Source: Thermoproteota archaeon
Lineage (GTDB): Archaea; Korarchaeota; Korarchaeia; Korarchaeales; Korarchaeaceae
NCBI GenBank assembly: GCA_027492205.1
Contig: JAOZFN010000007.1
Location: forward strand, 123,278-187,277
DNA: 64,000 bases
Reading direction: 5' to 3'
Shown here: positions 1 through 64,000 of the stretch, in pieces
How the letters are laid out: every line of letters begins with the position of its first letter
Position numbering within the stretch: the stretch's first letter is position 1
The notes under the pieces: generated by a model
Told to the model about the DNA's origin: nothing
Seen by the model: the letters and a program-made list of their open reading frames with translations, nothing else
Databases searched by the model: none
Made by a program: the position numbers and the translations under genes

Positions 1-1
1 A

Positions 2-163
2 GCCGAGAACACGAGGCTGATCCTTGGAAAGCTCGACAGGCTTGACGACATCGCCAGGGGGATCGAGGAGCTCGGCTCGAGGATGGAGGAGAGGGTGAGC
101 AGGCTCGAGGAGGAGCTTCACTCGCTGAAGGAGGAGCTTAGGCGCTCTGGAGTCATCTCCTGA
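2..163 (+). CDS. 3' end of a gene entering from the left, coiled-coil C-terminus, unknown function
   Basis: Frame from base 2 reads AENTRLILGKLDRLDDIARGIEELGSRMEERVSRLEEELHSLKEELRRSGVIS, TGA at 161-163, with heptad pattern and host-like codons. Confidence 0.7.
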   Translation, partial: AENTRLILGKLDRLDDIARGIEELGSRMEERVSRLEEELHSLKEELRRSGVIS

Positions 164-284
164 TTCCCAAAAAAGTTGGGGGCGTCGCTCTCGGGCGCTT
201 CGGCCCGGTAGGTCCTGCCGCCCTCCGAGGTCGGACCGCCGCTCGCTCGGCCCCCTCCGTGGCCGCCCGGCGCCCCGCCCCACG

Positions 285-317
285 CCCTCACCCTTACCCT
301 TACCCTCACCCTCACCC
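285..317 (-). repeat. Hexamer tandem repeat (GGGTRA)x5.5, potential G-quadruplex
   Basis: Plus strand ccctca ccctta ccctta ccctca ccctca ccc. The minus strand has six GGG tracts with 3-nt loops. Confidence 0.8.
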
Positions 318-332
318 GCGGGCCGCTCTGGC

Positions 333-1091
333 CTAGGGGTCGGCCGGGATTCCCTGGACTCTCCGGAGCTGGGCGACCGTCCCCATCCTGACTACCCCGG
401 CCTCTGAATCCGTGGCAATCACCTCAAACTGACCCAGGTCGAGCTCGGAGAGGATGGGGCTGAGGAGGCCCCTCCTGGGGGCTGAGAGGATGTCCGTGCC
501 AGGCGCCAGGGGTGAGATCGCCGGGAGTACTAGGATCTTGACGTCGTCCAGACCCCCCAGTAGGGCGCACTTGAACTTCCGCTTGACCCCGAGCTCGTCC
601 CTGAGCCCTATGGCCGGGTGCTCGTGGCCCATGATCACCGCCTCCGCCCCCTCGGGGAGGGCCTCCAGGGGCTTGTGCCCGTGGACGAGATAGTATCGGC
701 CCACCTCAACCCCGGGATCGTGGAGGGGAATGTCCTCCCTCCTCAATATTGGGATCAGGAAGTTGTCGTGGTTTCCGCGGACGACGTGGATCTCGACCGA
801 CTCCTTGAGGCTCCTTATCAGGTCCAGGACCTCAACCCACTCCTGCCTGGTGGCCCCGCCGAACTCGTGCTTCACGTCGCCCAGGAGCACCAGGAGTTCC
901 GGGTCGAACCTCTCCAGCGCCTCGAGTATGGCGAGCTTGATCCTGCCGTACTGGCTCCGGGGGAGGTGGATCCCGCTCTCCAGGAGGACCTCCTCGTAAC
1001 CTATGTGGAGGTCAGCAATCAGGAGGGCGCCCAGGTCGTGTAGGAAGGCCCCGTGGGGGAAGATCGTGACCTCTCCCACCCTGACGGACAA
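333..1091 (-). CDS. Lhr-associated metallophosphoesterase (calcineurin-like, COG1407-type)
   Basis: Motifs ADLHIG, LGDVKH, RGNHD, HGH, GHEHP. Starts 4 nt after the lhr stop codon. Confidence 0.9.
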   Translation of the reverse strand: MSVRVGEVTIFPHGAFLHDLGALLIADLHIGYEEVLLESGIHLPRSQYGRIKLAILEALERFDPELLVLLGDVKHEFGGATRQEWVEVLDLIRSLKESVEIHVVRGNHDNFLIPILRREDIPLHDPGVEVGRYYLVHGHKPLEALPEGAEAVIMGHEHPAIGLRDELGVKRKFKCALLGGLDDVKILVLPAISPLAPGTDILSAPRRGLLSPILSELDLGQFEVIATDSEAGVVRMGTVAQLRRVQGIPADP

Positions 1092-1095
1092 GGGC

Positions 1096-3750
1096 TCACC
1101 CCCCTCCGGCGCGCTGACCGGCCTCCACGAGCTCCAGGACCATCCTGTGGAACCTCTCCAGCATGGCCCTCCTGTCCTCCATGAGGACCACGTCGCTGAG
1201 GCCCTGCAGCACTATCCCGTGGGAGAAGGGTGATGGAACGTTCAGTGGAGGCAGCTCGACCTCCCTGGCCCTCCCCTCCCTCAGGGACCTCAGGACCAGC
1301 TCGGCGGTCTCCACGTCCATGAAGTCCTCCATGATCTCGCGGTACGTCTCCCTCAGGAGGGGGAAGCCCTCTATGTCCGAGACCGCCTTGAGGAGCGTCT
1401 CAGCGCTGGCCTGCTGTCGGCTGACCCTTATCTCGTGCCCCTTGTAGTTCCTCAGGATCATCAGGCCGCGGGCGGCGACGTGCCGAAACCTCCTCTTGAG
1501 GAGCTCCGTGTTCGCCAGGGCCGAGCGGAGGGTGGCCCTCAGCCCGTCGGGGTCCAGCTCGCTCAGCAGCCCCTGGGGCTCGACCCCCCTCGGGAAGACC
1601 AGGGCGAAGCCGTTGTCGGCGACGACCACACCCAGGTTCCTGCCCACCCTCCGCCCGACCACGTAGGCCAGCGCCCTCGAGAGCGCGTCGTTCGCCCTCC
1701 TGCCCACGAGCGTGTGGAACACGCGGTAGGAGTTCCCGTCCTCTGATAGGTAGGTCTCCACCAGGATGACCTCGTCCGACGGAAATTCGTCCAGCCCCAG
1801 AGACCGCAGGAAGACCAGCTGCTCCCGGATGTACTCGAATATCGCTCGGGCGGCCTTCTCGTCGGTCGAGCACTCCCTCGCGATCTCGGCCACGATCTCC
1901 CCTCGATCTCTCCCCCCCTCTATCTCCCCGGCTATTCGGGCCCTGAACCTGGCGATCTGAACGGCGAGATCGTAGCTCAGGGGGAGCATCTCGCTGAACC
2001 AGGATGGAACGGTGGGCTTCTGATCGAACGCCGGCCTGACGTACACCTTGAGGCCCTTGGCCCCCACGAACTCGTACACCCTCCCGGCCAGAACGAACCT
2101 GTCGCCCGGCGAGAGGCGCTCCACGAACTCCTCCTCCAGGTTGCCGATGTACCTGTTGTTCTCGACGTTGTAGACCCTGGCCGCCACCTCGTCGGGTATC
2201 GTCCCGATGTTGGTGGCGTAGATGACCCTGGCGTACCTCCCCCTCCTCCCGAAGGCCCCCTCGCCCGGGTCGTACCAGATCTTCCCGTACACCTTGTAGG
2301 TCTCCAGCTCCGAGTACCCGCCGGAGAGGTACCTCAGGACGGACTCGAACTCCTCCCACGTCAGGTTCCTGTACGGGTAGGCCCTCCTGACGAGTTCGAA
2401 GGCCTCCCTGGCGTCCCACCTCCTCTCCACCGCCATGCCGGCCAGGTGCTGGGCCAGGACGTCTAGGGCCTTCTGGGGGATTCTGGCCCTGTCGAGGTGG
2501 CCGCTGAGGGCCTCCCTCACCATGACCGCGACCTCGACCGCGTCGTCCCTGTCCACAACGACGAACCTCCCCTTGCTGACCTCGTGGAGCCTGTGGCCGG
2601 CCCTGCCGACCCTCTGGAGGGCCCTCGTGACGGACTTCGGCGACCCTACCTGGGCCACGAGGTCGATGTACCCTATGTCTATGCCCAGCTCCAGGCTCGT
2701 GCTCGACACTATCGCCCTCAGCTCGCCCCTCTTCAGACGCTCCTCGACGTCGTGTCTCACGTGCCTCGACAGCGAGCTGTGGTGCGCGGCTATGGACTCG
2801 TCCGCGTCCAAGTCCTCGACCCCCTCGTTCAGGAGTTTCTTGAGGTGGAACACGACCCTCTCGGTCCCGCTCCTGGTGTTGGTGAAGATCAGCGTGGTCC
2901 TGTGTCTCCTGACGAGGTCCGCCAGGAGCTCGTACATCCTCTGGCTCACGACCGCCGAGGGGGTGTGTACCAAGTCGTCGACCGGGCACAGGACCTTCAG
3001 GTCCAGCGGCTTGGCGTACCTGGCGTCGACTATCAGGCAGTCCCTCGGGCGGCCGTTCTCGTATCCGACGAGGAACTCGGCCACCACCTCGAGCGGGTTG
3101 ATCGTCGCCGACAGGCCTATCCTCACGGGCGATCGTCCTGCCAACTCCTCCAGCCTCTCCAGGGAGAGGCTCAGGTGAACGCCCCGCTTGTTCTCGACCA
3201 GGCTGTGGATCTCGTCGACTATGACCCACTCCACCCCCTCGAGGTGCCGCCGGAACTTCGGGGCGACCAGGACTATGGCGAGGGTCTCTGGCGTGGTTAT
3301 CAGGATGTGGGGCGGCCTCCTCAGCTGCCTCTGCCTCTCGCTGGGCGGGGTGTCCCCCGTCCGAACGGCGTGCCTGATCTCCTGGGCCTCGATCCCCCTC
3401 TCCCGGGCCAGCTGGTAGACCCCCCTGAGGGGAACCTCGAGGTTCCTGTAGACGTCGTTGTTCAGCGCGCGCAGGGGGGACACGTAGACCGCGTAGATTC
3501 TGTCCTCCAGTTCCCCCCTGCTCGCCAGGGAGAAGAGCTTGCTCACGATCCCGAGGAAGGCGGCGAGGGTCTTCCCGGTGCCCGTGGGGCTGGAGACCAG
3601 GACGTTCTTCCCCTCGAGTATCGGGACCACCGCGTACTCCTGCGGGGGAGAGAGTGAGCTGAAGTTGGCGGAGAACCACTCGGCCACCGTCGGGTCGAGC
3701 CTCGATAGCACCTCCTCGTAGCTGTACCTCCTCTCGGCCCAGGAGATCAT
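1096..3750 (-). CDS. lhr: Lhr-family SF2 ATP-dependent helicase
   Basis: SPTGTGKT, YVSPLRAL, TTPETL, DEIH, LSAT, FTNTR, HHSSL, LELGID, QRVGRAGH and the Lhr C-terminal domain 4. Confidence 0.95.
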   Translation of the reverse strand: MISWAERRYSYEEVLSRLDPTVAEWFSANFSSLSPPQEYAVVPILEGKNVLVSSPTGTGKTLAAFLGIVSKLFSLASRGELEDRIYAVYVSPLRALNNDVYRNLEVPLRGVYQLARERGIEAQEIRHAVRTGDTPPSERQRQLRRPPHILITTPETLAIVLVAPKFRRHLEGVEWVIVDEIHSLVENKRGVHLSLSLERLEELAGRSPVRIGLSATINPLEVVAEFLVGYENGRPRDCLIVDARYAKPLDLKVLCPVDDLVHTPSAVVSQRMYELLADLVRRHRTTLIFTNTRSGTERVVFHLKKLLNEGVEDLDADESIAAHHSSLSRHVRHDVEERLKRGELRAIVSSTSLELGIDIGYIDLVAQVGSPKSVTRALQRVGRAGHRLHEVSKGRFVVVDRDDAVEVAVMVREALSGHLDRARIPQKALDVLAQHLAGMAVERRWDAREAFELVRRAYPYRNLTWEEFESVLRYLSGGYSELETYKVYGKIWYDPGEGAFGRRGRYARVIYATNIGTIPDEVAARVYNVENNRYIGNLEEEFVERLSPGDRFVLAGRVYEFVGAKGLKVYVRPAFDQKPTVPSWFSEMLPLSYDLAVQIARFRARIAGEIEGGRDRGEIVAEIARECSTDEKAARAIFEYIREQLVFLRSLGLDEFPSDEVILVETYLSEDGNSYRVFHTLVGRRANDALSRALAYVVGRRVGRNLGVVVADNGFALVFPRGVEPQGLLSELDPDGLRATLRSALANTELLKRRFRHVAARGLMILRNYKGHEIRVSRQQASAETLLKAVSDIEGFPLLRETYREIMEDFMDVETAELVLRSLREGRAREVELPPLNVPSPFSHGIVLQGLSDVVLMEDRRAMLERFHRMVLELVEAGQRAGGG

Positions 3751-3836
3751 TCAGGTCGTCACCCGCCGCGGGGTATATTGAGGTTGGCGGCGGGCGGCGC
3801 CGCTCGGCCCGGCGGTCTCCCCGTCAAGGGGGCGTC

Positions 3837-4580
3837 TCAGCCACGCAATCGGATCAGGGCCTTCTCCGAGTAGGGCCTCAGGTCTCTCGTGCCGCCTCCT
3901 TCGGCCACCACCCTCATGGCCGAGTGGGGATCCGTGAACCTGACGCCGGCGAGCGCGGTGACCCCCCTGGCCTGAAAGGGCTCCGGGACCATTGGGACGC
4001 TCGGGCCAACTACGATCCTCTCCCTGGCGTCGGAGGAGAGTTCCAGAGCCCTCTCGAGGGTCTTGTTGGGGATCGTGGAGCCTGTCGCGAGGAGGACGGT
4101 GCACCTGGGGGCCAGCTCCTCCACGGCCCAGTCGGGGAGTACCCCGCGGGAGATCTTAGGCGGCCTCTCCAGCACCCACAGCTCGGCCACGGCGGCCCTG
4201 ATCCTGTCGAGGTAGGGCTGTGGGAAGCCGCCGAGGACGCACACCCGATCGTCCGGCCTCAGGTCAACCTCGTCGAGGGGGTCGGCTCGCCGGTACTCCC
4301 CGGGATCGGCGGCGGCGGAGAGTGTGGCAACCCCGATGGAGGACTCGACCCCGGTCGGAGAGAACGCCAGCCTCGCCAACTCGTCGGCGCGGCGGCCCCT
4401 GGCCCCGCCGGGCGGGGGAGTCCTCTCTGCGCTCCTCCCCTCCAGGACCGTGTAGCACACCCCCAGCCTGTCTCGATCGAGGAGGACGCCAGTGTAGGGG
4501 AAGCTCACCGCGAGGTCGCTGATCGTGGACCCCCGGAGTTCACCCTCCAGCACGCCGTATATCTCCCTGAGCAGGTCCAC
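3837..4580 (-). CDS. DUF364/COG2014 Rossmann-like domain protein
   Basis: SIGVATLSA, VLLATGSTIPNKTLERALEL, VVGPSVPM and GVTALAG are typical of the family. Start moved to GTG 4580 because the longer ORF overlaps moeA antisense. Confidence 0.75.
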   Translation of the reverse strand: MDLLREIYGVLEGELRGSTISDLAVSFPYTGVLLDRDRLGVCYTVLEGRSAERTPPPGGARGRRADELARLAFSPTGVESSIGVATLSAAADPGEYRRADPLDEVDLRPDDRVCVLGGFPQPYLDRIRAAVAELWVLERPPKISRGVLPDWAVEELAPRCTVLLATGSTIPNKTLERALELSSDARERIVVGPSVPMVPEPFQARGVTALAGVRFTDPHSAMRVVAEGGGTRDLRPYSEKALIRLRG

Positions 4581-4671
4581 GCCGCCTTGGTGCCGTGGAG
4601 ATCCAATAAATCGGGGCGCCTGTTGGGCGCCCACACTTTTTACGACCCAGCTCGGGAGCGATCCGAGGCCG

Positions 4672-5949
4672 ATGAGCCACGTCTGGAGGGGATTTCGGAG
4701 GCTCACGAGGATCGATGCGGCCAGAGACTCTTTCTTCCGCTCAGTAAAGCTTGAGCCGACTGAGCCAGAGGAGGTCGCGCTCTCAGAGGCCCTCTGGAGG
4801 GTGCTCGCGGAGGACGTGAGCGCCCCGGCCGACGTCCCTCCCAGGCCGAGGGCCGCCCTCGACGGATACGCGGTGAGGTCCACGGACACCCTCGGAGCCT
4901 CTCCAGAGTCCCCAATCGTGCTGCGGGTCGTGGGCGAGGTCAGGGCCGGGCACCCGCCGGACTTCAGCCTCTCCGCGGGGGAGGCCGCCAGGATATTCAC
5001 GGGCGCGTACCTTCCGGAAGGCGCGGACGCGGTGGTCCCGGTGGAGGTCGCCGAGGAGCTGGGGGAGTCCGTGGAGATCTACACACAGGTTCCAGCGTGG
5101 AAGAACGTCGCCAGGCCGGGAGAGGACGTGAAGAGGGGAGAGCTCGTTCTGAGAGCCGGGACGCCCCTGGGCCCGTACGAGATCGGCCTGCTGGCCGAGC
5201 TGAACATCCCCAGGGTTCCGGTGAGGAGGAGGCCGAGGGTCGCTCTGGCCTGCACGGGAGACGAGATAGTCGAGGTCGGCGGGGATGTCCCCCTGGGGAA
5301 GGTCCCAAACTCCCTCAGGTTCATCGTGGAGGCGATGATCAGGCAGGCGGGCGGGGAGCCCACCTACCTCGGGATGGTCGAGGATGAGCCGGGCGAACTC
5401 ATCCGAGCCGTAGAGTCGGCGAGGGACGCCGACTTGATCCTGACGACGGGGGGCACCAGCGTGGGGAAGGCCGACATGGTGTACAGGGCCGTCCTGGAGG
5501 CCGGCGGTGAGATGGTTGTGCACGGGGTCGCCGCCATGCCCGGGCGTCCAGCCCTCTTGGCGAAGCTCCCCGACGGGAGGCCGTGGATCGGTCTGCCGGG
5601 TTACCCGGTTGCCGCCGTGGTGGACTTCAGGCTGTTCGCCGCACCGGCAATCTGGAGGCTCCTGGGCCTCAGGTGGAGGCCCCTGGCCCCCGGGGTGAGG
5701 GCCAGGCTGGTCGCGCCGATCCCCTCATCTCCGGGCGTCAGGCACTTCGCCAGGGTCAGGCTGACGCTGTCTGAGGCCGGGGACCTGCTGGCGGAGCCCG
5801 TCAGGGTGAGCGGGTCCGGGATACTCAGCTCCCTCGTGAGGGCCGACGGCCTCGTGGAGGTTCCGGAGGATGTGGAGGGATACCCGGAGGGCTCGGTGGT
5901 CTGGGTCGAGCTGCTGACCCCGTACGAGAGGTGGAGGGAATGGGTCTGA
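4672..5949 (+). CDS. moeA: Molybdopterin molybdenum/tungsten transferase MoeA (short paralogue)
   Basis: RVLAEDV, ALDGYAV, IFTGAYLPEGADAVV, TGDEI, TTGGTSVG, PGRP, GLPGYP. ATG at 4672. Confidence 0.93.
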   Translation: MSHVWRGFRRLTRIDAARDSFFRSVKLEPTEPEEVALSEALWRVLAEDVSAPADVPPRPRAALDGYAVRSTDTLGASPESPIVLRVVGEVRAGHPPDFSLSAGEAARIFTGAYLPEGADAVVPVEVAEELGESVEIYTQVPAWKNVARPGEDVKRGELVLRAGTPLGPYEIGLLAELNIPRVPVRRRPRVALACTGDEIVEVGGDVPLGKVPNSLRFIVEAMIRQAGGEPTYLGMVEDEPGELIRAVESARDADLILTTGGTSVGKADMVYRAVLEAGGEMVVHGVAAMPGRPALLAKLPDGRPWIGLPGYPVAAVVDFRLFAAPAIWRLLGLRWRPLAPGVRARLVAPIPSSPGVRHFARVRLTLSEAGDLLAEPVRVSGSGILSSLVRADGLVEVPEDVEGYPEGSVVWVELLTPYERWREWV

Positions 5950-6698
5950 GGGTCCTGCTGGCGGCGATGGGGGGCCTGGGGATAGGGGCCGTGAGCGCGA
6001 TGACGGGGACGGGAGGGGGCACCCTCCTCGTGCCTCTCTACACACTCGTGCTCGGCATGGACATGAAGTCGGCCGTCGCGACCAGCCTGATGACGATGCC
6101 GCTCACGGCGCTGAGTTCCATACTCGTCTACCGAGAGATAATCGACTACAAGCTGGGTCTGGCCCTCGAGGCCACGACGACCGTGGGGGCGTACCTCGGA
6201 GCCAGGGCGGTGACCTCCATCCCGGAGGGGGCCCTCAGGATGGCGTTCGCCGTCGTCCTGGGATTCGTGGCCTTCAACATGCTTCGCAGGAGGGAGTCGT
6301 CCGACGATGCCGGGCTCAGGCGAGGCTGCTCGCGGCTATTCACCGCCATGGGCGTGTCATTTCTGGCGGGTGCCTTCAGCGGGATGCTGGGGATAGGGGG
6401 AGGAACGATCAAGGTCCCCATACTCGTGCTCGTATGCGGCACCGGCGCCAAGACGGCCGTCGCGACGTCCATGTTCATGATAGCGATCACCTCCACGGTG
6501 GGAGCGACGACCCACTACCTGGAGGGGAGGGGGCACCCGCTGATCGCGCTGATCACGGCCACCGGGCTCGTGGTGGGCGCCAGGGCGGGGGCTAAGAAGG
6601 CGATGGGACTTAGGGGAACCACTGTCAGGAGGATATTCGCGGCGTTTCTCATGCTGGTGGCCCTGAGGATGGCCCTACAGGCGTGGGGGATAATATGA
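5940..6698 (+). CDS. TSUP (TauE/SafE) family membrane transporter
   Basis: Duplicated G-x-GGG and AVATS motifs, about 8 hydrophobic helices. Overlaps both flanking moeA genes. Confidence 0.9.
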   Translation: MGLRVLLAAMGGLGIGAVSAMTGTGGGTLLVPLYTLVLGMDMKSAVATSLMTMPLTALSSILVYREIIDYKLGLALEATTTVGAYLGARAVTSIPEGALRMAFAVVLGFVAFNMLRRRESSDDAGLRRGCSRLFTAMGVSFLAGAFSGMLGIGGGTIKVPILVLVCGTGAKTAVATSMFMIAITSTVGATTHYLEGRGHPLIALITATGLVVGARAGAKKAMGLRGTTVRRIFAAFLMLVALRMALQAWGII

Positions 6699-8698
6699 GA
6701 GATGGAAGGAGGGTCTTTCGGAGCCTCAGCTCGGTTGACCGGGTGAGATCGGAGATCTGGGCCCGGCTCAGGGGGTTCGAGAGGAGGGTCGAGGAGATCC
6801 CCCTCGCAGAGGCCCTGGGGAGGGTGCTGGCCGAGGACGTCGTCTCGCCGGTGGACATACCGGGGTTTGACAGATCCACAAAGGACGGATACGCGGTCCG
6901 GGCCGAGGACACCTTCGGAGCCGATCAGGAGAATCCCGTCTCCCTCAGGATCTTGGGGGTTGCCTCGGCCGGGCACCCGTACCGCGGGGCGGTGGGTGAG
7001 GGAGAGGCCGTGGAGATAGCGACGGGGGCGCCCGTCCCCCTCGGCGCCGACGCCGTCGTCATGGTGGAGTACACCCGCCGGCTGGGGGATGTGGTTCAGG
7101 TGTATCGGGCCGTGGCGCCCGGGGAGAACGTTCAGTCGGCCGGAAGGGACGTCAACCTTGGGGAGACCCTGGTCTGGAGTGGGGACGCAATCGGGCCGAG
7201 GGAGATCGGGGTACTCGCGGCCGCGGGGATCGATCGGGTCAAGGTCTACTCACGCCCCCGGGTCGCGGTGATCAGCACTGGAGACGAGCTGACGCCGCAG
7301 GGGGTGGGCCTGGAGTACGGGAAGATCTACGACATCAACGGTCCCGCGCTTTGCGCCTCGATAAGGGAGGACGGCGGAGAGCCCGTATACATGGGGATAG
7401 CCGGGGATGAGGAGTCGGAGATCGCGAGGCTGATAGAGGAGGGTATTTCCAAGGCCGATCTGCTGGTGGTGTCGGGGAGCACAAGCGCCGGCGCCGGAGA
7501 CGTGATCTACAGGGTACTTGACAGGATCGGAGAGCCGGGGGTGTTCGTCCACGGGGTGGCGATGCACCCCGGGAAGCCGACGGTCGTGGCTCAGATTGGT
7601 CGAAAGCTTGCGTTCGGCCTTCCCGGAAACCCCACCAGCGCCATGACTGCGTACAGGATCTTTGTGGGTCCCGTGATCAGGTACCTGGCGGGGCTCGAGC
7701 CGGAGCCCGAGTCGATGAGGATCAGGGCCACCTTGGCCGAGCGGACGAGGGCCGCCAGGGGGAGGCGCGACTTCCTGCCCGTCCACCTGGTCAGGGACGC
7801 AGAGGGGAACGTCCTGGCGTTTCGCGTTCCCGGCGGGTCCGAGGCGATAACCACCTTCTCTCGCGCCGACGGGATACTGGATGTTCCGGAGGAGGTGGAG
7901 TATCTGGAGCAGGGGGAGCCCGTGACTGTGACGCTCTTAGATCCCGAGAGGGGGCCCGCCGATCTGTCCATCGTGGGGAGTCACTGCCTAGGCCTGGAGG
8001 AGCTCCTCAGGGTCGCTAGACCAAGGCTCGGGGGGAGTCGAGTTAAAGTCGTCAGCGTGGGCTCGACAGGCGGCTTCCTCGCGGTGAGGAAGGGGGAGGC
8101 GGACGTGGCGGGCGTGCACGCGCTGGACCCTTCCACCGGAGAGTACAACGTCCCCTTCCTGAGGTCGATGGGCGTCTCCGAGGTCGCGATCCTCGTGAGG
8201 GGGTACGTCAGGGTGCAGGGCCTGATCGTGGCGCCGGGCAACCCCAAGGGGATCCGGGGGGTGGAGGACCTGCTGAGGCCAGACGTCAGGATTCTGAACA
8301 GGAACCCCGGGTCCGGCACCAGGATCCTGATGGACTGGCTGACCGAGGGGCTGGCCAGGGAGCGGGGCGTCGACGTGGAGGAGCTCAGGTCCTCCATCCG
8401 GGGGTATCGGAGCGCGGCCAAGTCCCACGCCGCCGTGGCGTCGGCGGTCAAGGCCGGGCTCGTTGATGTCGGCCCGGGCATAGAGGCCGCCGCGAGGCTG
8501 AGGGGGCTGGACTTCATCCCGCTCTGGAGGGAGCGGTACGACTTCCTGGTGAGGGTCGACCGCCTGCCCAAGCGCGAGGTCCGGGCGCTCCTGGAGACCC
8601 TGAGGTCCGTCGCGTTCCGGAAAGCCCTGGACCGGCTCCCCGGCATAGAAGCCGACGAGAGTACCGGTGAAGTTATCCACGATCCGCGGCGGGCCTAA
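6695..8698 (+). CDS. moeA: MoeA fused to a C-terminal PBP-type (molybdate/tungstate-binding-like) domain
   Basis: MoeA motifs followed by GSHC, GSTGG, NRNPGSGTR and ERYDF. ATGA overlap with the TSUP gene. Confidence 0.93.
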   Translation: MRDGRRVFRSLSSVDRVRSEIWARLRGFERRVEEIPLAEALGRVLAEDVVSPVDIPGFDRSTKDGYAVRAEDTFGADQENPVSLRILGVASAGHPYRGAVGEGEAVEIATGAPVPLGADAVVMVEYTRRLGDVVQVYRAVAPGENVQSAGRDVNLGETLVWSGDAIGPREIGVLAAAGIDRVKVYSRPRVAVISTGDELTPQGVGLEYGKIYDINGPALCASIREDGGEPVYMGIAGDEESEIARLIEEGISKADLLVVSGSTSAGAGDVIYRVLDRIGEPGVFVHGVAMHPGKPTVVAQIGRKLAFGLPGNPTSAMTAYRIFVGPVIRYLAGLEPEPESMRIRATLAERTRAARGRRDFLPVHLVRDAEGNVLAFRVPGGSEAITTFSRADGILDVPEEVEYLEQGEPVTVTLLDPERGPADLSIVGSHCLGLEELLRVARPRLGGSRVKVVSVGSTGGFLAVRKGEADVAGVHALDPSTGEYNVPFLRSMGVSEVAILVRGYVRVQGLIVAPGNPKGIRGVEDLLRPDVRILNRNPGSGTRILMDWLTEGLARERGVDVEELRSSIRGYRSAAKSHAAVASAVKAGLVDVGPGIEAAARLRGLDFIPLWRERYDFLVRVDRLPKREVRALLETLRSVAFRKALDRLPGIEADESTGEVIHDPRRA

Positions 8699-8712
8699 TG
8701 GGAAACAGAGAC

Positions 8713-9273
8713 CTATTCACCGCTTCCGTGGCCGTCGGCGTGCTTGTGCCTGTACCCTCTCGCGACCCACACTGCGTGCTCGGCTTCCGGGAGGATGAGC
8801 CTCTCAAGGGCGAGTCGGATCCCGTCTGGAGATCCCGGGAGGCAGAACACAACCGAGTCGCCGACCACCCCGGCTGTGGCCCTTGAGAGGAACGCTGCGG
8901 GTCCCACCTGCTCGTAGCTGAGCATCCGAAAGAGCTCTCCGAATCCGGGGAGCTCCTTTGTAAAAGCTGGCCGCACGGCCTCTACCGTGACGTCATTCGG
9001 GTGGGGGCCAGTGCCTCCAAGGAAGAGCACCACGTCGACCTTGCCCGCGGCCGCCCTGACCGCCTCACCTATCTCCTCCAGCGAGTCTGGCAGCACGTCC
9101 CTCTCGACGACCCGGTGACCGGCCGACTCGACGAGGCTGACCGCGAGGTCGCCGCTCTCGTCTACGAAGGCCTCTCCACGCGACTTGGCGGCGTGTCTCG
9201 AGGAGCTGACCACGAAGACGGCGAAGGTGAGCTCAGACCTGGCGCGCTCCCTGTGGCGATCTACGGACCTCAC
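8713..9273 (-). CDS. moaB: Molybdopterin adenylyltransferase, MoaB/MogA family
   Basis: DESG, GGTG, DVTVEA, LPGFGELFR, LSRATAG, CLPGS. Start is GTG 9273 or TTG 9291. Confidence 0.92.
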   Translation of the reverse strand: MRSVDRHRERARSELTFAVFVVSSSRHAAKSRGEAFVDESGDLAVSLVESAGHRVVERDVLPDSLEEIGEAVRAAAGKVDVVLFLGGTGPHPNDVTVEAVRPAFTKELPGFGELFRMLSYEQVGPAAFLSRATAGVVGDSVVFCLPGSPDGIRLALERLILPEAEHAVWVARGYRHKHADGHGSGE

Positions 9274-9347
9274 GGCTGGCGCTCCTAGCAAGATAGGTAT
9301 TCAACTTATCGTGTGTCGGTCTGGAGTGGTCAGGGGGGTCTCAGCGA

Positions 9348-9421
9348 GGGGCGGGCTCAGCGTGAGCTGGGATTCACATCCCTCGTTCGAATGATGTTCG
9401 CTCCAATCATCGCCGCGCCCC
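9348..9421 (-). ncRNA. Box C/D methylation guide sRNA (dual guide)
   Basis: Terminal stem GGGGCG/CGCCCC, C-like box GCGAUGA, D' UCGA, D CUGA. The D guide CCCAGCUCACG is complementary to the conserved 23S sequence CGUGAGCUGGG. An AT-rich box (ATTAAAAA) lies about 22 nt upstream. Confidence 0.8.
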
Positions 9422-9473
9422 TATCGGTCGGTCCATCTCGGGCTTTTTAATTCGAGTCGGGCAACCCGGAGCG

Positions 9474-10208
9474 ATGGCCGCCGACGGGCTGAGCCTAGAA
9501 ATCCCGGAAGTGGATCGGGCGGAGGGCATCGACCTCATCGAGTATCTGCTGTCGCCAGTCAAGGATCCGTGGAGCGTCTTCAGAAAGGCCACGAGGCGGC
9601 CCAGCCTGAGGCTGTTCCTGCTGGCGGCCCTGATAGTGTCCGCCATGGGATCTGCCGGCGGCGTCATCGTGGCCTCCAGGACTGAGTACAGGTTCGTCAA
9701 CCTCCCTGAGGGCGTCGACCCGGCGCAGATCCAGGCCGCAGCGAGGGTGTTCAGCGGACCGGCCTTCGTGGGCGCGACGTCGTTCGTCTCTGGGATGGTG
9801 GTCGCCCTCCTGGCGGGCGGACTCGCCCACGTCGTCGCGAGGCTGGCCGGAGGAGAACCCGTGAACCTATCCACCACGCTGACCTGCTTTGGGGCGGTGT
9901 ACCTGACGGAGGGCGTGAAGTCACTGATAGACGTGGTCGGCCTGCTTCAGACCCTGCCCGAGAGGATCGTCATCACGATAGACCTCGCCAACCCCTACTC
10001 GGCGCGCGCGGGCGACGTAGCGAAGCAGTTTCAGGCCACGCCCGTGTCGCTCGCCATGTCGGGTCTGGTGGCTGTGTGGCAGTGGTTCCTCCTCACAGAG
10101 CTGATGAGGACGGTATTTGGCCTGGGCCGGGGCAAGTCGGCGGCCGCCGCCGCGGTTCTGGTCCTGCTGAAGTTCATCCCGCTGTTCGCTGGCCTCGCGC
10201 TGTGGTGA
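9474..10208 (+). CDS. Yip1-family membrane protein
   Basis: LLSPVKDPWSVF start, LAHVVARLAGG, five hydrophobic helices and GLGRGKSAAA near the end fit the Yip1 pattern. Confidence 0.7.
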   Translation: MAADGLSLEIPEVDRAEGIDLIEYLLSPVKDPWSVFRKATRRPSLRLFLLAALIVSAMGSAGGVIVASRTEYRFVNLPEGVDPAQIQAAARVFSGPAFVGATSFVSGMVVALLAGGLAHVVARLAGGEPVNLSTTLTCFGAVYLTEGVKSLIDVVGLLQTLPERIVITIDLANPYSARAGDVAKQFQATPVSLAMSGLVAVWQWFLLTELMRTVFGLGRGKSAAAAAVLVLLKFIPLFAGLALW

Positions 10209-10226
10209 CACGCTGGGGGATCTCAA

Positions 10227-12494
10227 TTGACGGATCTAGTGGAGGCGGTGGCCGAGGGACTGGCGAGGGAGGCCCTGGAGAGCGGCGAGCGGAGGCTCCT
10301 CCTGGTATCGTGCGAGGACAGGCTGGGGGCCCTGGCCAAGGTGGCCAGGGTCTACAGGAGGGTCGCGGGTGAGGGGGTCAGCGCCCTCTACTCCAACGTC
10401 TGGGTCGGTGAGGAGGTCCTGGGGAGCCGGAGGCTGTCGAGCCAGATCCCGAGAGACGTTCGCCTGACTTCCCTGGACTTCGACCGCAGCGAGGAGGCCA
10501 TGGGGGGGACCTGGGACATTCTCCTCACGGACTTCTCCGTGCAGATGAGGGCAAACGACATAGGGAGGCTGGTCGAGACCGTGAGAGGAGGCGGCCTAGT
10601 CGTCATGGCCATCCCGCCCGTGGAGGAGTGGCTGAGGACCCTCACGGACTTTCAGAGGCGGCTAGCCTCGCCGCCGTACCGAGAGTCCGACGTGAGGGCC
10701 GAGTTCAAGAAGCGGCTCCTCAAGACCGTGAAGAGCGCCGAGGGCGCCAGGTTCGTGGATCTCGAGTCTGGCGACGTTACAGGCGCCCCGAGAGTGGTTC
10801 AGAGGAGGGAGCGTCAGCCCCCCCAGGTGGACGACCCCCTGATGAGCCTGGCCCTGACCCCTGAGCAGGTGCGGGTGGTGGAGGCCATCGACAGGCTGTC
10901 TCGGGCCCCCAACAAGTCCGCCCTGCTCGTAGTGGCCAACAGGGGCCGGGGCAAGTCGGCCGCCCTGGGACTGGGAATAGCCCACCTGATGGGGAGGAGG
11001 GGCGTCAGGGGTGTGGCGGTTACGGCCCCGGCGGTAGCGGGAGTTCAGACCCTCTTCAGGTTCGTCTCCAGGGGGCTCGAGGCGCTGGGGATACGCGGAA
11101 GGGCCGTCGTGAAGGACGGGAGGACGATAGCCGTCACGGCCAAGGGGAGGTCCGCGTTCTACCTGACCCCGATGAGCCTCGTCGACTCCAACGTCAAGGT
11201 GAAGGTCGTCGACGAGGCCGCCGGGATCCCGACGCACCTGCTGTTCAAGGTGCTGGGATCGAGCAGGCTGGCCATCTTCTCCAGCACGATTCACGGGTAC
11301 GAGGGCGCCGGGAGGGGGTTCTCCCAGCGATTCATGGCCAGGCTCGGGGCCGCGAGCGGGGTGGTGGAGAGGGTGGAGATGCGGACCCCGATACGGTACC
11401 CCGAGGGCGACCCAGTCGAGAGGTGGCTCTACGACTTCCTGCTGCTCGACGCGGAGCCTGGAGACCCGCCCGAAGGCGCCTCCCCGGAGGCCGGGGAGTA
11501 CGTGAAGGTGGACCTGTCCGCCAGCGACGAGGGGTTCCTCAAGAAGTTCTACGGGATCTACGTCCTGGCCCACTACAGGAACAGACCCAACGACCTCGCC
11601 ACGCTCCTGGACGCGCCCCACCACTCCGCGCGGGCCCTGCTGATCGAAGGGGAGCCAGTGGTCTCGGTCCAAATCTGCGAGGAGGGCAGGCTCACCCGGA
11701 GATACATCGAGGGCATCCTGAAGAGGACGGAGAACCCGCCGGGGCACATGATACCGTCGAGGCTGCTGGCGCACTACGGGCACAAGGGGTTCCCCAAGCT
11801 CTGGGGCTGGAGGATCGTTCGCATAGCGACTCACCCGGCGCTCCAGCGCCGGGGCCTCGGCACGAGGGTCCTGCAGGAGATAGTGAGAGAGGCGCGGGCG
11901 GCCGGGGTTGACTGGGTGGGCGCCGGCTTCGGGGCGAGCGAGGATCTCCTCAGGTTCTGGGTCAGGGCCGGCTTCCTGCCGGTTCACATAAGCCCCCAGA
12001 GGAACCCGGTCTCCGGAGAGTACAGCGTCTTCGTCGTCCTCCCTCTCAGCAGGCAGGCCGAGGACATGTTGAGGGAGATAGTTGGAGAGTTCAAGAGGAG
12101 GCTGATCGACTCCCTGCACGACGTCTACTTCGACCTATCTCCTCGCGTGGGCAGGATGCTCCTCTCGCCGCGTTGGGGGGAGGCCAGGCCCAGGCTCAGG
12201 TTCAGCCAGAAACTGAGGCTGAAGGACTACCTGACGGGCTACAACACCTACGAGATGGCCTCAGACGCGGTTTGGGAGATCGCCAGGGCTTACTTCCTCT
12301 CTCCCCCCGACGAGAGGCCGCTCACGGAAGAGGAGGAGGTCGCGCTGCTCGCGCGAACCCTGCAGGGCCGTGGTTGGGGCATGGTCGCCGGACTCCTGAA
12401 GGTTAAGAAGGTCGTCGAAGTTATGGACATCCTCAGGGGGGCCGTTAAGAAGCTGGTGATGCTCTATGGGGAGAAAGAAATCGCTGAGGTTTGA
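10227..12494 (+). CDS. tmcA: RNA cytidine N4-acetyltransferase TmcA/Nat10
   Basis: VETVRGGG, ANRGRGKSA, DEAAGIP, STIHGYEGAGRGF, PIRY, AHYRNRPNDL and GNAT motif RIATHPALQRRGLG. Confidence 0.95.
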   Translation: MTDLVEAVAEGLAREALESGERRLLLVSCEDRLGALAKVARVYRRVAGEGVSALYSNVWVGEEVLGSRRLSSQIPRDVRLTSLDFDRSEEAMGGTWDILLTDFSVQMRANDIGRLVETVRGGGLVVMAIPPVEEWLRTLTDFQRRLASPPYRESDVRAEFKKRLLKTVKSAEGARFVDLESGDVTGAPRVVQRRERQPPQVDDPLMSLALTPEQVRVVEAIDRLSRAPNKSALLVVANRGRGKSAALGLGIAHLMGRRGVRGVAVTAPAVAGVQTLFRFVSRGLEALGIRGRAVVKDGRTIAVTAKGRSAFYLTPMSLVDSNVKVKVVDEAAGIPTHLLFKVLGSSRLAIFSSTIHGYEGAGRGFSQRFMARLGAASGVVERVEMRTPIRYPEGDPVERWLYDFLLLDAEPGDPPEGASPEAGEYVKVDLSASDEGFLKKFYGIYVLAHYRNRPNDLATLLDAPHHSARALLIEGEPVVSVQICEEGRLTRRYIEGILKRTENPPGHMIPSRLLAHYGHKGFPKLWGWRIVRIATHPALQRRGLGTRVLQEIVREARAAGVDWVGAGFGASEDLLRFWVRAGFLPVHISPQRNPVSGEYSVFVVLPLSRQAEDMLREIVGEFKRRLIDSLHDVYFDLSPRVGRMLLSPRWGEARPRLRFSQKLRLKDYLTGYNTYEMASDAVWEIARAYFLSPPDERPLTEEEEVALLARTLQGRGWGMVAGLLKVKKVVEVMDILRGAVKKLVMLYGEKEIAEV

Positions 12495-12819
12495 CAGGAG
12501 GTACGTGGACAGCATACTCAGGGGAGAGAAGGTCACCACGATCAGGAGGACGACGAGGCTCAAGCCGGGGGACGTGGTGGACTTGGTGGCCGGGGAAGAG
12601 GTGTTCGGCGAGGCCCTCGTGAAGGACGTGAGGAAGGTGAGCCTCTCTGGGCTCACGGACGAGGAAGCCCGGCGGGACGGGTTCGAGTCCAAGGAGGGGC
12701 TGGTGAAGGCCCTGAAGAGGTACTACGGCAGGAGAGTGCTCGAGGATGATCAGCTCTGGATGATCGAATTTCAGCTCTTAGAGGGCAGCGACAAAGACGT
12801 CGAAGGAGAAAGAGGGTGA
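12466..12819 (+). CDS. ASCH domain protein (YqfB-like)
   Basis: ILRGEKVTTIR (GxKxxTxR), LKPGD, LTDEEARRDGF, terminal MIEF. Overlaps tmcA by 29 nt. Confidence 0.9.
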   Translation: MGRKKSLRFDRRYVDSILRGEKVTTIRRTTRLKPGDVVDLVAGEEVFGEALVKDVRKVSLSGLTDEEARRDGFESKEGLVKALKRYYGRRVLEDDQLWMIEFQLLEGSDKDVEGERG

Positions 12820-12829
12820 AGCAGGCGGA

Positions 12830-12898
12830 GGGGGCCTCAGGAGGGATCCAGGATCCTCATCAATCGGCGGGCCTAGCGAACTTCCTTCATCGGCCCCC
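12830..12898 (-). ncRNA. Box C/D guide sRNA
   Basis: Perfect 7-bp stem GGGGGCC/GGCCCCC enclosing C (CCGAUGA), D' (CCGA), C' (UUGAUGA) and D (CUGA) in the correct order. Confidence 0.8.
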
Positions 12899-12955
12899 CT
12901 GAGGGGGGTCCAAGCCTCCAAAAGCGTTTGCGCCACTGAACGCACTCTGGGGCGA

Positions 12956-14173
12956 TCACTCCACTATAACGGCCAGAGCCTGACCAGGCCAGTCTTCGGG
13001 TATGTAGCCCCACTCGGCTATTTGAATCAGGCCGGTGCTCGCCAGCTCCGCGAAGTCGGGCTTCAAGAGGAGGTTCTTCCTGACGGTCAGCGTCACGAGG
13101 CTGGAGCCAACCATCGTCCTATCCTCGGCCAGATCACGAACCCTCGATGTCAGAGCGTCGCCCCACCCCCTGGGCTCTAGTGGAACGGCGCGTCCCCCGA
13201 ACAGCCGCCTGAGCTTTGACCCCAGTCCAGGCTCCGTGAGCTTTGAGGGGGGTAACAGCTCGAGCCTCGTCTTCTTCCCCTCTCCGAAGATCACGACCCC
13301 GAGTGGAATCTTAACCCGTGAGCACGACTCAAAATCTTCCTCCCTCAGCGCAGTCAGTAGGCTTCTGGACTTTACCTCGCTCTCTAGCTCCCTCTTAAGG
13401 GTCTCCAGAGCCTCTATCGGCTGACCATACTTCGCGTCTATCCCTCGAAGTTCCTTGGACCTTTCCTCCTCCAGCTGCGCCCTTCTGGTCTCGAACCCCT
13501 CGCCCTCTAGGTGAAGTCGGGCCTCAGAGATTCTCGCAGCGTGGGCCCTTGAGATGGCGGCCCTCTCTGACTCCGCTAGGGACCTGATCGAGTTGGTTAG
13601 GGCCTCCAGCTTATTCAGATAACTCTCAAGGATCTCAACATCTCTTTTGGACCTCACGCCGATCTCTTTTAGGGCCGAATAGGAGCTGGCTGCCTTCTCT
13701 TGCGTTAGTGAAGGTGGCAAAGTGCCGCCAGGAAGTCCCGAATCTTCTACCGCTTCAGAGAGGGCCCATCTAATTAGCCGGGGGTCTACCAACCCGGAGA
13801 GTTCAACGTCTCGCCTTGCAGATCTTATGCTGGAGTAGGCAAACTCAGCCGACCTCGTCAGCCGCTCAAGATCTAGTATGGAGGGCCTATCCAAGAAGGT
13901 AAGGGCCGAAGACAGTGCGTCGCGATCCGTTAGGCCGAGCCGGAGGGAGAGTAATCCAGATGGGTCCCAAAAAGTGCACCTGCCGTCTACCCTCATCGGT
14001 TCCAGGGTGAATTCCGCCACACCAAGCCCGTCGGGCTTCTCAGTTTTGGACCACGGAAACCTGCCTCTCTTGGCCTTGCTCCAGGCGAATAGGGTGATGG
14101 CCCCGGCCTCCAGCTCGGGTGACGGTGGAGCATTTGGAGCCGCGATGAGAGGGACCCTCAAGCGGCGCGACAC
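12956..14173 (-). CDS. Hypothetical protein with central coiled coil
   Basis: 405-aa ORF filling the gap, with a heptad-rich middle and no catalytic motif recognised. Confidence 0.7.
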   Translation of the reverse strand: MSRRLRVPLIAAPNAPPSPELEAGAITLFAWSKAKRGRFPWSKTEKPDGLGVAEFTLEPMRVDGRCTFWDPSGLLSLRLGLTDRDALSSALTFLDRPSILDLERLTRSAEFAYSSIRSARRDVELSGLVDPRLIRWALSEAVEDSGLPGGTLPPSLTQEKAASSYSALKEIGVRSKRDVEILESYLNKLEALTNSIRSLAESERAAISRAHAARISEARLHLEGEGFETRRAQLEEERSKELRGIDAKYGQPIEALETLKRELESEVKSRSLLTALREEDFESCSRVKIPLGVVIFGEGKKTRLELLPPSKLTEPGLGSKLRRLFGGRAVPLEPRGWGDALTSRVRDLAEDRTMVGSSLVTLTVRKNLLLKPDFAELASTGLIQIAEWGYIPEDWPGQALAVIVE

Positions 14174-14330
14174 CGGATGTCTGGGCGTGAAGAGATGAGA
14201 TTAACCTAACTTTTCAGAGAGAACTCCTCAAGTAGCTTTTGGCAGCCGAAAGACCGGCTAAGTTAGAGTAGTTGAGCGAGAACTCGAGGGACAGTTTCCT
14301 GTGGGCTAAAACCAAGCGTAGGAGGACTCT

Positions 14331-14402
14331 GTTGATTATTATGTCAATCTTTTTAATGAAAACTCTGTGCCCAACTCATTGCGGGCGCGGCCCGCAGGGT
14401 GA
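14331..14402 (+). promoter_or_regulatory. gdhA promoter: TTGA-N8-TCAA inverted repeat, TATA-like box, 5' UTR hairpin, Shine-Dalgarno
   Basis: TTGA 14332-14335 and TCAA 14344-14347, TTTTTAAT 14350-14357, TGCGGGC-GCG-GCCCGCA 14380-14396, GGGTGA 14397-14402. Confidence 0.55.
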
Positions 14403-14407
14403 CCACT

Positions 14408-15730
14408 ATGGGGACCGTGATTCCGTCTGCTGAGGAGATGTTCCGGATTACGGGAGGGGCCGCCCCCTCGGAGATGAACCCCTGGTTCAACTTCCTGAAG
14501 CTGCTGGAGAGGTCCGCGAAGGTCATGGGTCTCGACACGGGCTACTACAAGATACTCGCCACCCCGAAGAGGGTCCTCGAGGTTCAGCTGCCCGTCAAGA
14601 TGGACGACGGCAGCGTTGAGGTCTTCGTCGGGTGGAGGGTCCAGCACAACGACGCCAGGGGTCCGTGCAAGGGAGGCATCAGGTACCACCCCGCCGTCAA
14701 TGAGGACGAGGTCAAGGCCCTCGCCGCCTGGATGAGCATCAAGACCGCCGTGGTCGACATCCCCTACGGCGGGGCCAAGGGCGGCATCAGGGTTGACCCG
14801 CACAAGCTTAGCCTCAACGAGCTCGAGAGGCTCACCAGGAGGTTCGCCTGGGCGATCGCCCCCATCATAGGCGTCGACAGGGACATCCCCGCCCCCGACG
14901 TCTACACCGGCCCGAGGGAGATGGCCTGGATCTACGACACCTACAGCCAGATCGTCGGCTACCCCGAGCCCGGCGTTATCACGGGCAAGCCGCTGGAGCT
15001 GGGCGGCAGCGAGGGCAGGGAAGAGGCGACCGCCAGGGGCCTGCAGTACACCGTCGAGGAGGCCATCAAGGTCCTGAACATCGACCCGAAGAAGGCGACC
15101 GCCGCCGTGCAGGGCTACGGCAACGCCGGCTACTTCTCGGCCAAGTTCATGCACGAACTCGGCATGAAGGTGGTGGCCGTCAGCGACAGCAGGGGCGCCA
15201 TCTACAACCCCGACGGCCTCGACCCCGACGCGGTGCTCAAGCACAAGAAGGAGACCGGCAGCGTTAAGGACTTCCCTGGGGCCACCAACATCGATCCCGA
15301 CCCGAGAGTCGGCAACGCCAAGCTCCTGGAGCTCGACGTCGACGTGCTCATCCCCGCCGCCATTGAGAACGTGATCACCAAGGAGAACGTGGACAGGATC
15401 AAGGCCAAGATCGTGGCCGAGGCTGCCAACGGGCCCACCACGCCGGAGGCCGACCTCGTGCTCCACGAGAAGGGCATCCTCGTCATACCCGACGTGCTGG
15501 CCAACGCCGGCGGCGTGACCGTCAGCTACTTCGAGTGGGTGCAGGCCAGGACCAGGGAGTGGTGGGACATCGAGACCGTCAGGCAGAAGCTCAGGGCCAG
15601 GATGACCAAGTCCTTCAGGGACATCTACAACCTCCACAGGGAGAAGAACATCGACATGAGGACCGCCGCCTACTGGCTGGCCATCGACAGGATCGTGGCT
15701 GCCATGAGGCTCCGCGGCATCTGGCCGTGA
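14408..15730 (+). CDS. gdhA: Glutamate dehydrogenase (Glu/Leu/Phe/Val dehydrogenase family)
   Basis: RGPCKGGIRYHP, GGAKGG, DIPAPD, GVITGKP, QGYGNAG, EAANGP, NAGGVTVSYFEW. Strong codon bias. Confidence 0.95.
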   Translation: MGTVIPSAEEMFRITGGAAPSEMNPWFNFLKLLERSAKVMGLDTGYYKILATPKRVLEVQLPVKMDDGSVEVFVGWRVQHNDARGPCKGGIRYHPAVNEDEVKALAAWMSIKTAVVDIPYGGAKGGIRVDPHKLSLNELERLTRRFAWAIAPIIGVDRDIPAPDVYTGPREMAWIYDTYSQIVGYPEPGVITGKPLELGGSEGREEATARGLQYTVEEAIKVLNIDPKKATAAVQGYGNAGYFSAKFMHELGMKVVAVSDSRGAIYNPDGLDPDAVLKHKKETGSVKDFPGATNIDPDPRVGNAKLLELDVDVLIPAAIENVITKENVDRIKAKIVAEAANGPTTPEADLVLHEKGILVIPDVLANAGGVTVSYFEWVQARTREWWDIETVRQKLRARMTKSFRDIYNLHREKNIDMRTAAYWLAIDRIVAAMRLRGIWP

Positions 15731-15770
15731 GCCTCCCCCATCTTTTCCCCTCCCCTCTTTCTCCTCGTCT
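15731..15770 (+). terminator. Pyrimidine-rich putative terminator after gdhA
   Basis: cctcccccatcttttcccctcccctctttctcc directly after the stop codon. Confidence 0.45.
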
Positions 15771-15824
15771 ACCGTTGCCCTGACGCGTGATCAACTTTTT
15801 TCGGAGGAGCCCCCCAGAAGCTAG

Positions 15825-16430
15825 GTGAGCCTGGTAGATCCAAGAGAGGAGATCGCGAGGGTATCCAGGCTGCTCTACCTCAGGGGGCTCATCACCGCGG
15901 CCGGTGGAAACGTGAGCGTGAGGGCGTCGGGGGACACGTTCTGGATAACGCCCTCCGGACCCCACAAGGGCGTCCTGTCCCCCTCTGACATCGTGCTGAT
16001 GAGCACCTCCGGCGAGGTGATAGAATCCAGGGGCAGGAGACCCTCGTCGGAGTGGAGGATGCACGCAGCGGTCTATAAAGTTCGAGGGGATGTTAGGGCC
16101 GTCGTTCACATACACGGACCAATATCAACCACTCTCGGGACGCTATCCGGAGTCTTGAGACCCCTCTCGGAGGAGGGGCTCATCTATCTCGGCGGCGCCG
16201 TCAGGTGCATACCCTGGCGCAGGGCTGGGACGTGGGAGCTCGCAGAGGCCGTTGCCGACGCCCTTCGAGACGCTGATGTCGTGATAATCGAGCGCCACGG
16301 GTCCGTGGCCCTGGGCCCGACGCTCAACATCGCAGCCGCAAGGGCTGAGGCCCTCGAGGAGGCCGCAGAACTCTACGCCTGGGCCGTGGGATCACCACGG
16401 AGGGATTGGAGGTCAGTTCTCTGGCTCTAG
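15825..16430 (+). CDS. Class II aldolase/adducin family protein (FucA-like)
   Basis: GNVSVR, ITPSG, PSSEWRMH, AVVHIH, RHG. Confidence 0.9.
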   Translation: MSLVDPREEIARVSRLLYLRGLITAAGGNVSVRASGDTFWITPSGPHKGVLSPSDIVLMSTSGEVIESRGRRPSSEWRMHAAVYKVRGDVRAVVHIHGPISTTLGTLSGVLRPLSEEGLIYLGGAVRCIPWRRAGTWELAEAVADALRDADVVIIERHGSVALGPTLNIAAARAEALEEAAELYAWAVGSPRRDWRSVLWL

Positions 16431-17057
16431 AACGACCACCTCGCAGCCCTCTACGAGTTCCGCAAAGCGTCTAGCGTCCATCTCTGAACCCACGATGGAG
16501 CCGTAGTGCATCGGGATGACCACCCTGGGCCTGAGCGCCGCGGCCGCCCTTGCGGCCTCCTCTGCGTCCATGACGTAGGTGCCGCTCACCGGGAGCAGCG
16601 CAACGTCGACCTCCAAGTCGGCCATCTCTGGAATGAAGTCAGTGTCCCCGGCGTGATAGATCCTGACCCCGTCGAGCTCGAAGACGTATCCGACGTATCC
16701 CTTGTCCCTTGGGTGGAACTTTCTCCTCTCGGGGCGAACGTTGTATGCCGGAACGGCCCGCACCTTCACGCCCGCGACTTCGACCTCTCGTCCGGGAGAG
16801 ACCTCGATCTTTTCTCCCGGAACAGATTCGAGCTTTTTCAGGCATGATGACGTTCCTAATATTCTGGTGCCTGTGTGGGCGACCCTGGCCGCATCGTCGG
16901 GGGAGCAGTGGTCGAAGTGGTCGTGTGTGATCAGGATCAGGTCGGCCTCCTCTCCCCCCGCGATCTCGTAAGGATCAACGTATATTACCACCGAATCCCG
17001 GACTCGAAAGGCCGCGTGGCCGAGCCAATAGATCTTGACGGGACCGATCTCGAGCAT
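16413..17057 (-). CDS. Metallo-beta-lactamase fold hydrolase (COG2220-like)
   Basis: WLGHA, THDHFDH, YHAGDT, IPMHY. ATG at 17057 preferred. Confidence 0.9.
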   Translation of the reverse strand: MLEIGPVKIYWLGHAAFRVRDSVVIYVDPYEIAGGEEADLILITHDHFDHCSPDDAARVAHTGTRILGTSSCLKKLESVPGEKIEVSPGREVEVAGVKVRAVPAYNVRPERRKFHPRDKGYVGYVFELDGVRIYHAGDTDFIPEMADLEVDVALLPVSGTYVMDAEEAARAAAALRPRVVIPMHYGSIVGSEMDARRFAELVEGCEVVVLEPEN

Positions 17058-17103
17058 GGTCCCCACATGTGGGTCTGGAGTGCGGGCCCTAATCAACCTT
17101 TAG

Positions 17104-17173
17104 GGGGCGGTCCCCTGAAGCCCAGGCAGCTCATTCGGAGCCTCGCCGCCGGGAGCACTGGTCATCCCGCCCC
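17104..17173 (-). ncRNA. Candidate box C/D-like sRNA
   Basis: 7-bp stem GGGGCGG/CCGCCCC, GGGAUGA C-like box, internal GCGA and AUGA, non-canonical D box. TATATA lies 27 nt upstream (17200-17205). Confidence 0.4.
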
Positions 17174-17274
17174 AACATCACCGTCTAGTGTGACTTAGGT
17201 ATATAGTGATCCCTACGCCCCCCCTGGCTCCAACCCAATTGATCCTTGGGGAGAGTCTCCACCTAGCCTACACG

Positions 17275-17632
17275 GGAGCGTGGGGCTTCGGCGCAGACTT
17301 CACCGAGCAGGTGAAGCGTAGGGATCACTGTATACGAGGAACTCCCAGCCGACGCAGTTCGAAGTGGAGACCCCCTGTTTAGCAGGAAGGAGAACCTGAG
17401 GGCCGCCATGAGGGTCGTGGAGGTGCTGAGAGCTGTGGAAAAGGGGTATGGAAAGACGCCAGCCCAGGTTGTGATCAACTGGCTGCTGAGGGATCCTTCA
17501 GTCGTCGCGGTTGTCGGGGCTAAGAGATCAGATCAGGTCGTTCAGAACGCAGGCGCAGACTTCAAGCTCACGGAGGATGAAGCCCAGAGGATAGAGGAGG
17601 TCACCGCGAGCCTCTGCTTAGACTACTTCTGA
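17275..17632 (+). pseudogene. Aldo/keto reductase remnant
   Basis: C-terminal AKR signature YGKTPAQVVINWLL..VVAVVGAKRSDQV.QNAGA.FKLT. The frame is closed by TGA at 17312, so at most about 105 codons remain and the catalytic N-terminal part is missing. Confidence 0.75.
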
Positions 17633-17672
17633 GGTCCTCGAGGGCCCTCCTTCTTGACCCCTTTGATGGGCC

Positions 17673-18914
17673 TCATCCCAGGTAGGGGGGCATCCCGACA
17701 TCCTCCTTTTTCTCCGCTTCTTCCTCCCTCATGCTGAGCTTCCCCTGTGCCGCCGACAGGAGTCTAGAGGAGACCATGGCCGGAGAGATTGTTCCGGCCA
17801 GCACTACGACCTCCGGCCTAGACGACAGGCGCCTCAGGACCTCTATCACCTCCTCGGTAAATGAGTCGAATGCTGACGCGAGGTCGGCGTTCATGGCCGA
17901 CTTGATCAGGTCTGTGGGCAGCATGAACTCGACGCCCTCCAGGTAGACGACGGCTGGCCCCCTCAAGGAGTCGGCGAGCGCCTTAAGCTCCGTGACGACC
18001 CCCTCCATGTTCTCCCTCATGGCGTGCGCGCTGACGAGCAGGAGCTTGGCCTGGGCCTCGGAGGCTATCAGCTTGGCGAGAGACCTGCCCTCCATTGGAC
18101 TCTCGTCGGGGAGGTCAACAACCACTAGGTGGGGCCCCTCTGCGTGAATGAGCTCCTTCACCATCTCTGTGGCCCTCTGTGCAAGGGGCCCCACGGCCTC
18201 TCTATCCTCTGGGGTCAGTTCGGTACCCACTTCCTCGATCGGCGGCACGGGTACGGGTTCAATGACGTGTCGGAAGCCCTGGTCCTCCAGAATCGCCCTA
18301 AGGAAGGATTCCATGAGCTCGAGCTTCCCCAGAAGCTTCTGGTCGCTCACCTTCGGCTTTATGAGCAGTATGGCTGTCTCTGCGACCTTAGCGGCCTCCA
18401 CGCTCCTGACGAAGACGCTGTACAGCGTCATTCCCCCGAGAAGTTCGATTAGACAGTCCAGCCTCTCTGACTTGTCGGCCTCCTCCGCGATCCTCAGCGG
18501 GTCCAGCTGAGTGTCCAAGATTACGTCTATCAGGTACTCGTCGAGCCGGGTAAACGCCAAGAGGGCCATGAGCTTGAATGGACCTAGTGAGCTGACGGAC
18601 TCGCGCCTGTTGAGGGGGATCCTGTACTCCTTCACAAACTCTATACCCTCCGCCGTCGTCTCCAGGCAGGTCATCCTGGTCATGTAGAAGCAGGGCTTCA
18701 CGACTCCCTTGACCCTGAGTACGTCCCCTGGAAAGAAGTAGTACGGGGTCACCCTCACGACTACGGTCAGCCTGCCAGTCCCGTCTTCCAGAACCAGGCG
18801 CTCGTAGGTCTCCTCGCCAAGTTTTGCGGTTGGAAGAACCTCCACTATTTTTCCCTCGATCTGAACCTCTGCGCCCTTCTCTACCCTGCCTTCGAGGATC
18901 TCAGCCATCTTCAT
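17673..18914 (-). CDS. OB-fold domain fused to a degenerate AAA+-like domain
   Basis: N-terminal IEGKIV..LVLEDGTGRLTV..PGDVLRVKG (OB fold). C-terminal SLAKLIASEAQAKLLLVS, PAVVYLEGVE, VVVLAGTISP (AAA+ strand order). Confidence 0.65.
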   Translation of the reverse strand: MKMAEILEGRVEKGAEVQIEGKIVEVLPTAKLGEETYERLVLEDGTGRLTVVVRVTPYYFFPGDVLRVKGVVKPCFYMTRMTCLETTAEGIEFVKEYRIPLNRRESVSSLGPFKLMALLAFTRLDEYLIDVILDTQLDPLRIAEEADKSERLDCLIELLGGMTLYSVFVRSVEAAKVAETAILLIKPKVSDQKLLGKLELMESFLRAILEDQGFRHVIEPVPVPPIEEVGTELTPEDREAVGPLAQRATEMVKELIHAEGPHLVVVDLPDESPMEGRSLAKLIASEAQAKLLLVSAHAMRENMEGVVTELKALADSLRGPAVVYLEGVEFMLPTDLIKSAMNADLASAFDSFTEEVIEVLRRLSSRPEVVVLAGTISPAMVSSRLLSAAQGKLSMREEEAEKKEDVGMPPYLG

Positions 18915-18954
18915 GCTCCCGCAAACCCCGGGAGGTGGATGACGTGTCACAGGA

Positions 18955-19659
18955 TTAAGTTTCGCCGCTGCCCCGGGGCTCGACTAGCGGCACTATCCGC
19001 TCCATCACGTACCTCACGAAGTTCTCTACCTCAGTGGCCGTGAACACCGTCACCACGCAGTTTCGCGTTACTCCCACAGTTAGGCCCCACTCTCTGTCCT
19101 CGAACACCACGTACCAGATCTTCCCGTGCCTGAGGTACTCCTGGTAGAGGTTAGTGCCAGCCAAGGCATCCCCGAACAGGGAGAGCTTCCTTATGTTGGG
19201 CAGGTCCACCTGGTCGAAGTACACCACCTTCGTGGCCTCCGGGTTGGATTCGTGGAGCTCCCTGAGGGTCTCGTGGGATATCCTGGCCTCCACTATCCCT
19301 CCCGAACCCAGCAGGAGGGCGTTGGAGAGGAGAGACGCTGCGGCGTTTGCCTTGGGTCTCTTCGCCAAGATCAGAAGCATGGGTCCGCTCTCAGTCCAGA
19401 ACATGATGAAGGGGATCACTCGGGCCGAGACCTCGTACCTGACCCCTTCCCTACCGAAGAGGGGTACCAGGTACTCCTCGTACAGCTCCCCCCAGACCTC
19501 CGCCTCCCTGACGGTCTCCACATCCGTCTGAGTCCTGAGCGTGAACTCCGCACCCCCGTGGGCCACGGACCGCTCCACCCTCCACCCCCTAAGCTTCTCC
19601 GCCGCGAGCTCTGGCGCGATGTCGCCTCCTACCCTGAAGATCTTCCCCACGAGAGCCAT
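18955..19659 (-). CDS. Conserved-looking hypothetical alpha/beta protein, divergent from the SMC-like operon
   Basis: 234-aa ORF with ATG start and host codon usage, 68 nt from the SMC-like start codon. Confidence 0.8.
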   Translation of the reverse strand: MALVGKIFRVGGDIAPELAAEKLRGWRVERSVAHGGAEFTLRTQTDVETVREAEVWGELYEEYLVPLFGREGVRYEVSARVIPFIMFWTESGPMLLILAKRPKANAAASLLSNALLLGSGGIVEARISHETLRELHESNPEATKVVYFDQVDLPNIRKLSLFGDALAGTNLYQEYLRHGKIWYVVFEDREWGLTVGVTRNCVVTVFTATEVENFVRYVMERIVPLVEPRGSGET

Positions 19660-19727
19660 GGCTTCGTCAACGATGGTCGGGGCAAATTGAAAAGGCTGCC
19701 CTGAACCATGTATGAGAGCGATGTGCG

Positions 19728-21452
19728 GTGGAGAGGCCGGGGACAGGCGGGACCTACATCAAGGAGGTGGTGCTGGAGAACTTCATGTCTCACGAGTACT
19801 CAAGGATCCCGTTCAGACCTGGACTGAACCTTATCGCGGGCCCGAACGGGGCCGGGAAGTCGTCCATCGTCTTGGCAATAGCCGTGGCGCTGGGTCAGAC
19901 GAGAACCGAGAGGTCAAAGAGGCTCAGGGACCTGATCAGGAGAGGTCGAGACCTCTCGAGGGTCACCGTGGTATTTGACAACAGCCCCGTTGAGGGGGGG
20001 CGGCCGATCCCTTGGTTCAGGGAGGACGAGATAAGGGTCTCTCGGTACATCCGAGCGGACGGAACCTACTGGTTTGAGCTGAACTACAGGACGGTCGACA
20101 AGTACGAGCTGACCAGCAGGCTGGCCAAGATGGGAATAGACCCGGACAACATGCTCGTCATCATGCACCAGGGGACCATGGCGGAGTTCATCTCGATGGG
20201 CCCCACGGAGAGGCTGGTCATGGTTGAGGAGGCGGCCGGGCTCCACGAGTACAGAGAGAGGGTACTCCGGGCCATGAGGGAGATGGCCGGAGTCGAAGAA
20301 GAGGTCACGAAGACCCAAGATCTCCTCAGGAGAGCTGAGGAGACCCTTGGGATTTGGAGGGCCAAGTACGAGAAGCTCTTGGAGAGGAGGAGGCTCGAAG
20401 AGAGGGCCGCAGAGTTGAGGGCAGAGCTCGCCTGGGCAAAGTATGAGAGGCAGAGGGAGCTCGTGAATCAGCTGGAGGTCGAGCTGGAGACGACCGAGTC
20501 GGAGGTTGGGGGGGTAGAGAGCCAGATTGCCCGGCTGAGCGAGGTCCTCGCAAGGCTGAGGGAGGACTTCCGGGCGGTGGGCTCCGCACCCTCCGCTGGG
20601 GAGTGGAGCGAGGTGTGGAAGAGGATCCTCGACCTGCACGAGCGGATAGTGGACTCGGCGGTTCGGCAGGCCATACTGGAGTACAGGCTCAGGGAGCTCA
20701 GAGCTGCCGCCTCGCGCCTCCGAGGTAAGCTTAAGAGGGCGAGATCTGAGCTGGAGAAGCTGGAGGACGAGGCGAAGTCGGTTGAGCGGCCCGCGGATCG
20801 GCTGAGGGATCCGGACGAGATCCTGGAGGAGTTCAGATTGGTCGGAGCCCGGCTGGCGTCGCTCGGAGACGTCTCCGACGACGTAGAGAGGATGTACCAC
20901 CGTTACCTCCAGACCTACAAAGAGATCCGGGAGAGGCTCAATCGGCTGGAGGAGAACAGAAGGGAAATACTGGAGGCCCTCCAGGAGAGGGCCGAGTTCT
21001 GGAGGCGCGCCGTGAGGAGGCTCGTGTCCGAGGTCGACGAGGAGTTTCGGGAGATCCTCGGCAGGCTAGGCGGGATCGGGTACGTCCGGCTGGTCGACGG
21101 AGAGGAGGTTGAGTCGGCGGGCCTCGAGGTGGGCGCGGGGTTCAGGGGGATGGACCCCGTTCCGCTGGAGTCCAGAGCGCTGAGCGGCGGCGAGAGGGCC
21201 ACCACCGTTGTGGCGTTCATGCTGAGTCTGCAGAGGCACGTCAAGTCCCCGATTAGGATCGTCGACGAGTTCGACGTTCACATGGATCCCGCGCGCAGGG
21301 AGGTGGCTCTCAGGGAGTTCGCCAGGGTCCTGTCCCAGGCCGGTGGGCAGAGCATCCTCGTCACGCCAGGACCTCCCCCGAGGGTCGAGGGTCCGGTTCA
21401 CCTCGTGTTCGTCCAGAGAGTCGGGGAAGCCTCCAGGGTGGCTGGAGCATGA
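19728..21452 (+). CDS. Short SMC-like ATPase (archaeal SMC-related, ClsN/Sph/Arcadin-4-like)
   Basis: LENFMSH, Walker A GPNGAGKS, Q-loop MHQG, long coiled coil, LSGGER, Walker B/D-loop IVDEFDVHMD. Only 574 aa, with no recognisable hinge and no CxxC hook. Confidence 0.9.
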   Translation: MERPGTGGTYIKEVVLENFMSHEYSRIPFRPGLNLIAGPNGAGKSSIVLAIAVALGQTRTERSKRLRDLIRRGRDLSRVTVVFDNSPVEGGRPIPWFREDEIRVSRYIRADGTYWFELNYRTVDKYELTSRLAKMGIDPDNMLVIMHQGTMAEFISMGPTERLVMVEEAAGLHEYRERVLRAMREMAGVEEEVTKTQDLLRRAEETLGIWRAKYEKLLERRRLEERAAELRAELAWAKYERQRELVNQLEVELETTESEVGGVESQIARLSEVLARLREDFRAVGSAPSAGEWSEVWKRILDLHERIVDSAVRQAILEYRLRELRAAASRLRGKLKRARSELEKLEDEAKSVERPADRLRDPDEILEEFRLVGARLASLGDVSDDVERMYHRYLQTYKEIRERLNRLEENRREILEALQERAEFWRRAVRRLVSEVDEEFREILGRLGGIGYVRLVDGEEVESAGLEVGAGFRGMDPVPLESRALSGGERATTVVAFMLSLQRHVKSPIRIVDEFDVHMDPARREVALREFARVLSQAGGQSILVTPGPPPRVEGPVHLVFVQRVGEASRVAGA

Positions 21453-22204
21453 GCAGGACCTCGAGGGCCAGGAGGGAGCTATTCGAGAGGATTCTGGAGC
21501 TTGTGCGAGAGGTCTTCTCGGGCAGGGTGGATCCATTCGACGTGAACGTGGTTCAACTCGCCTCTAGGCTCAGGGAGGAATTCCCACGCCTCCGAGGGTG
21601 GGACGAGATCAATCTCGACCTCGAGGCGATGATCGGACTGGCGGGAGTCGTCGAGAGGCAGGAGGAGTGGATCGAGCATCGGGCCTCTCGGCTCTTCGTG
21701 GACCCCCTCCTCGTCGCGCTGAAGGTCGAGGTCATGGACCTGAAAGAGCTGGCCAGGATGTTCCTCAGGGCGTGGAGACCGATCGTAGAGGCCAGGGGCG
21801 TCACTCCCGCCTTCCTGGAGGCTGCCGTCAGTTACTGGCTCGAACTCCCACCCGCCTCAGAGAGGGGGGAGGTGCTGCCGGAGCCCAGAGGGGAGCAGGA
21901 CTTTGAGCCACTCTGGAAGGAGCAGGAATTCGAAAAGAGGCTGATGCTCGAGGCTAGACGCCTCCAGATGGCGCTCGACGAAAAAGAGGGAGAGGTCAGC
22001 TACTCAGACTATCTGAGAGGGAAGGATCCGTGGGACTCCGCAGAGCGAGCTTATTTGCTCAGCTTTCTGATCTCCGACGGCGTCGTGTCTGTCAGGCGGG
22101 ATCCGGCTACCGGTGAGCTCTTCCTGGTTCGGCCCCGTGGCTCGGGCGACTCCGCGGGGTCCATCGTCACCTGGATGGACGTCGGCGGTGAGGGTCATGG
22201 GTGA
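21449..22204 (+). CDS. Kleisin/ScpA-like protein
   Basis: N-terminal GRVDPFDVNVVQL resembles ScpA (DPWDIDI). C-terminal winged-helix-like YLLSFLISDGVVSV. ATGA overlap with the SMC-like gene. Confidence 0.7.
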   Translation: MSRTSRARRELFERILELVREVFSGRVDPFDVNVVQLASRLREEFPRLRGWDEINLDLEAMIGLAGVVERQEEWIEHRASRLFVDPLLVALKVEVMDLKELARMFLRAWRPIVEARGVTPAFLEAAVSYWLELPPASERGEVLPEPRGEQDFEPLWKEQEFEKRLMLEARRLQMALDEKEGEVSYSDYLRGKDPWDSAERAYLLSFLISDGVVSVRRDPATGELFLVRPRGSGDSAGSIVTWMDVGGEGHG

Positions 22205-22772
22205 GGCGAGGGGAGAGGGCTCGGAGGACCTCAGGCGAAAGGTCAGGAGGGCGGCCCACATGCTGCTCCTCAGGAGCCACGCAAAGCCCGGGGTTAAAGG
22301 GTGGGAACTCAGGAGGGCGCTGGGGAGGGACTACAAGGTGGTTCTCCGCTTGCTGGACGAGGAACTCGCGGACATCGGATTTAGGATCGTCGCAAAGGCG
22401 CCGGACGGTCGGGACGCGAGTGAAGAGGAGTACGGGGAGGCCACCTTCTACGTGACGTTCAGGGAGCCGCCGGACTGGCCGGAGATAAGGGGGTCCGGGT
22501 GGAGGATAGATGAGCTGGCCGCGCTGGCGGCCTGCGTGGCCCTGATATCGGCGAAGGGAGGTCGAGCTAGCAGGGAGGAGTTGGAGGACCTGCTGAAGTC
22601 GAAGCTGCCGGAGTGGAAGGTTCCCGGCATCTTGACCAGGCTTGTCAGGGCCGGATACCTCTCCGAGACGGACGAGGGAGTTGGAGTAGGCTGGAGGACG
22701 CGCGTGGAGATCGACGTCGAGCATCTGCTCAGCCTCCTCCTCGGGTCCCGCGGCGCGACCGGCGCGCGATGA
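22197..22772 (+). CDS. ScpB/kite-like tandem winged-helix protein
   Basis: Two winged-helix-like units (ELRRALGRDY..LDEELADIGF and ASREELEDLL..LTRLVRAGYL..VGWR). Overlaps the kleisin-like gene. Confidence 0.65.
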   Translation: MGEARGEGSEDLRRKVRRAAHMLLLRSHAKPGVKGWELRRALGRDYKVVLRLLDEELADIGFRIVAKAPDGRDASEEEYGEATFYVTFREPPDWPEIRGSGWRIDELAALAACVALISAKGGRASREELEDLLKSKLPEWKVPGILTRLVRAGYLSETDEGVGVGWRTRVEIDVEHLLSLLLGSRGATGAR

Positions 22773-25533
22773 AGTCCATTACGGCGTCGAGGAGGGACGT
22801 CTCACTGCCGCCAGACTTCGAGAGGAGGTCCTCGGCGGCCCTGGGGGGGATGCCGGCCGCAAAAGCCAGCACGGCCAGCCTCCCGTGCGCCTCAACCAGG
22901 GCGGCCGTCTTCCTCAGCTCTGAGACTATCCTCCTCATCTTTCGTCGGGACTTGGACTTCAGGGCCTTCTCGGAGAGCGAGAGGGCCTGTTCCACGACCA
23001 GCCCTGGCTCGCGCGAGACGCCAAGGCGACGAGAGCCGCAGACCGGACACTCCGGTCGCGCGGGGAGTTCGTACGGTTCCGCCTCCTCCACGTAGCCTCC
23101 GCAGCTCAGGCAGGCCAGGGTGATCCTCTCCGTGAGAAGGCGGACCCTCAGCCTCTCCCTCCTGAGGAGCCTCCTCTTGTCGGGCGGGATCGCCTCGAGC
23201 CTGAGCCTCATCCACCGCAGGGCGTCTCTGCAGATGGGGGTGGGCTCGGCCAGCCTCCCCAGGTTGACGAGTTCCCACTCTCCCGAGGTCAGGCGTTCGA
23301 GCACCCTCCTGGCCTCGGGAATGGACATGTCCCTCTCTAGAACGTCCCTGACGGCCTGCCTGTAGACGGGAGTCCCCTCAAGGCTTGCAATCAGCCTGTC
23401 CAGCATCGACGGAGTTACCTCGGCGTCTCTGGAGAGCACCCCCATCTTCCTCGCAGCCTGAAGGAGCCTGAACCTGAAGTAGCCGCTCCTCTCCACGGCG
23501 GCCCTGAGGGTCTCCCCAACATCTAGGGGCGGTGAGCGGAGAACCTCGGCCACGGAGTCGGGGGACACCAGGTGGCCGGAGAGGTAGACCCTGTAGGGGT
23601 CCTCCGCCACTCCCACGGAGGCCCCCGTCTCCCGGGAGATCGACTCCGCCAAGTATCTTGCGAGGGCCCTGTTGGCTAGTGTCCCGGCGTGGATGTGCAC
23701 CACGACTGTATCGCCCGCCGCCTCCACCACGACCCTTCTGTGCGTGGGCACAGGCAGGCCCCTCTCGGCGGTCTCTATGGTGGGCAGGATAGCGGGGAGG
23801 ACAGTCGACTCCGCCACCCCGCACTCCTCCGCGATCGCCCGGGTCACGTCGACCCTGGAGCGGCCGGAGGCTATCATCTCCTCAATCCTGGCCCTCATGA
23901 GCCCGACCTCCTGGGAGACAGACATGGGTACCGGTATCTCCTCTCCCAACCAGTGTGGGATCGCCCCCTCTGGGTCCGGGTCCCTGACCACGTAGACCCG
24001 ATCCCTGAACACCTGGACTATCCTCCAGACCTCCCCGGCCATGATGAACTTGGACCCGGGCTCCCCCCTCTCGGCGACGAACGGCTCGTCCAGGGTCCCC
24101 ACGGGCTCCTCCGCGTCCTGATCCACCACCAGGTAGGTCCTGATCTCGGGGATCATCGAGAGGTTCTCGAAGTAGTACGGGTAGAGGGCCGCGAAGCCCG
24201 GGCCCCTCCTGAAGGAGCCGGACTCAGAGGCGAGGACGGGGCTCCTGGGCAGACTGGCCAGGAACTTGACGAGATCCATCAGCTCTCCGAACTCCGTCCG
24301 CCTGTAGTTGTAGGCCCGCCTGATGACCCCGAGAGCCTCCTGAGCCGCCCACTCCGGTCTCCACATCAGAAGGGCGACGATCTCGTGGAGCAGGGCGTCA
24401 TAGGGTTTCTCCGGAATCTTGACGGGCTCGAGCCTGTCCCGCAGGGCCCTGCTCCTGACTACCATGGACTCCAGGGCGTCGTCCGGGGTCATTACGATCA
24501 CGACCCCCCTGCTGACCTCCCCAACCCTGTGGCCGCTCCTGCCCACCCTCTGCACCAGCCTCGTCGCCTGCCTGGGGCTCATGTACTGGACCACCAGGTC
24601 TACGTGGCCCACGTCTATGCCGAGCTCGAGGGAGCTGGTGGAGACCAGAGACCTCACCCGGCCCTCTCTGAGTGCCCGCTCGGCCGTTATCCTCGCCCTC
24701 GCTGCGAGGGATCCGTGGTGAACCCCCATGGCCAGGCTGGAGTCCCACATCCTCAGCCTGCTGCCGAGCACCTCCGCCATCGACCTCGTGTTGGTGAAGA
24801 TCAGCGTGGTCCTGGCGCCCTCTATGAGTTCCCTTATCCTTCTGAGGCGAGCCGCCACTTCTGGGGGGACGTAGAGTCTGCTCGCCAGCCTTTCGTCCCT
24901 GGGTGTCGGCCTGGGGTACTCGATGCTTATCTCCATCCGCTTCGCCGCGGAGACGTACACGACGCGGGGCGTCGGGGACGAACCCGCGAGGAAGCGTGCT
25001 ACCTCCTCCGGCGACCCGACCGTCGCCGAGAGTCCCGCGATTTGGGGGTGCCGGCCCGCCAGTACCTTGAGCCGCTCAAGGGCCAGGGCGAGCTGCGCCC
25101 CCCTCTTGCTCTCCGCGAGCTCGTGAACCTCGTCCACGATCAGGTACTCCACCGAGGTCAGGTGTTGACGGAACTTCCTCGCCACCAACAGTATCTGGAG
25201 CGTCTCCGGCGTTGTAACCAGTATGTCGGGGGGTCGGGCCAGCTGAGCCCGCCTCTCTATGTTTGGAGTGTCTCCGTGGCGAACTCCGACGGTCAGGTCG
25301 AGGCGGGAGGCCCACCACGATATCCTGAGCATGAGGTCCCGATTCAGAGCCCTTAACGGGGTCACGTAGAGAAGCCGAATGCCCCCTGCCCTTGGGTCGT
25401 CCATGAGCCTCGACAGCATAGGGAGCAGGGCTGCCTCGGTCTTGCCCGTCCCCGTGGGGGCTATTAGGAGGACGTTCTCCCCCCTCATGAGTATTGGGAT
25501 CGCCCTCTCCTGGGGCTCCGTGGGCCTCAACAT
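22729..25533 (-). CDS. lhr: Second Lhr-family helicase with C-terminal Zn finger
   Basis: APTGTGKT, DEVH, LSAT, FTNTR, HHGSL, LELGID, QRVGRSGH and CLSC..CPVC. The true start is probably near 25593. Confidence 0.93.
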   Translation of the reverse strand: MLRPTEPQERAIPILMRGENVLLIAPTGTGKTEAALLPMLSRLMDDPRAGGIRLLYVTPLRALNRDLMLRISWWASRLDLTVGVRHGDTPNIERRAQLARPPDILVTTPETLQILLVARKFRQHLTSVEYLIVDEVHELAESKRGAQLALALERLKVLAGRHPQIAGLSATVGSPEEVARFLAGSSPTPRVVYVSAAKRMEISIEYPRPTPRDERLASRLYVPPEVAARLRRIRELIEGARTTLIFTNTRSMAEVLGSRLRMWDSSLAMGVHHGSLAARARITAERALREGRVRSLVSTSSLELGIDVGHVDLVVQYMSPRQATRLVQRVGRSGHRVGEVSRGVVIVMTPDDALESMVVRSRALRDRLEPVKIPEKPYDALLHEIVALLMWRPEWAAQEALGVIRRAYNYRRTEFGELMDLVKFLASLPRSPVLASESGSFRRGPGFAALYPYYFENLSMIPEIRTYLVVDQDAEEPVGTLDEPFVAERGEPGSKFIMAGEVWRIVQVFRDRVYVVRDPDPEGAIPHWLGEEIPVPMSVSQEVGLMRARIEEMIASGRSRVDVTRAIAEECGVAESTVLPAILPTIETAERGLPVPTHRRVVVEAAGDTVVVHIHAGTLANRALARYLAESISRETGASVGVAEDPYRVYLSGHLVSPDSVAEVLRSPPLDVGETLRAAVERSGYFRFRLLQAARKMGVLSRDAEVTPSMLDRLIASLEGTPVYRQAVRDVLERDMSIPEARRVLERLTSGEWELVNLGRLAEPTPICRDALRWMRLRLEAIPPDKRRLLRRERLRVRLLTERITLACLSCGGYVEEAEPYELPARPECPVCGSRRLGVSREPGLVVEQALSLSEKALKSKSRRKMRRIVSELRKTAALVEAHGRLAVLAFAAGIPPRAAEDLLSKSGGSETSLLDAVMDFIARRSRRGTRGGG

Positions 25534-25616
25534 GCCGCGCTCAACGAGGGCCTCCCTTAGGACCTGCGGCAGCTGCCGGAAGGCCCCCTCAACACCTCCC
25601 TCCCTCTGGGCCTTCC

Positions 25617-26432
25617 CTACAGCTCGCTCACCTCCTCGACCCGCGCGCCCAGATCGGTCAGCCCCGCCCTTAAGACCTCCGCGGCGCGCTCCACGATTCC
25701 CTGGGCCTCCTCAACGCTGTCTGCGGATGCCAGGATGTGTATCTTCAGCACGGGCTCCGTCAGCTCCCCGCCAGCCGGGTGACTCTTCACGTACACCCTC
25801 GGGGAGACCTTCATGGCCCGGTCTATGACCGGCGCGGCCGAGGACTCTGGCACCCCCGTGCTCCTGAGGAACTTCTCGGCGATGTGGATGTGAGGACCCC
25901 TCTCCCTCAGGATCGGCTCGACGTGATCCTCGAAGATGGCCTTCATCTCGGCTGGGACTCCTGGAAGTGCGATCGCCAGGATTCCCCGGTGTTCGAGGAG
26001 CACGCCGGGCGCGGTCCCCACCCTGTTTGGGAGTGGCCTGCTGCCCTCCGGTAGCATTGCCATCTTCACCCTGTGCTCTGTGAGTGGGAGGCCCTTGGCG
26101 GAGTACTTCTCCTCTATCATCCTGAGGGCCTCCTCGTTCTTGACCAGGGGGAGGCCGAATGCCCTGGCCATGCAGGCCACGGTCATGTCGTCAAAGGTGG
26201 GCCCCAGCCCGCCGGTAGATATCACAACGCCGCAGCCGAGCTCAACGGCCGTCCTGAAGGCCCACTCGATGTCTCCACAGATGTCGCGCACCGTCAGGCC
26301 CACCTTCACCTCGTAACCCAGGACCGTCAAGCGCCTGGCTAGCCAACTGTGATTCGTGTTAACAGTCTTTCCGATGAGCAGCTCGTTTCCGACGGATATT
26401 AGGGCAGCCCGACCGGATCTGCGGTCCAGCAT
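25617..26432 (-). CDS. CinA N-terminal (MocF/COG1058) family protein
   Basis: VGNELLIG, NTN, TGGLGPTFDDMT, GTAPG, LPGVPAEM, YVKSHP. Confidence 0.9.
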   Translation of the reverse strand: MLDRRSGRAALISVGNELLIGKTVNTNHSWLARRLTVLGYEVKVGLTVRDICGDIEWAFRTAVELGCGVVISTGGLGPTFDDMTVACMARAFGLPLVKNEEALRMIEEKYSAKGLPLTEHRVKMAMLPEGSRPLPNRVGTAPGVLLEHRGILAIALPGVPAEMKAIFEDHVEPILRERGPHIHIAEKFLRSTGVPESSAAPVIDRAMKVSPRVYVKSHPAGGELTEPVLKIHILASADSVEEAQGIVERAAEVLRAGLTDLGARVEEVSEL

Positions 26433-26512
26433 CACGCTCCGTCCCCTACAAACCCTAAAATTGTTGGAGCGCGGCAGGCGCCCCACCGCGCATTCGTCAG
26501 GGGGGAATAGCC

Positions 26513-27112
26513 GTGCCGGGCCAGACCCTGCCGCAGGGACTCATCGCGCTGCTCACCCCTGCGACGCTGGGCTGGCTCGGCATAATTCACAGGCGGTCCA
26601 TCTGGGACGTTTCCTCGATACGCAGGGCCCTCAAACAGAGAAACTCTGTCCTGCTGGAGTTCGCCTTCGATCCCGACTACGCGGCACCACTGCTCCAGCT
26701 CGCCGCGAGGATGGCGGGAGACGGCTCTGACGTGATCATGCTCTGCGACAGGAGGAGCATGCTCCTCGAGTCGATGAGGGAGGGGTGGGGAGACTTCGAG
26801 GTGCTCACCCTGGGCCACTCGGGTGACGTGAAGCCAGTTGTTAGCGAGCATCTTCGCCTCGCTAACGAACTCAACGGCAGGGGCCCCAGCCTCCTGATCT
26901 ACGACAGCGTAACGGCCCTAGCTCAAATGGTCGGTCACAGGGAGGCGTACCTGCTGATGAGGACGCTCTTAGAGTCTCTTGAGGGGAGAAGCCGGGTGGT
27001 GTTCGTGATCTTCCCTTGGGCTCACGAGCACTGGGAGGTGGCTCGATTTCGGGCGCTCGTCCCGGACGTTTTCGTGGCAGTCGCCGGTAGGATACTCAGG
27101 ATTGAGGACTGA
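26513..27112 (+). CDS. Degenerate RecA/KaiC-like domain protein (start uncertain)
   Basis: LLIYDSVTAL Walker-B-like strand and VVFVIF..AHE motif, but no Walker A. Confidence 0.5.
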   Translation: MPGQTLPQGLIALLTPATLGWLGIIHRRSIWDVSSIRRALKQRNSVLLEFAFDPDYAAPLLQLAARMAGDGSDVIMLCDRRSMLLESMREGWGDFEVLTLGHSGDVKPVVSEHLRLANELNGRGPSLLIYDSVTALAQMVGHREAYLLMRTLLESLEGRSRVVFVIFPWAHEHWEVARFRALVPDVFVAVAGRILRIED

Positions 27113-28379
27113 GCCCCAGCAGCTTCAGGGCCTTAGGGAGCATCTCGTGCCCCCTCTCTATCACGCCAAGCCTGCCGCGGGAGCAGGACACCTCGTCGAA
27201 CCTGTCCACCTCATCGGGCGGCACGCCCGGACCCGCGACGCACGTTGGAACGGGATCGTCCGTGTGCGCCCTCGCCCAACATGGCGTGGCGTGATCTGAC
27301 GTGACCAGGACCGCTAGCTCCTCTCCCAGCCCATGATCCTCTATCATTGGCCTGACGAACATCTCGTCAATCACCTCGATTGCTTCAACCTTGGCCCTCA
27401 TGTTTCCATCGTGTCCCGGCTCATCTGGCCCCTTGAGGTGCACGTAAGCGACGTCCACGCCCCTTAGAAGTCGTATAGCCGCTTCTAGCCTCGTGGGAAT
27501 GTCGCTTCTGAGGCTTCCCGAGGGCGGGGGGACCTCCTCGAGTCGCATGCCTAGGAGGCGCGCTATCCCGATCTCAACGGGCATCTCGACAACGGCGCCA
27601 AATGATAGGCCGTACTTCTCTGAGATGGGTTCTACCGGCGGAAGACGCGCCCCCGCATCTCTGAGCAGAATGGCGTTGGCGGGCAGCTTGCCCTCCATCC
27701 TCCTTCTCTCATTGACAGGGTGTCGATCCAAGAGCTCGACCGCCCTCTCGGTAAACTCGTTCACCAGGGAGGCCGTCAATCTCGCCTCCGGTGAGGAGTC
27801 CATCGGATCGCATCGAGTCAACCTCATGTCTGGGTTGGGCACGGCGACGCTTATGAGTCCCTTGCGTCGATAGGCCGGATCTGTGTTGTCTACCATCTCA
27901 GAGAGCCGGCCCCCCTCCACTCCTATGACGACGACCGCCCTGTGGCCAACCGTGGCTTTGACTCTGACGTAGGAGCCCGGAACGCTGAGACGCATTCCGT
28001 CCAGCGCCATAGCCAGTTCACGAGATTCCTCCGTTGTTAAGCTCCTCCCCACCCTCCGATCAATTATCCTGAGAGTCTCCGGCTCGATCGTTGCGAAGTT
28101 TGCTCTGAACGCGACTTCACCCTCTCGAAGGATGATGCCGGCGCCCGCTGCCTCTATCGGGCCTCTGCCAGTGTAGTACCTGCGTGGATCGTAGCCCAAG
28201 ATGGACAGGACCGCCGCGTCGCTCTCGGGCGCCACCCCTCTGGCTATTGTGTAGGTCATTCCACACGCGCCTCTCTTGGCTATGTGATCCAAGCCCGGCT
28301 TATGGGCCGTTAGGAGGGCCGTATCTCTACTTGCAGTCCCAGCCGCGCCGTCCAAGACCAGGTAGAGTAGCTTTACCAA
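27096..28379 (-). CDS. apgM: 2,3-bisphosphoglycerate-independent phosphoglycerate mutase (archaeal)
   Basis: VLDG, PESD, YTGRGPIEA, AFRANFAT, HLKGPDEPGHDG, TSDHATP. Confidence 0.92.
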   Translation of the reverse strand: MVKLLYLVLDGAAGTASRDTALLTAHKPGLDHIAKRGACGMTYTIARGVAPESDAAVLSILGYDPRRYYTGRGPIEAAGAGIILREGEVAFRANFATIEPETLRIIDRRVGRSLTTEESRELAMALDGMRLSVPGSYVRVKATVGHRAVVVIGVEGGRLSEMVDNTDPAYRRKGLISVAVPNPDMRLTRCDPMDSSPEARLTASLVNEFTERAVELLDRHPVNERRRMEGKLPANAILLRDAGARLPPVEPISEKYGLSFGAVVEMPVEIGIARLLGMRLEEVPPPSGSLRSDIPTRLEAAIRLLRGVDVAYVHLKGPDEPGHDGNMRAKVEAIEVIDEMFVRPMIEDHGLGEELAVLVTSDHATPCWARAHTDDPVPTCVAGPGVPPDEVDRFDEVSCSRGRLGVIERGHEMLPKALKLLGLSPQS

Positions 28380-28461
28380 GGAATCGAAACCTCCCGCTGT
28401 CGGGCCGCGAATCGGGGCAAGTTAAAATTATTCGGCGGTCAAAGGACGTGGCTGGTGAAGA

Positions 28462-29265
28462 ATGGAGGGTAGCGACCTTGATGAGCAGCAGGTGAAAAAG
28501 GCCCTCCTGAAGCTCAGCGAAAAGTATCTGCTAGGCGACATTGAGAAGGACGAGTACGAGTCCCTGAAGGCTAAGCTTGAGTCGGCCCTTAACCTGATCA
28601 GGCTGAGGGAAAATCTTGAGAGAGGAGAGATTGGGCTGGACGAGTATGAGGCCGTTGCGGCGGAGCTGGAGAAGAAGACTGAGGGGGTAGGGGATGTCGT
28701 GGCGGAGCTGCTGAGGGAGGAGACCGTGCAGCCTACTTCGAAGCCCATTGCAGAGGCGCCGAGCGCCGAATCTCCCGCCCCCATTCCAGTCAGAGTTGAC
28801 GTCCAGCCTGGGGGCATCGCGGCCCCGCCGGAGGCTCCGGGAAAGGGAGTTCCGGAGGAGGAAGTCAAAGGGCTCCTAGACGTGGTTCAGGATATGCTTT
28901 CCCAGCTGGAGGATCTCGATTTCAAGAGGAAGAAGCTCAGGGACCTCTTCGTAAATGGGGAAATATCGGATGACACGTTCGTCGATCTATACCAGGACCT
29001 CAGAAGCCTGAGGGAGGAGCTGATAAGAAAGCTGGAGGAGAAGAGGTCAGAGCTTGAAGAAGAGCTCGTGGAGTCCAAGAGGGCCATTAGAGAGATGGAG
29101 CGGGAGCTGGAGGTGCTCCGCGCCAAGGCGGCGCTGGGTCAAATATCAGACATTGAGTACGAGACCAGAAGAGAAAAGATTGAGGAGAATCTGGCTCGAC
29201 TTCGGGCGAACATGGAGACCGTTCAGAAGGCCCTCTCTATAATGGGGGTAGGAGAGGGAGAGTGA
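28462..29265 (+). CDS. CdvA-like coiled-coil protein with repeated G[DEQ]I-xxxx-[YF] motifs
   Basis: GDIEKDEY, GEIGLDEY, GEISDDTF, GQISDIEY. The last two are separated by a long coiled coil as in CdvA. Pro/Ala-rich linker in the middle. Confidence 0.65.
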   Translation: MEGSDLDEQQVKKALLKLSEKYLLGDIEKDEYESLKAKLESALNLIRLRENLERGEIGLDEYEAVAAELEKKTEGVGDVVAELLREETVQPTSKPIAEAPSAESPAPIPVRVDVQPGGIAAPPEAPGKGVPEEEVKGLLDVVQDMLSQLEDLDFKRKKLRDLFVNGEISDDTFVDLYQDLRSLREELIRKLEEKRSELEEELVESKRAIREMERELEVLRAKAALGQISDIEYETRREKIEENLARLRANMETVQKALSIMGVGEGE

Positions 29266-29295
29266 CTCGATCACCGCGATAGCTATGGTGGCCTG

Positions 29296-29321
29296 GAGGG
29301 AGAAGGGAAGAAAAAGAGGGG
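29296..29321 (-). terminator. Pyrimidine-rich putative terminator of the histone gene
   Basis: Minus strand cccctctttttcttcccttctccctc about 20 nt after the stop codon. Confidence 0.5.
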
Positions 29322-29339
29322 TAGAGGCTGCAGGTTCGC

Positions 29340-29567
29340 CTACTTCTTGGACTTCTTCCAAATGGCCTGAATGGCTAGGTCGATGTCATCGGCGGTTACA
29401 GTCTTCCTTCCAGCGTGTCGGGCGAGTTCAGCAGCCTGCTTGGCAACCTCAACGCCAAACTTCTCAAGATGGTAGACGAGCGTCTCCGTTGCAGACTCGC
29501 TAACCCTCTCAGCGCCAGCCTCCTTGATTATCCTCGCAACAGGCGCCTTAGGTAGGTACCTTGGCAT
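29340..29567 (-). CDS. Archaeal histone (HMf-like) with basic C-terminal extension
   Basis: LPKAPVARIIKEAGAERVS and ARHAGRKTVTADDI. SD AGGTGA upstream. Confidence 0.95.
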   Translation of the reverse strand: MPRYLPKAPVARIIKEAGAERVSESATETLVYHLEKFGVEVAKQAAELARHAGRKTVTADDIDLAIQAIWKKSKK

Positions 29568-29875
29568 GCTTTCACCTGTCGAAATCCGGTCGTGTATAGG
29601 ATAAAAGTTTACCGGCTCGTCGCCGAACTCCTCGGCAGAATGAGCCGCCGCAAGAGCCCGATTCGCCTTGGTAGGAGCCTCTCAACGCATTAGAAGTCTG
29701 TTAAGAATACTTACGAAACAAAGCAATCCCGGGGTATTTTAAATTAGTTCACGATAAGTTGGTGTATTGGAACAAACAGTTGATGCCGTATTCAGCACTT
29801 TTCCATTCGTCTGAATCACTTTATACCCCTCCGGATCTCGGATCTGCCTATAGCAAGTGGCGGGTGAATCCGCGC

Positions 29876-31438
29876 ATGGACCATGCACCCATTGTAGTCG
29901 ATGAACTCGCCGCTGGGGCCGCCGCCAGGTTGATCGCCTTCCTGCTCGACCTGCTCGTAGTGGGGTTCCTCTTCGCTCCACTCCTAGCACTGGCCCTCGG
30001 GGGGAGCTTCATCCGTCTGTGGGCGATCGCCAGCCTGGAGTTCTTCGGCTACCTGGTGTACTTTTCCTACTTGGAAGGGAAGAGGGGCGCCACGCTGGGA
30101 AAAGAGCTGCTCGGCCTCAGGGTACTGGGAGAGCGCCTTACTCCCCCATCCTACTGGCAGGCATTCGTTAGGGGCCTGACGAGGGCAGCAGATCTGGCCC
30201 TCTTGGGCCTCCCCTTGATTCTGCGGGCCGATCGAAGGAGGTTGGGGGACGTCCTTTCCGGCACTGTCGTCGTGGCCGAGAGCAAGGCTGCGCTCAAGAT
30301 ACCCACCCCGGGCAGGTATGCGTCCCTTAAGCGGATTGGTGGAAGGGCCTGGGAGAGAGATCGGGCTATCGTAGAGGGCCTCATTCTAGAGGTTAGGGAG
30401 AGACTCGGCGAAGGACAAGCCCAGCTGGCCGACGAGATCCTCCACAGGGTCTCAGAGAGGGAGGGGGTCAGCGAGGGGGAGGTGAAGGAAAGGGTAACTC
30501 GACTCTTGGGACTCGATGACAGCGACTGGAGAGTGGCCGTGGTGACGTATGGTCTGATGAGTGGGCTCGTCACCTTCAAGAGGGAGAGTCTGCTGAGGAG
30601 GTCCGCATCTGTCCTCAGGAGGGCCGCCGAATTGGCCTCGCGGCTCGAGGACGGGATGGAGTTCGAGGCGAGGGCTCGTGTTCTGGAGTCTCTCGATGAA
30701 ATGAGATCGAAGAGACGGAGGCCGAACGTCCGATCTAGCGTCGCCTCCGTCCTCACCGCAGCCCCCGTCGAGTTCAGGTCGAGCCTGCCCTTCTTCGCCG
30801 TTGCCCTGCTGATACTGCTCTCAGGCGTGGGTCTGGGAGTGATGGTGGGTTCAGAGTTCGCTCAGGAGCTCAGTAAGATATTCGGGCCTCCCGGGGACAT
30901 CAGGTCTGAAAGACCCGCCCTGCTTGCGGCGGCCATCGCCATGAACAACGTGCGAGTTGACCTGGGCGTTCTGCTCGGAGCCGGACCCGCAGTTTACCCA
31001 CTCATACTGATGCTCCTCACGAACGGGGCCGTGGTTGGGTCCCTGGCCGCGCATTCAATGGCTTCAGACGGCATCACGAGGTTCCTAGCCCTGATAGCCC
31101 CCCACGGAGTGGGAGAGCTCTCCCTCTTCCTTGTTGCCGCCGCCGGGGGCTTCAAGATCGCGTGGAAGATGATGTTCCCAGGGAGAGGCAGGGAGGCCGC
31201 GCTTCGAAGCGCCAGGAGGGCGATCGTCCTGCCGGTCTTCGCCGCGCTGCTCTTGCCGGTCTACGCGATAATTGAAGCATTCGTGACACCCAGGCTCGCC
31301 AACAGCCCCAAGGCAGCCCTCCTAGTGGGGGTTGCCTCGGCGGCCCCCGTCTACCTGTGGATCCTCCTGGGCAGAGGAAGCGCCGTTAGAGATGCTGAGG
31401 AGGACGCCCGGTCCGCGTCCGGAGGGGAGGCGCCTTGA
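29876..31438 (+). CDS. RDD domain plus SpoIIM-like (DUF95) membrane domain fusion
   Basis: RLIAFLLD, GATLGKELLGLRV, RRLGDVLSGTVVV (RDD). AMNNVRV, LTNGAVVG, IAPHGVGEL, AIIEAFVTP (SpoIIM). SD GGGTGA before ATG 29876. Confidence 0.85.
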   Translation: MDHAPIVVDELAAGAAARLIAFLLDLLVVGFLFAPLLALALGGSFIRLWAIASLEFFGYLVYFSYLEGKRGATLGKELLGLRVLGERLTPPSYWQAFVRGLTRAADLALLGLPLILRADRRRLGDVLSGTVVVAESKAALKIPTPGRYASLKRIGGRAWERDRAIVEGLILEVRERLGEGQAQLADEILHRVSEREGVSEGEVKERVTRLLGLDDSDWRVAVVTYGLMSGLVTFKRESLLRRSASVLRRAAELASRLEDGMEFEARARVLESLDEMRSKRRRPNVRSSVASVLTAAPVEFRSSLPFFAVALLILLSGVGLGVMVGSEFAQELSKIFGPPGDIRSERPALLAAAIAMNNVRVDLGVLLGAGPAVYPLILMLLTNGAVVGSLAAHSMASDGITRFLALIAPHGVGELSLFLVAAAGGFKIAWKMMFPGRGREAALRSARRAIVLPVFAALLLPVYAIIEAFVTPRLANSPKAALLVGVASAAPVYLWILLGRGSAVRDAEEDARSASGGEAP

Positions 31439-32844
31439 GAGTGATGGGAGAGTCAGAGGATCGGCTCAGTCGGGCCTTGCGCGAGGGCGAGCTGACCGTC
31501 GCCGTCTACGGCCTGGGACACGTGGGAGTCCCCTTGCTGGCCGCCTGGCTGTTGGCCGGCGCCAGGGGCATCGGGGTAGATGTGGATGAAGCCAAGGTTG
31601 CGGCGGTGGCCTCAGGTCGCAGTCCCGTCGAGGAGCCGGGGGTAGAAGAGATCCTGAGGGCGGCCCTCTCGAGCGGCAGGCTGAAGTCAACGACCAACGG
31701 AGTCCTCGCGTCCAGGGAATCCGACGTGAAGCTGGTAGCCGTTCCGACGAAGCTCAAGTCCTCCCCCGCATCCATGGGAGCGGAAGCGGACCTATCTGCC
31801 CTGAAGTCGGCCGCTAGGGCTATCGGGAAGGGACTCAAGGAGGGAGACTTGGTCATCCTCGAGAGCAGCGTCCCGCCCGGAACGACGAGGAGGGTGTTGA
31901 GACCCACACTCGAGGAGGTCAGCGGCCTCACCGCTGAGAGGGACTTTGGCCTGGCATATAGCCCTGAGAGGATCTACGTGGGCAGGGCCCTGGCGGACAT
32001 AGTCGAGAGGTACCCCAAGATCGTGGGAGGGGTCGGCCCGGAGAGCGCCCGGGTCGCCGCTGCCCTCTACCGAGAGGTGGCGAAGGGGGGCGTGATGGTC
32101 CTGTCCAGCGACGTCGCGGCGGAGTTTGAGAAGCTCGCGGAGGGGGCCTACAGAGACGTCAACATAGCTCTAGCCAACCAGCTGGCGATCCTAGCCGCCA
32201 GGCTGGGGGTTGAGTTCGAGGAGATCAGAGAGGCGGCAAACAGCCAGCCGTTCTGTCATCTCCACCGTCCTGGAACGGGCGTCGGGGGGCCCTGCATTCC
32301 CATCTACCCCCACTTCCTCCTCGAGGTGGCGCGTGACGTCGGAGCCGACCTCGAACTCGTAGAGCTAGCCAGGAAGATCAACTCTGAGATGCCGAGACGC
32401 GTTGCCCACCTCGCCCTGGAAGGGACCGAGCGGGCCGGGTTGAACCCGAACTCCGCCAGCGTGTGCGTCCTAGGACTCGCCTTCAGGGGAGGGGTGGCAG
32501 ACACCCGCCTCAGCCCGACCTACGATCTCGTGGGGGAACTCCTAAGGTTGGGGTTCCGCAGCGTGAGGGTGCACGATCCCAGAGTCCGAGCTGGGGGGGG
32601 CCTGCCCCGGGGGGTCAGGTTCCTCTCCGACCTTCGCGCCGCGCTCCAAGGGTGTCAGGTGGTCGTGCTCTCGACCGACCACCCCGAGTATGTCGGGATG
32701 AGCCCAGCAAGACTCCGCGAGCTATCTCAGGGGACCCTGCTAGTGGTGGTGGATGGGAGGGATTGCCTGGACGCCAGGCACGTGCCGGAGGGCATGATAT
32801 ACCTGGCTGTCGGGAGGCCGATCAGGGTTGGGGGATCCGGCTGA
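31435..32844 (+). CDS. Nucleotide-sugar dehydrogenase (WecC/WbpA-like)
   Basis: GLGHVG, AVPT, ESSVPPGTT, YSPER, KLAEGAYRDVNIALANQL, PGTGVGGPCIP. Confidence 0.92.
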   Translation: MRVMGESEDRLSRALREGELTVAVYGLGHVGVPLLAAWLLAGARGIGVDVDEAKVAAVASGRSPVEEPGVEEILRAALSSGRLKSTTNGVLASRESDVKLVAVPTKLKSSPASMGAEADLSALKSAARAIGKGLKEGDLVILESSVPPGTTRRVLRPTLEEVSGLTAERDFGLAYSPERIYVGRALADIVERYPKIVGGVGPESARVAAALYREVAKGGVMVLSSDVAAEFEKLAEGAYRDVNIALANQLAILAARLGVEFEEIREAANSQPFCHLHRPGTGVGGPCIPIYPHFLLEVARDVGADLELVELARKINSEMPRRVAHLALEGTERAGLNPNSASVCVLGLAFRGGVADTRLSPTYDLVGELLRLGFRSVRVHDPRVRAGGGLPRGVRFLSDLRAALQGCQVVVLSTDHPEYVGMSPARLRELSQGTLLVVVDGRDCLDARHVPEGMIYLAVGRPIRVGGSG

Positions 32845-33673
32845 CATCCTGAGGAGGCCGGATCGGCCACCCGACAGGGAATCTTTTCTTCGGCTGCTCG
32901 AGGATACCGAGGAGGAGTTCTCGGGGATCCGCCACCTGCTGGAGGTTGAGGACCCTGAGTGGCCCGTGCTCTTCGTGGGGGACACCCACGGGGACCTCGA
33001 GTCGGCCGTCAGGGCCAAGGAGCTGGCGGATGAGAGAGGGGCCAGCGTCGTCTTGTTGGGCGACTACGTCGACAGGGGGCCGAACCAAGTCGAGACCCTG
33101 TCCTTTGTGCTTGCTTGGAGGCTCGTCGAACCGGAGAGGGTGGTGATCCTGCGGGGGAACCACGAGAGCCCCCTCACCAACCCGTACTACGGCTTCCTAA
33201 GGGCTGTGGTTGGTCTATATGATAAGCAGGTGTACGACCAGGCCACGCGAACGTTCGCACAGCTCCCCTACGCCGCCAGGATAGGAGGTGAGGTGCTCGC
33301 TATTCACGGGGGGCTTTCAAGAGGGATCAGCGGTGTGGAGGAGATAGCTGGCCTGCCCAAGGGGGATTTGAACCCCGATCACCCGGTCGCCATGCAGCTG
33401 CTGTGGAACGATCCAGACGAGTCCATTGAAGACTTCGCCCCCAGCGTGCGTGGCCCCGGAGTTTTCAGGTTCGGGAGGAGGGCCTTCCGCGACTTTATGG
33501 ATAACTCAAGGCTAAGGTTACTGGTGAGGGCCCACGAGTTCTTTCCGGAGGGGGTGCGAACGTTCTTCGGGGGGAGGCTCCTCAGCGTCTTCAGCTGTAG
33601 GTTCTACGGCGGAACTCCTGCGGCCGTCCTAATGGACGAGGGGCTCAGCTGGAGGATGGTCCCCCTCTCATGA
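32828..33673 (+). CDS. PPP-family Ser/Thr protein phosphatase
   Basis: GDTHG, GDYVDRG, RGNHE, HGG, LLWNDP, RAHE, SVFS. Confidence 0.92.
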   Translation: MGDPADILRRPDRPPDRESFLRLLEDTEEEFSGIRHLLEVEDPEWPVLFVGDTHGDLESAVRAKELADERGASVVLLGDYVDRGPNQVETLSFVLAWRLVEPERVVILRGNHESPLTNPYYGFLRAVVGLYDKQVYDQATRTFAQLPYAARIGGEVLAIHGGLSRGISGVEEIAGLPKGDLNPDHPVAMQLLWNDPDESIEDFAPSVRGPGVFRFGRRAFRDFMDNSRLRLLVRAHEFFPEGVRTFFGGRLLSVFSCRFYGGTPAAVLMDEGLSWRMVPLS

Positions 33674-33686
33674 GGCTCCGGCGGTT

Positions 33687-34379
33687 TCAGTACCACTCCA
33701 CGTAGTAGTCCCAAAACACCCTCCCGGGCGCCTCCCGCCTCCTCCTAGCGGCCTCCCTTAGTGGCGAGCCCAGGACCAGCCCCGTGATGAAGCCCCCTAC
33801 GTGAGCCCACCAGGCCACCCCGGAGATGCCGAGAGCCCCCATGATGAGCTGGTACACGAACCAGAAGCCGATGTAGTAATAGGCGGGTACCCGGACAACC
33901 TGCCAGAAGAAGCCGTAGGTGACCACGGTCTGGATTCTGGCGTGGGGGTAGAAGATCCAGTAAGCGCCGAGGACCCCGCTTATCGCCCCCGAAGCCCCCA
34001 CCGCGGGGATGTACGCCGCGGGTGGCGTGAGGCTGGCCAGCACGTGGAGTCCCGTTGCACCGACGCCCGAGGCTAGGTAGAACGCAAGGTACTTGGCCTT
34101 CCCGAATGCCGCCTCCACGTTGTCCCCGAAGATGTACAGGTAGACCATGTTGCCTATCAGGTGGGACCAGCCGCCGTGCAGGAACATGGACGTGAATATC
34201 CGGTACGCGTTTCCCAGCGGGTCGGCCAGGAACGCGGCGGGGATGAAGCCGAAGTCGTACACGGCACGCTCCAGGCCGTACGCCAGCTCCCAGAGGAAGA
34301 CCACCGTGTTGACGATGATGAGGGCGTAGGTGACGGCTGGCCTCACCCCGCTTGGGTTCTCATCTCTGATGGGGAACAT
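33687..34379 (-). CDS. Rhomboid intramembrane serine protease
   Basis: TSMFLHGG, HLIGNM, GASGAISG, VAWWAHVGG. Confidence 0.93.
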   Translation of the reverse strand: MFPIRDENPSGVRPAVTYALIIVNTVVFLWELAYGLERAVYDFGFIPAAFLADPLGNAYRIFTSMFLHGGWSHLIGNMVYLYIFGDNVEAAFGKAKYLAFYLASGVGATGLHVLASLTPPAAYIPAVGASGAISGVLGAYWIFYPHARIQTVVTYGFFWQVVRVPAYYYIGFWFVYQLIMGALGISGVAWWAHVGGFITGLVLGSPLREAARRRREAPGRVFWDYYVEWY

Positions 34380-34393
34380 GGGACATCACCTCG

Positions 34394-34452
34394 GGCTCAG
34401 CCGACCCTCTTCCGGGGCACTGGACCCCTCTTGCCGAATAGTCATCATCGCC
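34394..34452 (-). ncRNA. Box C/D sRNA candidate
   Basis: Consensus C box AUGAUGA and D box CUGA 41 nt apart, short GGC/GCC stem, TAAATATT about 22 nt upstream. Confidence 0.65.
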
Positions 34453-34478
34453 TAAGACCTCACTCCCGGTGCCAATAT

Positions 34479-34967
34479 TTAGGACTTGAGGACCCTCCCC
34501 CGGCGATCTATCTCGCCGGCCCTGATTCTGGTGGAGCTCAGCCTTCCCCCGTCCTCTGCGGGGACGAGGGGACACGCCACAATGTATAGGGGCCGAAGTC
34601 CTCTCTTTCTGCGGGCCTCGTTGACCAGCAGCGCCCCCGGAATGGTCTCCTCTGAGACCACCAAGGCGTCCGCCCTGCTGTCCTCTCCAGCCGGTCCGAC
34701 CGGGTCCGTTATGCGTACGACCTCTTGATCGACGCCGAGACTCCTCAGGAAGTCCTCAACAGCCCTCTTCCTGACATCAAAGGGTTCTATCATATCCCTG
34801 TACTTTTTCGACCTGAGGAGAGGTCCGTCGGCGAGGCCCACAAACACCTCTCGGCCTATGGAGGCCGCCAGCCTCAGCAGGGACTCGTGCCCGGCGTGAA
34901 GCCTGTCGAACGTACCCGCCACGATCACCCTTCCAAAAGGCTTTCCGCACGACCCGCGATCTCCCAA
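34479..34967 (-). CDS. coaD: Archaeal phosphopantetheine adenylyltransferase
   Basis: GTFDRLHAGH, ITDPVGP, LVVSEET, LSSTRIRAGEID. Confidence 0.9.
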   Translation of the reverse strand: MGDRGSCGKPFGRVIVAGTFDRLHAGHESLLRLAASIGREVFVGLADGPLLRSKKYRDMIEPFDVRKRAVEDFLRSLGVDQEVVRITDPVGPAGEDSRADALVVSEETIPGALLVNEARRKRGLRPLYIVACPLVPAEDGGRLSSTRIRAGEIDRRGRVLKS

Positions 34968-35611
34968 ACAGACACCACCTCTATATCCGGCGCCGCGGTC
35001 GAGTCCTTTGATGCGCTCTTGCCCCTCCTGACCCTGACCGTCTTCATGCCGAGCTCTCTGGCGGAGTCAACCCCCTCAGGCCTCGCAGTCACGTAGATGC
35101 AGTTAGCAGGGTTTACTCCCAGCTCTTCGAGGGCAGACCTGTGTCTCTCGGGGTCTGGCTGACCTACCCACGCTCTCTCGAAGAGGTGGTGTAGGCCCAA
35201 CCTGATAACCTTCTCCCACTCCTTCACGGGGCTCCCGGGCGAAGACAGACCGAGGCCGTAGCCGCGATCTCGAAGCGTGAGGAGAGTCTTGAAGACCCTG
35301 GGGAGCGGCCTCAAGAAGGCGCGCTTGGTGTCGTGATAGGCTATTACGCCGGCAGCTATGACCCTCGGGTCCACCCTCAGGCCGAGCGCCGATATGGCGT
35401 CGTCGAAGTGCCTCGTGTAATCCTCTCCCATCTCCTCGACCACCTCGTTCACCTTCCTCAGCAGGACCTCAAAGTCCGCGGGGAGTCCGGCCTCAATCAT
35501 AGCAACAACCGCGTTCTCTCGGGCCATCCTCTTCAGCAAGGTTGCGTCATACAAGACGTCGTCCACATCGAACAACCACCAGACTCGAGCTCTCCCCGAA
35601 CCGGAGCTCAT
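34925..35611 (-). CDS. HAD-superfamily hydrolase (TIGR02253-like)
   Basis: FDVDDVLYD, ARENAVVAMIEAGL, IAAGVIAYH, KEWEKVIRLGL. Later HAD motifs are divergent. Confidence 0.8.
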   Translation of the reverse strand: MSSGSGRARVWWLFDVDDVLYDATLLKRMARENAVVAMIEAGLPADFEVLLRKVNEVVEEMGEDYTRHFDDAISALGLRVDPRVIAAGVIAYHDTKRAFLRPLPRVFKTLLTLRDRGYGLGLSSPGSPVKEWEKVIRLGLHHLFERAWVGQPDPERHRSALEELGVNPANCIYVTARPEGVDSARELGMKTVRVRRGKSASKDSTAAPDIEVVSVWEIAGRAESLLEG

Positions 35612-36610
35612 TCACACCACCCTCACGGACGCATCCGGGTCTATACCCAGGCTGAGCGTGACCTTCAGGGCGAGGAGTAGCAGCGCCGGAGCGTAGACCA
35701 GCGGGGCTATCTCCCCCGGCGGATTGACCCCCAGCGGTACGTGGGGACCAGCGGGGCCTACGCCGATCACTGTGGCGCCGTACCTCTCCGCAGCCATTTT
35801 GACCTCTGGGCTTCTCTCAGGTTCTAAAACCAGCACCGGCGTGCCAGCCGAGAGGAGTCGGTGCTTCGTGGCCAAGAACTCTCCCGGCGATGCGACGTCG
35901 CACATTATACCCGACATCAGCGTCAGCCGGTAAGAGAACTCCTGAGCCGCAGGCTTCATGCCGTTGGTGGAGACCACGAAGAGAAGCCGAGAGCGTGCGA
36001 TCAGCTCAGCCGCCTCATCGGCTACGGATTCAGCTCTCCCGAGAGCCTCGGCGGCCTGTTCGGGCGCCGCCTCCAAGAGGGACCGGAGGGAGTGAGCCCT
36101 GGCAGGCATACCCGCCAGCCTCGCAACCTCCGCCGCCAGGAGCAGGCCCGCCACCGACATGGGTGAGAAGAGGCCCATTCTCCCGGGTCCTCTCGTGAAC
36201 ACGAGGCTGTAATCTGATGCCCTGTGCAGGGTGCTCCCCGGGCTGCCCAGTACGGAGATCACAGGGGCGGTCGGATCCCTCTTCCTTAGTTCTCTGATGG
36301 CCAGCAGCGCCTCTCGCTCCTCCCCTGTCTCAGAGAAAATCACCGCGGCGGGCCTCTTGGGCTTCTCCGCAAGCCAGTTCGGGAAGTCCTCAGCGTCCAT
36401 CTCAATGGCCCCCGGACCGCCCACCTTGCCGAGGATTCTGCCGAGGAGGGAGGCGGGGTGCAGGGTGGGGCCCACTCCGATCGAGTAGACGAACTCCCTC
36501 GCGGCGAGAGCCTCGGCGGCGTACCTGGCCGGGACTGAGAGTAAGGAGAGGGCCCTCCTCATGAGGGCAGGCTGCTCGAGTATCTCACCCCTCGTCTCCT
36601 CGCCCCGCAA
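35612..36610 (-). CDS. Double SIS-domain protein (GlmS isomerase-like, divergent)
   Basis: EILEQP start, FSETGE, GSTLHRASD, terminal LGIDPD. Confidence 0.75.
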   Translation of the reverse strand: MRGEETRGEILEQPALMRRALSLLSVPARYAAEALAAREFVYSIGVGPTLHPASLLGRILGKVGGPGAIEMDAEDFPNWLAEKPKRPAAVIFSETGEEREALLAIRELRKRDPTAPVISVLGSPGSTLHRASDYSLVFTRGPGRMGLFSPMSVAGLLLAAEVARLAGMPARAHSLRSLLEAAPEQAAEALGRAESVADEAAELIARSRLLFVVSTNGMKPAAQEFSYRLTLMSGIMCDVASPGEFLATKHRLLSAGTPVLVLEPERSPEVKMAAERYGATVIGVGPAGPHVPLGVNPPGEIAPLVYAPALLLLALKVTLSLGIDPDASVRVV

Positions 36611-36717
36611 ATCGTCTCGAGGTGGCCCCCAGGGGCCTCCAAATTAAGTCCTCCCGATTCGAGTCGGTCCACAACCGTTAAGGGAGACCCACGAACCGGG
36701 CGAAGGGGTGACTCGAG

Positions 36718-37794
36718 CTGCTCGCGGACAGGGTCGAATTCTTCAAGAGGCTAAGTGAGGCGTTTGGGCCTTCTGGCTTTGAGGTAGAAGTAGCGAGACT
36801 CGTTAGAGAAGAATACGGGCAGTACGCCGACCAAATCCTCTACGACGGCTTGGGCTCCATCATACTTAGGAAGGGGGGCGGCGTCGAGGACGGACCTCGC
36901 GTCCTCCTCGCGGGACACATGGACGAGGTCGGGTTCATCGTGAAGGGCATCACCGAGGGGGGCTACCTGGCCTTCCAGACCCTCGGAGGCTGGGTGACCA
37001 CGACCCTTCCCGCCCACAGGGTGGTGGTAAGGTCCAAGAAGGGCGATCACGTCGGTGTTCTCGTCTCGAAGCCCCCTCACCTCCTCCCACCAGAGGAGAG
37101 GAAGAAGGCGCCTGACGTGAAGGACCTCTACATCGACGTGGGGGCAACTAGCAGGGACGAGGTCAAGGAGATGGGCATCAGGATCGGCGATCCGGTCGCC
37201 CCGCTCGCCGACTTCAGGACCCTCAGGGGAGGGGAGGTCTGGCTCGGGAAGGCGTTCGACGACAGGATCGGCGTGTTCATGGCGATGGAGGTCCTCAGGC
37301 AGCTTGGATCAGACCACCCCAACGTCGTCTACGCGGCCGGGACGGTACAGGAGGAGGTGGGCCTTCGGGGCGCTGAGACAACCGCCGACGTCGTGAACCC
37401 TGACGTGGCCATCGTCTGTGAGGTGGACATAGCCGGAGACGTCCCGGGGGTGACGGAGCGTGAGGCGCCGGCCAAGATGGGGAAGGGGGCCTCGATAATA
37501 ACCTGGGACAGGACCATGATACCCAATCAGGCCCTCAAGGAGCTGGCCATCTCGGTGGCGGAGGAGCTGGGCATACCCTACCAGCTGTCGGCGGTCTCCG
37601 GAGGGACGGACGGGCACAGGATCCACCTGCACTACCGAGGGGTTCCCACAATCGTGATATCCGTCCCGACGAGGCACATTCACTCCCACAGCTCCATGCT
37701 CATGCCCAAGGACGTCGACGCGGCCATAAGGCTGATCTCGGAGGTCGTCAAGAGGTTGGACCGGGAGACGGTCGAGTCGCTGACCCGCATCTGA
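36718..37794 (+). CDS. M42 family aminopeptidase (TET-like)
   Basis: AFGPSGFE, GHMDEVG, GKAFDDRIG, VQEEVGLRGA, GGTD, RHIHS. Family similarity extends upstream to a CTG at 36718. Confidence 0.92.
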   Translation: MLADRVEFFKRLSEAFGPSGFEVEVARLVREEYGQYADQILYDGLGSIILRKGGGVEDGPRVLLAGHMDEVGFIVKGITEGGYLAFQTLGGWVTTTLPAHRVVVRSKKGDHVGVLVSKPPHLLPPEERKKAPDVKDLYIDVGATSRDEVKEMGIRIGDPVAPLADFRTLRGGEVWLGKAFDDRIGVFMAMEVLRQLGSDHPNVVYAAGTVQEEVGLRGAETTADVVNPDVAIVCEVDIAGDVPGVTEREAPAKMGKGASIITWDRTMIPNQALKELAISVAEELGIPYQLSAVSGGTDGHRIHLHYRGVPTIVISVPTRHIHSHSSMLMPKDVDAAIRLISEVVKRLDRETVESLTRI

Positions 37795-37868
37795 CCCAGG
37801 GTCCGCCACCGGGTCCCGCCCCCATTTTATTATCCCCGCCGAGTTCCAACCCCCGAGGGCTCTCCCCC

Positions 37869-39056
37869 GTGGTGAGGGCGATCAGGCAGAGGACGGTCAG
37901 GGACATCCTGCTCGAGATGAAGGATCGATCCGAACTCGCCGTGAGCCTGGCGTACGCGGCCCTGATGTACAACGACGACGAGATCGCGGATGAGGTGCTG
38001 GAGCTGGAGAACGAGCTGGACGACCTCAGGTACGAACTCTCCGTCAGGACGATAGTGGCCGGCAGGTCGCTGGAGGAGGCAGAAGAGCTCGCCGCCATAC
38101 TCGAGGTCGGGGCTGCGGCAGACGAGATCAGCGACGCAGTGGCCGACCTCGCCAAGATCATTCTGAGGGGTTACCCGCTCCACGAGTCAATCTCGGCCGC
38201 GTTCATGGAGTCGGAGGAGATCATCGGCCTGGTGAGGCTCGGCGAGGGCGCCCCGCTGGCGGGCATGAGGGTGTCCGAGCTGTACGAGCCGGAGAAGCTG
38301 GCGGGGTGCGACATCCTCGCCGTGAAGCGGGCTGGCAGGTGGCTGTTCGACTACCCAGACGACCTGGTCCTGCAGGAGGGTGACATGCTCCTCTTGGAGG
38401 GGACCAGAGAGGGGGTGGAGGCCGTGAGATCCCTCCTAGGCCTGCCGATCAGGTCCCGCCCCGAGAGGGTTGAGGTCAGCCAGGGGTCCAGGGAGCTGGC
38501 CCACTCTCTCCAGGTGCTCAGGGCTCACTCCGAGCTGATGGTGTACCTGGCCTACGCGTCCATGCTCATGAACAGCCAGGCCATAGCCCTCGAGGTCTCG
38601 AGGCTGGAGGACGAGATCGATGAGCTCCACGAGGAGTTCGAGGTGAAGGTCCTAAAGGGACTGGCGGGGAAGGCAGACCCCCGGGCCGTGGTCGGGCTCC
38701 TTAGGGCCGGTTCTGCGGCAGAGAGGATAGGAGACGCCGCGCATCGTATGGCCAGCGTCGTCGAGAGGGGAGTCGCTATTCACGAGGTCCTCGCCGCAGT
38801 GGTGGAGGAGAGCGAGGAGTCCATCGCCTGGGTGCGCGTGGGAGAGGACTCCCCTGCAGACGGGAGGGAAATTGGCGAGCTGGAGTTGGAGGAGTCCACC
38901 GGAATGGAGATCCTCGCCGTGAGACGCGGGCTGAGGTGGGTCTTCGAGCCAAAGGACTCGTTTAGAATCAGAAGCGGGGACATCGTGATACTGCTCGGCC
39001 CTCCCGACGGTCTGGAGGCCGCCCTCAAGGTGCTGGGGGCTGAGGAGATTGAGTGA
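37869..39056 (+). CDS. Tandem PhoU-like/TrkA-C protein (COG3273-like, internally duplicated)
   Basis: Two repeats of SEL.V.LAYA..M.....IA.EV..LE, each followed by TrkA-C ILAV.R..RW.F. Confidence 0.85.
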   Translation: MVRAIRQRTVRDILLEMKDRSELAVSLAYAALMYNDDEIADEVLELENELDDLRYELSVRTIVAGRSLEEAEELAAILEVGAAADEISDAVADLAKIILRGYPLHESISAAFMESEEIIGLVRLGEGAPLAGMRVSELYEPEKLAGCDILAVKRAGRWLFDYPDDLVLQEGDMLLLEGTREGVEAVRSLLGLPIRSRPERVEVSQGSRELAHSLQVLRAHSELMVYLAYASMLMNSQAIALEVSRLEDEIDELHEEFEVKVLKGLAGKADPRAVVGLLRAGSAAERIGDAAHRMASVVERGVAIHEVLAAVVEESEESIAWVRVGEDSPADGREIGELELEESTGMEILAVRRGLRWVFEPKDSFRIRSGDIVILLGPPDGLEAALKVLGAEEIE

Positions 39057-40515
39057 AAGTGAAAGGGACGAGCTGAGACTCACAGCGCCCCTGAGTTGGC
39101 TGGACGGCGTGGACCCGGGGACGGGGGTGATAACCCAGCCCGGGCACCCTCAGGCCGGCCTAAGCGTCGCGGGGAAGCGCGTCGTCATGCCCCACTCGGT
39201 CGGATCCACCGTGGGGGCGTACGGCCTGTTTAAGCTTGCCAGGCACGGGGTCGCCCCGCGCGAGATAGTTCTGGAACACCCTGACAGCGTCACCATAAGC
39301 GCGGAGCTCGCCGGCATCCCCGTCAGGGTGTTGGGGGCCGTTGAGGCCCCGCGCCCAGAGGCCCCGGAGGGCGTCCCCGAGGAGTTTGTCAGGTTCCTCC
39401 AGAAGGAGGCCTCCCTCGCCGGAGCTCACTCCTACATCCCGGTGAGGTCCGTCCACCTCTCCGGGATATCCTATGCCACGATAGGAGACGCGGGGCTCGA
39501 GTTCCTAGAGGGCCTCGTAGAGAGGGGGGTCCGCTTCCGCACGCTCGTCACCACGAACCCGGCGGGGATGGACGTATCTCGCTGGCGAGAGATGGGGGTG
39601 CCGGAGAGTTTCGCCGAGAAGCAGATCCGGATCGTGAAGTCGCTGATCGAGATGGGGGCGGCGCCCACGCTGACCTGCACCCCCTACCTGGCGGGAAACC
39701 TCCCCAGGTCCGGCGAGCACGTTTGCTGGGCGGAGTCCAGCGCCGTCGCGTTCGCGAACAGCGTCTTAGGCGCCAGAACAAACAGGGAGGGCTCGGTCAA
39801 GGCCATCGCAGCCGCTATCCTCGGGCTGACGCCAGCCTACGGGATGCATCTGGATGAGAACCGGGCCCCCGGCGTGATCGTGGAGACCGACGGATCCCTC
39901 TCCGGGACGACGGACTTCTCCGCGGCGGGCTACTTCGTGGGGGAGAGAGTCCCTAGGGGGGTCCCCCTCTATCGCGGCATTAGAGAGGCGTCCGTCGACG
40001 AACTCAAGGCAATGGGGGCGGGGGGAGCGGCTTCCGGGAGCATAGAGCTCTTCCACGTTGAGGGAATAACCCCCAACCCGGTCGGTTCCCCTCAAGAGGG
40101 GGCGAAGGTCCTGAGACTTGGGAGGAGAGACGTTGACGAGACGATCGAGCGACTGAGCACGACCGGCTCAACTCCAGACCTCGTCGCGCTCGGCTGCCCG
40201 CACCTCTCCCTGAGCGAACTAAGGGAGATTCACGGGCTCCTGAGGGGGAGGAGGGTCAGCGTACCCTTCTGGCTGTTCACCGCCAGGGCGACGCTGAGCC
40301 AACTTTCAGAGGGCGTGCTCAGGGACATGGAGGGGAGCGGGGCAAGGGTCTACGCCGACACGTGCATGGTGGTGGCCCCGCTGAGAGCCATGGGTTATCG
40401 CGTAATCGCGACGAACTCTGCCAAGGCCGCCAAGTACCTCAGGACCCTCGGCGGGCTTGACGTGATCCTGCTCCCCACGCGCGAACTCGTCGAGAGGTTC
40501 TCCAGGCCAGCCTAG
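39049..40515 (+). CDS. Fused aconitase X (DUF126 swivel + DUF521), probable phosphomevalonate dehydratase
   Basis: GVDPGTG..HP and GSTVG (small subunit), then SGISY, TCTPY, WAESSA, GARTNRE, GCPH, DTCMVV, TNSAK. Confidence 0.85.
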   Translation: MSESERDELRLTAPLSWLDGVDPGTGVITQPGHPQAGLSVAGKRVVMPHSVGSTVGAYGLFKLARHGVAPREIVLEHPDSVTISAELAGIPVRVLGAVEAPRPEAPEGVPEEFVRFLQKEASLAGAHSYIPVRSVHLSGISYATIGDAGLEFLEGLVERGVRFRTLVTTNPAGMDVSRWREMGVPESFAEKQIRIVKSLIEMGAAPTLTCTPYLAGNLPRSGEHVCWAESSAVAFANSVLGARTNREGSVKAIAAAILGLTPAYGMHLDENRAPGVIVETDGSLSGTTDFSAAGYFVGERVPRGVPLYRGIREASVDELKAMGAGGAASGSIELFHVEGITPNPVGSPQEGAKVLRLGRRDVDETIERLSTTGSTPDLVALGCPHLSLSELREIHGLLRGRRVSVPFWLFTARATLSQLSEGVLRDMEGSGARVYADTCMVVAPLRAMGYRVIATNSAKAAKYLRTLGGLDVILLPTRELVERFSRPA

Positions 40516-40527
40516 CGGTGCCCCCCC

Positions 40528-41136
40528 ATGATAGACCGCGAGAGGGCGGAGGCGGCGATAGTCGCGCTGCTGGTGGAGGATGTCGACCTGCTCGACCCGG
40601 AGGTCAGAGAGTACTTGATCGAGTCGGGAGCCCTCGTTAACGGTAAGATCAGGCCGGTCAGGGCCGCCGTCTCGCTCGTGCTGGCTGGGGTCCCGCCGGA
40701 GAAGGCAGCGGCCCTCGTGGACTGGAGGGGGTTCGAGTCACTCGTACAAGAGTACCTAGAGGAGTTCGGCTATAGGATCGTCGCCAAGAGGTTCAGGTTC
40801 GCCCACTTGGGGAGAAGGTGGGAGATCGACCTCTTGGGCGTGGGGCCGCTGGCTGCGCTGGCGGTGGAGTGCAAGCTGTGGACAAACAGGAGGGCAATTC
40901 GATCCAGGATCGCCGCCGAGGTCAGGACGCACCTTGAGAGAGTAAAGGCGTTCGTGGAGTCGAATTCGGCGGTGAAGCTTGGTATGAGGGGCAGGGTGAT
41001 CCCGCTGGTGGTCGGGTGGTTTCCAGAAACGGGGGAGTTGGTGGATAGGGTACCCTACGTCCCACTCTTCAAGCTCAACTCATTCTTGATGGAACTCGAT
41101 CCCCTCGACGGCGACCTCGCCGGATTCGATCTCTGA
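40528..41136 (+). CDS. PD-(D/E)XK nuclease (Mrr/NERD-like)
   Basis: WRGFESLV..L..FGY, EIDLL, AVECKLW. Confidence 0.75.
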   Translation: MIDRERAEAAIVALLVEDVDLLDPEVREYLIESGALVNGKIRPVRAAVSLVLAGVPPEKAAALVDWRGFESLVQEYLEEFGYRIVAKRFRFAHLGRRWEIDLLGVGPLAALAVECKLWTNRRAIRSRIAAEVRTHLERVKAFVESNSAVKLGMRGRVIPLVVGWFPETGELVDRVPYVPLFKLNSFLMELDPLDGDLAGFDL

Positions 41137-41577
41137 CGCGCCTTCGTTCCTCAATACCGGCGGAGAAGGTGTTATTATCTCCCTCCTCCACCGCCCTCCT
41201 CTGAAGAAGAGGGCGGCCTCCCTAGATGAGACCAGGTATATCGCCAGCAGGGCGAAGACGCCAGCCGCGGGCACGGTCCAGGCCCAGACCCTCCTGACCA
41301 GGAGCAGGTACGCCGACAGGGAGAGCATCGCGACAGCTCCGGAGGGCCGCCCCCACCCGGATCCGGAGAGTACCCCGTAGGCCACTATGGCCGTTATCAG
41401 GGAGGTTGAGATCAGCAGGGCGCCTCCCTTCACGGAGACGGCCGGGGACCCGGGGATCACCTCCCTGGCCATGACCTCGAGGCCGAGCGCCAGGTCCACC
41501 CCCAGGAAGAGCATCAACCCGGAGGCGGCCAAGAGGGCTATCCCCGCCAGGGCGACCCCCTTGGGGATTCCAGCCAT
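41080..41577 (-). CDS. Small four-helix membrane protein
   Basis: Four hydrophobic segments, YGVLSGSGWGR motif, starts 9 nt after the prs stop. Confidence 0.7.
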   Translation of the reverse strand: MAGIPKGVALAGIALLAASGLMLFLGVDLALGLEVMAREVIPGSPAVSVKGGALLISTSLITAIVAYGVLSGSGWGRPSGAVAMLSLSAYLLLVRRVWAWTVPAAGVFALLAIYLVSSREAALFFRGGRWRREIITPSPPVLRNEGASEIESGEVAVEGIEFHQE

Positions 41578-41586
41578 TGGAACACC

Positions 41587-42498
41587 TCACGCGACTCGCC
41601 TTATCTCGGCGGCGAGCTCTGGGATCACCGAGGCCTTGGAACCGGCCCACTCCAGGGTGTCGGTGGCGACGATCACGTCCCCGCCAGCACCCAGTATCCT
41701 GTCCAGCGCACCCTGTGCAAGGACCGGGTGGACAAACGCCGAGAAGACCCTCCTGGCCCCCATCCTCCTGGCGGCGGCTATCGCGGCCGCCATGGTCCCG
41801 CCGGTGGACACGATGTCGTCGACCACGACCACATCCCTCCCGGTGAGGTCAAACTCCTTGACGGTCATCCTGATCTCCCCGGTGTCTCTGTCCCTCTCCT
41901 TCACGAAAGACGTGTAGTCACTTGCCTGAACGTGGTTGGCGAACTCCTCGGCCCAGATTATGGCCTCCTCGTCGGGGCCGACTATGAGGGGATCGCTCAA
42001 GTCGAACCTGCCGACCTCTCTGGCGAGCGCCGGGATCCCGCTCACGTTGACGCCGGGTATCTCGTCGAAAAGGTCCCCAAATCTCTTGAGCCTGTGGAGG
42101 TGAACGGTGACGCTCAGGACGGCGTCAGCCCCTGCGTGGTAGAGGAGGTCTGCAACGTACTTCGAGCTCAGAGGTTCGCCGGGCCTGAAGATCTCGTCCT
42201 GCCTGGCGTACGGGAAGTAGGGGATCGCCGCGATCAGGCGGCCCACCTTGAACTCTCTCTTCAGGTTCCTGAGGGTCAGCAGGACCTCCACCAGGTAATC
42301 GTTGGGCCTGCAGGCGGCCGCCTTCATTCGGAGGGCCAGGACCACCGTCTCCCCCCTGAGGACCTGCTCGGACCCCGCGAGGATTCTGGGCTGAAGCTCT
42401 CCATCTGGAAAGGTCCTTCTGGCGAGGAACACCGTATCAGCGGTCAGTTCAGATGCAAGAGACTTGGTGAACTCGTCTTCCGGTCCGACCACCAGCAT
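41587..42498 (-). CDS. prs: Ribose-phosphate pyrophosphokinase
   Basis: FPDGE, PYFPYARQD, GPD, VDDIVSTGGTM, VHPVL, ATDT. Confidence 0.93.
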   Translation of the reverse strand: MLVVGPEDEFTKSLASELTADTVFLARRTFPDGELQPRILAGSEQVLRGETVVLALRMKAAACRPNDYLVEVLLTLRNLKREFKVGRLIAAIPYFPYARQDEIFRPGEPLSSKYVADLLYHAGADAVLSVTVHLHRLKRFGDLFDEIPGVNVSGIPALAREVGRFDLSDPLIVGPDEEAIIWAEEFANHVQASDYTSFVKERDRDTGEIRMTVKEFDLTGRDVVVVDDIVSTGGTMAAAIAAARRMGARRVFSAFVHPVLAQGALDRILGAGGDVIVATDTLEWAGSKASVIPELAAEIRRVA

Positions 42499-42578
42499 GA
42501 TGGATCTCGAAGTCTCGCATCCTCAGGGATTAATGGTTTCCCGAGCAAGACTACCCACATGAAGGGGTGACCTTTCCG

Positions 42579-43415
42579 TTGAGGGGCGAGTTTGAGAGCG
42601 CCGAGGAGCCGCGGACCAGCGAGGGTGAGATGTACCACGTCGCACTCGGACCTGGGGACGTCAGGAGGTACGCGCTCCTCCCGGGAGACGTAGAAAGGGC
42701 GGAGAAGATAGCCGCAGAGTGGGAAGAGCGTAGGCTCGTGGCGAAGCACAGGGAGTACGTCACTTACGTGGGCAGATACAGGGGCGTGGACCTGATGGTC
42801 ACGTCCACGGGCATCGGGGGGCCGGCCGCAGCGATCGCGGTCGACGAACTCTCCAGGCTCGGCGTGGACACCTTCATCAGGGTTGGGAGCACGGGGACCA
42901 TCAGGCCGGAGGTCGAGCTGGGAGATCTCGTGATCCCCCTAGGGGCAGTAAGGCTGGACGGCGCCAGCGCGCAGTACGTCAGGCCCGAATACCCCGCGGT
43001 GGCTCACTACGAGGTTGTGATGGCCCTCGTGGAGGCCGCCGAGTCGCTCGGCTACAGGTATCACCTGGGCCTCACGGCGTCGACGGACAGCTTCTACACC
43101 GGACAGGGGAGGCGAGGGTGCTGTGGATACTGGCAGAGCTGGATGGATAGCATTATTCCCGATCTGCAGGCCGCTGGCGTCGTCAACATCGAGATGGAGG
43201 CCGCCACGATCTTCACGCTGGCCTCGCTGTTCGGGAAGAGGGCCGGAGCCATCTGCGCGGTCTACGCGCAGAGGTTGAGAGATGAGTTTGCCATAGCGGG
43301 GGAGAGAGAGGCCATAAAGACGGCAAACGAGGCCGTCAAGATTCTCGCCGAGTGGGATGAGGTGAAGAGGTCTGCCAACAAGAAGCACTTCTACCCGGGG
43401 CTGCTCCGGAGGTGA
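42579..43415 (+). CDS. udp: Uridine phosphorylase
   Basis: LLPGD, HREY, STGIGGP, IRVGSTG, RLDGAS, TDSFYTGQ, NIEME. TTG start after SD GGGGTGA. Confidence 0.9.
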   Translation: MRGEFESAEEPRTSEGEMYHVALGPGDVRRYALLPGDVERAEKIAAEWEERRLVAKHREYVTYVGRYRGVDLMVTSTGIGGPAAAIAVDELSRLGVDTFIRVGSTGTIRPEVELGDLVIPLGAVRLDGASAQYVRPEYPAVAHYEVVMALVEAAESLGYRYHLGLTASTDSFYTGQGRRGCCGYWQSWMDSIIPDLQAAGVVNIEMEAATIFTLASLFGKRAGAICAVYAQRLRDEFAIAGEREAIKTANEAVKILAEWDEVKRSANKKHFYPGLLRR

Positions 43416-43419
43416 GGGT

Positions 43420-44331
43420 TTGACCAGAATAGTCGCCGTGGGAAACGCAAACGTGGACATCGCCGTCTTCCTCTCAGAGATACCCGGACCGGACGAGGAT
43501 GTGGACGCGGATTCCGTGGCGCTGGGAGTCGGGGGAAGCGCGTCCAACTTCGCCTCTACGTGCGCCATGCTGGGGGAGGAGACCTCGATCGTCGCCGTGG
43601 TCGGCGGCGATCCCCTCGGCTCCTTCTACCTGGAGGAGATGGCCAAGAGGGGCGTGAACACCAGACTCATCGAATTGAGGGCCGACTCGCAGACCGGGTT
43701 CGTTGTCATTCTCAACTTGGCTGGATCTCAGAGGAGGATGATCCGATACCGCGGCGCAAACCTCCTGCTCGCTGACGATGTTCTCACTAGGCGCGGCGAG
43801 GCTCTGAGGTCGGCCGAGGTCGTACACACGTCCAGCGTGAGGCCGGCTGTGGTGCGGGCCCTCATCGAGATGGGGCTCAGGCCCTCGTGGGACCCCGGCT
43901 GGACTGCCGTCAGCCGGTACAAGGAGGAAGTACTCGAGCTCATGGAGACGGGTCAGATCCTCCGCGCGTTCTTCAACGAGAAGGAACTAAGGGAGTTGAC
44001 TCGGTTAGATGACCTGAGGGAGGGTGCGGCTTCTATTCACGAGAGGGGGGTGGAAGAGGTGGTGGTTAAGAGGGGGAAGGCCGGCAGCTCGGCCCTAACC
44101 TTAGGAACCTGGTACGAGGCCCCCGCCCTGCGGGTGAAGGCCGTAGACACCACGGGCGCCGGGGACGTGTTCGACGGGGCTTACACGGTCGCCAGGCTGA
44201 GGGGGCTGAATCCTGGAGAGGCCCTGAGGGCGGCAAACTTCGCCGCCGGAAAGACTGTGGAGGTTCAGGGGGCTGTAAACGGCCTACCTTCGTGGAGCGA
44301 GATCCGGTCGTTCCTCAGCGAAACGAAATAG
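43420..44331 (+). CDS. PfkB/ribokinase family kinase
   Basis: GNANVD, GGSASN, NEKE, VKRG, VDTTGAGDVFDG. Confidence 0.92.
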   Translation: MTRIVAVGNANVDIAVFLSEIPGPDEDVDADSVALGVGGSASNFASTCAMLGEETSIVAVVGGDPLGSFYLEEMAKRGVNTRLIELRADSQTGFVVILNLAGSQRRMIRYRGANLLLADDVLTRRGEALRSAEVVHTSSVRPAVVRALIEMGLRPSWDPGWTAVSRYKEEVLELMETGQILRAFFNEKELRELTRLDDLREGAASIHERGVEEVVVKRGKAGSSALTLGTWYEAPALRVKAVDTTGAGDVFDGAYTVARLRGLNPGEALRAANFAAGKTVEVQGAVNGLPSWSEIRSFLSETK

Positions 44332-44396
44332 GGTTGCTCCAGCTGGAGCAGGTCCATGTGTAAAAGGTTTAGAAAAATCCGTAGAGGTCTCGCGGG

Positions 44397-45590
44397 GTGT
44401 TCGGGTTGCCGGGTTTCGCCGATCGAATGTCCAAGTTGGGGGTCGAGGGTGCCTTCATAGTACTCGCCAGGGCCAAGGAACTCGAGAGGCAGGGAAAGAG
44501 GATCATCCACTGTGAGATAGGCCAGCCCGACTTTGACACGCCGGCCCACATCAAGGAGGCCGCCAAGAGGGCCCTCGACGAGGGGTTCACTGGGTACACG
44601 CCATCAGCTGGTATAATGGAACTCAGGGAGGCCATAGCCGAGTATGTCTCGAGGACGAGGGGCATAGAGGTTACCCCAGATCAAGTCGTCGTCACCGTGG
44701 GCGCCAAGATCGGGATATTCTCGGCGCTCATGGCGTTCGTGAACCCTGGTGAGGAGGTAATCATTCCGATGCCCGCATACCCGTCCTATGAGAGCGTCAC
44801 GGAGTTCGTGGGCGGGGTTGTGAAGCCTGTGGTGCTAAAGGAGGAGAGGGAGTTCTCGCCCAGCGGCGAGGAGATAGCTGAAGCCGTCACAGACAAGACC
44901 AAGGTCATCGTGATCAACACGCCATCCAACCCGACAGGCGGGGTCTACAAGAGGGAGGACCTGGAGGCCATCGTAGAGGTCGCCAAGGAGCACGATCTCT
45001 GGATAATCTCCGACGAGATCTACGAAGACATCATATTCGACGGAAAGAAGCACGAGAGCATCCTTTCGATACCCGGCGCAGAGGAGAGGGCCGTCATGCT
45101 CAGCGGGTTCTCTAAGACCTACGCAATGACCGGTTGGAGGCTCGGCTACGTGGTAGCCCCCAAGGAGGTCGCCGACAAGATCACCAAGATCCAGCTCAAC
45201 ACGGTCTCCTGCCCCGTCTCCTTCGTCCAGAAGGCCGGCATCGCCGCGCTCAAGGGGCCCAGAGATGAGGTCGAGGTGATGGTCCGGGAGTACGAGGAGA
45301 GGAGGGACCTCCTCTACAGGGAGATCAACAGGATACCTGGCTTCAGCATGATCAAGCCCGCCGCCACGTTCTACGCCTTTCCGAACGTCAAGAAGCTCGG
45401 TGTGAAGTCAAAGGAGCTCGCCACCATGCTCCTAGAGGGGGCCGGCGTGGCGCTGCTCCCCGGAACCGACTTCGGCGCTCCGGGGGAGGGCTACCTGAGG
45501 CTCTCATTCGCCACCTCGAAGGAGAACCTGATGGAGGCCATGGAGAGGATCAGAGCGTTCGTTGAGGAGAAGTTCCCAAACGTTTCCTGA
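44397..45590 (+). CDS. PLP-dependent aminotransferase class I (aspartate aminotransferase-like)
   Basis: IGQPDF, NTPSNPTG, SDEIY, SGFSKTYAMTGWRLG, YLRLSFA. Confidence 0.93.
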   Translation: MFGLPGFADRMSKLGVEGAFIVLARAKELERQGKRIIHCEIGQPDFDTPAHIKEAAKRALDEGFTGYTPSAGIMELREAIAEYVSRTRGIEVTPDQVVVTVGAKIGIFSALMAFVNPGEEVIIPMPAYPSYESVTEFVGGVVKPVVLKEEREFSPSGEEIAEAVTDKTKVIVINTPSNPTGGVYKREDLEAIVEVAKEHDLWIISDEIYEDIIFDGKKHESILSIPGAEERAVMLSGFSKTYAMTGWRLGYVVAPKEVADKITKIQLNTVSCPVSFVQKAGIAALKGPRDEVEVMVREYEERRDLLYREINRIPGFSMIKPAATFYAFPNVKKLGVKSKELATMLLEGAGVALLPGTDFGAPGEGYLRLSFATSKENLMEAMERIRAFVEEKFPNVS

Positions 45591-45689
45591 TCCCTCCCTC
45601 CCCCTCTTTATCCCGCGTGAATGCCGGCGGGGGGCTTCTCGGGTCGGGGCCCTACGTCTCTGAGGGAGTCGCCTGCCTCAGACTGATAC

Positions 45690-46199
45690 CTATATGCGCA
45701 GGATCTCGGCCGAGAGGTCCTCTGTGTCCAGGATGGCGATTGTTCTGTCCCCCGTAAGGCACCCGCAGGCCTCTCCCGGATTGAGCACGAGCGCAGAGCC
45801 GATCCGCGTGACTTCCGGCTCGTGAGTGTGACCATATAGGACGATCTCGTAGTCTCCTGAACCCGCCAACAGGCGGGCCACGGTCTTCGTCAGCCCAAGC
45901 GAACCGAAGCCGTGAAACAAGATTGCCCTCCTGTCTCCGAGCCACGTCTCAACGGGAGACGGGTGGAACGTCACATCCCCCTCGAGCGCGTCGAGGGCCA
46001 GCTTGAACTCGGCCTCGTTGTTTCCCCTCAGAAGCAGCGTGGGGATCCCACTGTTGATTATGGGTTTCAGCGAGAAGGGGGAGACCAGATCACCCAGGTG
46101 AACGACCTTGTCTACCGCCCTGGCCGCAAACATCTGGTAGGCGACCTCTATCGCCTCGAGGTCGTCGTGCGTGTCCGAGATGACTCCCACGAGCAACAT
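45690..46199 (-). CDS. YfcE/MJ0936-type metallophosphoesterase
   Basis: ISDTH, HLGD, RGNN, FHG, YGHTH, NPGE. Confidence 0.9.
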   Translation of the reverse strand: MLLVGVISDTHDDLEAIEVAYQMFAARAVDKVVHLGDLVSPFSLKPIINSGIPTLLLRGNNEAEFKLALDALEGDVTFHPSPVETWLGDRRAILFHGFGSLGLTKTVARLLAGSGDYEIVLYGHTHEPEVTRIGSALVLNPGEACGCLTGDRTIAILDTEDLSAEILRI

Positions 46200-46237
46200 T
46201 CAACCCCCCGACGGAGAGCTCTCGGGGAAGAGCCGCG

Positions 46238-46564
46238 CTACCTGGTGAGGCGGGAGAGCCCCTCGGCTATCTCCATCACGGCCGACTCCACTGACTTCTT
46301 AGAGGTCTCATGCGCTATTATGCCCCTCGACTCGATTATGTCCCTGCTCTCAGGGTCCATCTCACCTGAGATTATGGCTCCGCAGTCCTTGAGCACATCC
46401 AGCGCTGAGGTCGCCCCCTGCCCCCTCCTGGTGTTCACCCTGAGTTCAACCCTGGTGGGGCTCTTGCCCGTCAGGTCGTATATCGCAAAATACCGGGCCT
46501 GGTAAAAAGGCCCCTCCTTAACCTCAGACCCGTCATCGGTAGCTACTGCAACTCTGATGGGCAA
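46238..46564 (-). CDS. NifB/NifX-like (dinitrogenase FeMo-cofactor family) small protein
   Basis: RVAVATDDG, F..ARYFAIYD, LKDCGAIISG. Confidence 0.75.
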   Translation of the reverse strand: MPIRVAVATDDGSEVKEGPFYQARYFAIYDLTGKSPTRVELRVNTRRGQGATSALDVLKDCGAIISGEMDPESRDIIESRGIIAHETSKKSVESAVMEIAEGLSRLTR

Positions 46565-46641
46565 AACCCTGAACCTCCCTCGGGTGTATCTACTGGGACC
46601 GCGCGGGCGTGGTCACTCAAATAAATTGATGTGGTTCATGC

Positions 46642-47679
46642 TCAGGACTCCAGCAGCTCCGAAATTCGCCTAAGGAGGGTCTCTAGTTGCTGGGCCCTCA
46701 CGGCGGCCTCTACAAATCCTCCAGATCCGAAGTAGCTCCCCTCCAGGTCCAACATCGAGAGGTGAACTAAGGAGGGCAGGTCCTTGCGCTGGGCGCGGGA
46801 TCTCAGGGAAACGACGGCCATGACGTCGTCCGAGTACACTGCTCCAGCCACATCTCTGCCCGATGAGAGACTATCTGCGGCGGCGTGCCGTATCCTCGGA
46901 TCTTCTACCGGAATTACGAGAAGGCTCTGAGAACTAATCAGCGGCTTCGCTTGAACTAGATCGCCCAAAATCGCCTTCCCTCGATCTGCCAGACCAAGTA
47001 GGGCCTTAGACAACGGGTATCTGCCCCCTAGGAGGCAGGTGGGATCCTCAAAGCATTCCTCCAGGGCTGCAACCCCGAGCACCACCCCCGACTCGGGATC
47101 CCCGGCCACCGCCTCCAGCAGAGTTTCATACACCCGGGAAACGACACCCTCGCCCTCTCTCGACGTCTCAGCGTGGGGGCTGATCTCACATCTCGCGCCA
47201 GGTTCCAGGCAGCCTATTCTGCCCACCCACAGGTCGGGCGGCAAATCGGGGCAGAGGTACTGAGCCACGGTCATCGCCACCCGCGACGCGGGCAGCGGAG
47301 GAAGTCCCGACCCCAAGGGATTCAGCCTGAGAACTCTAGCCGGGATTCGGGGTCGATCAATCTCGTAGTGATCTATCACGAGAACCTGACCCCACAGCTG
47401 CTCGGCAACCTCGATTGGACCGGGCCCGGCGGGAATAAGATCGACGAGGACGAGTGCAGAATCCTCTGCGAAGGCCTCCTCGACGACTGAGAGCAGCTCT
47501 TCTGGAAGCGCCGGTCTCAAGGAGACTCCGACTCCCTGCTCCGAGATGGCCCTTCGAAGCAGAGCCGTTGCCGCCATCGAATCGGGCCAGGGGCCGTGGA
47601 CTAGGAAGGCGCTGTCGACCTCGTCCAGCACCTCTGCAAACATCCTGGCCCAGGAGGCGATGGGACTACTACTCGCCAA
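46642..47679 (-). CDS. Degenerate DHH/RecJ-like protein
   Basis: Motif order preserved but altered: VHGPWPDS, VLVDL, VIDHY, LNP, VSLRS, GSYFGS. Confidence 0.6.
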   Translation of the reverse strand: MASSSPIASWARMFAEVLDEVDSAFLVHGPWPDSMAATALLRRAISEQGVGVSLRPALPEELLSVVEEAFAEDSALVLVDLIPAGPGPIEVAEQLWGQVLVIDHYEIDRPRIPARVLRLNPLGSGLPPLPASRVAMTVAQYLCPDLPPDLWVGRIGCLEPGARCEISPHAETSREGEGVVSRVYETLLEAVAGDPESGVVLGVAALEECFEDPTCLLGGRYPLSKALLGLADRGKAILGDLVQAKPLISSQSLLVIPVEDPRIRHAAADSLSSGRDVAGAVYSDDVMAVVSLRSRAQRKDLPSLVHLSMLDLEGSYFGSGGFVEAAVRAQQLETLLRRISELLES

Positions 47680-50164
47680 CCCTCTCCCACCTCAAGGCGG
47701 CCCAGAGCAGGAGGACCGAGGAGGTGAGCAGTGTGATCGTCAGAGGGACTATCGGATCTAGCTCTCTGCGGGGGGCCGCCTCCAGCTGGCTCAACTCATC
47801 CTCGACCTCCGAGAGGGTGTTGGCAGCGGATTGATAGTCTCCCGCCTCGATCTGGCTCTCTGCGCGGTTCAGCGCGTCCTCCAACTCGCCTAACCCGGCC
47901 GGTGAGGTGGCCCAGGGCAGGAGTGACCGCTCGCGAAGGGTTCTAACTCTCCTCCTGAGTTCCGTGAGCAGGCCTATGAGCTCCTCCCGGGTCACGCCGG
48001 CCCTCTCGACGATCCTTATCCTGAGGGGGTCTCCCGCGATTATCGTGTTGTTCACGGTGACCACCACGGGCAGCAGGTATGATCCGGGTTCGCCACCGGC
48101 CCTCAGGGTGATCCAGACCGTTCCAGGAACGGGAAACTCGAGGGTAAGGTTGTCTCGAAGGGTTCCGTTCGATGCGACCACCGTGAATCCATCGGGGAAC
48201 CTCGCGACGGCCACACCTGCCGGGCCGCCCACCCGAAGGGACACGTTCACCAAGCTACCTGTGAAAGCCCTCAATGGACCCATGGCGGCGTAAGAGTGAG
48301 GAATCGCTCCCACGGTGACGTTCACCGTCCTTCTCTCTATGACCCTCCCCCAGGGAAACGTGCCCTCTACAGCTATGTGAACAGGAAACCTGCCCGGCCT
48401 GTCCGACGTCATTTGAAGGCCAACGTTGAGGGTCTCGTTGGGTGATACCCTATCTACGTGGTGCGTCAACGAGCCGGAGACCGAGAAGTTCCTTGGAACT
48501 GTGACGTTTAGATCCACGTTTTTGGCCGGGGCACCGAATCTAATCGTGAGAGTCAGGTTAAACGGTATCAGGGGTAGAGCCTCCTCTGGGAGGTCCACCC
48601 GTAGGGTCAGAGGGGTTTTCAGGATGTGGACCTCAATCGGACCCACAGTCGGTTCAAGGATGAGACCAAACGCCTCATCGCACACTCTGGAACTCGCCAC
48701 AACTCTGTATAGGCCTGGGGACAGATTCAGCTCGACTTGCGTTATCCCCGCAGAATCCGGACCGAGCACCGAGAAGGACGGGGGGAATGTGAGGTTGGCC
48801 CCATCCACCGTGACAAGGGTGGAGTTAACTGTCATATTCCTGTCGCCCCTGTTAAGGAGTTCGAAGATCAACCTGACCGCGTCCCCTGCTCGGGCGTAGA
48901 CATCAGACCCGTTGAGGCAGATCAGCTGCACAGAAGGCAGGATGCCTATCCCTCTCTCAATCGAGAGGACCGTGGTATCGTTTAGAGATATGTGGGCGCC
49001 TATGGACCCGGAGGCGCCGTGGTCAAGGTGGGGCAGGGCTATGCTGATTGGCAGCTCTCCTGGCCCAGCGTCTGGGAGTGCCAGAGACGCCGACAGAGGT
49101 GGATCCGTGAGGTACATGGTAACGTTTAGGCCACCGTGTCCCGACAATTGGAGTGTTGCTTTGATTTCTGAGCCAGCGACGGCTGGAGCTTCTGGGAGTT
49201 GGAGGCTCGCGGCCCTCTCGCTTGGAAGGGTCAGCCTCAGTCTGTAGGCCACCCTTCCGTCGACCACGACCTTGTACGTTTTCACGCTAGCGTTTGCGGG
49301 GACGGAGATTAGGGCTGCCCACTTCCTTTGAAGTTCGGGCGACAGTATCCTGACTACCTCCTCTGATGGCAACCTCACTGCGATGAACTCGAAGCTCGGG
49401 TTGAAGGATATCTCACCGGTTACGGGGATCGCTCGGTTTAGCACGTAGGCGCCGGCGGTCCCTGCGATGCCCGTGCATATGAGAACGTAAGATCCTTCGT
49501 CGGAAGCGTACCAAACCTCGGCTCCAGCCCTAGAGATGGAAAGAACACTGTAGCGCCCGAGGGCTCCACTCCTCAGTCTGTACAGATAACCCCTGTTCAC
49601 GTCCAAGAACAACCAGGCACCCGTCTCATTATCGAGGGCGCCGTGGAGGATTACCTCATCGTTCCCTTCTGCCAAGACCAGCGTACCATTAGCTTCTGTG
49701 AATGTGAAGTTCTCCACCCTGGATTCGAATTTTGCCACCATGGGGTCCTCCGCTAAAATACCGGGCGGGATCACTAGCAGGTCTCCCACTCGGAGAGACC
49801 CGTTAAGCTCGTATTTCTCTCCATACATCACTTTCGGTTGTTCAAAGGCCATGAGAACCGCCCAAAGACCCCTAGAGATCTCGACCGGTCTCCATGCCTC
49901 TGTGATCTCTCCGCGCTCCCTTAACTCAATGTGATACATCTCCGAGACCTCAACCTTGGCCCCAGGGACGTCCGTCTCAGCCGATCTGGCCGGACCGGAG
50001 AGCGGGATCATGACGAGAGAGCCAGGAAATGCCACCAAGTCGGCTGACTCAGGCTGGCTTTGGGCAAGAGTCGGTGCGGGAGAGAGGAGGATCGCGAGAA
50101 CAGTCAGAAGTGCTGTGAACGCAAATCTCCTTGTGGACCCCACGGCGCACCACCGGCGCCACAC
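47669..50164 (-). CDS. Secreted, C-terminally membrane-anchored surface protein with Ig/CARDB-like domains
   Basis: N-terminal signal peptide (RRFAFTALL..TLA/QS), beta-rich repeats (LLNRGD), many N-x-S/T sequons, C-terminal TM helix. Confidence 0.75.
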   Translation of the reverse strand: MWRRWCAVGSTRRFAFTALLTVLAILLSPAPTLAQSQPESADLVAFPGSLVMIPLSGPARSAETDVPGAKVEVSEMYHIELRERGEITEAWRPVEISRGLWAVLMAFEQPKVMYGEKYELNGSLRVGDLLVIPPGILAEDPMVAKFESRVENFTFTEANGTLVLAEGNDEVILHGALDNETGAWLFLDVNRGYLYRLRSGALGRYSVLSISRAGAEVWYASDEGSYVLICTGIAGTAGAYVLNRAIPVTGEISFNPSFEFIAVRLPSEEVVRILSPELQRKWAALISVPANASVKTYKVVVDGRVAYRLRLTLPSERAASLQLPEAPAVAGSEIKATLQLSGHGGLNVTMYLTDPPLSASLALPDAGPGELPISIALPHLDHGASGSIGAHISLNDTTVLSIERGIGILPSVQLICLNGSDVYARAGDAVRLIFELLNRGDRNMTVNSTLVTVDGANLTFPPSFSVLGPDSAGITQVELNLSPGLYRVVASSRVCDEAFGLILEPTVGPIEVHILKTPLTLRVDLPEEALPLIPFNLTLTIRFGAPAKNVDLNVTVPRNFSVSGSLTHHVDRVSPNETLNVGLQMTSDRPGRFPVHIAVEGTFPWGRVIERRTVNVTVGAIPHSYAAMGPLRAFTGSLVNVSLRVGGPAGVAVARFPDGFTVVASNGTLRDNLTLEFPVPGTVWITLRAGGEPGSYLLPVVVTVNNTIIAGDPLRIRIVERAGVTREELIGLLTELRRRVRTLRERSLLPWATSPAGLGELEDALNRAESQIEAGDYQSAANTLSEVEDELSQLEAAPRRELDPIVPLTITLLTSSVLLLWAALRWERVGE

Positions 50165-50202
50165 AGAAATTTAAAGCGAGGGAGTAGGCGCCTTAGGTTT
50201 CC

Positions 50203-51762
50203 ATGGTTTCGCTGAAGGTTAGAAGACTTCCGGTAGAGATTGGGGAACTCCGAGTCGTTCTAAATAGGGCTGACGCCGAGAAGGTGGGAATCTCTCCCCA
50301 CGACAGAGTTAGAATTGTGAAGGCAGATGGGAGCCAGGTGGTCGCGCTGGCCAGCGTGTCCTCATCAGAGGACGTGTCTCCGCCCGGCCAGGTTGGCGTG
50401 TTTGCCGACGTCGTGAAGAAGCTCCCCCTCAACGAGGGGGAAGTCGTCTCAGTTGAAGTCGTTCCTACCCCCCAATCGGCCGGGCTCGTCAGGAAGAAGG
50501 TCTTAGAAGGGAAACTCACACCGCAAGAGGTTTCTCTACTCATCAAGGACGTCTATGAGGGGGTCCTGAGCGACGTCGAGCTGGCGGCGTTCGTGACCGC
50601 CCTGCAGCTTCACGGGGCTGACATGGACGAAGTTGAGGCCCTGACGCGCTCCATGGCCGAGGTCGGGACCATGCTGGACTTCGGTGACACCCTTACCGTG
50701 GACAAGCACAGCGTGGGCGGCGTCCCAGGTAACAGCAAGGATGCGCTGCTGATAGTCCCGATAGTCGCAGCAGCAGGTCTGGTGATACCTAAGACGAGCA
50801 CCAGGGCCATCATGAGCCCCGCCGGTACGGTCGACACGATGGAGGTCCTGGCGCCGGTGGACCTGAAGCCCGAGGAGATCGTTGAACTCTCCAAGAAGGT
50901 CGGAGGGGTAATCGCCTGGGCGGCCAGCGCCAACCTGTCGCCGGTAGACGGGATACTCATCGAGAAGGTGGAGTACCCCCTCTCGCTGGACCCAGAGAGC
51001 CTCATCTACGCCTCTATAATGTCGAAGAAGCTCGCGGCCGGCGTCAAGAGGATGGTCTTAGACATCCCAGTGGGTCCAGAGGCCAAGGTGGAATCCCTCA
51101 AGGACGCAAGGAGGATGGGGAGGAACTTCGTCGAGCTGGGGGAGAGGCTCAACATACTGACGCAGGTGGCGATATCCTACGGCGGTCAGCCCATCGGGAG
51201 GTACGTTGGGCCTGCCCTAGAGGCCAAGGAGGCTCTGGAGATCCTGATGAGTAAGGGGAAGGGATCTAGGAGCATAATTGAGAAGTCCCTCACGCTCGCC
51301 GGCATACTCCTGGAGATGGGAGGGGCCGCCCCTATGGGCTACGGGGAGAGAATGGCGAGAGAGATCTTGGAGAGTGGCAGGGCCTACGAGAAGATGAGGG
51401 AAATAATTGAAGCTCAGGGCGGAGACCCCGACGTGAAACCCGAGGACCTCCCGATAGGTGAGCACAAGGCCGTCCTGACGGCCAAGATGAGTGGGTACGT
51501 CGTTGCGGTATCTAACAGGGCCATCGTGAGGATCGCCCGCGCGGCAGGAGCCCCCCGAGACAAGGGCGCGGGAGTCAGGATCTACGCCAAGAGGGGCGAC
51601 AGGGTAGAGGCCGGAGAGGCTGTTATTGAGATCTTCGCGGAGAGCGAAAGCAAGCTACAGGCCGCCGTCGAGGTCGCCAAGAGCATGGAGCCCATCAGGG
51701 TGGAGGGGATGGTCCTAGAGGTGTTCAGGGACAGGACGATAGGGAAAGAAATAGTTGAGTGA
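50203..51762 (+). CDS. AMP phosphorylase (thymidine phosphorylase family)
   Basis: N-terminal extension domain, DKHSVGGVPGN, PKTSTRAI.SPAGT.DTMEVLA, SIMSKK, AGAPRDKGAG. Confidence 0.92.
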   Translation: MVSLKVRRLPVEIGELRVVLNRADAEKVGISPHDRVRIVKADGSQVVALASVSSSEDVSPPGQVGVFADVVKKLPLNEGEVVSVEVVPTPQSAGLVRKKVLEGKLTPQEVSLLIKDVYEGVLSDVELAAFVTALQLHGADMDEVEALTRSMAEVGTMLDFGDTLTVDKHSVGGVPGNSKDALLIVPIVAAAGLVIPKTSTRAIMSPAGTVDTMEVLAPVDLKPEEIVELSKKVGGVIAWAASANLSPVDGILIEKVEYPLSLDPESLIYASIMSKKLAAGVKRMVLDIPVGPEAKVESLKDARRMGRNFVELGERLNILTQVAISYGGQPIGRYVGPALEAKEALEILMSKGKGSRSIIEKSLTLAGILLEMGGAAPMGYGERMAREILESGRAYEKMREIIEAQGGDPDVKPEDLPIGEHKAVLTAKMSGYVVAVSNRAIVRIARAAGAPRDKGAGVRIYAKRGDRVEAGEAVIEIFAESESKLQAAVEVAKSMEPIRVEGMVLEVFRDRTIGKEIVE

Positions 51763-51789
51763 GGGAGTAGCTGGCCGCCCGGACCCGGC

Positions 51790-53052
51790 TCACGGCAGGA
51801 CCCTATCGGGGTCCCTGGGGAACAGCGAGGCCTCTCTGATGTTCTTGAGTTCCAGCATCTGCTTCACGAGCCGCTCTATCCCTATCGCGAATCCGCCGTG
51901 GGGCGGGGCTCCGTAGCGGAAGAACTTGGTGAACCACTCCATCGACTCCTCCCTCATGCCCTTCTCCCTGATCTGCTCGAGGAGGACCTCGTATCTGTGC
52001 TCCCTCTGACCCCCGGAGCTGAGCTCGAGGCCTTTGTAGAGGAGGTCGACGCTTCTCGCCCACGGGGGCTCCGCCTTCATGACGTAGAACGGCTTGGCCT
52101 CGAACGGGAACCTGTTCACGAAGAAGAAGTCGCTGCCGTACTTCTCCCTCACGTACCTCCACAGCAGGCCCTCTGACTCGGTGTCGTAGTCGCTCCCGTA
52201 GGATATCTCCTTCCCGAACTCGGCCAGTATGTCGTAGATCTGTGGGAACCTGAGCTCGGGAAACGGGGTCTTCGGGACCTCCAGCTCCACCCCCAGCAGC
52301 TCGAGTTCCCTCGACCTCTCCTCCAAGACCCTCTTTATCCCCGAGACGACCACCTGCTCCTCGACCCTCATCACGTCCGTCTCGTCTGAGATGAAGGCCA
52401 TCTCCACGGCCAGAGATCTGAACTCCGTTATGTGACGCGTCGTGTGGCTCGGCTCGGCCCTCCAGTTTGGTCCGAGGTCGTATATCCTCTCAAATCCCCC
52501 GAGTATGGTCAGCTGCCTGTGAAGCTGAGGATCCTGCCTCAGAAAGGCCTCCCTCCCGAAGTAGTCGACCCTGAACACCTCGGCGCCGCTCTCGCTCGCG
52601 GCCCCTATGAGGGCGGGGGTGAAGACCATCAGGAAGCCGTGCTCGTCGAGCCAGTCGGTCATTCCCCTGACAAGGGACGCCGTGATCTTGAATATCGCCT
52701 GGACCTCTGGCCTCCTGAGGTCTAGTGGCCTGTTGTCAAGCCTCGTCGGAAGCAGGGCTGGGACCTTCCAGTTCGGGTCCAGCGGGAGCTTGGGCTCAGC
52801 CCTGCTCAACACCTCTATCCTCTCGGGGATAATCTCCAGGTCCACGGCCCTCGCCTTCTTCTCCGGCGCCGGCTCCCCGTACGCGACCAGGACGGTCTCC
52901 TGAGTCAGGTTGTCGGTCACGTCAAAAAGCTCGTCTGGAGTGACTCCCCTCTTCAGGGTCAGCTGGATCTTCTTTTCCCACGTCCTGAGAACTATGAACC
53001 TGAGGTGCCTGCCGACATCCCTTACCTCGCTAACCCATCCGCCCACCTTCAA
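51790..53052 (-). CDS. aspS: Aspartyl-tRNA synthetase (archaeal type)
   Basis: GWV..VRD anticodon domain, RLDNRPLDLR, WRAE, ELSSGGQR, YGAPPHGGFAIGIERL, FPRDP. Confidence 0.88.
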   Translation of the reverse strand: MKVGGWVSEVRDVGRHLRFIVLRTWEKKIQLTLKRGVTPDELFDVTDNLTQETVLVAYGEPAPEKKARAVDLEIIPERIEVLSRAEPKLPLDPNWKVPALLPTRLDNRPLDLRRPEVQAIFKITASLVRGMTDWLDEHGFLMVFTPALIGAASESGAEVFRVDYFGREAFLRQDPQLHRQLTILGGFERIYDLGPNWRAEPSHTTRHITEFRSLAVEMAFISDETDVMRVEEQVVVSGIKRVLEERSRELELLGVELEVPKTPFPELRFPQIYDILAEFGKEISYGSDYDTESEGLLWRYVREKYGSDFFFVNRFPFEAKPFYVMKAEPPWARSVDLLYKGLELSSGGQREHRYEVLLEQIREKGMREESMEWFTKFFRYGAPPHGGFAIGIERLVKQMLELKNIREASLFPRDPDRVLP

Positions 53053-56014
53053 CCTTCATCACCCAGATCCCGAGCTTCGCTCCGTCCACGTCCCATATCC
53101 GACCGTAAGCCTCGGCCGGCGCCTCATCCTTGGCGGCCAGTTTAACGAACTCCAGGGCGCCGCTCTCCCTCTTCAGGTTCTCGGCGTACGTCTCTGCGGC
53201 CCTGAGAACGAGGTCGCTGTCGCTCCACAGGAACACCCTGACCACCTCCTTCCCGACCGTGAGCCCCATCTCCTTCCTCGTCTGCTGGACCCTCCTCAGC
53301 ACCTCGCGGTAGATCCACTCGAGCATGTCCTCATCTGTGAGCTTGGCTGGGAGGTACACCTGGCCGCCCTCGAACTCTACCGAGGTCCACTCCCCCTCTG
53401 GAGGCTCTGCGGCGACCCGCACGCCCTTCACGTTGAGTTCCAGTTGGAGGACGTCTGCGAAGTCCCGCGCCGCCCTTTGAACCTCGCCGTCTGTGGTGAC
53501 TATCACGAGCTCCCGCAGGGGAGCTCTCCTCTTCAGCTTGGCGTTAGCCCTCGCCTGCAGGCCGGCCTTGATGATCGCCCTGACGGCCTCCATCTCGGCC
53601 TCCAGTTCGAGATCCCTCCAGTCCGACCTCTCCGGCGGGAACGAGAGCATGTTCACGCTAACCGGCTCGCCTTCCTGCTTCAAGGACTCCTGGTAGATCT
53701 CCTCCGCGATGAACGGCGCGAACAGCCCCAGTATCGGGAGCATGTAGCGGAGCACCGTGAAGAGCACGTTGGCCTTCGCGTGGCCTTCCTCGCCCCCGCT
53801 CCTGAGCGCGGCCCTCACCGCGTGGAGGTACAGGTGGCTGAGGTCCTCCACGTAGAACTCGAGCACCGCGGACGCCGCCTCGTGGGGCGACATGCTGTCC
53901 ATCGCCCGAGAGACGGTGTCCCTGACCGAGGCGGCCCGGGAGAGGATCCACCGGTCGACGGCCGGCAGGTCCGAGAGGTGGGCCTGCACGTATCCCTCGT
54001 CTAGTTCCATGTCTGCCATGTAGGTGGATGCGAACGTGTGGATGTTCCATATCGTGTTGAGAGTCCTTACCATGTTCCTCAGGTCCTTCCACACGAACTT
54101 TATGTCGCTCCACTGGGTTCGCGTCATTACGAACAGTCTGAACGCGTCCCTGCCCACCTCTGCCACTATCTTGTCGGGCGGCTCGAAGTTACCCAGGGAC
54201 TTGTGCATCTCCTGGCCCTTCTCGTCGAGCATGAAGCCGTGCATCAGGACGGACAGGTAGGGCGCCCTGCCGAAGAGGAGCACCCCCAGCCTGAGCAGCG
54301 AGAAGAACCACCCCCTGGTCTGGTCGTGGCCCTCCGTGATGAAGTCGACTGGAAACAGTCTCTCAAACTCCTCCGGGTTCTTTGGGTAACCGAGGCTGGC
54401 GAAGAAGGACACCCCCGAGTCATACCACACGTCCACGATGTCCGGGACCCTCCGCATGGTCCCGCCGCACTTGGGGCAGGAGAAGGTGATCTCGTCCACC
54501 CAGGGCCTGTGCAGCTCCGCAGGCCTCCTCCCAGCTAGCTTCTCCAGCTCGTCAGCCGAGCCGACGACGACGGTGTGCCCGCAGCTCTCACACTGCCAAA
54601 TGGGCAGAGGGGTTCCCCAGAACCTCTGGCGGCTGATGACCCAGTCTCTCAGTTCCTCTAGCCAGTTCCTGAATCTGTCTCTGGCCCAGCTGGGGGACCA
54701 CCTGACCTTTTCCATCTCCTCGATGAGGCGGTCCTTCAGGTCGGACAGGTGGACGAACCACTGCTCCGTTGCCCTGATGATGAGGGGAGTCTTGCACCTC
54801 CAGCACACTGGGTACCTGTGGACGATGTACCCAGCTCCGGCCAGGGCGCCGAGTTCCTCCAAGTCCTCAATTATCCTCGGATTCGCATCCCGAACGGGAA
54901 TGCCCGCATAGGGGCCAGCCTCCTCGGTGAACCTGCCCGAGTCATCCACCGGAGACAGGATCGGGAGCCCCCTGTTCAGGTGGACCTCCTCGTAGTCCTC
55001 CTGGCCGTGGCCGGGGGCGGCGTGGACGCACCCGGTCCCCTCCTCCGTCGAGACGTACTTCGAGCTGAGGATGACCACGTGACCCCTCTCCAGATTCTTC
55101 AGGGCGGGGACCGTCTCCCTGAGGGGGTGATCGTAGGACAGGCCCTCCAGCCTGGAACCTGGAAACCTCTCTATCACCTCATAGTCCTCCCACCCCAGCT
55201 CCGAGGCCACCTCCTGCAGCCTGGCCTCCATGAGTATGAGCACCTCGCCTCCAACCCTGACCCGGACGTAGGTCTCCTCCGGGTGTACCATGACCGCCAC
55301 GTTGGCCGGGAGGGTCCAGGGAGTCGTCGTCCAGATGAGGAGGCTCTCCCCGGGCCTGTCCTTAAGTGGGAACTTCACGAATATCGAGGGGTCTCGGAGG
55401 TCCTTGTACTCGCTCACCTCGTAGTCCGCAAGCACGGTCTCACACCTGGGGCACCAGTGAACCACCTGAACGCCCTTCTTCAGCCTGCCCTCCTCCCAGA
55501 TCCTCTTGATGCCCCACCACGCGCTCTCGATGTAGTAGTCGTCCATGGTGCGGTAGGCGCCCTTCCAGTCCAGCGAGGCCCCGAAGTTCTTGAAGTGGAG
55601 GGTCATCTCCTCGATGTTCCTCTCGGCGAACGACCGGCACCTGTGAACGAAGTTTCCTATACCAAAGCTCTCTACGTCTCTCTTTGTCCTGAATCCGAGT
55701 TCCTGCTCCGTCTTCACCTCGATGGGAAGGCCGTGGCAGTCCCAACCGGCCCGATCGTTGACGTCGTGCCCCCTGGCCCTGGCGTAACGGATGAAGGTGT
55801 CTTTGAGGACCTTGTTCCAGACGGTGCCGGGATGGGGCTCTCCGGAGGACGGGTAGGGTGGGCCATCGAGGAAGTAGAACTTCGGTCCTCCCTTCAGGCG
55901 GCGCCTGAGCTCCTCGTATACGTCTTTCTCATCCCACAACCTCAGAACCCTCTCTTCTACGTCTTTGGGGCTGTAGCTCTTGCTGAGCCTACCTATCCTG
56001 GCCAAATCGGACAC
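53030..56014 (-). CDS. ileS: Isoleucyl-tRNA synthetase
   Basis: DGPPY, HPGT (HIGH variant), GWDCHGLPIE, WTTTPWT, DWVISRQRFWG, DQTRGWF, EMHKS. Confidence 0.96.
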   Translation of the reverse strand: MSDLARIGRLSKSYSPKDVEERVLRLWDEKDVYEELRRRLKGGPKFYFLDGPPYPSSGEPHPGTVWNKVLKDTFIRYARARGHDVNDRAGWDCHGLPIEVKTEQELGFRTKRDVESFGIGNFVHRCRSFAERNIEEMTLHFKNFGASLDWKGAYRTMDDYYIESAWWGIKRIWEEGRLKKGVQVVHWCPRCETVLADYEVSEYKDLRDPSIFVKFPLKDRPGESLLIWTTTPWTLPANVAVMVHPEETYVRVRVGGEVLILMEARLQEVASELGWEDYEVIERFPGSRLEGLSYDHPLRETVPALKNLERGHVVILSSKYVSTEEGTGCVHAAPGHGQEDYEEVHLNRGLPILSPVDDSGRFTEEAGPYAGIPVRDANPRIIEDLEELGALAGAGYIVHRYPVCWRCKTPLIIRATEQWFVHLSDLKDRLIEEMEKVRWSPSWARDRFRNWLEELRDWVISRQRFWGTPLPIWQCESCGHTVVVGSADELEKLAGRRPAELHRPWVDEITFSCPKCGGTMRRVPDIVDVWYDSGVSFFASLGYPKNPEEFERLFPVDFITEGHDQTRGWFFSLLRLGVLLFGRAPYLSVLMHGFMLDEKGQEMHKSLGNFEPPDKIVAEVGRDAFRLFVMTRTQWSDIKFVWKDLRNMVRTLNTIWNIHTFASTYMADMELDEGYVQAHLSDLPAVDRWILSRAASVRDTVSRAMDSMSPHEAASAVLEFYVEDLSHLYLHAVRAALRSGGEEGHAKANVLFTVLRYMLPILGLFAPFIAEEIYQESLKQEGEPVSVNMLSFPPERSDWRDLELEAEMEAVRAIIKAGLQARANAKLKRRAPLRELVIVTTDGEVQRAARDFADVLQLELNVKGVRVAAEPPEGEWTSVEFEGGQVYLPAKLTDEDMLEWIYREVLRRVQQTRKEMGLTVGKEVVRVFLWSDSDLVLRAAETYAENLKRESGALEFVKLAAKDEAPAEAYGRIWDVDGAKLGIWVMKVEGGRMG

Positions 56015-56082
56015 CTCTCAGGGAGACCCGGGCCGGGCGGAAGTGCTCGGAAGATTTAAAATTCAGGAAGGGAGGGGAGGTC

Positions 56083-56210
56083 GGGGCGAGCGGCCATAGT
56101 GGCCGGGGACACACCCGGACTCGTTCCGAACCCGGAAGTTAAGCCCGGCCACGTCCTGCGGAGTACTGGGCTCCGTAAGGGCCCGGGAAACGCAGGAGCT
56201 GCTAAGCCCC
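56083..56210 (+). rRNA. rrf: 5S rRNA (stand-alone)
   Basis: GCGGCCATAG..ACACCCGGACTCGTTCCGAACCCGGAAGTTAAGC core, helix I GGGGC..AGCGGC/GCTGCT..GCCCC, TTTAAA at 56055-56060. Confidence 0.95.
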
Positions 56211-56285
56211 CCTTCTGACAATCACGCCGCCTGACCATACTGACTTTTTACGGAATCCGCCGACCGCCTGCCACGGGTCTATTCC

Positions 56286-57524
56286 ATGCCAGCAGGCATT
56301 TCTGAGACTGCCAGATATGCCATTGAGAACCCTAGCTCGATTAGAGAGATAATGAACCTCGTTGCGGACTATGAACGGAACCCAGAGAAGTACCCGCGCC
56401 CCTTGGTATATTTAGGCGGCGGGTGGCCCCAGGATCCGCCGCCGAAGCCGCTAGTAGACGCGATGAGGGAGCTCTGGGAGGATGAGAGGGAGATACGGCT
56501 CAGCGCGAGATACCCTCCTACCAAGGGAGACCCAGACTTCATAGACGCGGTTGTGGAGTACGAAGAAGCAATCTTCGGTAAGAAAATGTCCAGAGACGAG
56601 ATAATCTCGGGTCTAGGCAGCACGGACCTGGCGGGCGGTCTCTTCCTAGCAACTATGGACAGGGGTAGCGAGGTCATAATGGCGAGGCCGTGCTACCTCA
56701 ATTACCAGCGCCAGCTCCTCGTAGAGACGATGCTGGGCGCGAAGCTGAAGTACTGGAACGTGATCAAGGGGGGGAGATTCGAGCCGAACGTCGACGAGCT
56801 CCAGGAACTCATCAGCCCGGAGACCAGGATGCTGATCCTAGTGACCCCCGGAAATCCGGACGGGCAGGTCTTCCCGGACGAGGTGATCTCGGCGGTGTCG
56901 GACATCGCCGAGGAGAAGGGGTTCTGGGTCCTCTTGGACGTTGCCTACCGCATGTTCCACTACTCCGGCGTGCCGAGCTACTACTCTCGCCCCAGGAGGG
57001 AGAGGGAGATCTGGCTGGCGTCCATGTCGAAGGAGTTGAGGGCGCCCGGATGGAGGCTCGCTTATCTCTACGCCGATCCGGAGCTCATCAGGGCCGTCGA
57101 GACCGTTCAGCAGGCCAGGACGCTTGCCCCGACCAGGATCCCGCAGAGAGCGTTCGTGAGGATGATGTCCAAGGAGGGCGTGAGGGGCTGGCTGAGGAGG
57201 TACATGCTGGAGGAGACTCCGAAGGTCTACGGAGAGATCGCGAGGATGACGACGGACCTCATGTCTCAGATTGAGGGAATTCGGGTGCTCCCGCCTCAGG
57301 GTGGGTTCTACGTGTTCTTCAACGTGGAGTGCGTCGAGCCCAGCTCCAGGAGGTTCGTCCAAGGACTTCTGAACGAGTGGCAGGTCGCCCTCGCTCCGGG
57401 AGTCGATTTCGGCATGGAGGGCTGGGTCAGGCTCTCGTTCGCGCCCGCCGTGGAGGAGCCGGAGAAGATAAGGGAAGGGGTGGAGCGGATCTCGCAGTAC
57501 GTGGCGGGACTCAGGTCGTCGTAG
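56286..57524 (+). CDS. PLP-dependent aminotransferase class I/II
   Basis: LGGGWP, PGNPDG, DVAY, SMSKELRAPGWRL, WVRLSFA. Confidence 0.9.
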   Translation: MPAGISETARYAIENPSSIREIMNLVADYERNPEKYPRPLVYLGGGWPQDPPPKPLVDAMRELWEDEREIRLSARYPPTKGDPDFIDAVVEYEEAIFGKKMSRDEIISGLGSTDLAGGLFLATMDRGSEVIMARPCYLNYQRQLLVETMLGAKLKYWNVIKGGRFEPNVDELQELISPETRMLILVTPGNPDGQVFPDEVISAVSDIAEEKGFWVLLDVAYRMFHYSGVPSYYSRPRREREIWLASMSKELRAPGWRLAYLYADPELIRAVETVQQARTLAPTRIPQRAFVRMMSKEGVRGWLRRYMLEETPKVYGEIARMTTDLMSQIEGIRVLPPQGGFYVFFNVECVEPSSRRFVQGLLNEWQVALAPGVDFGMEGWVRLSFAPAVEEPEKIREGVERISQYVAGLRSS

Positions 57525-57584
57525 GCCCCTTGGCCTGAATCCGGAAACGGTTAACAGGAAAGGGGGCGCATCTCTGGCTGGGAC

Positions 57585-59813
57585 ATGTCGGAGGAGGGGG
57601 TGTTCTACCACATAGAGGGAACCCCCGGGGGTGTCTCGCTGTGGCTCGGGGGAGGTAAGAGCGTCGAGGTTGAGTTCCACCCGTACTTCTTCGTCCCGAA
57701 GGACTCCCTAGACAGGGAGACGGAGATTAAGCTGAGATCAAAGGCCCTCCGGGTGGAGGAAACCGTCGGCTACGATCCCTGGTTTGAGAGGAAGTTCCTG
57801 AAGGTGGTGGGAAGGGACGAGGAGGACCTCAGGAGGTTGGCGAGGCTGGTTCCCGATCCGTGGGAGTACTCCATCCCCACGTGGCAGAGGTTCCTCCTCG
57901 ATTCCAACCTGAGGCCTTTCTCCAGAGTCGTCTTCGAGAACGGCTCTCCGAGCCAGGTGAGCGAGGGGTACCTCGACGATCTCAAGGTCCTCTACTTCTC
58001 GGCGCTGATATACAGCGAGGATGGCTTCCCTGTTCCCGGGAGGAGTCCAGTCCTCGCGGTGGGTCACTCCACCGACGAGGGTCCCGTTGAGGTGATATCC
58101 TCGGAGGACGACTCTCAGGTGATAAGGGAGTTCCTCGACGTCGTTCGAAGGGAAGATCCAGATGTGATAGTCGGGTACGGCCAAGACGCCGACGAGCTTC
58201 AACACATGAAGGCCAGGGCGAAGCTGCACGGTATGAAGCTCACCCTGGGGAGGAGGGGAGGAGAAACGGAGGAGACGGGCAGGTTCTTCCGCGGGATAAT
58301 ACTCGTGGAGCAGAGGATTTCCGGCAGGGCCAACGTTGACATGTTCTCAATAGCTTGGCGGGACTTCCCCGGGCTCCCCACCAAGTCCTGGTACGAGCTG
58401 GCCGACGAGCTCGGCGTGCCCAGGCCCAGGCCGGTTCCCAAGTTCAGGATAGCCGAGAGGTGGAAGTCCGACAGGGACGGTCTCCTCGCGTATCTCAAGG
58501 CGAAGGTAGTCGCCATAAGGAACCTGGCGGAAAAGCTTCTCCCGCACCAGGCAGAGCTTGCGAAGCTCACCTACAGGCCCCTGCAGGAGGTCACGAGGAC
58601 TCCTGTGGGCGGCCTCGTCGAGTCCCTCGTCGCGATTCACGGGAAGAGGAGGGGGTGGGTGATTCCTCCCCAGAGGAAGGAGGAGAGGGGGTTCATTGGC
58701 GGATACGTGTGGCTAAAGTCCCCTGGCATCTACCAGAACATCTGCTACCTGGACTTCAAGAGCATGTATCCCAGCATCATGATACTTCACAACATCAGCC
58801 CGGAGACCGTGGAGCCCAAGGAGGGCTTCTGCTCCGTAGAGGAGGTCTCGGCGGAGGGCATAACCAAGAGGGTGTGCTCGGACAGGCGCGGGCTGTTTGC
58901 CGAGATCGCCTCGGACCTTCTTAGGAGAAGGGCAGAGATCAGGAGGGAGATGGAGGGCCTACCCCCGGACGCCGTCGAGCGGAAGAGGCTGGACGCGATC
59001 CAGAAGGCCATCAAGGTCGTCACGAACGCGATGTACGGCTACATGGGGTGGGAGGGCGCGTCCCTGCGGAACGTGCACGCGGCGGCTCTCACGGCCGCCT
59101 TGGGGAGGCACTACATCAAGAAGGTCGTGGAGATACTGCAGGAGAGGGGGCTTGAGGTCATCTACGTCGACACCGACGGCATTCAAGTCGTCGGAGGGTC
59201 CCCAGACGAATACTCCACTCTGCCCGACTGGCTGAACGAGCGGGTTCCCCTGACCATCGACCTGCAGTACGTGGCCGAGCGCGGCCTGTATCTCACGAAG
59301 AAGAAGTACGCCCACCTCGTCAACGGCAGGGTGGTGGCCAAGGGCTTCGAGTTCCTCAGGAGAGACTACCCGCCGATCATCAAGAGGGCCCAGGAGGAGG
59401 CCGTGAAGATGGCCCTTCAGGGAAGGCCCCTCCCCGAGATTGAGAAGAGGGTCGCAGAGTACAGGCGACTCCTGGAGGGGGGTAGAGTTCAGAAGGAGGA
59501 CCTGATCTTCATCGAGACTCTGGGAAAGAAGCTGGAGGACTTTGAGAGGAAGACGAAGGGCTACGTCGCCGGGCGGTGGCTCGAGGAGAACAAGGGCATT
59601 GAGGTCCACAGGGGGCAGGTCCTGAGGATAGTGATCGTGAGGGGTCACGGGAGCGTAAACGAGAGGGCTCGTCCGGCCGAGTTCTTTGACGTGGAAGACT
59701 GCGACCTGGACTACTACCTCAAGCTGCTCGATCAGGTCATGGAGAGAACTCTGAAGGCCCTCAAAGGAGTGGGCGTCGAGGAGGGCAAGAAGGGGCTAGA
59801 AGAGTTCTTCTGA
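57585..59813 (+). CDS. polB: Family B DNA polymerase with degenerate 3'-5' exonuclease domain
   Basis: YLDFKSMYPSI, KVVTNAMYGY, YVDTDG, KKKYA and PIP-like GLEEFF. Exonuclease carboxylates absent. Confidence 0.92.
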   Translation: MSEEGVFYHIEGTPGGVSLWLGGGKSVEVEFHPYFFVPKDSLDRETEIKLRSKALRVEETVGYDPWFERKFLKVVGRDEEDLRRLARLVPDPWEYSIPTWQRFLLDSNLRPFSRVVFENGSPSQVSEGYLDDLKVLYFSALIYSEDGFPVPGRSPVLAVGHSTDEGPVEVISSEDDSQVIREFLDVVRREDPDVIVGYGQDADELQHMKARAKLHGMKLTLGRRGGETEETGRFFRGIILVEQRISGRANVDMFSIAWRDFPGLPTKSWYELADELGVPRPRPVPKFRIAERWKSDRDGLLAYLKAKVVAIRNLAEKLLPHQAELAKLTYRPLQEVTRTPVGGLVESLVAIHGKRRGWVIPPQRKEERGFIGGYVWLKSPGIYQNICYLDFKSMYPSIMILHNISPETVEPKEGFCSVEEVSAEGITKRVCSDRRGLFAEIASDLLRRRAEIRREMEGLPPDAVERKRLDAIQKAIKVVTNAMYGYMGWEGASLRNVHAAALTAALGRHYIKKVVEILQERGLEVIYVDTDGIQVVGGSPDEYSTLPDWLNERVPLTIDLQYVAERGLYLTKKKYAHLVNGRVVAKGFEFLRRDYPPIIKRAQEEAVKMALQGRPLPEIEKRVAEYRRLLEGGRVQKEDLIFIETLGKKLEDFERKTKGYVAGRWLEENKGIEVHRGQVLRIVIVRGHGSVNERARPAEFFDVEDCDLDYYLKLLDQVMERTLKALKGVGVEEGKKGLEEFF

Positions 59814-59834
59814 GCCCTCGGCGCGGTGAATCAC

Positions 59835-60173
59835 TCAAAGCTTCAGGAACTTCAGGGGGAGCTTGCCCGTCTGCCTGCTCCTCCTGGCCTGCAGCGGCCT
59901 CTTGATCTTCCTATCTTCCTCAGCCCTGGGCCTGACGAGACCCATGTGAACGGCGCAGCTGATGCAGTAGTACCTGGTCTCGAGCCTCTTGGAGATGTAA
60001 GCTCCCTGCTTCTCCAGCTCCCTCGCCAGGGGTCCGCCGATGGGCGAAACCCACCTGGTGATCCTCACCGCCTTGTCCGCTGGGACGAGCCTCCCGCAGG
60101 CGTGGCACTGCACAGGCTTCTCGTGACCTGAGTCAGATAGCTTCCTACCCCTGCTCTTCCTCTTCTTCGGCAT
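59835..60173 (-). CDS. rps26e: 30S ribosomal protein eS26
   Basis: MPKKRKSRGR, VQCHACGRLVPADKA, YCISCAVH. Confidence 0.95.
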   Translation of the reverse strand: MPKKRKSRGRKLSDSGHEKPVQCHACGRLVPADKAVRITRWVSPIGGPLARELEKQGAYISKRLETRYYCISCAVHMGLVRPRAEEDRKIKRPLQARRSRQTGKLPLKFLKL

Positions 60174-60227
60174 ACGCGTTTCCCCAGGGGACTGGGCCCG
60201 CCCACCTATAAAAGGTAGTTGTGGGGA

Positions 60228-61673
60228 TCAGTAGCTGCGTCCGATCCACGCCCTGTGCGGAGAAGGAGAGCCGCATACTATGCAGGGCCGCTCTTCTCCG
60301 CTCAGGGCTCCCTCCTCGTACCCCAGGATTCCGTAGCCTATCTCCTCCTCAACGGTGTGGGCGCACTCCTCCCGCCCGCACCAAGCGAAGCTAGCGAGCT
60401 TGCCCGCCGAGATGGCCTCTCGGATTTCGTCAAAGTTCTCCGCGTGCGTCAGCCTGCTCTCGAAGTACCTCTTAGCCTCTTCCCTGAGGGCGCTCTCGTA
60501 CTCCTCGAGCACCCGGCGGATGCCCTCAACCAGCTCCCGCTCTGGGATCTTGACGCGCTCGACTCTGTCCCTCCTCGCCACCGAGACGTAGCCTCCCTTG
60601 ACCTCCTGGGGCCCCACATCGATCTTCAGCGGGACTCCCCTGATGTCCCACTTGTAGTACTTGTAGCCCGGCCGCTCGTCCGACTCGTCTATCTCGACCC
60701 GGAATCCAGCCTCCTTAAGCCTCCGATAGAATTCCCTGGCCTTTGCGATGACGGGCTCCTTCTCTTCTGCCTTGGGAATCGGTATTACCACCATCTGCAC
60801 CGGCGCTATCTTGGGGGGGAGCTTCAGCCCCCTGTCGTCGCCGTGGATCGCGATTACTGCTGCCAGACTTCTCTCCGAGATCCCGAAGGAGGTAGTGTTC
60901 ACGTACCTCCGCTCCCCTTTCTCGTCCATGTAGGTCAGATCGTACGCCCTGGCGAAGAGATCCCCGAAGTTGATGACGCTACCCAGCTCGAGGGCCTTCC
61001 CGTCCGGCATTATGGTGATGAGGTCTATGTTGTACTTCGCGCCCGGGAAGGTGTCCCACGGGAGGGTTTTCACCACCAGGTACGGGACCATCAGCTCGTC
61101 GTAGAACTGGCGGTAGATCTTGACGCCCAGCTCGACCTGCTCGATCGCCTCCTCGAGGGTGGCGTGGAAGGTGTGACCCTCCTTGAAGAATGCTATCTCC
61201 CGGACCCTTATCAAGGGGCGGGTGGCCTTGGTCTCGAACCTGTACACGGGGACTATCTGGTATATCCTGAGCGGGAGGTCCGCGTAGCTCTGTATCCACC
61301 GTGATAGGACCTCATACATGATGGCCTCGCTCGTGGGTCTCAGAGCCAAGGGCTCTGGGGCGGGGCCGGTGCCCAACCGGGTGATCCAGTAAACCGAGTC
61401 CTGAAATCCCTTTATGAACTCGAACTCCCTCCCAAGGACGCTTTGTGGGACGACTCCCGGGAAGTAAACCCTCCTGTGGCCGGTCTCCCTCAGAAGTCGC
61501 TCCATTATGTCCATTACCGCCTCCATGATGGCGTAGCCGAAGGGCAGCCAGACGTACATTCCCTTAACTGGGTACCTCTCGTCCAAGATGCCCGACTTGA
61601 AGATGACCTCGTCGAACCACCTGGAGAAGTCCTCCTCCTTGGGGGTCAGCTCGAACGCCTTCCTCTCGGACAT
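60228..61673 (-). CDS. proS: Prolyl-tRNA synthetase (archaeal/eukaryotic type)
   Basis: YPVKG, LRPTSE, YRFETKATRPLIRVREI, HGDDRGL, C-terminal Cys domain ending GRSY. Confidence 0.96.
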   Translation of the reverse strand: MSERKAFELTPKEEDFSRWFDEVIFKSGILDERYPVKGMYVWLPFGYAIMEAVMDIMERLLRETGHRRVYFPGVVPQSVLGREFEFIKGFQDSVYWITRLGTGPAPEPLALRPTSEAIMYEVLSRWIQSYADLPLRIYQIVPVYRFETKATRPLIRVREIAFFKEGHTFHATLEEAIEQVELGVKIYRQFYDELMVPYLVVKTLPWDTFPGAKYNIDLITIMPDGKALELGSVINFGDLFARAYDLTYMDEKGERRYVNTTSFGISERSLAAVIAIHGDDRGLKLPPKIAPVQMVVIPIPKAEEKEPVIAKAREFYRRLKEAGFRVEIDESDERPGYKYYKWDIRGVPLKIDVGPQEVKGGYVSVARRDRVERVKIPERELVEGIRRVLEEYESALREEAKRYFESRLTHAENFDEIREAISAGKLASFAWCGREECAHTVEEEIGYGILGYEEGALSGEERPCIVCGSPSPHRAWIGRSY

Positions 61674-61720
61674 GTGAGACCAACCCCGCCCTGCGCGACC
61701 CGCCCGGTATCTGCCCCAAA

Positions 61721-62359
61721 TTAAAGGATGCCACCCCTGGCATCAGCCAGCCTCTCCATAGACCTCAGCATGTTGTAGGTGGACCCGGGGAACTCGTCCT
61801 CCAGGGAGAAAACCAGGTCTAGCATGGGAGACGATCTCGTATTCTCCTGCTGGAAGGCAGCGGCCAGCTCCCAGCCCAGCACGTCGTAGAGGGGGAGAAC
61901 CACGTCCAACCCGTCAGGCGGATCTGGATACAGGAGACGGCCTCTCAGGAGCAGACACCCGCCCCTTCCAGAGATCCAGAGCAGGTTGTTGGCGACTGTC
62001 TCCTCCGCGGTCAGCGGGAGGACCACCTTCTCTATACCCCGCCGGGTGGCCTCTAAGATGGCGGTCTTGAGGTACAGGCAGTTGACGGGCCTCTCACCAT
62101 CCACGATCGCGAGGAACGATATCCTGACCTTCGGAAAGTCCCGCTCGACCTCGAGGAGCAAGCTCATCCCGAGCTCGTCGACCGTGACACCGCTCCTGAC
62201 GACCGCTAGGACGTTGGACTCGGGAGTCAGCAGCTGATACCTTGCTATTGCCCTCCTGACCTTATGATGGAGCGACTCTCGCAGGCATTGGAGGCAGAGC
62301 CTCTCTCCTGAGTACCTCCTGTGGTAGACCGCCTGCCTCCGCCCACAGGCCGTGCACAT
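61721..62359 (-). CDS. Degenerate TtuA/Ncs6-like protein (Zn finger plus eroded PP-loop domain)
   Basis: MCTACG..AVYHRRYSGERLCLQC, KVRRAI. PP-loop SGGKDS replaced by RSGVTVDE. C-terminal LEDEFPGSTYN. Confidence 0.75.
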   Translation of the reverse strand: MCTACGRRQAVYHRRYSGERLCLQCLRESLHHKVRRAIARYQLLTPESNVLAVVRSGVTVDELGMSLLLEVERDFPKVRISFLAIVDGERPVNCLYLKTAILEATRRGIEKVVLPLTAEETVANNLLWISGRGGCLLLRGRLLYPDPPDGLDVVLPLYDVLGWELAAAFQQENTRSSPMLDLVFSLEDEFPGSTYNMLRSMERLADARGGIL

Positions 62360-62414
62360 GGGGGTGCTCGACCGCGCGTTAAAGGGTGATCCCCGGGAGC
62401 GGCTCGGGGGGTTG

Positions 62415-63113
62415 ATGGGACTAAAACCTGAGCGGCGAGTGGTGTACGGTCCGGACAGGTGGAGGCTGCTGGATGAACTCAGGATCAGGGCCGAGGATGT
62501 CATGAGCCGCCTAGCCAGCGCGGGCCAGCCGTCCCTGGTCTACGGGAGCGTGGCCAGGGGCGATGTGGACGAGAAGAGCGACGTCGATGTGGTGATCCTG
62601 AGGCCTAGGCTCCCTGCGTCCACTATCGAGATGATCCTCAGGGAGGAGTTAGGCGACCCGGTGAGGAGGGAGATAACGCAGGCTACGCCCTCCAGCGCCG
62701 TCAAGGGATACATCCACTTCGATGGAAACGTGGTCGTCTCGCTTCCCTTAACTGGCCTGGGAGAGAGGGAGGAGGAATTCTACCGGTTTGGCGGCTGCCT
62801 GGACCTGGAGGGGCTTAGAAATTGTGAGCGCGCTCCCGGAGTAAACAAAGAACTCATGCTGATAATACCGACCCCTGAGGGACACGCAGAAGTTTCGGTG
62901 AGGGGTAGGGAGGAGGTCGTCGCAAGGGTTCTGGGCATTTCGGTGGGTACCGTCGAGGAGAGAGTTCGGGTGCTGACCGAGAGGAGAATTCGAGGGAAGA
63001 CCGGGCTCTACGTTCACTACACCCTCGGGCTCAACGAGAGCTTCGAAGGCGCGCTGAAGAGGCTGGCCAGCGTGAAGAAGGGGCTTAGGAGGAGGCTCGG
63101 AGAATTGTTTTGA
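62415..63113 (+). CDS. Pol-beta-like nucleotidyltransferase (COG2413-like)
   Basis: YGSVARGDV..SDVD, ITQATP, EFYRFGG, PGVNKEL, GKTG. Confidence 0.88.
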   Translation: MGLKPERRVVYGPDRWRLLDELRIRAEDVMSRLASAGQPSLVYGSVARGDVDEKSDVDVVILRPRLPASTIEMILREELGDPVRREITQATPSSAVKGYIHFDGNVVVSLPLTGLGEREEEFYRFGGCLDLEGLRNCERAPGVNKELMLIIPTPEGHAEVSVRGREEVVARVLGISVGTVEERVRVLTERRIRGKTGLYVHYTLGLNESFEGALKRLASVKKGLRRRLGELF

Positions 63114-63162
63114 GCGGCGGCAGCGAGATAGCTCAGACGCGTGCCTCTTCTGGCGAGGAGCC

Positions 63163-63459
63163 ATGAGGGGAGTCTTTGCGGCTGCGCTGTCGGCCCTGCT
63201 GATCTTGCCCACCATCAGCGTAGTCGCCTGCGCCAGTCCCGGAATATCTCACTCTCGGGCCTTCGAGGGGTTCAAGGCGGAGCTGATTGAGATACTATCC
63301 TTCTTGAAGGAGACGGCGCTTGAGATAGGGAGAATTCTCTCGGGCACCCTGATAGCGTTGGGAGTCGTGCTTTGGGCATCCGACGTGTTCTCCTACAAGG
63401 GGAGGAAGCTCATCACGTCGGGCGTGATACTCTACTTCATCCTCGAACTCTTGGGCTAG
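63163..63459 (+). CDS. Small membrane protein with signal peptide and two TM helices (pilin-like topology)
   Basis: SD GAGGAG, hydrophobic N-terminus, amphipathic helix, then TM-KGRK-TM. Confidence 0.65.
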   Translation: MRGVFAAALSALLILPTISVVACASPGISHSRAFEGFKAELIEILSFLKETALEIGRILSGTLIALGVVLWASDVFSYKGRKLITSGVILYFILELLG

Positions 63460-63474
63460 GCAAGGCCCGGCGCC

Positions 63475-64000
63475 CTACTCGGAAACCGGGAAGCGGAGGA
63501 AGGCTACAATCCCCCCGAGGGAGTCAAGCATCTGCCCAGGCTCTGAGTCCGAGTCCAATATGCGGAAGTTGGCCCTGGTCCGCCTGCACATCTCCAACAT
63601 CCGCATCGCCTCGTCCCTTGTGGACGGGTCGAACAGCAACTTGCTGGACAGCAGCATGATCTCCACGGCGCCAAGTGACAGGGCTTTTGAGACCTGCTCG
63701 AGTCCGTAGGTGACGAGTCCGGAGCCCTTGGACAGCTCGCGGAGGAAGTCCTGGAGGAGACCCGCGTCCCTCGAGATGGATAGCTCTCTGGCCACTCTGT
63801 CAATCTCCCCCCTGCGAAGAACCTCGTAGATTCCGCTGAGCGTTGCGGACGACGAGTCGACCACCCTGATCAGGTTCGCCAGCTCGGGCGACCTCTCCTC
63901 GATGAACCTCGCAAGCTCCTCCTTGAAGAAGCCCGGTCCCGTCAGCACTATGGCCTCCGGAGAGTACCTCTCTGCAAGTCTCTCCAGTAGCTCAGCAAGC
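63475..64000 (-). CDS. pelA: mRNA surveillance protein pelota (C-terminal part, gene runs off the window)
   Basis: GPGFFKE, SGIYEVLRRG, VTYG..V..A..LGAVE, EPGQML.SLGGIVAFLRF. Confidence 0.92.
   Translation of the reverse strand, partial: LAELLERLAERYSPEAIVLTGPGFFKEELARFIEERSPELANLIRVVDSSSATLSGIYEVLRRGEIDRVARELSISRDAGLLQDFLRELSKGSGLVTYGLEQVSKALSLGAVEIMLLSSKLLFDPSTRDEAMRMLEMCRRTRANFRILDSDSEPGQMLDSLGGIVAFLRFPVSE

What the first reader, a model, noticed from the sequence alone, without database searches (positions are those of the whole stretch)
10227..12819. Possible ac4C writer/eraser pair: tmcA overlapped by a YqfB-like ASCH gene
Seen: the ASCH gene starts 29 nt inside the tmcA 3' end, implying translational coupling, and carries GEKVTTIR and LTDEEARRDG. 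Established: TmcA/Nat10 writes N4-acetylcytidine in RNA, widespread and temperature-responsive in hyperthermophilic archaea. The E. coli ASCH protein YqfB is an N4-acetylcytidine amidohydrolase with a Lys-Thr-Glu triad. By eye the Lys and Thr align and the Glu position is Asp. Inference: this operon couples ac4C deposition to its removal, recycling or reading. I know of no described archaeal ac4C eraser.
Basis: partly seen in the sequence, partly recalled or inferred. Interest (0 to 1): 0.8.

Follow-up and report, generated by a model that had tools for sequence, protein, structure and literature searches.

The report
tmcA with overlapping YqfB-like ac4C amidohydrolase gene
An archaeal gene for the enzyme that acetylates cytidine in RNA is overlapped by a small gene closely resembling the enzyme that removes that acetyl group; the pairing is real and widespread in archaea but was already reported in 2026.

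Summary
tmcA (10227-12494, +) is overlapped by 29 nt by a 117-aa ASCH gene (12466-12819, +) carrying both quoted motifs. The ASCH protein is YqfB-like. Its family profile hits E. coli YqfB at E 8e-11 over the full length. Its AF2 model superposes best on YqfB crystal structures. Lys22, Thr25, Arg27 and Tyr87 align with YqfB Lys21, Thr24, Arg26 and Tyr89, and Asp71 replaces Glu74.

The link to tmcA is not chance. In 301 archaeal genomes this ASCH clade occurs in 68 of 83 genomes with tmcA and in 1 of 218 without, and that one is a contig-end artefact. The genes are adjacent in 25 of 68 genomes, spanning 9 of 16 families.

It is not new. An August 2026 preprint states that YqfB-clade ASCH genes form conserved operons with TmcA/Nat10. 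A February 2026 preprint shows archaeal ASCH proteins removing ac4C from nucleoside and tRNA in vitro.

My reading is an ac4C amidohydrolase co-expressed with the writer. Recycling of released ac4C is most likely; RNA-level erasing or proofreading is a close rival.

The parts
10227..12494 (+). tmcA: RNA cytidine N4-acetyltransferase (TmcA/Nat10 type), 755 aa
   Evidence: Pfam TmcA_N (1.7e-27), NAT10_TcmA_helicase (1.8e-48) and GNAT_acetyltr_2 (3.9e-38). NCBIfam TmcA model scores 476 bits, below its haloarchaeal equivalog cut-off of 700. The Walker-A residues R239-S244 and the GNAT residues G543 and G545 are invariant across 31 orthologues.
12466..12819 (+). YqfB-clade ASCH gene, 117 aa: predicted N4-acetylcytidine amidohydrolase
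   Evidence: Pfam ASCH 1.7e-14. NCBIfam ac4C aminohydrolase model scores 28.2 bits against a cut-off of 93. 29% identity to E. coli YqfB over the full length. Profile versus PDB puts YqfB first at E 8e-11. AF2 model has pLDDT 85.1. Foldseek top hits are 9kyf/9kyh with target-normalised TM 0.83-0.85 and rmsd 1.9-2.4 A. It is the only ASCH gene in this genome.
12466..12494 (+). 29-nt overlap of the tmcA 3' end and the ASCH 5' end, in different frames
   Evidence: The same 29-nt overlap is seen in the window's own genus and in a sister genus (the locus held both as L005 and as L020, plus L021), and overlaps or short gaps are seen in most other linked loci.
12455..12460 (+). GGTGAT, a Shine-Dalgarno-like hexamer 5 nt upstream of the ASCH ATG, inside tmcA
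   Evidence: Read. Complementarity to the 16S rRNA 3' end is from general knowledge and was not tested here.
12523..12546 (+). ASCH octapeptide GEKVTTIR (G20-R27), holding K22, T25 and R27
   Evidence: K22, T25 and R27 are invariant in all 36 rows (window plus 35 tmcA-associated loci). They align with YqfB K21, T24 and R26, whose alanine mutants are inactive (PMC6972931).
12652..12681 (+). LTDEEARRDG (L63-G72), with D71 at the position of YqfB E74
   Evidence: Of 34 full-length tmcA-associated sequences, position 71 is D in 26, E in 7 and A in 1. Alignment to YqfB E74 is shown.
12724..12726 (+). Y87 codon, equivalent to YqfB Y89
   Evidence: Invariant in 34 of 34 full-length sequences and aligned with Y89.
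9474..10208 (+). Yip1-domain membrane protein gene, 18 nt upstream of tmcA on the same strand; possibly the first gene of the transcription unit in this genus
   Evidence: Pfam Yip1 1.3e-08. It is beside tmcA in only 2 of 80 tmcA loci, both close relatives, so it is not part of the conserved pair.
9445..9451 (+). TTTTTAA, a TATA-box-like heptamer 22 nt upstream of the Yip1 ATG (inference only)
   Evidence: Read. The bacterial-type promoter scan is not informative for archaea.

Best explanation
The 117-aa gene encodes a YqfB-clade ASCH amidohydrolase that hydrolyses N4-acetylcytidine to cytidine and acetate. It is transcribed with tmcA and probably translationally coupled to it, so it is made whenever and roughly as much as the ac4C writer. 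I think its main job is downstream clean-up. ac4C nucleoside or nucleotide released when TmcA-acetylated RNA turns over cannot enter cytidine salvage until deacetylated, and the load scales with writer activity. Shown here: the gene pair, its overlap, its conservation, its phyletic dependence on tmcA, and YqfB-like fold and residues. Inferred: the activity, the substrate form (free rather than in RNA), and the coupling.
For: 1. Homology to the characterised enzyme.
- The profile of 34 tmcA-linked ASCH sequences hits YqfB at E 8e-11 over residues 5-102. The next solved ASCH protein scores 0.004 and the others above 0.1.
- The AF2 model matches YqfB crystal structures best, including the ac4C complex 9kyh.
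- K22, T25, R27 and Y87 are invariant, and position 71 is D or E in 33 of 34 sequences.
- These align with residues whose mutation abolishes or reduces YqfB activity.

2. Link to tmcA.
- ASCH lies immediately downstream on the same strand in 33 of 75 assessable tmcA loci out of 80 fetched.
- The window's other neighbours recur in only 2-5 of the 80 loci.
- In 301 genomes the clade is present in 68 of 83 with tmcA and in 1 of 218 without. That one genome has a tmcA fragment at a contig end.

3. Support for free ac4C as substrate.
- YqfB is highly efficient on N4-acylated cytosines/cytidines (kcat/Km up to 2.8e6 M-1 s-1).
- E. coli yqfB deletion does not change RNA ac4C.
- EOLA1/2 loss raises free ac4C but not RNA ac4C, and N4-acetylation blocks cytidine deaminase.
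- Obligate co-expression with the writer suits a flux-matched clean-up enzyme better than a regulated eraser (inference).
- The genome encodes one CDA-fold deaminase and six PNP/UDP-family nucleoside phosphorylases.
Against: - No activity was measured.
- The protein scores far below the curated YqfB equivalog cut-off (28.2 against 93 bits).
- It lacks two residues fully conserved in enterobacterial YqfB: H70 is E67 and D27 is R28.
- One linked lineage has Ala at position 71.
- Most tmcA-linked members are strongly basic (median pI 9.71; 26 of 34 at 9 or above).
- Some tmcA-adjacent orthologues (L008, L014, L058) carry a C-terminal helical domain resembling the HTH reported to bind tRNA. Both features suit a nucleic-acid substrate better than a free nucleoside.
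- No uridine/cytidine kinase (PF00485) was found in this 96%-complete genome.
- Fifteen of 83 tmcA genomes lack the clade, and 43 of 68 genomes with both genes have them unlinked.
Confidence: 0.42

Rival explanations
1. RNA-level eraser or proofreader. The ASCH protein removes acetyl groups from ac4C within tRNA, rRNA or other RNA. Made together with TmcA, it would trim off-target or accessible acetylations and so set which sites stay modified.
For: - All 19 ASCH proteins tested, nine of them archaeal, removed ac4C from E. coli tRNA in vitro. Stand-alone members such as Afu2 also removed ac4C12 from a D-stem.
- The window protein belongs to the same G-x-K-x-x-T-x-R group as the tested Afu2, Afu3, Pku2 and Pku4.
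- tmcA-linked members are mostly basic (median pI 9.71).
- tmcA-adjacent orthologues in G029, G030, G031 and L058 carry a C-terminal four-helix extension. Its weak best structural matches are HTH domains: 1xsv Z 5.4, WhiA Z 5.1, sigma region 4 Z 4.4. That is the description given for the tRNA-binding AAAD_HTH domain.
Against: - Writer and eraser from overlapping genes acting on the same sites would burn acetyl-CoA and ATP in a futile cycle (inference).
- The window protein has no HTH. Its whole-protein pI is 7.93, with a disordered acidic tail, although the core (residues 1-105) is 9.5.
- In vivo data for the two studied relatives, YqfB and EOLA1, show no effect on RNA ac4C.
- The HTH structural matches are below the tool's own reliability range.
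Confidence: 0.33
2. Non-catalytic ac4C reader or RNA adaptor. The PUA-like ASCH domain binds target RNA or ac4C and works as a subunit that guides TmcA, as Tan1/THUMPD1 helps Kre33/NAT10 (recalled).
For: Overlapping genes often encode subunits made in fixed ratio (general knowledge). ASCH is a PUA-like fold found in RNA-binding contexts. One linked lineage has Ala at the acid position.
Against: K22, T25, R27 and Y87 are invariant, and the acid is kept in 33 of 34 sequences across distant phyla. That pattern marks a conserved active site. Fifteen of 83 tmcA genomes lack the clade and 43 of 68 have it unlinked, which is unexpected for an obligate subunit.
Confidence: 0.08
3. Linkage without ac4C chemistry. 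The ASCH protein acts on another substrate (another N4-acylated base, or RNA cleavage as reported for ZmASCH) and merely rides in the tmcA transcription unit.
For: YqfB accepts structurally different N4-acyl cytosines. ZmASCH is described as a ssRNA nuclease. The protein falls below the curated YqfB cut-off.
Against: The clade is absent from genomes that lack tmcA (effectively 0 of 218 against 68 of 83). Adjacency recurs in 9 of 16 families while the other neighbours change. The closest sequence and structural relative is the ac4C enzyme itself.
Confidence: 0.07

Closest known systems
E. coli YqfB, N4-acetylcytidine amidohydrolase (PDB 1TE7, 9KYF, 9KYH; NCBIfam NF003443)
   Same: Single ASCH domain of about 100-117 aa. 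29% identity over the full length. Best sequence and structure match. K, T, R and Y of the active site are conserved. Thr lies two residues before the Arg, the mark of the YqfB clade.
   Different: Asp replaces Glu74, Glu replaces His70 and Arg replaces Asp27. The score is far below the equivalog cut-off. The core is basic and there is an acidic, disordered C-terminal tail. In E. coli K-12 yqfB sits between trhA and bglA, with no tmcA within 7 kb upstream or 6 kb downstream, whereas here it overlaps tmcA.
YqfB-clade ASCH / TmcA-Nat10 conserved operons noted in bioRxiv 10.64898/2026.08.01.741249 (also PMC13484572)
   Same: The same gene pair and the same inference, that the ASCH protein acts on ac4C made by the acetyltransferase (passages read).
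   Different: The paper gives one sentence and a supplementary figure (Fig. S1a) that I could not see, so its taxa and counts are unknown to me. The overlap geometry, the phyletic dependence on tmcA and the archaeal range given here come from my own calls.
Archaeal ASCH proteins of the G-K-T-R group tested in bioRxiv 10.64898/2026.02.27.708502 (Afu2, Afu3, Pku2, Pku4)
   Same: Archaeal, same octapeptide type. Afu2 is a stand-alone domain. The paper reports hydrolysis of ac4C nucleoside and deacetylation of tRNA in vitro.
   Different: The paper does not mention tmcA neighbourhood. In a genome with two ASCH-HTH genes (G037), neither lies near tmcA.
Human EOLA1 (TRIP4-like ASCH clade), free-ac4C deacetylase
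   Same: Stand-alone ASCH domain, K and R conserved, proposed role in recycling ac4C from RNA turnover.
   Different: It belongs to another clade, with Glu in place of the Thr. It is a distant structural match: 5y7d, Foldseek E 1.5e-2.
ArkI / KptA reversible tRNA 2'-phosphorylation in thermophilic archaea (PMC9095486)
   Same: A conceptual precedent for a writer and remover of a thermostabilising tRNA modification in archaea. I saw only the search listing and abstract start; the enzyme names are recalled.
   Different: Unrelated enzymes and chemistry. I know of no report that they share an operon (recalled, not searched).

Membership tests
ASCH superfamily (Pfam PF04266) | Match to the ASCH profile above the gathering score | tested here: met
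   54.8 bits against a cut-off of 21.2, covering profile positions 1-102 of 103.
ASCH superfamily (Pfam PF04266) | PUA-like beta-barrel with helices | tested here: met
   AF2 model with pLDDT 85.1. All 14 Foldseek hits at E <= 0.001 that are listed are ASCH proteins.
YqfB clade of ASCH / YqfB-type ac4C amidohydrolase | Octapeptide G-x-K-x-x-[T/S]-x-R, with Thr or Ser two residues before the Arg | tested here: met
   GEKVTTIR, with K22, T25 and R27, invariant in 36 of 36 rows. The clade definition is quoted.
YqfB clade of ASCH / YqfB-type ac4C amidohydrolase | Acidic residue at the Glu74 position | tested here: met
   Asp71, a conservative change. The position is D in 26, E in 7 and A in 1 of 34 linked sequences.
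YqfB clade of ASCH / YqfB-type ac4C amidohydrolase | Other residues 100% conserved in close YqfB homologues: Asp27, His70, Tyr89 | tested here: not met
   Tyr is kept (Y87), but Asp27 is Arg28 and His70 is Glu67. The His70Ala mutant keeps about a tenth of the activity.
YqfB clade of ASCH / YqfB-type ac4C amidohydrolase | Score above the NCBIfam NF003443 equivalog cut-off | tested here: not met
   28.2 bits against 93. It is therefore not an equivalog of the enterobacterial enzyme by that curated rule, although the model aligns end to end (6-105 against 5-103 of 104).
YqfB clade of ASCH / YqfB-type ac4C amidohydrolase | Closest solved relative is YqfB, in sequence and in fold | tested here: met
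   Profile E 8e-11 against 0.004 for the next ASCH protein. Foldseek ranks 1-3 are 9kyf and 9kyh.
YqfB clade of ASCH / YqfB-type ac4C amidohydrolase | Hydrolysis of N4-acetylcytidine | not testable with these tools
   Needs an enzyme assay.
TmcA / Nat10 RNA cytidine acetyltransferase | TmcA_N + helicase/ATPase + GNAT domain order, with Walker A and GNAT motifs | tested here: met
   Three Pfam domains in order. R239-G-R-G-K-S244, D329-E-A and G543/G545 are invariant in 31 orthologues.
TmcA / Nat10 RNA cytidine acetyltransferase | Score above the NCBIfam NF041296 (haloarchaeal TmcA equivalog) cut-off | tested here: not met
   476 bits against 700. That model is lineage-specific, and the alignment is full length (8-753 against 3-740 of 746).
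Conserved tmcA-ASCH operon | Same-strand adjacency recurring in unrelated lineages while other neighbours change | tested here: met
   33 of 75 assessable tmcA loci. 25 of 68 genomes and 9 of 16 families. Other neighbours occur in 2-5 of 80 loci.
Conserved tmcA-ASCH operon | Co-transcription and translational coupling | not testable with these tools
   The geometry fits (29-nt overlap, SD-like GGTGAT), but no RNA data were available.

The most novel reading that the evidence does not exclude
The overlapping tmcA-ASCH pair is a built-in writer-proofreader module. The ASCH enzyme, made in fixed ratio with TmcA, strips ac4C from accessible or wrongly acetylated RNA sites. The archaeal ac4C map and its temperature response would then be set by competition between one promiscuous writer and one co-expressed eraser. 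Lineages that add an HTH to the eraser would have tuned it to tRNA.
Probability: 0.3. Interest if true: 0.7.

Novelty: new member of a known kind. Interest (0 to 1): 0.4.

Why it matters
ac4C is abundant and temperature-responsive in hyperthermophilic archaea (as summarised), and how it is removed or recycled is only now being worked out. The general link is already published. What this locus adds is a natural system in which the writer and a YqfB-like hydrolase are genetically tied. The hydrolase clade occurs only where tmcA occurs, the start codon sits inside tmcA in most lineages, and some lineages add a nucleic-acid-binding domain. That makes the open question, free-nucleoside salvage or RNA-level erasing, directly testable with orthologues from many archaeal groups. 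It also gives a rule for annotating these small genes.

Tried and rejected
- **Complex prediction of TmcA with ASCH** (alignments A4 and A3): verdict 'no answer' (score 0.00, mark 0.32). This says nothing either way about binding. It was accepted unchanged. Searches found it unfinished.
- **RNA evidence for co-transcription**: no RNA holder was listed. Three metatranscriptome runs of the same sample hold next to none of the words.
- **The search for related loci with the ASCH alignment A1**: I used a TmcA alignment instead.
- **Iyer et al. 2006 ASCH paper** (PMID 16322048): not held, so I cannot say whether it already noted the link.
- **Literature searches**: 'ASCH' with 'COG1444' found nothing. 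'ASCH' with 'TmcA' gave only the two 2026 preprints as relevant among the 20 of 107 papers listed.
- **Frameshift fusion of TmcA and ASCH**: rejected. The ASCH gene has its own conserved ATG and N-terminus. Other lineages have a gap between the genes or a divergent orientation.
- **Residual synteny as the cause of adjacency**: rejected by the flank control.
- **Neighbours of unlinked ASCH genes**: DUF711 and a thioredoxin-reductase-like gene in one genus (L010, L011), and HAD hydrolases in G037. These gave no clear functional lead.
- **Charge difference between linked and unlinked members**: no clean pattern.
- **Bacterial-type promoter and terminator scan**: uninformative for an archaeon.
- **C-terminal extension of the ASCH-HTH forms**: no Pfam match and only weak HTH-like structural matches of Z 4.4-5.4. 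Identity with the published AAAD_HTH domain is therefore likely but not shown.
- **Distance correlation**: ASCH and TmcA pairwise identities correlate (r 0.857; 0 of 2000 permutations reached it). Any two vertically inherited genes would correlate, so I give this little weight.
Full report
**Observation.** The window holds a 755-aa ORF at 10227-12494 (+) and a 117-aa ORF at 12466-12819 (+). The second starts with an ATG 29 nt before the end of the first one's stop codon, in another frame.
- Pfam assigns TmcA_N, the NAT10/TmcA helicase domain and GNAT_acetyltr_2 to the first ORF, and ASCH (E 1.7e-14) to the second.
- A GGTGAT hexamer lies 5 nt upstream of the ASCH ATG.
- The N-terminus is conserved in relatives, so the overlap is real.
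- Antisense ORFs have no family match, and the DNA is 56-69% GC.
- This is the only ASCH gene in the 1.94-Mb, 96%-complete genome.

**What the small protein is.**
- A single-sequence search of solved structures finds only YqfB, weakly (E 0.01 and 0.03).
- A profile of 34 orthologues (A3) finds YqfB at E 8e-11 over the full length. The next hit is a Pyrococcus ASCH protein at 0.004, and the others score above 0.1.
- Direct comparison with E. coli K-12 YqfB gives 29% identity end to end.
- The AF2 model has pLDDT 85.1, with a disordered tail at residues 108-117.
- Its best Foldseek matches are the YqfB crystal structures 9kyf and 9kyh, with E 1.5e-8 to 3.4e-8, target-normalised TM 0.83-0.85 and rmsd 1.9-2.4 A. 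Other ASCH proteins follow.
- Alignment puts K22, T25, R27 and Y87 on YqfB K21, T24, R26 and Y89, and D71 on E74. YqfB H70 and D27 are E67 and R28 here.
- In YqfB the K21A, T24A and R26A mutants are inactive, and E74A is 100- to 1000-fold slower (PMC6972931, passages read).
- The protein scores only 28.2 bits on the curated YqfB model, whose cut-off is 93. It is YqfB-like but not an equivalog by that rule.

**Is the pairing with tmcA more than chance?** I tested this in three ways.

1. *Close and distant relatives of the window's genome (41 genomes).*
   - The two genes are adjacent on the same strand in all 5 genomes of the window's own genus.
   - The same holds for all 5 genomes of a sister genus, and for single or paired genomes of five further genera.
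   - They are not adjacent in 10 of 10 genomes of another genus of the same family, nor in one genome of another phylum.
   - One apparent case of ASCH without tmcA (G030) has a tmcA C-terminal fragment directly upstream at the contig end.

2. *The best 80 of 515 tmcA loci from species-representative genomes, scanned with an ASCH profile.*
   - 35 of 80 loci have an ASCH gene within the 3-kb flanks.
   - 33 of these lie immediately downstream on the same strand, one is divergent upstream (L041), and one is 2 kb downstream (L051).
   - Five loci lack enough downstream DNA to judge, so the rate is 33 of 75.
   - By record title, the linked loci come from several groups: Thermoproteota of various kinds (Bathyarchaeia, Methanomethylicota, Nezhaarchaeota, Geothermarchaeota), Thermoplasmata and DHVE2/Aciduliprofundum, Baldrarchaeota and Micrarchaeota.
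   - Desulfurococcales, Sulfolobales, Ignisphaera, Thermofilum and Wolframiiraptor loci have no ASCH gene nearby.
   - The window's other neighbours (MoeA, MoaB, Yip1, a 405-aa ORF, glutamate dehydrogenase) recur in only 2-5 of the 80 loci, mostly close relatives.
   - With my heuristic start calls, 31 of the 33 downstream genes begin inside the tmcA 3' end. The overlaps are 4-83 nt, with one outlier of 224 nt in L025 that is probably a mis-called end. Two have gaps of 14 and 70 nt. I compared these by hand.

3. *An unselected sample of 301 archaeal genomes at least 80% complete (parsed).*
   - tmcA is found in 83 genomes.
   - A strong match to the ASCH profile (E <= 1e-20) is found in 69 genomes, of which 68 have tmcA. 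The remaining one is G030.
   - The clade is thus present in 68 of 83 tmcA genomes and effectively none of 218 others.
   - Fifteen tmcA genomes lack it. Eight of these are small genomes of one family.
   - The genes are adjacent (within 300 nt) in 25 of 68 genomes: 22 same-strand downstream and 3 divergent.
   - At family level, 9 of 16 families holding both genes have at least one adjacent pair.
   - Two large groups never have them adjacent (0 of 14 and 0 of 6).
   - Related genomes are not independent, so the family-level counts are the fairer measure.
   - Weaker ASCH matches (E 1e-13 to 1e-18, mostly in ORFs of 380-400 aa) occur in tmcA-less genomes and belong to other ASCH forms.

**Conservation within the linked clade.**
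- In the window plus 35 loci, K22, T25 and R27 are invariant in 36 of 36 rows.
- G72 and Y87 are invariant in the 34 full-length rows.
- Position 71 is D in 26, E in 7 and A in 1. Asp and Glu therefore interchange at the YqfB Glu74 position.
- Members are mostly basic: median pI 9.71, with 26 of 34 at 9 or above. The window protein is 7.93 overall and 9.5 without its acidic tail.
- In three AT-rich genomes of the window's own small phylum (43 genomes held), the tmcA-adjacent gene carries a C-terminal extension. In G031 (L009) it is cut by the contig end, so its length there is unknown.
- In one Baldrarchaeota locus (L058) it carries a C-terminal extension of about 90 aa, 205 aa in all.
- A 198-aa form (L008) models at pLDDT 90.3 as an ASCH domain plus four helices.
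  - Its ASCH part matches YqfB at Z 14.9 and rmsd 1.6 A.
  - Its helical part gives only weak HTH-type matches of Z 4.4-5.4 and has no Pfam match.
  - This fits the 'AAAD_HTH' domain that a preprint reports as driving tRNA binding, but I could not compare sequences.

**Prior art.** I read passages and named sections of two preprints.
- bioRxiv 10.64898/2026.02.27.708502 (abstract, Results parts 1-2 and Discussion).
  - It tests 19 ASCH proteins, including three from A. fulgidus and six from P. kukulkanii.
  - All of them remove ac4C from E. coli tRNA in vitro, and most hydrolyse the nucleoside.
  - It says nothing on tmcA neighbourhood.
- bioRxiv 10.64898/2026.08.01.741249, also held as PMC13484572 (passages and part 1 of 4 of section 41).
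[quoted passage not shown] S1a)'.
  - It defines the clade by an absolutely conserved Thr or Ser two residues before the Arg, which the window protein has.
- The 2006 paper that defined ASCH was not held.
- In E. coli K-12, yqfB lies between trhA and bglA, with no tmcA in the 14 kb examined.

**How it most likely works.**
- *Shown:* a YqfB-like active site, obligate genomic coupling to the writer in many lineages, and presence only where the writer exists.
- *Inferred:* the protein hydrolyses ac4C made by TmcA.

I put about 0.75 on that general statement and split it as follows.
- **Recycling of released ac4C nucleoside or nucleotide is slightly ahead (0.42).**
  - The relatives studied in vivo do not alter RNA ac4C. 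yqfB deletion has no effect on it, and EOLA1/2 loss raises only free ac4C.
  - N4-acetylation blocks cytidine deaminase.
  - Fixed co-expression suits a flux-matched clean-up enzyme better than a regulated eraser.
  - The genome has a CDA-fold deaminase and six nucleoside phosphorylase genes, although no uridine kinase was found.
- **RNA-level erasing or proofreading is close behind (0.33).**
  - In vitro tRNA deacetylation was seen for every archaeal ASCH protein tested.
  - The clade is basic, and some tmcA-adjacent orthologues carry HTH fusions.
- **A non-catalytic reader or adaptor (0.08) and an unrelated function (0.07) are unlikely.** The active site is invariant, and the clade depends on tmcA.

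A complex prediction and a search for RNA reads gave no usable answer. Both are recorded under Tried and rejected.

**Verdict.**
- The functional link is well supported.
- The claim of novelty is not supported, because the operon association and archaeal ASCH ac4C deacetylases were both reported in 2026.
- This locus is a new, uncharacterised member of that known kind.
- My survey adds three things: the strict tmcA dependence, the family-level adjacency counts, and the overlap geometry.

Noticed in passing
window 12956-14173 (-): A 405-aa ORF convergent with the ASCH gene has no Pfam or NCBIfam match. It appears beside tmcA in only 2 of 80 loci, both close relatives. Its sequence is rich in charged, helix-like repeats.
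   Followed up: partly
window 6683-8698 (+) and 8713-9291 (-): A MoeA molybdopterin molybdenumtransferase is fused to a C-terminal PBP-like (periplasmic-binding-protein fold) domain. It sits next to a MoaB/Mog-like gene on the opposite strand.
   Followed up: no
L012:2701-3611 (-) and L013:2736-4014 (-) (genome G037): In a genome with unlinked ASCH genes, one ASCH-HTH gene directly follows a second, plain ASCH gene. Both ASCH-HTH loci lie near a HAD-family hydrolase gene (directly adjacent in L013, about 0.4 kb away in L012). This may hint at nucleotide dephosphorylation before deacetylation, but that is speculative.
   Followed up: partly
L010:1215-4187 (+), L011:1927-4661 (-): In the sister genus where the ASCH gene has left tmcA, it sits tightly between a DUF711 gene and a thioredoxin-reductase-like flavoprotein gene in two genomes; in L010 an ACT-domain gene precedes the DUF711 gene.
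   Followed up: partly
G033, G068, G090, G111, G132, G153, G173, G192, G211, G230, G249, G267, G285, G303 (places): Genomes without tmcA carry ORFs of 377-398 aa with a weaker ASCH-like stretch (E 1e-13 to 1e-18 against the linked-clade profile). This is a different, larger ASCH-containing protein confined to three families.
   Followed up: no
L018:5235-5582 (+); L007:2833-3159 (-) (G027); G028: One lineage keeps the tmcA-ASCH overlap (ATGA in L018; not checked for L007/G027) and has K, T, R and Y intact, but has Ala in place of the Asp/Glu at position 71. This is either a natural test of how essential the acid is, or a shift in function.
   Followed up: partly
G058, G081, G123; L041:2583-2942 (-): In one family the ASCH gene is divergent from tmcA rather than downstream, about 100 nt apart. 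The link is kept through a shared upstream region instead of an operon.
   Followed up: no
G000 contigs C7, C9, C16; one copy at window about 42666-43322 (+): The genome has six PNP/UDP-family nucleoside phosphorylase genes, many for a 1.9-Mb genome. No uridine kinase was found.
   Followed up: no
window 12027-12494 (TmcA residues about 600-755): The C-terminal 150 residues or so of TmcA have no Pfam domain match at E <= 0.01, although they are conserved among archaeal orthologues.
   Followed up: no
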